Assembly: GCF_000400465.1 (NCBI RefSeq)
Contig: NW_008806290.1
Span: forward strand, 210,001 to 242,000
Source: Wallemia ichthyophaga EXF-994
Lineage: Eukaryota > Fungi > Basidiomycota
Direction: 5' to 3'
DNA: 32,000 nt
How positions within the stretch are numbered: position 1 is the first letter of the stretch; each line of letters begins with the position of its first letter. Made by a program: the position numbers and the translations under genes. Of this stretch, positions 1-32,000 are shown one piece after another. The notes under the pieces are model-generated. The model saw nothing but the letters and a program-made list of their open reading frames with translations. It was not told the origin of the DNA and searched no databases.

Positions 1-3000
1 AGGAAATCTATCTAAATATTGAGCAAGAGGTGTGGTCCATGGGCTACCTATCACCCTTCTAAAACGCTGCTCAGTTTGTACGATTAGATTGGAAAATTGC
101 TCGAGGTAAATATTCGCAGCTGAAGGTAGCAATCTGAACACATTGGCAATAGCCACCATAATTTTTACATCGTGAAGGTCTGCTAAATCACCAGACAATG
201 GGGGTTGGTTCGAAGTCTGAGCTGCGATTACCGACGCTTGTTGCTGCTGTTGAATAGTAGCATTAGGAGGTAAATTTATCTTAGGTGATGGAGCAGCTTT
301 AAGGTCTTTCTCATCAAGCAATGATTTGAAGTGCTCCAAAAGCTTTGTACCAATCTCAACCTTAAAGTAATTGGTTAAGAGTTCCAACAACCTAGCTAAA
401 CCGTCTAAGCCTGCAATATTAATCTTTCGAGTATCACTGAGATTGATCAAGATTGGTTTGAGAGCAGTTTGAAGCAGTTCCTTGGGAACTTTACCAGACT
501 GTACGAGAACCTGCTTGATTCCATCATGAGCAACACCGTGTAATTCTGAGCTACGTGCGTATAAACTTTTAAAGTAAACACTAATAATGCGCATACGAGC
601 TTGGTTTGCAGATCGGAATATGTCACTCGTAGACGTAGCCGCCGTGAGTAACCTGACACAGGCTACTCGCAAATCTGCCAATGCTAATTGAACAATGTGA
701 GATGGGCGTTGACCGATAATAGCGACATCTTCTGCATCGCTGATACCCAAGACTTCATGCACAAATCTTGTCAAGTCTTCGCTGATTTCTAATACGCCGG
801 ATGATTGTGAATTAGGTGGTGCAGCTGATTCTGGATTGTCGATCTTCTCCTTGTCTGATTTCTCCTTCTCATCAGGTTGAGGTGTGTTATGCGCTGACAC
901 TTGAGGTCTTAATTGTAAGCAGTAGGTAACAGCATCGATGCGCGCAGTCTGCATGGGAACAGGTAGCGCTCTCAGTGGTTTATGATAAATAGCGCTGCTG
1001 AGGACGCTTTTACCAGGTGCCAGTAAATCTTTTATAGCCATACCAGTTTTCTCTGACAACTGCGACAAGGTATTTTGAGTATTCTTGCGCACGATATCCT
1101 TGGGTGATGTCAGGTCAGCTATCAAAATACTAATGAGATGATTGAATTGATATCTAACGCTATCATAACCTTGACCTGATGTTGAACTGAGTGAAGGTGA
1201 TTCTATGGGCCTATTACCACTATTGAAAGGATTGGCTGTGCTTGCTGCCGGTGTCGATGGGCGTGAAGCATCCATAAATTCCAAAGCACTATCGTGGGTG
1301 ATACTCTGAGGACCGTTACAGATATCAATCAATCTATTTTTAATTGTTTAGCAAAATTCTCAGAACATAGGTTGACCCACTTTCTAATAAAATCGATGAC
1401 TAGGTCCACTTCAACAGGAGTTTCAAGTGGCATATCTTTGAGAATATACACTGCAGCTCTGTAAAATTCAATTTGATGAGAAGAGATCCATTTTTCGCCT
1501 AGATTGACATCATCACTAATCATGAGAGTCATGCCTTTCAAACCGGCAAGTTTGTAACGCCAGAGCTGATCATGACAGAGTGAAGAAAACCGCGATGACA
1601 ATTGATTAAAGATAAATCCCTTCATATCCTCATCGACACCAGCGACCAATTCGACAATTTGATTCACGGAGAAGAGTACTAAATCGTAGCTCAATTTCTC
1701 GTCGCGTGATACTGCAGTTGTGAGACAATTAGCAATACAATCAAGGGTGACACCACCAAGACGTGAAAGAGACACAATGCCATCATTCCAATTGAGATAA
1801 ACAAACTGAATCTCCCTCTTCATCACGAAAACTACTAGCTCCTTGACAAAGTCTAAAGATAGTGACGATAAGCTAGTTGTGGTGGCAGCGTTGATGAGTG
1901 TATCCAAGATCTCCCGGTAAGAATTTTCCTGAACTAAACCATTAACGCCATTCAGCAAAAGCGGGGCTAGAGAATGTTTCAAAATTGATATAGCTCTTTC
2001 ATCGTCCGCCGATCTATTGTAAACTTTGTCGACCGATATTGAAAGCGCACATTCGATCGACGTATTCTCTATAGCTTTAATGGCCAACCTTACGAATGAA
2101 ATCAAATTAAGCTTTTTCAAGCTCTCCTTCTCATGATAAGCGACGTTAATCGAAAGTGGTTGATCGACGACTTTGGCATCGACTGTTGCAGGTTTATTAA
2201 TAGCTTTACGATTTCTTCCGCCGAGTTTACCAAGTATCCTCACAGCGGTGTGTGCTAACTTGTGATTATGTGGCACTGGTTTGAGTAGCTTATAAATCCC
2301 CATTTGAATCTGTCGAATGTAGGGCGTGAGTATTGGGTCTACGTAAAGAGGGTTCAAGGTCTCGACGCATATCTCCACCAATCGCAGCGCTTGTTCTAAT
2401 ATTTCGACATTCTCGGATTCTAATGCCATGCAAAGTGGACGAGTGAGCGAGCTTAAGAATGGTAAAACCACTTGGAACCTCATAGGTAGTATCAAAAATA
2501 ATTGTATAATAATCTCTCTGTTCGGTCTGTCAGATTCATCTAGTAAGTTTGTCAGACCGTCGATATAGGATTGAAGCAGCGATTGAATTTCCATGTAAAA
2601 CTTCTCATAACGGCCACCACCTATAGCTTGGCTTAGAATCTTCAACAGTATCAAATAGTTGTAAGGATTCTTTGATTTGTGAGCTAAGCGTATAGACTTG
2701 AGCATAATAGTGCCAGTGCATCCAGCAAAGAGATAGTCGTTCGGTGGCGTAATTGAACTCATTATGTGTTTAAACAGCTTGTGGAAGAGTGTAATACGTT
2801 CATGATCATCAGTGGAGAAAACCTGTAAATTTTCTATGAAAAACTTGATCAATATGCTCAGGAAAATCTGTGACTGAGGCTCGTGGTTTAGGAAAACGTT
2901 GATGGCATTGAAAAGTGGTGGATGCTCAAGTATTTCATCAATTAAGTAGGGTACCATTTTCTGCATCACATCTTGAAACACGAGCGCTTCAACCCTGAGC

Positions 3001-4934
3001 AATGCAGTAAAAAAGTTCTCCAGATTCTCTGCACCTTCCTTATCTCCCTTTCTGTCGTAAAGTCCAAATGATTGTACGGATGCTTTGAAAAATTCGCAAA
3101 GTGCTTCGCTGCTTGGACCTGCTGAACCCTGTGCATTCAAGTTGCCTTTTGGACCAGTGGCAGACGAGACTGGTAGATGCTTGAAGGCAGTAATAGCGGC
3201 TATGGAAGCTTGTAAAGTGAATCTGAATGTAATTCTTGCATCCCGTACTTTCTCTGATGATGGCTCTTGGACATTTATCAGTGCGCCGACAGGTTTAGAC
3301 TGCTCGACTTGAATTTCATCAATTTCATTGGCTTGGTTGAACTTTTCATCGTAGCCGTTCTTATCATCTTTTGTATCCTTCTCGTCACCATCAACCTCCA
3401 TAGTATTATCGGTATTGTTTTCCTTTACACCTCTTCTTGGACCAGGCACAAGTCTCATCTGAACGAGATCATCTTTAAACAACTTGATGCTTTTGAGTTT
3501 ACTGATGAGAGCGTGAACAATCATATGCAGCATTTCATTAGGATTCCCATCAGATTCGTGGACATTATTAGCCGTAACAATACGATCAATAAGGGCGACA
3601 ATCTTCTTGATGGAGATGGAATGAGCGTGTGGTGGCAGCGTTGGATCGAGCATGTTGACTAAGGCTTTATTGAGAGTTTGACGAATCTGATCAAAAGATA
3701 AATCTCCCCGAACAGTACCAAAGACATCAGCGAGCAAACCCATACCCAACACTCTTAGAGTCTCTCTAGTCATGATACCCTCGCCAACAATAACTTTGTC
3801 ATCAAGTAGCTCATTAAACACTGACAAGAAGGCAGGTCTGCCAATCTCGTTTATACCTGCAATATGTCTTGTAGCTACGAGGATTTCCTTCCTTGCCGAA
3901 TACAATTCAGTTGGGCAATCTTTCAACAAACGTAAACAAGCCTTGGCGAGTGTTTGAGCGTGTGGGGTGACATAAGAATGCCAAGCTCTGCACACATAAG
4001 CAATGAATGAGACTGTCTTTACTTGAGAAAAGATGAATTCGCAGTATAAATTGCGATTTTTGATGAGAGGTGAGATAGTTGTGTTGTTTTTGCCTTGTTT
4101 AGCAGCTTCCTCGTGCAGCTTACGTTGTGGTCCAGCTTCGAGCTGGAGAATATTTACAGAGAGAGTGACAAAAGTGTCGAGCATGTACTGCGCCAGAGAA
4201 TGCTGGTATGATTGGACTATGCACACGACGGCTATTGGACATTCAGTGATGACTTTGAACGATTTAAAGGCAGGGAGTAGATCACGTTGTTGATTCTGCT
4301 CGCCTTTGTATCTGGTAATGTCGCTGCAGATGCCACTACCGTCGTTAGGGAACACCTCCTCAACAACAGCAGGCATTTGCTCGAGCATACCTTTGAAAAC
4401 TTCCAGAAAGTGCTTACTGGGACCTTCAGCTTCCTTTTTAAACGACCTAACAAGATCGATGATGATCTTAACACAGAGCCAGCCATTGTCTTCGTTGTCG
4501 GTTCGAAGGATATTGAGGAGAACGGAGAAGAGATCGTCGACATTAGCGCTGATGCTAGGAGAAGGGGGAAAGCGATGAATGAGGGTGAGAATGGTGCTAC
4601 GGAATTTATGCTCGTTGGTTGAAGCGTTGAGGGATATTTTTGCCTGCCTCAGGGAACCCAAGAAAGCGGGAAGAAGAGTGGATAGATATCTAGCATAATC
4701 TTGATGCTGAGATATTTGATCGATATTGTCGCGTAACTCCAGTGCGATATTTAGTTTCTCTTTGAGGTCTGCTGGGAGTGATTAGAGGTGGTCGCAGCCA
4801 ATCACAACAATCGACTGACTTATTTCGGCATCTACTAGCCTAGCGGCATAGCTATCGACGTTGAAGTCCTTCACGCCGAGACTGATGCCGACTTTGGAGT
4901 TGGTGGAAGTCGTAGGCGGGGATTCAGCAGCCAT
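1..4934 (-). CDS. TRA1: Tra1/TRRAP PIKK pseudokinase (SAGA/NuA4 subunit), N-terminal part; continues off the left edge. Exons 4934-4820, 4768-1381, 1333-<1
   Basis: ATG at 4934 (MAAESPP...). Introns 4819-4769 (GTCAGT..CAG) and 1380-1334 (GTGGGT..TAG) join the frames into a long HEAT-repeat protein with Tra1-typical segments VKTVSFIAYV, AVRILGKLGGRNR and KPLRALPVPMQTARIDAVTYCL. The last exon is open to position 1. Confidence 0.93.
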
Positions 4935-5068
4935 TATAATAATAAATATACGTAATTATAGCTTGTAATTTTAGCTGTGGCTGGTAAAATTCAACTAAAT
5001 TAATTAATTTCAAGTGGTCGTGGTGTTGGGAGTAGTGCAGAGAGAGTAGATGGCACTCAACAGTGACC

Positions 5069-6300
5069 ATGACACCACACAGCGATTCAATGCTAGCACT
5101 ATCGCCTGGAAGGGGATTAGGAGCATTCAAGCTAGGCGAATCACTCTACTCCACCCTAAACCAACTCCGCTATAACCCAATTCTATCAACTTCATCGATA
5201 ACGGTGCACGGCGATAATGATGCAGTTCGTAGCAATATTCTCATTAGACTCAAACCAAGCACTATCGATTTGTACTTTGATGGCGTAACTCAGCGTCTTT
5301 CTAGCATCACAATAGCACTACCCAGTATCTCGTTCGATATAATCTACAATTCGAAAGTTATTATCCAAAGAAATACCACACTTAGTCGCACAGACGCTGG
5401 TATTCTTTTTGGTCCCTGTAGGACCGATTCCCTCGACCAATGGCCGGGTATGAAGTGGTGTTTCATACACGCGCAGTCATCTAGCTTCACAATCAGCGCA
5501 AATCCAATACCTATTCTAGATGGTATGATTGCGGAGGCACTGATTATACCAAAGAAGAGCGTTCGTTTTACTTTTACAGGTGATGATCAATCGCATCATC
5601 CAATACATATATCACGCTCTACGGCTGCTGACGTCGTTGCTCTACTCGGTTCTCCTCAACAAACATTTGAAAAAAGGGACAACAGATTGGGAGTTTATGC
5701 GACAAAAAATCACAGTTCATCTTCCAAAGGGGTGTTTTACAATTATCCTTCGTTTGGTGTTGATATCCTCCTCAATAGCATCAGTCATACAGTCGAAAAG
5801 ATTATATTGCACTCGAATGTACCGGCTACACCACTATTTCAGGCGTACAATCGATGTATGTGGCGCATTAGTAATGATGATAAGGTGAATGGGAATAAAT
5901 ATGAGAATGGTAATGGCAAACAACGTGGAACTGACAAGCAACGTGACCATGGAAAGCAGCGTGAAAATGACAAACAGATTGAATTCACAGATAAGGTGAG
6001 TTGCTTGTTGATATCCACCACTCATACCAACTGATTCACCCCTCAAGATCGATACAATCTTGTCAAAGCTACACAACCACGCACAAGTGGATAAAATGGT
6101 TTTAGATAGAGCGCATGAAGTGGGGCTGAGAGAGTGGGATGCTAGTATGGGAATGATGGGTAGGTGATATCATGGTATTATTCCGCGTTGGGTGTTGCAT
6201 TCTAATATGTGCCTTAGAGCTCGTTAGTATTGACAGGCTGGGTGTAATAATGGAGGTGACCAGGAAGGGAGACGTCTCGAATGTATGTATACACGATTAG
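5069..6300 (+). CDS. UPF0183 family protein (PHAF1/C16orf70-like), ~373 aa. Exons 5069-5995, 6048-6159, 6218-6300
   Basis: N-terminal LSPGRGLGAFKLGESL, central VFYNYPSFGVDILL..HTVEKIILHSNVP.TPLFQAYNRCMW and C-terminal LGVIMEVTRKGDV resemble UPF0183. Introns 5996-6047 (GTGAGT..AAG) and 6160-6217 (GTAGGT..TAG; an alternative in-frame donor at 6145). Start could be 5069 or 5090. Confidence 0.75.
5918..5977 (+). repeat. Degenerate 18-nt coding tandem repeat (KQRGTD-KQRDHG-KQREND-KQ)
   Basis: AA(A/G)CA(A/G)CGTG recurs at 18-nt spacing three times, followed by AAACAG. Confidence 0.7.
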
Positions 6301-6339
6301 AAAGCATAATAATGTAAAAATACAAGATATGAATGTACA

Positions 6340-7380
6340 TTATGATCTTAGAAGACTGACAAAGTTGTTAAAGTCGAGTGGTTGTAATGAAGACTTATCA
6401 CCCTCCTCATAAGACACTGAAAACTTGAACAATCTACCAAAAGTTGAAGTTATGATGATAGTGTTGATAGATTCCCATGCTAGCACAAAAGATTCTTGGA
6501 AGTTGTTGTAATGGGCGTATTGCTGTGATGAAGATACGAAGGGGGATAAGGAGGAGTGTAAATTAAGTGAAGGGAGATGGAACAAAGACGTTGATCTCGA
6601 TCGAGATCCGTTTGATAGATTCCACAAGTGAAGAGTGGATTTATCGGATATCAACGCAAGATGTCTGTTATCAGGAGAGAAAGATAGTGAAGATGAAGTA
6701 ATGTGAGCGATATCAGAACCTCTGCGCAGCTGGTGCGTGAGTTGGAGAGTGATTGAGTTGTATACTCTAATGATAGTTCCTTTAATTGAGCTAGTGGCGA
6801 ATAAACTGTTATCAGAGGAGATGGAGATGGCTGAAACTCTTGATATGTGAGGTTGGAAGAGAGTAGAAGATTGTAAGTGTGTTTGGTGTAAGTGGTTTAC
6901 GTGCAAATGACCTAATTTCATTCCAGAAGAGATAAACAAGGAATGAAAATTTTGAGTGTTGATCTGGGAAATGGGGTTTGAGTGGGTGGAATGTTTATGG
7001 AGGAGTTGAGAGTGGTAAGAAGGAGACGTAGAGTATAAGTAGACAGATGATTCTAAGGATATAGCGATAAATTGGGTTGAAGTGTCAATAGCAGTGATTG
7101 GCTGATTGAATTCAATAACACCAACGAGAAGTCTCTGTAAGGAATCGAAGAAAATGAGTTTATTAGGGCTATAGGGGTTGCCCGTAGATAATAAGCACTG
7201 AGTGTTATTAAATATAAGTGAGTGATCTCCTATAGAGTCTAATGCTAGTAGCTTGTGTGGTGGATCTAAACCTAGAATTACAAGGTTTCCATTGAAATTT
7301 ACAATGATTACGTCTTTGCAGTAACTTATACAAGTAATATCCACCAATCCGCTCTCCCTAATTAGTTCGTTCTTCTTCAT
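6340..7380 (-). CDS. PROPPIN WD40 beta-propeller (HSV2/ATG18/WIPI family), 346 aa, intronless
   Basis: Contains PH..V.AISIS.D.SLFATSSIKGTIIRVY, the LRRG phosphoinositide-binding motif and SDKSTLHLW. LRRG rather than FRRG leans towards the Hsv2/WIPI3-4 type. Confidence 0.85.
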   Translation of the reverse strand: MKKNELIRESGLVDITCISYCKDVIIVNFNGNLVILGLDPPHKLLALDSIGDHSLIFNNTQCLLSTGNPYSPNKLIFFDSLQRLLVGVIEFNQPITAIDTSTQFIAISLESSVYLYSTSPSYHSQLLHKHSTHSNPISQINTQNFHSLFISSGMKLGHLHVNHLHQTHLQSSTLFQPHISRVSAISISSDNSLFATSSIKGTIIRVYNSITLQLTHQLRRGSDIAHITSSSLSFSPDNRHLALISDKSTLHLWNLSNGSRSRSTSLFHLPSLNLHSSLSPFVSSSQQYAHYNNFQESFVLAWESINTIIITSTFGRLFKFSVSYEEGDKSSLQPLDFNNFVSLLRS

Positions 7381-7910
7381 AACGTTAATGGCTGCTTCAA
7401 GTAAAGACGTTACTGATACAAAGAATGCTGCGAATAGGACTATAATGAGTTATAGGCGGTGTATATTCATCATTATAATAAACTCAATTCTAATTAAATA
7501 CGACGTTATTAGTCTAATCTACTTGGTGTTATCTGTTGTGTTTTCAATTATGATGATACTCAGGAAGCTGGAATTGGATAATATGTCAGATTTATATAGG
7601 GTACCAAATAATTTGGTACTTATTGCTTCAGTGGTGGCCTTGGTGGTTGAGATCCTTTTACTGGTGAACATAAACTTGTAGACAGTATCCTGTGTAGACT
7701 GTGTATCCTTATATCCTTTTATATCCTGTAGACTCCTTGTAGGTGTAATATACCCGTTGAAACACCCGCTAACATATCAAGAAATCCTTGTTTATACCAT
7801 TTTATATGGTTATTATTGATACATTTGTTACTTTCGATACATTTGATATTCCAATATTCCCTTTGGATCTTTAGATTTCCCGCCTTCCTCCCAACCATCC
7901 CTCACACCAA

Positions 7911-8372
7911 ATGAACGCAGCCAAATTCACCAAAAATCTAACAAGCTCGTTGAATGCAGGCAACGCCATATCCTACAACAAATCTACAACGAAATCAATC
8001 ATAAATGTCCACAGCACAAGGAACAACACTATCATAACACTAACCAACAACCTCAATCAACCGCTAACTTGGATTTCTTCGGGCTCAATTGGTTTCAAAT
8101 CTGCCCAAAAAGCTGGTTATGAAGCTGGTTACCAGTCCACAATAGCTCTATTCAACAAGATCAATGACTCTTCCATCGATTCTTCACTCCACCAATCCAA
8201 GTTTGGTCCCCTTGAGCTGCATTTTAGAGGTTTTGGCCAAGGACGATCGGCTAGCTGGGCAGCACTCTTATCACAGGAAGGTGAAGCTTTTAAGCAGCGT
8301 CTGAGCTTGGTCAAGGATAAGACTAACTTGGTCAGAGGCGGTACAAGACCTAAGAAGCAGAGAAGATTGTAA
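7911..8372 (+). CDS. MRPS11: Mitochondrial ribosomal protein uS11m, 153 aa
   Basis: INVHSTRNNTIITLT, SSGSIGFK.AQK.GYEAG, FRGFGQGR and C-terminal GGTRPKKQRRL are S11 signatures; basic N-terminal presequence-like segment. Confidence 0.92.
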   Translation: MNAAKFTKNLTSSLNAGNAISYNKSTTKSIINVHSTRNNTIITLTNNLNQPLTWISSGSIGFKSAQKAGYEAGYQSTIALFNKINDSSIDSSLHQSKFGPLELHFRGFGQGRSASWAALLSQEGEAFKQRLSLVKDKTNLVRGGTRPKKQRRL

Positions 8373-8413
8373 TTTAGACATTTCATTTCCTCATTTCTAT
8401 CCTGTCAACCGTC

Positions 8414-11350
8414 ATGCCCCGGCTGTTTATCATACTTTCCTTCTGTCTCGTAGCATGTACGCTAGCTGTGTCTTCCTGGAGTGATTCCCGCGCGATCCCA
8501 AAAACTACTCAATACGCTTTGGAGTTGGCTGATGGCCACGCCCCACACGACTCTCTCTTCCAGCAGCTCCAGTCGCGCGATATTCCATACACACTCACGC
8601 AGTCATTCAACTCCCCTGATTTGTTTGTAGGCGCTGCGATACACTTGCAAAACTCGGACCACAGTTATCACCTCCCGTCCCTCGAATCTGTCAAGCATGT
8701 TTACCCAATCAACTCCTTTGACAGCCCAAATGCGTTTACAGAGGTGGTGAATACTGAACAGCGCAACTTGGCAGAGTCTTCCTTTACGCCCTCACTTTAT
8801 CCACTCGTCTCAGGCACTCAGGCACAGCCTTCCTTCTACGCGGTCCAAACACTGTCTCAATCTGTCTTAGACATGTCCGGCCTGGCATACGCCCACGCCC
8901 AAAACCTCACTGGTAGCGGGATCTTCATAGCCTTTGTAGACGACGGCGTCGACTATTCCCACCCGGCACTTGGCGGTTGTTTCGGTGCCGGTTGTCCCAT
9001 CTCCCGCGGCTGGGATCTCGTCGGCGACGCGTACAACACCACCAACAACATCCTCAACCCAGGTCCGCTCCCAATCACGACCTGCAAGTCACACGGCACA
9101 TCTACGCTCGGTTTCGCTGCATCCCAACTGCGCGAGCTCCCCGGCGGTGCACCTAACGCCACGTACGGCATGTACCGCATATTCGGCTGCCACGGCTCCT
9201 CAGGCGACGATGTGCTCGCGATGGGGCTTATTCGCGCGTACGAGGACGGCGCCGACATCATCAACGTCAGTGCCGGTGGCCCAGATGGGTGGACAACGTC
9301 TCTCCCCTCCGTCGTCGCCAGCCGTATAGTGCAGCGCGGCAGACATGTCGTCACTAGCGCCGGCAACTACGGCCAGCAGGGTCTCCTCTACTCTAACTCT
9401 CCCGCTGGCGGTATAGGTGTGACGCCCGTCGCTGCGCTCGACCTGCCCTACGTTCCCGTTCTCAATGCCTCCCTCACCGTCGCTGAACTGCCTGGCGAGC
9501 GCTTCCCATACATCCCCGAAGAGGTGTTCGGAGCAGGCAACGAGACGCGCAGGAGTTATGTCGTTGACGACGCATGTGGGGGCGTAAGCGCCGCCGAAAT
9601 GGGCAGCCTGGACGACCTGGCGCTCATTATCGACAGCTCCACCGATGAGTGTGACCTCTCCACCAAACTCGCCAATTTAAAGGTAGGTTGACGAGCAAGA
9701 GACGAGACTTGATTAACGCGCACTCCTCGCTCACCGCTCCACAGACAGCCAACGCATCGCTGGTGCTCATCACAGACACACACTCCAACCTAACGCAAGC
9801 GCCGCACGTGGGCGGACTCGACACAGCGCTCCTGCGTACATCAGTCGCCTCAGCGATTCCGCATAATGGCACGCTCACGCTGCACTACACGCCGCAGCTG
9901 ACGCACATCCCGCGCGGCGGGCTTGTCGCGCAGTACTCGAGCATGGGGCCGAGTGCCGATGGCTATGGGAAGCCAGCGGTGAGTGCGATAGGCAGCAACA
10001 TCCCCACCCCGGCACCAAACAACAGCTACATGATTCAGAGTGGTACGTCGTTTAGCGCACCCGTCTACGCATCCCTGCTCGCGCTCCTTCTCGAGAAGCA
10101 CGCTATAGATGATGTGCATCTCAGTCCGGAGCAAGCTCGCGCCATCATGCTCAACAGCGCCCAAAGTGTTCGGTTAGCTGTGGATGCAGATGACGGCGAC
10201 GCGTTCACTGTGCTGCAGGGTAATGGACGCACGAGTATCGCTAGAGCACTCGCCGCGTCGGCTTACGCTACACCTGATATAGTCAACCTCAACGATACGT
10301 GGGGTGCGGATAGTACGGGCGCGGGCGCTGGCGAGAAAAGCGCGCAGGTCCAGCTCGTCAATCTCTCACAAAAACGCACGACTTACACCCTCGCTCACCA
10401 CCCCGCCCTCACCGGCTACGTGCTCGAGGAGGGCACTATCCAGCCTAGCACCTATCTGCCTCCGTACTCAAACGACACTGCGACTGTGAAAATGGCGCAC
10501 AGTGTGTCTGTCGAGCCGCTCTCATCGGTAGATGTCGACATTGTTTTCACTCCGCCCCAGTGCTCCGATCATCGTCTGCCTATTTACAGCGGTTTCATCG
10601 AGTTCACAGACGCGCAGGATGTTAATAATACCCTGCACATTAGCTACAATGGTATAGCGGGCAATCTCTCCCAGATGACTATTCTCGATAACACAGACGA
10701 TTTCTTCCAGCAGGGCTTCCCGGTGCCTTTCACGTACAGAAGCAGTGACAGGACCATGTTGAACGATACAAACACGCTCACCTTTTCCTTGGAGGATGAT
10801 GATAGACCGGCACTCGTGTACAGACTCGCTGGCCCATCGCCATATTTGAGGATAGATCTCGTGGGCGCGGACACGGAGCGCAATCGCACAACTAGCAGCA
10901 TCACTATACCCGCACAAGAGAGCAATAACAATAGCAGAAGAACCAGTAGGAGCTTAGCTGATGGCGTGATGGGATGGATGGCTGATCTTCTCGGAGGCAC
11001 GAACATTAACACCAACACTAACACTCACGTTGACTCTGACGTGAAGAACAACAGCAGCACACTCACCATAAACACCCTAGGTATCTTGTACGAAGAGCTG
11101 GGCGTGTCCCGCAATGGCTTCAAGGGGTCCGGTCAGGGATCGTCTTTCTATCGTTACGACATGAACACTTTCGCAGATGGTGCACCCATCCCAACTGGCG
11201 AATACAAGTTCTTGCTCAGAGCGCTCAAAGTACACGGCGATGAACATGATAGTGCGGATTGTGGGTGGTATTGAATTTACGTGGATGCTCTACTTACAGT
11301 TTCACTCTCCAGACGAATCATGGCTGTCTGACGCGTTCAAGGTCATATAG
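8414..11350 (+). CDS. Secreted subtilisin-like serine protease (peptidase S8 with PA-like insert and C-terminal Fn3-like domain), ~940 aa. Exons 8414-9682, 9745-11260, 11313-11350
   Basis: Signal peptide MPRLFIILSFCLVACTLA. Catalytic Asp (FVDDGVDY), His (SHGTS), oxyanion Asn (SAGNYG) and Ser (SGTSFSAP) present. Introns 9683-9744 (GTAGGT..CAG) and 11261-11312 (GTGGGT..CAG) restore the family-typical end DYESWLSDAFKVI*. Confidence 0.9.
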
Positions 11351-11405
11351 ACGGATTATGTACAATATTTTCTCTTTTCTTTTAATTTACATTTATTATC
11401 ACACC

Positions 11406-11738
11406 CTACTGCCCTTCCATATCCTCTTTTTCCGCATTTGCGACTAGATTGTCCATGTCCTGGTCATTGGTGAACCGCGGTCTACTCCCTCTTAAGTTAC
11501 TAGCAGGTCCACTCTGCCCCTTGAGCGCACTGACATCTTCGCCGTTGTCGAGGTCCTCAACCTCACCAGAAGGGTCACCGGTCTGTTCTGAGCTGATTGT
11601 TTTTTCATCCTCAGCTGAGGCATTGACGGCGGTATCCGCTTCTTCATCCCCTTGCACAAATTCGTCGTTCTTGTATTGGTCTTCTCCGTTCACTAAATGT
11701 GTCAGGAATGCTAGCCTTTTTGATAAAAAGAACTCACT
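11406..11738 (-). CDS. Small acidic, likely disordered protein (95 aa); ATG split by an intron (A at 11738, TG at 11692-11691)
   Basis: Intron 11737-11693 has GTGAGT donor, CTGAC branch site and TTTAG acceptor. Splicing gives ...GAA ATG AAC GGA GAA GAC. D/E-rich open frame to TAG at 11406. TATAAAA lies ~40 nt upstream. Confidence 0.7.
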   Translation of the reverse strand, partial: SEFFLSKRLAFLTHLVNGEDQYKNDEFVQGDEEADTAVNASAEDEKTISSEQTGDPSGEVEDLDNGEDVSALKGQSGPASNLRGSRPRFTNDQDMDNLVANAEKEDMEGQ

Positions 11739-11777
11739 TTCAAAAGTTAAGGTTGTTATTCAAGTAGATCACACCCC

Positions 11778-11784
11778 TTTTATA
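11778..11784 (-). promoter_or_regulatory. TATA box of the small acidic-protein gene
   Basis: GGGTATAAAAGGG on the minus strand, 40 nt upstream of the first (1-nt coding) exon position. Confidence 0.55.
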
Positions 11785-12018
11785 CCCTTCATTTAATAGC
11801 GTCATTGTTTCGGTGGCTGTGGTGCCTTGACATAATACTGCCGAATTTGGTAATCTAATGCGCTATCCATTGGAGTGGCGTGTGAAATAATAGACTAGTC
11901 ATGTACTAAAAATGTACAAATGGTGATATGTAAAAAGATATATTGTTCTGAGTTTATTTGTGAAAATGCTATTACGAATGCTGAAACAGTTTGCTGAAAT
12001 GTGATCCATATTACTATG

Positions 12019-15000
12019 CTACTCAAACGACTTCAAATACTCTATCCACCGTTTCCTATAGACGACTCCTTGGACTAATGATGTGGTGATTAGCTTTTGC
12101 ACCCTCACAACGCACCTCACTTACATCCACCAACTGAATCAACCACAAACACCTGCCTTGCTCCCAGCTTTGAGAAGTTGTCGTGCACAAGAGCCATTGG
12201 TGCTTCTGGTCTGACTACTAAAGGACTGAGATCACAGTACGCCGATAAGTCGTACGGGTTTGCAGATAGTGGTGCACCATCACACACAACAGTCGAAAAC
12301 CTCTTAGGAGGATTCCTATTGTTGTTCGATTTACTCGTTGATTGAGTAAGTATGCTGTTCTGTAACGTGTCAAATTGTGCGAATCTCACGCCTGCTGTTG
12401 GATTGTGCGAGAGTGAATCTAGAGCGTGCTCTAATTCATTCGCTGCTATATATCCAACCAGTCTTACCACCCCTTCGTCTTCAATTATCAACGGAAATCC
12501 TGAGTCAGATAATCCTTTCAAGACCAGGGTATCCAGTTTATCCAGTAACGTACACACTGAATGCTCAACGTCTATCCTTATCACTGGTATCTTCTTTGTT
12601 GCGACGTCCGTGACTGAATCTTTGCCAAACTTGTATTCATGCTTTGCATCCAAATACGGAAGCCTGTTCATGTCAATTAACTGGTCGTATATGCCTTTTT
12701 GCTCAATAGTATCTGCTAACGTCTTGGCTATCAGAATTGATAGCATCGATGGCTGTTCGAATATCAGCAAGACTAGCAGCAACAGTAACAAACCCAACCC
12801 ACCACGGCATAATTTAGCGTACCCGTCAGCTCACAAACTATGACAACAAGTGATATTGTCATCCTCGTGACACCAGATAAGGCGGAAGCTGCACCGATCA
12901 ACGCGTAGATAGCCGTCAACATGCACTTCTCTTGGCCTACGCACTGATTGAATATTGCCAAGTCAGGCATCACTTTCGACCAGTATTCGACAACTAATCC
13001 AACCATACGTCCGAAACAAGCACCGACAGCTAGTGTAGGTATGAATATCCCTGCTGGTAACTTCATTCCAAATGTGACTACAGTCAGCACACCTTTAATA
13101 ATCATAGCTAGTGAGATCGTCTTGAGTATACTCCAAGGTGCCTGTCCTTCTTTTGCACAGAGTGTCGCAAATATACCTTTGAGTTTCTTACCAGACGTTT
13201 TGGATGGGCATTCACTTAACAACGTTGAGACTAATTCTGTACCTCCCATCTCAGTTAGTGGGTTGTATGATGATATGACAGCTGTGATCAAGGTAATAAG
13301 AACAACTTCGACAATTGGATGTGACTTGACTGCCGTCCTCATTCTAACGTTTTTTCCCCACCAAATGTTAAACTTTGAGAAATATGCACCGTAGATACCC
13401 CCTGCTATCGCTATAACAAAGAAGAAAGGCAATTCAAAGAACTTCCAATCCTGATCGTAAGTGACTTGAAACAAAACAGTCTTGCCCGTTCCGAAAGGAT
13501 CCAAGAACTTCAAAGTAACTGCTGCTAAACTGGCGCAATAGAAAGCTCTCCACATAACTTTCGGTGGGAAATAAGTGCAGACTTCTTCCAACGCGAATAA
13601 AACTCCACCGATAGGTGCACCAAACGCAACACTCACACCTGCAGCACAAGCGGCCGAAATAAGCTCTCTTCTTTTAGCTTCATTTGTTTCAAATTTACGT
13701 ATGAATCTTGAAGTTATGTTTCCAACACAAGCGGCTATCTGAACCATGGGACCTTCTTTTCCTAAATTCAACCCAGATGCTACACTGAAAGCTAACCCGA
13801 TACATTTGCAGAATAGCGTGCAAACTCCCAAATACCCTCTTATCACAAAGCCGGATAGGATTGCTTTCATCTCTGGTATACCGCTTCCAGCAGCGAAGTA
13901 CATAACTGGATAAGCTTGTACATCGCCTGATTGAGATTTCTCAGCTGTAGGTTTTGATTGTAGGTTATTTGTATCATACTGAGCACCACCCGGGTCGCTG
14001 TGTGCGAGCAATTCTTCCTCAAGGTCGCTCGAAGAAGACTCATTACCCCCATCGCTGCTTGACTTTCTTGAAATCGAGCGTGAATGTAATGAAGCTGTCT
14101 TATTTGCGTCATTACTGTAGAGATAATTGCTGATGGAGTCCCTGTGAGAACTTAAAGAAGGTTGCGGTACAATTGAGGCAGGAGAAGGGGTAGAAGTTGA
14201 TTGCCTGCGTCCAGAAGCGGCGTGATGATATGCGTCTAGGTGTGCCGTGCTCGAATTGTTCACCCAAGGAGCATCGGATGCAGAAATGTAGACGGTGATG
14301 ACGGATGATATAAAAGCAAATCCGACAGCTAGTGTCATATTAGCCAATCTTGCCGAGCGCTTTCCAAGTTTTTCCTCCCAACTTATCCAGTCTGGACAAT
14401 CTGTCGACGTTGAGAAGAGTGAGATAACGTTGTTGTCTTGGTTTATAGTATAGTTGTTATCGCAGCAGAACTGCTTGGATTGGAGGTAAGATGATGAGCA
14501 ATAGCCTGATTTAAAGCTGAACAGGAATGATTCCGTGCGTACTATTGAAAAAGCGATAATCTGTAGTGATGTCAGGTGATACCAGATGACGTCAGGGATG
14601 TTGAGATATGAAAACAATGATACGCACGGCTGTAACTATTCCTATTATAGTAACAGCAATCCAGCCTGTAAAAAAGGATGTGTGAGTAGTTGAGATAGAA
14701 ATATCAAACCAAACAAACCCTGTGCTCTATCGAAAGACTTGTAAATGAATCCACGGATACCTTTCTTTCTAAGCAAGCGCCTAAGCCTTACGCCCTCCTT
14801 AACCTGTCCAATTTCAGCTGAAAATATCCAGAAAAACACAGCAAATCACCTTATCGTGGATGTAATCAATTGAAGTGTGAGTGTGAGCGTATGTGCGAAC
14901 ACCTTTGCCAGATTCGACCATATCATTCTCGTAAAAGTCATCGTATCCGCGCTTGTATTTGTTGGCTTGTCTGCTAATAGCTTTACCGAGGGTTTTTGAA

Positions 15001-15212
15001 CCAAGGTAACTAGGAGCAGGGCTAGGAGGGTTAAGTAGTGGAGTGCGTTCACCCAGGCTGTGTCCAGGGAAAGGAGTTCTTGGGAATAGAGCTCGGGTAT
15101 TTGAAGTGCTACTCAAGTTATTCGAGTTGCTCATGTTTTCTGAAGGTAATGGTGGTAAAGTCACACGCGGATTCTTAACCGTGTCGCTGCCGCTAGCGTT
15201 GTTCGGCTGCAT
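12019..15212 (-). CDS. CLC-family chloride/proton exchanger (Gef1/ClC-3-like) with C-terminal CBS domains, ~975 aa, 6 exons: 15212-14850, 14803-14719, 14665-14628, 14560-12803, 12752-12125, 12074-12019
   Basis: GSGIPE, GKEGP (gating Glu), GVLFALEE (proton Glu), GIFIP and KGIYD motifs. Five GT-AG introns of 46-67 nt join into one frame of 2928 nt. Confidence 0.93.
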
Positions 15213-15417
15213 TCTCCTCTCAAACAGAGTTGGTTTGGTGGAGTTGATGGTGACCCTTCTGGAATGAAATTAGCCACGATATTAGCGGGATATCAAGTAT
15301 CCTAATCAATCGCACAAACTTTCTATTCATTTGAGATTATCGTCGTCATCCTCAGAGCCATATATACACTCGGATAAAAAGGTATCGGTATCTTCATATT
15401 TACATTCTACAAGGAAA

Positions 15418-18400
15418 TCACTTAAGTAGCTTATTCAATGCCTTCTCCACGTTAAAGCCCGTCTGCTCAAGTGCTTCAATGGCTTGTGGTCTATCAAAAC
15501 CCATATTGACCAACTGCTTTACCTGCTTTATATCATCATCCTCTGGTTCATTAAGGCGCGGCGGCAGATTTGGCTTGGCTGTGTTTTCTGCCTGCTCACT
15601 GCCTGGTGATTTGACGCTAAATGTCTCGCTAAAATCTACCAATGACGTCAGTCAATAGCTCAATAATAATTAACTAAACACACCATCGAATGCTTTATTT
15701 GGAGCTGCCTTGTTAGATGTACCAGGTTGATCGAAATCAGCGACGAAATCAAAGGCCTCATCATTCTCAAAGTCATTCTGATCCCCATTAACGTTACCAG
15801 CCGCAATTTGAGCAGCAGGTAGATCACCAAATGAAGTATCAAACTCATCTTCATCTTTATCATCTTTCTCATTCTTATCAAATGCCCCACTTCCCATCAT
15901 AGCTTCAAATGGATTTTTGTTGCTTGATTCTTTCTGTGCAGATGCAGATGTATCCGTTGGGAATGACGCGAAAGCATCATCGAATTCATCTTTGTTAGGA
16001 TTGAGATTAGGTGGTTGTGCTGACAACTCTGGTAATTCCTCTGGTCCCTCATCGTCATCACTTGAGACATCACCACGTTCCTTTCCTTTAGAGTGAGTGG
16101 TTGTGGTTGTGGTTGTAGGAGGTGGTGTGAAGCTGTCAAATGGTGATGAGACATCGTGCTTCTCAGCAGCAGGTGGTGGTACAATCTCAGCTGTTGACGC
16201 TGTTGGTGTGAAGCTATCAAATGGCGATGAGTCTGTAGCAGATGAATGCCCATACGCTCCCGTCGACGCAGCCGGTGCAAAGCTCTCATCGAAAGCTGCT
16301 CTAGAGTTGTCCATATTCGCCTTGTCTGACTTGCTATTGCTATCGAATCCCCTAAAAGCATCATCGAAATCAGAAACGGACACAGGTGCAGATTCATTTA
16401 CGTTTATCTTGTCGCTTGCCTTCAAATTAGCATCATCATTAGCGTCCTCTGATTTGACTACTCTGGGCTCGTTTTCACCTTCTTCCACACCCATCTTGCT
16501 GAATTGATCTTGGAAAGGTGTCAAAGCAATTCCAGTGCCTTTGTTAGACTCAGACTCCACCTCAGCGGCAGCGTTCATGTCAGTCAAATGACTATCGCGA
16601 GTATCATTAGCATCATGAGCACCGTCATACTCATCGTGGCCACCTGCTCCAGCGAACGGATCCTCATCTACCAATTCATCATCTTGAGCGCGTGTACCTT
16701 TGAATGCCTCCTCGTCTTTTATCGCGGTAGTCGCAGAAGCTGAGGGAGTGAGGCTATCGAATGGGTTTGTTGATTTGGCTGATGCAGGGCTCAAGACGCT
16801 TGAGACGTCTTGGTGTTCATGATGAGCTTCGCTGTCTGGACTGATTGGGAGGGCGGTTGCAGCAGCCATATCAAGCGCCGGCGAGAGATTCTTGTCGTCT
16901 AGATTTTCTGCAGTTGACGTTGCATCTGTTGTATCTTTTACGTTTGCTGCGGTTGTTATATCGGACCTATCAGTTGCATCTGCTGCATGCTCATCCATAG
17001 CCACTGGGGTGTCCAAATCCTCAGCCTTAACGCTTGGATGAACTCTAGAGTCTTCAATCCCCTTGAGCGTGTCATCCAACTCCTCATCACCAGGCGGAGG
17101 GAGAGCGACAGCCGGATCGACATTACTATACCTCTTGAGCTCATCTGCAGCCAAATCCCTATCACTTTCTGCCAATCTAAGCTGCTCCACTGCATCCTCA
17201 TTCTCGCCATGAGCCACCACCTTCGTCTCTCTCAACTCGGACAAGCTCTGACGCATATCAGTCGTATGTTTACTAATCTCCAACACCTTGGCTTTGACCA
17301 CTCTAGCCTCCTCCTTCTCGCGCATGTAAGCCGTCTCAAGTTCAGCTCTCTCGACTTTCAGTGCGGAAACGTCACTCTCTGCGCTGATGAGCTCATGGTC
17401 GAGGCGGCGGCGCTCGGCGGTAACTTCCGTCAGCTTAACCTGTAGGTCACTGACGAGGTGCGCTTCTGTGTCGTGCGCTTTATGCGCGTTGCTCAGTCGA
17501 TGCTCTAGATTAAGGCGCTCTGCATCTCCCGCCTCCACAAGCCGCTCTAGCTCCGCACGTCGTGTTTGGTAGTCGGACAACGCGCGGTCCGTCGCGGATA
17601 GCTGCCCTCGCGCTGCTTCAGCCGCCACTGCGTCCTCGTGTAGCTTTGTCTGCTGTACATCGGAGTCGCCGAGGAGATCGTCAACGAGTGCTGTGCGTGG
17701 CTGCGCGTGTTCGCTGGGGTTTTCGAAAGGTGATCTGGCTTGTGATTGTGGTTGTGGGGTTGATTGTGGTTGTTGTTGTTGTGGCTGTGGCTGCTGCTGC
17801 TGCTGTTGTGCAGGCGAATTCTGCCAGCCAGTCACACCCTGTTGCAATGCATTTGGCTGCGAACCGCTAAACTGCGCAGAAAGACCAGTAGACTGCGCCG
17901 ACAAGCCTGTACCCTGAGCAGACAAGCCTGTACCCTGAGCAGACAAGCCTGTGGGCTGGGTCGAGAGAGGAGGAGGAGCGCCGCTATGCTGAGGCTGCAA
18001 ATCAGACTCATCGCCCATGAGATCAAAAAGGTCGTCTGTAGGTTTGCGTGGAGTTGTAGAAGCATTAGCAGCAGTACCTGGCATTCGCGACGATGCAGGT
18101 ATTAATGAATCGGGTAAGGTGGGAGGGAGTGGATTGCCAGCGAGGCAGCGGTGGATGAGATGCATAGCAATTGCAAATTCGTCCTTGGAGAGACTGCCGG
18201 ACTTTCTGACATCCGCTAAATCCCACACATTCGCTAAGACGTCTATGGGGAGACCTGATTTACTGAAAAAGTCGACAGCTTTGTCAGCTTCCAAGACGCC
18301 GTTTCCGGAGGGGTTGAGGGATTTGTAGAAACCGTCGTAGTTGCTCTTTTCTTGAGGGGATATTTCTGTGTTGAGTGGAGTGTGTGGAGTGTGTGGAGTG

Positions 18401-19248
18401 TTTGCTGGAGTATTTTGCGTAGGTAACTGAGGTGAGTCGGTGTCACCGACAGCAGCAAATCTAACCTGACGACTTGGTGGAGGAGAACCAGGCTGAGTGC
18501 TGCCAGTTGATTGTCTCGGAATTGGAGAAGATAAGTTTCTACCCCCAGAAATCTGCTCGTAAAAGCCTTGTGGGAGTGTTTGAGGGAGACTTGCGATGGA
18601 TTTGTTCATATAACACTGAATCAAGTGCATACCAATAATGAAATCAGTCAAATCAAGTGAACCGCGATTTTGAGTGTCAGCGAGGTTCCAAATCTGGCCA
18701 AGAACCTCAAAAGGCAGTTTGCTCTTTATGAAGATATCTCTTGCCTTATCGCCGCTGAGGAGACCGTTTGTTGGACCAGAACCAGCGAATATCTTGGTAA
18801 AGCGAGATTTTTCATCGATTTGAACTGGAGGAGGTGAGTTGGAGGGGTTTGAGTGTGCAATAGGGGAAGAAACAGGTGATGAGATTGCAGGCGGAGGAGG
18901 AATACCATCGAATTGAGGAATAGGCCCAGCTGTGAGGGGAGTGAGTGGGTGTATCTACCACCAAAAACCACCAAACACACGCTTATCAACGAGATCATCG
19001 CTAACAGGCTGATTGTTCTGTACATGGCCAATCAGCCTCAAAGCCACGCTGAATCCAGGCTGATCGAGGAACCCGTTGTTGTTTCTATCTGAAAGTTGCC
19101 AGATTTGGCCCAGTTGTAAAGGGGCAAGACCAGAGTAGCTGAAGAACGCCACTGCTGATTCCCCAGATACGATCCCATTTCCCTTCTCTGCGATGGAGTA
19201 GAAGTGTGCAAACGCATGCCTCTCTGATGGCGTCAGAGATAAGTTCAT
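15418..19248 (-). CDS. EDE1: Ede1/Eps15-like endocytic adaptor (3 EH domains, coiled coil, NPF/DPF region, C-terminal UBA), ~1243 aa. Exons 19248-18981, 18929-15684, 15635-15418
   Basis: EH motifs LGQIWQLSD..NNGFLD, LGQIWNLADTQNRGSLD and LANVWDLADVRKSGSLSKDEF; UBA QLVNMGFDRPQAIEAL. Introns 18980-18930 and 15683-15636 (both GTGTGT..AG). Confidence 0.92.
17739..17808 (-). repeat. CAG/CAA-rich coding microsatellite (polyQ/QP tract) in EDE1
   Basis: Plus strand ...GTTGTTGTTGTTGTGGCTGTGGCTGCTGCTGCTGCTGTTG encodes QQQQQQPQPQQQQPQ. Confidence 0.8.
17863..17967 (-). repeat. 21-nt coding minisatellite, 5 units (LSTQPTG-LSAQGTG-LSAQGTG-LSAQSTG-LSAQFSG)
   Basis: ACAGGCTTGTCTGCTCAGGGT occurs twice exactly, with degenerate flanking units. 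Confidence 0.9.
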
Positions 19249-19348
19249 TGAATTTTTATTTAATTTAATTTAATTAATTTTATTTCTTGTCTTGGTGGTT
19301 ACGTTACAACAGATCTCCCGCTTAGTCCATGCCCACGTGATTTGAGCG

Positions 19349-19644
19349 ATGGCCCCACTCACGCTCACCAAAGCACTAAAAGACAAAAAACCAAAATCCC
19401 AAATCCACAAGCACTGCGATAAACTCTCTTACATCGCCCTATTATCCTTCTTGCAGCGCACTGCTATGGAGACTAGAATCGTTTCCCAAGAAATCCACGG
19501 CCACGACAACAACAGGCTAATGACACGCAGGGAAGTTGGGAGAGCAGGCAGAGTGAGTTCCGTGTTTTCTTGCCTAGTTCCCCTCCAACTAACCCATACA
19601 AGCGCGTTTTGAGACGCGTAAATGGAAATCAAGAACAGCCATAA
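19349..19644 (+). CDS. CENP-W (Wip1)-like histone-fold kinetochore protein, 81 aa. Exons 19349-19552, 19603-19644
   Basis: Intron 19553-19602 (GTGAGT, CTAAC branch, AAG). The spliced product LTKALKDKKPKSQIHKHCDKLSYIALLSFLQRTAMETR...REVGRAGRRVLRRVNG follows the CENP-W pattern as recalled (K-K-P..D.L.....L.F..R.A.E.R....VL++..G). Confidence 0.72.
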
Positions 19645-19685
19645 AATGAATAAATAATGTAAATCCATGTAATTTATATAGGGTC

Positions 19686-22462
19686 TCATTTCCCTGCCAT
19701 CTTCTTGAACTTGGCCTTGGCTTTCTGTTCACTCTTCTCTTCTGCCCTCTCATCACCCAATTGATCCACTTTCTTACGCATTTTATCCTCATATTTATCC
19801 AGCTCCTCTCTGCGTTCCTTCTGCTTATGCCCTGCGATGAACTTGGCATCTTTACGCAACTCCCGTATAGCTCCCTTTCTCTCCGCCTTAACCTCTGCCT
19901 TGAGTTTCGATGTTGCGGCTCGATCGTGATCTGGATCGTATCTCCTATCTGCGTTATAGTTCTCTTCAAACTTAGGTACGAGCGAGTTGATAGCGATTTG
20001 TTTGTGTTGCTGCATTCTCAATGGTCTGCGCGATTGTTTCGCAAATTTTACCTGATTGCCAAGCTGTTGTAGGGTGTTTTCTGTCTTATTCTGAGGGTAT
20101 GTGAGCCTAACACTGACAATTCACTACCACTTTAACTCACTTTCACGCTTCCCAACATTCCCCTCTTCTCGACCATCCTCAAACTCCCAACGAGTGGATC
20201 AAACGCTTCGATGAATCCATCAAGCGCACTCCACATTTGCGCTGCTTCGCGGGAAATCGTGAGTATCCTATCCATCACGTCTACCTTGGCTTGTTGTTGG
20301 TCAGACTGTGAATTTGATTCGCTTTGAGTGAGCATGTCTCTGAGGTTCGTATCACTTGGCGTAACAACCGGGTTATTCATCGCCACTCCCCGCAATCGCC
20401 CTACATCAGGAACTGGATGCTGTCCCGGAACATTCATTTCCCTGCCAACTCCACCCAGAATAAGCACACTGCTAATCAGAAAGTTTACTACTTCCGGTAT
20501 GAATCTCTTTGAGTAATGTTCATACTGCAAAGAAATGCCGCAAAGTACCAAACCTTTGATTATATCACTCAAACTCCTTATGCGCGCCTGTGAGAGGTAT
20601 TGTCCGATAAGCAGTTGTGCTGCAGATCCTACAGGATGACTGTAGTCGGAAGTTGACCACACAACACCAACTACCCTAAGTATACTCAGTTCAGGTATCC
20701 CTGGCCACGTTTTGCTCTTATCGTTCGTCGCGCCGGCTGAGACACCCTTGTTGAAATTCCGCTCAAGTAGCTCGAGCTTCTGTTTGAATATATCGGCTGA
20801 TGGGATTGGCAGTAGTTTTGTGAGCTGCTCAATATGACGAGAAATGGTCTCCATTATCTTCATGTCGACACTCGTTGACGCTGTGTATAGGAGGTGGTCG
20901 AGTAGAACGCCATTAAAGAGCGCCAACTTTGCTTTGTTTTCTTCACCTAATTCGGGGTGATAGAGTGTGCGTATTCTCTCAATCATTATTGGGATTTGAG
21001 AAGGCTGGATGTTGTTAGATTCAACAATGTCCATGAATTCATCGTGATTCGATGGGCATTCAAAGGTGTATGGGAGGTTTGAGGAGGTATTTGAGGGTGT
21101 TTTTGATGACTTTTTCTTGCTACTAACTAGGTTCTCTACTGGTGCATCATTTTTCTGTGGCATATCACCGAGTTCGCCTTCATTTGATTCAGCGATGCTA
21201 TCTTCAGAGTCGTCAGAGTCACCGTCTTGGTAATTCTCCCCCTCCTCATTGACATCCTCATGATCCTCATCATCACTTTGCTCACTATCATCACCACCAA
21301 GACCCTTACCAATACCATAAGACTCGGCATTTTCCACTTGTTCATCATCTGAGGGGTTTTCATCGTCATGACTTTCATTCTCAGCCTCCTCTTCTTCTTC
21401 ACGAGCACGTTGTCTTTTCGCAGCAAAACCACCGGTGGGATTGGTAACTTGAGAGTCATCCTCGCCTCTCATTCTAAGCAATCTTGCCTTCTCATTCTTT
21501 TCAAGTTCTTCTCTAGCTTCGAAAGCCACTTCAGCGTCAGATTTGAGTCGATCGGTAGGTTTTGCGCGTCTATCGAAGGCCAATTGTCTAACGAATTGGT
21601 CGTAATCTTCGTTACCGCTCTTGTCTCCTTTGTAAGGGGCATTCCTTTCTCTATTCTTTCTCTCCTTCTCCTTGTCATTTTCTGCTGTACCATCAAAAAG
21701 CAGCCCTTTAATATCATCAAGATCAGCATCAACTTGTTCTCTAAGCGCATCGTCATCTTCACGCTGCTGCTGTCTTTCCATTTTGTGTGCTTTAGATTTA
21801 GTGATGAGTTCCTCCATGACCTCTGCCTTAGTTTTGCGTCGAGGGGGTGCATCTGGGTGAGAGTAATCGATGGGTTCTTCCTCCTCGCCGTCACCAAAGC
21901 CGCCGAAAGCGTCAAAACGAGTACTCTCGGCGGGGTCGTCATCATCGGCCAGACCAGCATTAGCAAAGTCATCGTTAAGAGCGAGGCTCTGGCCGTAATG
22001 AGTCAATTCATCATTATCTTCGAGATTGTAGTCGGCGTTGTTTCGAGTACGTTTGCCAGTATTGGCCTTCTCGGCCTGGTATCGCTCGAGCATCCTATCC
22101 TCCTCGTCGAGAGTTGGGTCCTGCTCGCCAAACCTCCTGTCTTTGAATTGGCCTGTTCTGTTTCGGTTCTGGAGTGCAGGCAGCAGTGCTTCTTTACGAC
22201 TGTCTATACCGGCTTGCTTGGCTTTGGCGGGTGCACCGAGGCTGCCAATAACTTTTCTACCGCCCACATTATGCTTGAGGCGCTGCACTTGAGTATCGAA
22301 CTTGTTAAATTTTGAGTGTATATCGCTGCTGACCTTCTTCTTCTTTTCTTTGTCGGAAGGAGTGGTGGATGTGCCTTCGAACTTTCTCTTGTTTGGCTGC
22401 TGGTGTTTATTTATCCCTGCATTCTGCACTGTTTGCTGGAGTTGCTTCAGTTGTGAAGGCAT
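19686..22462 (-). CDS. NOP14: Nucleolar 40S biogenesis factor Nop14, ~908 aa. Exons 22462-20141, 20090-19686
   Basis: F.DRRFGE.DPTL, LTHYGQSL, K.K.EVMEELI.KSK.HK.ERQ, LYHPEL..ENK.KL and C-terminal KAERKGAIRELRKDAKF motifs. Intron 20140-20091 (GTGAGT..CAG). Confidence 0.95.
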
Positions 22463-22525
22463 TCGTGGGAGAAACGGAGAGAGAAGGCATAAAGATATTA
22501 ATGATATAAATACACAAGGACACTT

Positions 22526-23671
22526 CTAATCCTCCTCATCAGATTCTACACGCTTCTTATAAACCTTCTTCTCCTGCTCGATGCGGTTTTCTGCGTCTTC
22601 AAGTGAGTCAAGCGAGTGTTGACCGTCGTCGTCTTCTTCGTCGTCAATTCCTTCTTCCATAGCGCCGTCCTCTTCATCCTCCACGACGAATCCATCATCT
22701 TGGTCTTTTTCGTAGGTTCCTCGTGCACCTATACGCCTCGAGGCAGCTGCCCTACTAAGATCATCATCATCACTACTCCAATCGAGGTTGTGTCCAGAAG
22801 CAATGGCTTCCTTCTTCGCGGCAGCTCTCTCCATTTTAGCTTTGTTACGCGCAGATTTCTTATCATCTTCCATCTTTTTAAGGAGTTCCTTGTGTGGATC
22901 CTTGGATTCTGTTTCTTTATCGACCATTTTCATCTTTGCAGCCTTAAAGTGCTTGTCATTGACAGTCGACGCGTACTTCTTGTGTACATTTGAAGCCAGT
23001 GAAGGTGGTACAAAATTGAGCTGGGTGTCAATCACGCTATCGCCCATAACGACCTGATTCTTTTCGTGATGCAAGAAAGCGAATTGACGGGGATTTGTAC
23101 GAGTTTCAGTGTCCGCGTCATGATTGAGGTTTATATCATACATCTCTTTTCCCACTTGCAAGCTCAAGCTGCCGTCAGACCAGCGAATGAATCTGCTGTT
23201 GGATTGTGCAATTGTGTGGCCATCCTCATCTTGATTCCACCTCCATCTGATAGTATTTGAAGTATTGGCGTTTGAAGGTAGATTCTTATCATCATCTTCA
23301 AACGTCTGCCTATCAAAACCAGCAGATTGTATGTTTAAAAAGTTTGGGATTCTGGCAAGTGAATTGTAGGTGGATGTGCGTATAGGTGGGAGATTGTTTA
23401 TATCCATCGTAGCTGTCCTGACTTGCTCAAGGATAACGCCATCATTAGGCATATCCTCTTCATTGTATTCCAAGGGGTTATTGGTAGGTTGTGTGTGAGC
23501 TTCATCCGTGTCATTGTTCTTGTCGTCATTCTTGTCGTCGTTGTCGTCGTTGTCGTCATTAAAACCATTAAATTGATTCAAAACCCCAGAATTTCCGTGA
23601 TTATCGACATTCTCACCACTCACACCACCTTCTCCAAATAAATCGTCCATCAAATCATCGTTATCAGACAT
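22526..23671 (-). CDS. LEO1: Paf1 complex subunit Leo1, 381 aa, intronless
   Basis: [42 protein letters not shown] Leo1 core; acidic termini. First ATG at 23671 (the track start 23677 is a GTG). Confidence 0.92.
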
Positions 23672-23707
23672 ATTCACCGGCTGTTGGTCGTTTCAATCCA
23701 ACCAATC
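23672..23707. promoter_or_regulatory. 36-nt spacer between divergent LEO1 and RPD3 start codons
   Basis: Measured directly between the two ATGs; promoter function is inferred. Confidence 0.6.
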
Positions 23708-25159
23708 ATGTTCAATCCGAGTACGTCTTCCAGTTCAAATAAAAGGGTCTGTTACTTCCATGATAGCGATATTGGCCATTACCACTACGGTCCGAACCAC
23801 CCCATGAAGCCTACTAGAGTAAATATGTGTCATAGCCTTGTTATGAATTATGGACTCTACAATAAAATGGAAATCTACCGCGCTAAACCTGCGACGCGTA
23901 AGGAAATGACTCAGTTCCACACGGATGAGTATGTAGACTTCTTGAATAGAATTTCACCGGACAATATGGATTCCTATGCCAAAGAGCAAGCCAAGTGTGG
24001 GTGTTATCACTGTTTCTTCTTTGCTGTTTTAACACCACTGCCAGTCAACGTAGGCGATGATTGCCCTGTTTTCGATGGTCTGTTCGAGTATTGCTCCATT
24101 TCTGCAGGTGGTTCAATGGAGGGTGCCGCTCGACTCAGCCGCAACAAGACAGATATTGCCATTAACTGGGCTGGTGGTCTCCATCACGCTAAGAAAGCTG
24201 AAGCTTCCGGTTTCTGCTACATCAACGACATTGTTCTCGGGATCCTCGAACTCCTCCGCTACCACGACCGCGTCCTCTACATCGATATCGACATCCATCA
24301 CGGCGATGGAGTCGAAGAGGCATTCTACACCACTGACCGTGTCATGACGGTATCCTTCCACAAATTCGGTGAATATTTTCCAGGTACGGGCGACCTCAAA
24401 GATATAGGTTTGGGGAAGGGAAGGAAATATTCCTTGAACGTGCCTTTGCGAGACGGGATAACGGATAGCAACTACCAGTCGATATTCGAGCCAGTAATCG
24501 AACACGTCATGTCGTGGTACAAGCCGAGTGCCGTGGTGCTCCAAAGCGGCTCCGACAGCTTAAGCGGGGACAAGCTGGGCTGTTTCAACTTGAGCATGCG
24601 CGGGCACGCCAACTGCGTGTCGTTTGTGAAGAAATTTAACCTCCCCCTCCTCCTACTCGGCGGGGGCGGGTACACGATCCGCAACGTCAGTCGCGCGTGG
24701 GCGTACGAGACGGGTATTGCCGTCGGGCAGGAACTCAGCCCTCATCTACCAATCACTGAGTACCACGACTACTTCGCCCCTTCACATACACTCGACGTAC
24801 CCGCTTCCAACATGGAAGACCTCAATACTAAGCAGTACTTGTTTAATTTGAAAGCAGCCATTTTCGAGAACCTCCGCGATATAGACTTTACTCCTAGCGT
24901 TCAACTCCAGCCCGTACCACGTATGCTTCATGACGACGACGACGATCATGTCCTTGAAGACCGCGATGACCCCAACTCTAGACGCCCGCAGAGATTGTGG
25001 GATAGAAACGTGCAGAGGGACGACGAGTTTAGCGACAGCGACGGCGAGGGTGAGGGTGAGAATGCGAGCGGTATTCGTGGTGTGCGTGCCAAACTTAACG
25101 GCGATTCTAACGCCAGACGGAATGAACAGAGCTATGCGAGTACACAGCCGGTTATATGA
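23708..25159 (+). CDS. RPD3: Class I histone deacetylase Rpd3/Clr6, ~467 aa. Exons 23708-23996, 24045-25159
   Basis: [48 protein letters not shown] and GGGGYT catalytic motifs intact. The 48-nt intron 23997-24044 restores [13 protein letters not shown]. Confidence 0.96.
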
Positions 25160-25272
25160 TAAAACATAGCAAACGAAATCTAACAAGGTAAAACTTGATG
25201 TAATATTACATGGACATATAAAACGGCGTATGCGTACTGCTTAATGCTTGCTGCCAACTATAACATGGGTGA

Positions 25273-26011
25273 TCAGCTGGCGTGTAAACCACTCCCACTC
25301 ATACTCGCGCGTAACTGCATCTCTCTCTCGGCCAACTCAGCCAGATGAACCTGCAAGGCCAGTGAGCCGACCTGCAATTCGAGATTACTGCTGACGAGCG
25401 CAGACCAGTTCTTCTCGAGTGCATTGAGTCTATCGCCCAACTTGCCCTGTTCAGTCTTGCGCAATCTGTTGATATCGACAACCCTGTCGCGGGTGTGTTG
25501 CGAGTGAGTCTCCAACATCCGCGCGTCATTGTCGAGGGAATGATTAGAGACTTTCCACGCGTTTGCGCCGAGTGCAGTGAGTAATTCAAGATTGCTTGTT
25601 CGCTGTTGCTGGTATTCGGCGGTAATTGCGGCTGCGTTGAGCGACTGCTTCCATGGCGATTCCGCGGTGCTGCCGTCGCTGCCCTCAACATCCTCGGGCT
25701 CGGCCAGGGCATAACGGGAGCCGTCGAAGGCTGTGAGAGGGCTGCCGTGACCCACCCGCTCCAATTCCTGCGTGAGGAGGTGGCTAGAGGAGAGCGACGT
25801 AGATTCGTGTGGAGAAATATCGCTTGCTGGATTTGTATCGCCACTCCTCATTTCCTCAGCTACAAGACGTGCGGCGGCATCGCGCAGGTCTGGAGGTGGA
25901 TAATGAGCGTGGAGTAGAGCGGGATACCAGCCACCCACGCTGATCGCTATCGATCTCCCTATCGTAGTAAGGCAGGCTGTCTAATTTGTAGTCTGCCTGC
26001 GTCGCTGACAT
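25273..26011 (-). CDS. SPF27: Pre-mRNA splicing factor Spf27/BCAS2 (Prp19 complex), ~229 aa. Exons 26011-25939, 25889-25273
   Basis: LDSLPYYD N-terminus revealed by intron 25938-25890; NLELL..LGANAW and INR.RK..Q motifs. Confidence 0.9.
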
Positions 26012-26038
26012 GGCTGTACCGGTTCAAGGAGCACTTCC
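26012..26038. promoter_or_regulatory. 27-nt spacer between divergent SPF27 and VMA7 start codons
   Basis: Measured directly between the two ATGs; contains palindromic ACCGGT; promoter function is inferred. Confidence 0.6.
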
Positions 26039-26446
26039 ATGGCCACCAAACGCACACTTATTGCAGCTATAGGCGATGACGATACAATAACGGGGCTGCT
26101 GTTGGCCGGCATCGGCAATGTGGACGAGGGGAGCGAGAAGAAGCAATCCAACTTCTACGTCCACGAGCAGCACGCGCAGTTGAGTGTGTTGGAGGACCAT
26201 TTCAGGCAATTCACGCAGGAGAGAGAGGATATAGCCATTCTACTGATAAATCAGCACATCGCTGAGCTTATTCGCCCGCTTGTTGAAAAGTATACGCAGC
26301 CATTCCCTGCGCTGCTTGAGATTCCATCCAAGGAGCATCCCTACGGTGGGGATATATACTACACACAACACCCTCCCTTACACTTACCCACAGACCCAGA
26401 AAAGGATACCATCCTTAAACGCGTGCAGAAATTAGTCGGCGATTAG
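26039..26446 (+). CDS. VMA7: V-ATPase subunit F, 119 aa. Exons 26039-26345, 26394-26446
   Basis: LIAAIGDDDTITGLLLAGIG, DIAILLINQHIA, FPALLEIPSKEHPY|DPEKD.ILKRVQKL. The 48-nt in-frame intron is 26346-26393. Confidence 0.96.
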   Translation: MATKRTLIAAIGDDDTITGLLLAGIGNVDEGSEKKQSNFYVHEQHAQLSVLEDHFRQFTQEREDIAILLINQHIAELIRPLVEKYTQPFPALLEIPSKEHPYGGDIYYTQHPPLHLPTDPEKDTILKRVQKLVGD

Positions 26447-27109
26447 GTAACCCTTAATGCTATCTAATTGGGTATTGCTGATTTCATACTCATAACAGCC
26501 GCGCTCAGATTCTTGATAAGGCTACACAAGCTCAAACATTGTATGATTATAATCAATATATCGCATTTATGGCTCGTGACGTCTGTTTGGAGAAGAGTCC
26601 AAATTTGCTGTCTTGGATGAGTGCAACGTCCATGTGAATTGCGCGTAGTATACTACACTTACTCAATAATATAAAGATTGACAAGACCACTCGCAATGTG
26701 TCTCCTTCATCCTTATCTGCTAATCTAGTGAAAAACACCGAGGAAAATGCACAAGCGAATACGCAGGAGAGAAGCCACAAAAGCGGCCTAAAAAGCGGCA
26801 AAGTTACTCTTAAATGCAGCTTCAGCCAGTGTATCAAAGGGGATGTGAAAATCTTGTTTGGAAACTTGTCTTAGAATGACAACAAGGTGAGCCAAATCAG
26901 TAGATGAGAGAGGAGTGTATATTCTCAGTCAAAATTCCAAGCATTTAGCTAAATCAAATGCACTCAATCATTTATTAGAGATTGTTCTGGAATTAGTCTG
27001 ATAGAGTGAAATAATTAGTCTTGAAAGCTAGCAGCGTGTGCAGAAGCGTTGATGATGAAAGGCTAACCATAATGCCTTAAGCTTCATCGGCATGTTCAGC
27101 GCTATGATA

Positions 27110-27202
27110 TTAGTTTCCCTCGTGAAGACTCCTCTTGTGTTGTAACAATTTCCCACACTGCGTAAAGTGCGTATCAAGCATGTTGCATTTAAAGGGCTTT
27201 TC
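27110..27202 (-). pseudogene. Degenerate C2H2 zinc-finger-like fragment (EKPFKCNMLDTHFTQCGKLLQHKRSLHEGN*)
   Basis: Matches EKP-F-x-C-x2-[C>L]-x3-F-x5-L-x2-H-x4-H except for the second Cys. An in-frame TAA lies just upstream and no clean start was found. Confidence 0.35.
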
Positions 27203-27896
27203 TGCTGGAAGATTGTTATGGGGTTATGGATGTTTGTTAAGCTTGCCAAGCTTTGGCTTTCTGAGATGGAGTGGGGTAGGATTGTTCAACTCGACGTCTG
27301 GCTGCTAACAGTGTAAGCCTGGGCCTGTATTATAAATGACCATTCGAAGCGTCTCTAGGTCGCAATAACTTACTCATTCTGCGCTGTGGTTCCTCCTGGT
27401 CATAAAATTTTGGCCTGGAAGTTGGATTATCGCCCAGTACCTGTTTGAGATGCTCATAACTCGTTGAGCTGCTGGTGTTAATGAATTAATGGGTGTTTGT
27501 ATCTTGGTGAATTGAAATATACAGAGAAGTGGGTGAATACCAAGGCGAAGATACTCCTCCGGATAACAAGTAAATCACATCAAAATTACTCCTAAACTTG
27601 AACTGCTTAGCTCTGTGCCAGCAATTATGTTGAAATTTGTTTCAAGTTCTTATGTTTGTCTGTTCAGCCAGGATTCAAAATTTTCATTCACGCTGCTGAG
27701 AGTGCACCGATATCAAACCAAATCGCTTAGCAAGGAAATCATAGATATACGCTGACCAAAGCATTATGTATGTCAGCCAGCAACAAAGTCAATCGAAATA
27801 ACAAATTCATTTAATATACAATTCCATAACAAGAGCAAGAAGAACGGCGAAAAACCTAAACAGTTGTAGTGTATTATACAATCCAATCTCTATAAC

Positions 27897-28498
27897 TCAT
27901 ATGAGCTGCTCTAGCGTATGCAAATACCCTGCCCGCTGTTTATGCAATCCCTTCTGAAACCGCTTGATAGTGTAATTCTCGATCCGTGAGCGCATAACAT
28001 GCACGCCGATATCCATCCACGAGGAGGTAGATTTGCCGATGTTACTTATAACAGTAGCGTGAGTGTAGTGTTCTGTCTGTGAGTTGTTGTTGCACCCGCT
28101 AAAGCGCGCATCCTCCACCAAGCGCATCAGCTTAACGTGATCGATGTTATACGACTTGCACTCGAGCGTCTCCCCCACGGCATCCACGCGACTCTCCTCC
28201 ACCACCCAGCTCTCTGCCCGCTCGACGAGGTTCTTCGGCAGCCATTTGGGCAGCTGGCCGCGTTTGAGGATGAGGCGTGTGCTGTGCAGCGTGTTGTCGG
28301 GTGCCACTGCCCGCCTGAGCACATCCACACTGACGATATGGCCCGCGAATGGGTTTGGGTAGCGAAGGAAGAAGGCCCTGGCACACAAGTTGAACGGGAA
28401 GCTGCGGGGAGTGAGAGGGCGAACACACCTAAACACTAGAAACACTAGAAACACTAGACACACTCGTAGACGCTGCTTATCGAGAAGCTGTTCACCAT
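27897..28498 (-). CDS. UPS1: PRELI/MSF1-domain mitochondrial lipid-transfer protein (Ups1-like), 179 aa. Exons 28498-28464, 28401-27897
   Basis: Spliced N-terminus MVNSFSISSVYDFPF..CARAFFLRYPNPF..HIVSVDVL.R; RLILKRG.LPKW; ESWVVEES. Intron 28463-28402 (GTGTGT..CAG). Confidence 0.88.
28432..28458. repeat. Perfect 9-nt tandem repeat (AACACTAGA)x3 inside the UPS1 intron
   Basis: Direct reading at 28432-28440, 28441-28449, 28450-28458. Confidence 0.9.
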
Positions 28499-28571
28499 CC
28501 TTCTCCTTCTTGGTTGCGGTCCAAGAGAAGCGAGCGTTGGTTACGTTCCACCAACACATATCACATATCGC

Positions 28572-29829
28572 ATGGCAGACAGCACCCCATCGAGACTGAG
28601 CAACGTCTTCAAGACTTTCATGCCTCCGCCTCGCACTGGTCTCGCAGACTCCAACTACACAGGCGTCGAGCTGCAGTGGAAGATGTTCGTCATCAGGCCT
28701 GCGCTGTTCAAGTGGGATCTGATTGGATTGGCGTTGGTATTGGTCTACATTCTCTGGTCATTTGTTGGTCGCCGCTGGAACAAGCGTATTGCGGATAGCT
28801 GGTGGGTAGCGTAGCGGGACACGTGCACAAACTCACACTTAATCAGGGCCAACCACTGGCGCGCAGTGATCAACAAGCAAGTAGCCGTAGTCAATGTCTT
28901 CAAGCACTCGCCCACCTTGGCCGACGGCCCCACAGATTTCCTGACTTATGCGAGTGGCCGTCGCGGAATGGAGAGGCTGTACACGCACATACACACCCGC
29001 CCCCGCCACGACATCTTCCAGCAACTGTTCAACACGGCCTGGTCACTCGTAGACTTCAACGCCGACTCGGCAGATAACGTCTCCATCACTGCCACACTCA
29101 CACCCGGCGCGGGCGGCCAGGATGTCGGCTTCGTCTATGCCCTCGTGCGTAAGAGCAAAATGACAAATCTGCGCAAGAAACGTTTTGATTTGGGTCTCAC
29201 CAGGACCGTCGATGGGGGTGAGGACTGGACGGATTTCGCTCCGATGGCCGAAGTACACGCGCTGGCTACGTCTTTCGCTAAACCGCACCTCACTGGCTTA
29301 GTGGAGACGGTGCGCGAGAAGGGCGATCTGCTCAATTGGCTCATCATCTCAGACCAGCCCGCTGCGAAACCCACAAAGGGGCCACTCAACCCAGACGAGA
29401 AAGAGAGAGTGATCGAATTGAATTTGAGACTGCCGGAAGATGTCACCGCGCTTACTCCTTATATCATGCTCGTATTTAACCTCATCGACGCCATTCACCT
29501 CCAGAAACTCTCCCTTAATGCTGATGTGAGTTGGTTGGTGTGTTCTAGCATTGCGCTTAATCTAACAACTCCATCAGACTCTCCGCCGCTTACAAAAGAA
29601 TCGCGTCGAGCTAGGCGCTTCTCTCGCTAAGGAATACGCTAAACAACTCGAAGATGAAGAAGAAGAGAGGACTGGCAAGTCGGCAGAAGAGCGCAAACGC
29701 ATTGCCAAGAAAGCCATCGAGGATGCCAAGTATGAGAAAATGTCCAACGAAGATAGACGCAAATATGAAGAAAAAGAGCGCAAAAAGGTGGCTAGGAAGG
29801 CGCAACCCAAGCCAAAAATGAAGCGTTAG
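28572..29829 (+). CDS. DUF1682/CCDC47-like single-pass ER membrane protein, ~386 aa. Exons 28572-28801, 28847-29525, 29578-29829
   Basis: One TM segment (LIGLALVLVYILWSFVG) followed by R..N..IA..W, F..YASGRRG, RPRHD, L..LIISDQP and a K/E/R-rich coiled-coil tail. Introns 28802-28846 and 29526-29577. Confidence 0.75.
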
Positions 29830-29931
29830 CCTGGTCGATAGAGTTGAAAATTTAATAAAAATATACAACAAATGGAATATAACCTGATTTACCAATGAAT
29901 AATCCCATCTTTCACTCATCTCTGCCATGTT

Positions 29932-30870
29932 TCAGTTGTGTTTCGCAAAACTCTCATCCAGCTTGAGTGCATTTATTGTCCTGAGCTTCTCCACCTACCC
30001 AAGGCATTGTGTTAGTGGTGTATGCCTCACAATACACTAACAATCCCCACCAATCTGACGAAATCTGGCTCGCGCACGACTCGAAGAATGGATTCAGTGA
30101 GCAGCTCGTCATTCTCGACGTTAACATTCACATTATCAGCGCCTTCCATCTCCCTAAATGTAGTGCCAGAGTCAACCAAGTTACATCTCCTACGTTTCTG
30201 ACTGGGAGAGGGGGCTGAGAAGCCCGTTTGGGAGTGTCTCAAAGACTGGCTGAGCTGTAATTGCGTCTGTGTTTGTAATTGTGTCGGAGGAGGCATAAAT
30301 GTACTTGACTGGCTGGCTGATGGCACTCCAGACATGCTGTTCAATCTGTTCAAATTTTCCTTTTTCCCATTTTCACATCTGAGCAGAGGAATCGTGTCAT
30401 TGGCAGCGACGCAATCGACTCCAAGTCTTCGAATACGACCTACAAACTCCATAGCCGAGGCGTTTGTCGTGAATGTTATCTGGAATCTGCCATCGGACTT
30501 GTGTGGTGGGGTGTGGGCGTAGGCTATTTGAGCTACTGTAATATACGCCACTTACATGCTTCACCATGACTATATTCTCTTTGAAAATCACCTTGGGCGA
30601 TGCTGTACCTATCTCCACTGTTTCCTGCGACTCGTTTAATGGCGCATTGAGCACACCAAGTTTCGACTTTACCATCGTATCAACGCTACCACTCTCATAC
30701 GTTATGCAAACCGTCAGCCTCCCCTTTTCCCCCTCTCGCCCATCTCTCTCCGCGTGCGAGATCTCCAGCGTTGCGGCCATCGATGGAGAAATGAACGTTG
30801 ACCAGTGTTGCGCGTCTATTTGCGACGATCTGAGATATTTCTTCAGTGGGAAACGCAGCGTAGTCGACAT
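29932..30870 (-). CDS. Rec114-like meiotic recombination protein (N-terminal PH-like domain, S/Q-rich linker, C-terminal helix), ~258 aa. Exons 30870-30673, 30624-30556, 30497-30051, 29994-29932
   Basis: Three introns (GTAAAG 30672-30625, GTAAGT 30555-30498, GTGGGG 30050-29995) give one frame. Segments FPLKKYLRS...W..F, RFQITF......EF...I and L.ESIL..V.EPDFV.LVEK resemble the Rec114 signature motifs as recalled. Confidence 0.62.
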
Positions 30871-30954
30871 GGGTTATGGATGTTGTCAATCAAGACAAGA
30901 AACACACAAGACAAAGAATCTGGAAATCTGCAAAATACATGTAAAATTACACCC

Positions 30955-32000
30955 CTAAAAATCAAAACCCTGTCCTCTGAACTTACTCACTGCCGTTCCC
31001 GGTCTGGCAATGTTGGCTAGATCGTGTCTGTCGATCGCAAAGAGAGCGCGACGTAGAGTCTGCCACAAGCTGTGACTTTCGTTGATGCTGTTGTCATTAG
31101 TCGCCTGCTGCAGTGCAATAGCCCCGAGGAGATGCTCAGTAGCCTCCTTGTAGCAGCCGATATTAAGACAACTGACTCCGAGGTTATGAATTGCACGTGT
31201 AAAAGTGGGGCGCAGTTCCAAAGCCTTCTCATAAGCTTCGATGGCTGATTCGGAATTACCTCCGTTTGCCAACGTAGCACCGAGTCTGTTCCATAGCAGC
31301 CAGTCATCAGGTCGGAGTGAGAGAGCCGTCTTGAAGCAATCCTCAGCCTGGTCGTAGTTGCTCGTAGCATAGCTGAGCACACCAAGCCCAACCTGTACAT
31401 CAGCATCCAGAGTTAATTTGTCAGCACTACTGAACTGCGAGCGAGCGACGTCGAGGAAACAGTCTATCACACGCTGGTGCGTCGCCCATGGCCAAGTACT
31501 ATTTGTCGAAGTGCCCGTATCTGGAGTGAGAGTGTGGGGATATTTCTTACTTAGCCACCTCTCAAGTGTCAGTGTAGCTGCATTGTCATCGCCTTCGTTG
31601 GTGTACGATATCGCCAATGGGATCATCGCTTCGATCTCGTTGGAATCCTCGCGTAGACACCGCTCAAGAGCGCGGATCGCTGCTTCTTCTTTCTCGTCCA
31701 TGGCGTGTGTATAACCAAGCCACAGCCACGCTTTGGCGTTGTGAGGCGTCTGTTGAGCTGCAGCCTCGAACGCTAGCGCTGGCTCACTCAGCGGTCCACC
31801 CTCCCTAAGCAGCCTCTGTCCTTCGGCGAAAGGGTCAGAGGTGTCTAGCAGGTGATTCGCGGTCTCGAACTGGTACTCTTGCTGGGATACAGGAGCACTA
31901 TTGTTCTGCTGCTCAATCAAATCATTTTCTATACTTTCCCGCGTACTATTCATTTCCATGTTAAATTCCCTCTCCCAACCTGCAAGATTCTTATTGAATT
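30955..32000 (-). CDS. PEX5: Peroxisomal PTS1 receptor Pex5, C-terminal TPR domain; 5' end lies beyond the right edge
   Basis: Frame is open past 32000 and includes a WEREF (WxxxF) motif; LAFEAA, DADVQVGLGVL, LWNRLGATLANG..SE.AI.AY..AL.L.P.F.RA..NLGVSC.NIG TPR motifs. Confidence 0.95.
   Translation of the reverse strand, partial: FNKNLAGWEREFNMEMNSTRESIENDLIEQQNNSAPVSQQEYQFETANHLLDTSDPFAEGQRLLREGGPLSEPALAFEAAAQQTPHNAKAWLWLGYTHAMDEKEEAAIRALERCLREDSNEIEAMIPLAISYTNEGDDNAATLTLERWLSKKYPHTLTPDTGTSTNSTWPWATHQRVIDCFLDVARSQFSSADKLTLDADVQVGLGVLSYATSNYDQAEDCFKTALSLRPDDWLLWNRLGATLANGGNSESAIEAYEKALELRPTFTRAIHNLGVSCLNIGCYKEATEHLLGAIALQQATNDNSINESHSLWQTLRRALFAIDRHDLANIARPGTAVSKFRGQGFDF

Follow-up and report, generated by a model that had tools for sequence, protein, structure and literature searches.

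The candidate gene lies on the minus strand of the 32,000-nucleotide stretch of DNA from the halophilic fungus Wallemia ichthyophaga analyzed here (the window), at positions 30870-29932. This span is exactly the coding sequence, which opens with the ATG at 30870-30868 and closes with the TGA at 29934-29932. A PEX5-like TPR gene is found upstream on the same strand, and a CCDC47 gene lies downstream in convergent orientation. The genes around it are housekeeping genes of the ordinary fungal kind: Tra1, PHAF1, a WD40 protein, mitoribosomal S11, a subtilase, a CLC channel, an EH-domain protein, Nop14, Leo1, a histone deacetylase, BCAS2, and PRELI, in addition to the CCDC47 and PEX5-like TPR genes. 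A frameshift that was suspected in the subtilase gene, at 9688-9691, proved to be an ordinary intron.

The mechanical list of open reading frames contains only two fragments of the candidate gene, in different frames (30397-30870 and 30027-30551), as a first-pass annotation of this DNA had pointed out. That annotation had proposed a gene of four exons and about 258 amino acids between 29932 and 30870. Splicing of three introns (48, 58, and 56 nt) gives 777 nt, which encode exactly 258 amino acids plus the stop, at the same coordinates:

30673-30870, minus strand: exon 1, aa 1-66, with the start codon at 30870-30868; contains FPLKKYLRS and HWSTFIS; the exon is conserved in loci L001, L002, L003, and L004
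30625-30672, minus strand: intron 1, 48 nt, GTAAAG..CAG; in frame and free of stop codons in this window
30556-30624, minus strand: exon 2, aa 67-89
30498-30555, minus strand: intron 2, 58 nt, GTAAGT..AAG; shifts the frame between the two open reading frames
30051-30497, minus strand: exon 3, aa 90-238; the end of the N-terminal domain (GRFQITF and helix 101-113), the linker, and the larger part of the C-terminal helices
29995-30050, minus strand: intron 3, 56 nt, GTGGGG..TAG, with the branch site CACTAAC (CTAAC)
29932-29994, minus strand: exon 4, aa 239-258, VEKLRTINALKLDESFAKHN, with the stop codon at 29934-29932

The sequence strings on which the proposal was built (FPLKKYLRS, W23, RFQITF, and ESILRVVREPDFVRLVEK, the last across the junction of exons 3 and 4) are all present in the product. 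The best database match of the spliced product is W. ichthyophaga E3P81_01005/E3P97_01006, with 99% identity, in agreement with the earlier guess of a Wallemia host. The gene was also thought to be poorly annotated, and it is: GenBank labels these entries only as "hypothetical protein," and the GenBank model for W. ichthyophaga (P0001) has been cut to 173 aa. It begins at the internal Met86, and the first 85 residues are therefore missing. The GenBank model for the W. mellicola locus, L004, has 243 aa (P0002).

Model P0001 confirms introns 2 and 3. At the intron 2 junction (marked by a slash) P0001 and P0002 both read VMVKH/xDGRFQ, and at the intron 3 junction they read FVRL/VEK and FVKL/VDR, respectively. 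All three intron positions recur in L001, L002, L003, and W. mellicola. In these four loci intron 1 stands at the same position, after VDTM, and contains in-frame stop codons, so that its splicing is obligatory there. The introns of W. mellicola are 43 to 49 nt long, and thus an intron of 48 nt is of the usual size for the genus. A model with three exons (274 aa) was dropped because the relatives show the obligatory intron after VDTM, and a variant with a GTTAGT donor (277 aa) was dropped on the same evidence. Since intron 1 of the window is in frame and free of stops, its retention would add 16 aa, and a 274-aa isoform is conceivable in W. ichthyophaga from the sequence.

The gene was found in five lineages: this window, W. 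mellicola, the Wallemia-type contigs of L001 and L002, and the AT-rich, more distant L003. The first-pass annotation had named disruption in other strains as evidence against its reading; the frame is intact in every lineage seen, and exon structure and neighbors are shared by all five. The order of PEX5-like gene, candidate gene, and CCDC47 is kept in W. mellicola and the three other Wallemia-type contigs. Over the whole gene, pN is 0.14 to 0.21 versus a saturated pS of 0.72 to 0.77. By region, pN is 0.10 to 0.18 in the N-terminal domain, 0.08 to 0.09 in the C terminus, and 0.19 to 0.34 in the linker, and 53 residues are the same in all five orthologues. The locus holds a genuine protein-coding gene, with four exons and a product of 258 aa, that is under purifying selection. 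This gene is diverging about twice as fast as its neighbors: identity to L003 is 27 to 28% for the gene, 53% for CCDC47, 62 to 76% for the PEX5-like protein, and 66% for PRELI. Spo11 accessory proteins evolve fast, and the rate observed here is consistent with such a role.

The protein has three parts, the positions of which are as follows:

30375-30870 (introns included), minus strand: N-terminal domain, aa 1-130; about eight beta strands, helix 101-113, and a short strand, a PH-like arrangement predicted by AF2 with low confidence
30129-30374, minus strand: linker, aa 131-212; low-complexity and fast-evolving, with no secondary structure in the AF2 prediction
30201-30314, minus strand: S/TQ cluster, seven SQ/TQ in aa 151-189 (39 residues), followed by the basic SQKRRR
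29935-30128 (spanning intron 3), minus strand: C-terminal region, aa 213-258; predicted helices 220-231 and 233-244, with a break at E-P-D

The seven SQ/TQ sites compare with about two expected from composition. Each of the five orthologues showed enrichment over composition shuffles (P <= 0.004 in four of them and 0.025 in L003). Residues I226, F235 (codon 30062-30060), L238, and V239 of the C-terminal region are invariant.

By the published definition, a Rec114 protein has a PH domain followed by a disordered region and then by two to four helices at the C terminus, which include a conserved Phe (PMC10393190; PMC6288613). In the PH fold, a C-terminal helix caps two antiparallel sheets that stand perpendicular to each other. 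The C-terminal helices dimerize as a ring around the N terminus of Mei4, with the Phe, F411 in yeast and F240 in mouse, inside (PMC10393190; PMC6288613). Yeast Rec114 also has eight S/TQ sites, grouped in two clusters, and their phosphorylation by Tel1/Mec1 down-regulates break formation (PMC3694840). In its predicted layout, the Wallemia protein agrees with this description point by point; no single point is unique to Rec114. Its apparently disordered, S/TQ-bearing linker, for example, supports the comparison without being specific to Rec114. The Rec114 layout that had been claimed for the protein is borne out in the predicted three-part order of beta-rich N-terminal domain, linker, and C-terminal helices, with a PH-like fold suggested by low-confidence models.

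Vertebrate REC114 (PF15165; 6HFG, 6NXF, 7QWV) is among the closest known proteins. Its length is similar (mostly about 210 to 290 aa among the proteins retrieved, versus 258 aa here), and its parts come in the order predicted for the Wallemia protein: a beta-rich N-terminal domain that ends in a helix, then a disordered stretch, then two helices at the C terminus. It has collinear motifs (WPLKRYGRF, WKVFES, RMFRVQF, and DQNFPAFVE), and a Phe starts the last helix. However, no profile or HMM match between it and the Wallemia protein is significant, and the middle strands of its PH domain (GHFFISQG.TLLEGFSLI) have no recognizable Wallemia counterpart. The fungal proteins Rec114, Rec7, and Asy3 (S. 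cerevisiae, PF03525; S. pombe; Sordaria) have a PH domain, a disordered region, and Mei4-binding helices with a conserved Phe (PMC10393190), which the predicted layout of the Wallemia protein resembles, and fast evolution is common to them and the Wallemia protein. Yeast Rec114 resembles the Wallemia protein further in the S/TQ cluster of its linker (PMC3694840). In contrast, it is much longer, with about 250 aa in the disordered region alone (PMC10393190), and its Pfam model PF03525 has no match in the Wallemia protein.

Sequence searches gave no direct link to Rec114. At E <= 10, none of the five orthologues was matched by the Pfam REC114 models PF15165 and PF03525. Established plant and nematode Rec114 orthologues likewise fall outside these models (PMC5695089). 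Searches of PDB sequences with phmmer and with profiles returned no REC114 and nothing meaningful. Among 1.8 billion representative proteins, an exhaustive HMM search detected Wallemia-type proteins and two bacterial repeat proteins only; the latter were rejected as repeat-driven false positives. With relatives solely of the Wallemia type, there is no intermediate sequence that bridges to known Rec114. A scan of JGI metagenomes found no relative. When an alignment of vertebrate REC114 was used as the query, the best 120 of 743 matches were all from birds, reptiles, and frogs, with no bridging sequences among them.

Direct comparisons were made with vertebrate REC114 as the comparator throughout. 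The mouse PH-domain sequence was taken from the PDB alignment of 6NXF, and profiles were built from collected vertebrate REC114 proteins. Scored with an HMMER profile built from 147 vertebrate REC114 proteins, the Wallemia proteins reached about 0 bits. In hhalign, the comparison gave P values of 0.003 to 0.016 and probabilities of 3 to 9%, always <10%. With a permissive alignment setting, hhalign aligned the two families from end to end. The pairs in this alignment included RFPLKKYLRS with WPLKRYGRF, HWSTFIS with SWKVFES, RLTVCIT with LILTIVV, GRFQITF..A.E and its following helix with RMFRVQF..A.E, and ILRVVREPDFVRLVEK with IRLCLMDQNFPAFVEDVEK. In the profile alignment of the C terminus, VVREPDFVRLVE was paired with CLMDQNFPAFVE (P = 0.014 to 0.024). 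The C-terminal motif reads REPDFVRLVEK in W. ichthyophaga, versus MDQNFPAFVEE in vertebrates. In the most distant orthologue, L003, it is NDAEFPKLVEK, versus MDQNFPAFVED in REC114. The C-terminal Phe can be placed in two registers, with F235 opposite either F240 or F243 of mouse. Yeast Rec114 starts with the motif ..IKKYSKY.., which is not counted as evidence here. A search of the PDB with an approximate yeast Rec114 N terminus found nothing.

The strength of this likeness was gauged with templates and decoys. A reversed template of the REC114 N-terminal domain scored the same as the real one (23.8 versus 22.8 in hhalign). Block-shuffled templates reached the real score in 4 of 60 cases for the N-terminal domain and in 0 of 60 for both the C terminus and the full length. 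Real-protein decoys were segments from the window's other 15 genes. Against these, the W. ichthyophaga N-terminal domain was beaten by 3 of 139 decoys (top ~2%) and the C terminus by 2 of 261 (top ~1%). The sum of the N- and C-terminal scores exceeded all 354 matched decoys in four of the five orthologues; in W. mellicola, 3 of 354 decoys reached the sum. Cross-comparisons of N with C and of C with N were null. Global hhalign, and local hhalign on concatenated N- and C-terminal segments, did no better than decoys. The likeness is therefore collinear and exceeds chance expectation at an empirical level of about 1 in 100 to 1 in 350, which falls far short of the standard for homology in a genome of about 5,000 genes. 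The Rec114 assignment of the first-pass annotation retains the collinear motif likeness, but no match to that family is significant, whether to the Pfam models, to the vertebrate REC114 profiles, or in structure.

AF2 models of the full-length protein and of the N-terminal domain had pLDDT values of 37 and 41, both of low confidence because the alignment had Wallemia sequences only; REC114 sequences were kept out of it because including them would be circular. Foldseek returned unrelated matches for the full-length model. For the N-terminal domain (pLDDT 41), the best PDB match had E = 0.08 and a TM score of ~0.25, and none was significant. About 30 of the top 50 were PH-superfold domains, all at E >= 0.08. 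These included the EVH1 domains of Spred1, PP4R3, ENAH, and VASP; Dcp1; the PH domains of pleckstrin, APS, and USP37; and Sec3, SSRP1, RanBD, PTB, NECAP, and CARM1 (2OQB). The last is the nearest structural neighbor of the mouse REC114 PH domain according to Kumar et al. (PMC6288613). The REC114 chains 6hfg, 6nxf, and 7qwv were absent from the top 50. The structure comparison, which had been suggested as a check, showed an enrichment of PH-type folds, but at nonsignificant E values and with no REC114 chain among the top 50. The list gives soft support for a predicted PH-like fold and nothing specific to Rec114.

The best available explanation for these observations is that the 258-aa protein is a highly diverged Wallemiales orthologue of Rec114/REC114, to which we assign a probability of about 0.55. 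Distant Rec114 orthologues typically have pairwise identities well below 10% (PMC10393190). Because Rec114 orthologues are notoriously undetectable by sequence (<10% identity; PMC10393190), the lack of significance is weak counterevidence. Another reading, which is quite possible even if it falls short of even odds, is that the protein is specific to the Wallemiales and unrelated to Rec114. It would then consist of a PH/EVH1-like adaptor, an S/TQ-rich, NLS-bearing linker, and a helical tail for oligomerization or peptide binding, and it would have a nuclear role, for example, as a target of ATM/ATR damage signaling rather than in meiotic breaks. Such a protein would agree with homologues that are confined to Wallemia-type fungi and whose sequences are not significantly linked to a Rec114 family, and the S/TQ cluster and KRRR are generic to nuclear ATM/ATR substrates. 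The best, albeit nonsignificant, Foldseek matches are the EVH1 domains of Spred1 and PP4R3, along with Dcp1, rather than REC114, and much of the meiotic toolkit is reportedly missing from W. ichthyophaga (PMC3849046). However, this reading would leave as coincidence both the size and layout shared with REC114 and the collinear N- and C-terminal motif matches, the sum of which beats all real decoys in four of the five orthologues. Furthermore, nonsignificance counts for little in a family with pairwise identities of <10% (PMC10393190), and the orthologues have no Pfam EVH1, WH1, DCP1, or PH match.

Membership in another known PH-superfold family that the searches missed, such as a diverged Dcp1 or other EVH1, RanBD, or PTB adaptor, is improbable. 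The first-pass annotation had named assignment to such a family as grounds for rejecting Rec114; none claims the protein, either in Pfam (EVH1, WH1, DCP1, and PH models, E <= 10, five orthologues) or, with significance, in Foldseek. Pfam models of this kind normally recognize fungal members. EVH1/WH1 adaptors (Spred1, PP4R3/Falafel, Ena/VASP, and Dcp1) do resemble the Wallemia protein in having a small N-terminal beta-sandwich plus helix followed by disordered regions, and they are the top neighbors of the N-terminal domain in Foldseek, with RanBD and PTB also among the top matches. However, all of these matches have E >= 0.08 and were made on a model with pLDDT 41, and neither the S/TQ cluster nor the helix pair with FxxLVE at the C terminus is a feature of the adaptors. 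A weak match to PF23076 (PH_FT_C, E = 0.15) was obtained with the intron-retaining version of the protein only and vanished in the spliced protein. The reading that the locus is nonfunctional, either a chance pair of open reading frames or a decaying pseudogene, is effectively refuted. The two ORF fragments in different frames, the shortened GenBank model, and the unusual GTGGGG donor of intron 3 might suggest decay, but the spliced frame is intact with the same introns and synteny in five lineages, pN is far below pS, and 53 residues are invariant.

If the protein is a diverged Rec114, its mode of action can be sketched by analogy with yeast and mouse Rec114; both family membership and every functional step that follows are inferred. 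The N-terminal PH-like domain would dock partners in DNA break formation, for example, Mer2/IHO1-type and TopoVIB-like proteins. The disordered SQ/TQ linker would be a target of feedback by Tel1/Mec1 (ATM/ATR). The two C-terminal helices may dimerize around the invariant Phe235 and grip Mei4 by its N-terminal helix, and the resulting Rec114-Mei4 assembly would activate Spo11.

Such a role would bear on the debate about sexuality in Wallemia. W. ichthyophaga was long deemed asexual, since most genes specific to meiosis had not been detected (PMC3849046). The 2013 genome paper reported only Dmc1, Mer3, and Msh4 of eight meiosis-specific genes, with SPO11, HOP1, HOP2, MND1, and MSH5 missing, and judged the species asexual, while W. 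sebi/mellicola was reported to have a near-complete meiotic set (PMC3849046). That survey used the predicted proteome and a BLASTp cutoff of 1e-40 (PMC3849046), a combination that would miss diverged or mis-modeled genes like the one described here. A 2019 population study reported rapid LD decay, at ~1.3 kb, and a MAT locus (PMC6738226). REC114 has been listed as absent or not detected by BLAST in Cryptococcus and Basidioascus (PMC4500085). It is conceivable, but unlikely, that a Rec114-type activator of Spo11 is under strong purifying selection across the Wallemiales, including W. ichthyophaga, either because the species has a complete but unrecognizably diverged break machinery and cryptic meiosis or because the protein has a Spo11-independent role. 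The claim of the first-pass annotation that an intact copy supports cryptic meiosis is a step beyond the present evidence.

Because the family assignment is insecure and one more diverged Rec114 would leave the picture of the pathway unchanged, the finding has limited value. As a true Rec114, the protein would be a new, very diverged addition to a family already known rather than a system of a new kind. In that case, a meiosis-specific break factor would be added to the Wallemia inventory, and such factors would be seen to escape BLAST-based toolkits. Under any of the functional readings, the gene has a conserved exon structure, synteny, sequence constraint, and three-part layout, and the GenBank model for W. 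ichthyophaga could be corrected from 173 to 258 aa.

The candidate Rec114-like gene (minus strand, 30870-29932) is packed very tightly against its upstream neighbor, with 84 nt (30871-30954) separating the stop codon of the PEX5-like gene (30955) from the Rec114-like ATG at 30870. Therefore, the promoter of the Rec114-like gene must overlap the 3' end of the PEX5-like gene. On the other side, the convergent stops of the Rec114-like gene and CCDC47 are approximately 100 nt apart (29830-29931), and the 3' untranslated regions of these two genes probably overlap. Similar intergenic distances were found at the orthologous loci of a Wallemia-type contig (L001) and of a more distant, AT-rich relative (L003). 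The orthologue in the latter was as follows.

L003 (ENA ERZ27248899, k119_76084), 1723-2834: Rec114-like orthologue, 309 aa, uncultured AT-rich Wallemia relative

The linker of this orthologue is expanded and N/Q-rich. One part of the neighboring PEX5-like gene is nearly unchanged, which indicates that evolution of the Rec114-like locus has been uneven. The cluster was found on dozens of metagenome contigs. Upstream of the W. mellicola Rec114-like orthologue (GCA_004918485.1, locus L004), the GenBank model (1-2422) joins a Vma12 domain and the PEX5-like TPR protein in one 814-aa product. This model probably represents two genes that were merged in annotation.

Intron 1 of the W. ichthyophaga gene (30625-30672) is in frame and free of stop codons, so its retention would insert VKSKLGVLNAPLNESQ into the Rec114-like protein. 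The introns at the same position in L001, in L003, and in a further Wallemia-type contig (L002) contain in-frame stops. Over the 173 residues in common, the only amino acid difference between the window and the GenBank W. ichthyophaga strains is at codon 130 (30375-30377), which encodes Cys in the window (LLRCENG) but Phe in those strains (LLRFENG).

Elsewhere in the window, a subtilase gene (Peptidase_S8 plus Fn3-like domains, 8414-11274) is located in a markedly GC-rich stretch (0.55-0.62, versus approximately 0.43 nearby). A frameshift between its two open reading frames was considered and rejected because an ordinary intron of approximately 62 nt (GTAGGT..CACAG, near 9683-9744) joins them. 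A second GC-rich stretch (17001-18000; GC 0.56, strongly negative AT skew) lies within an EH-domain (Pan1/Ede1-like) gene (15670-18651) and is probably a low-complexity, proline-rich coding region.
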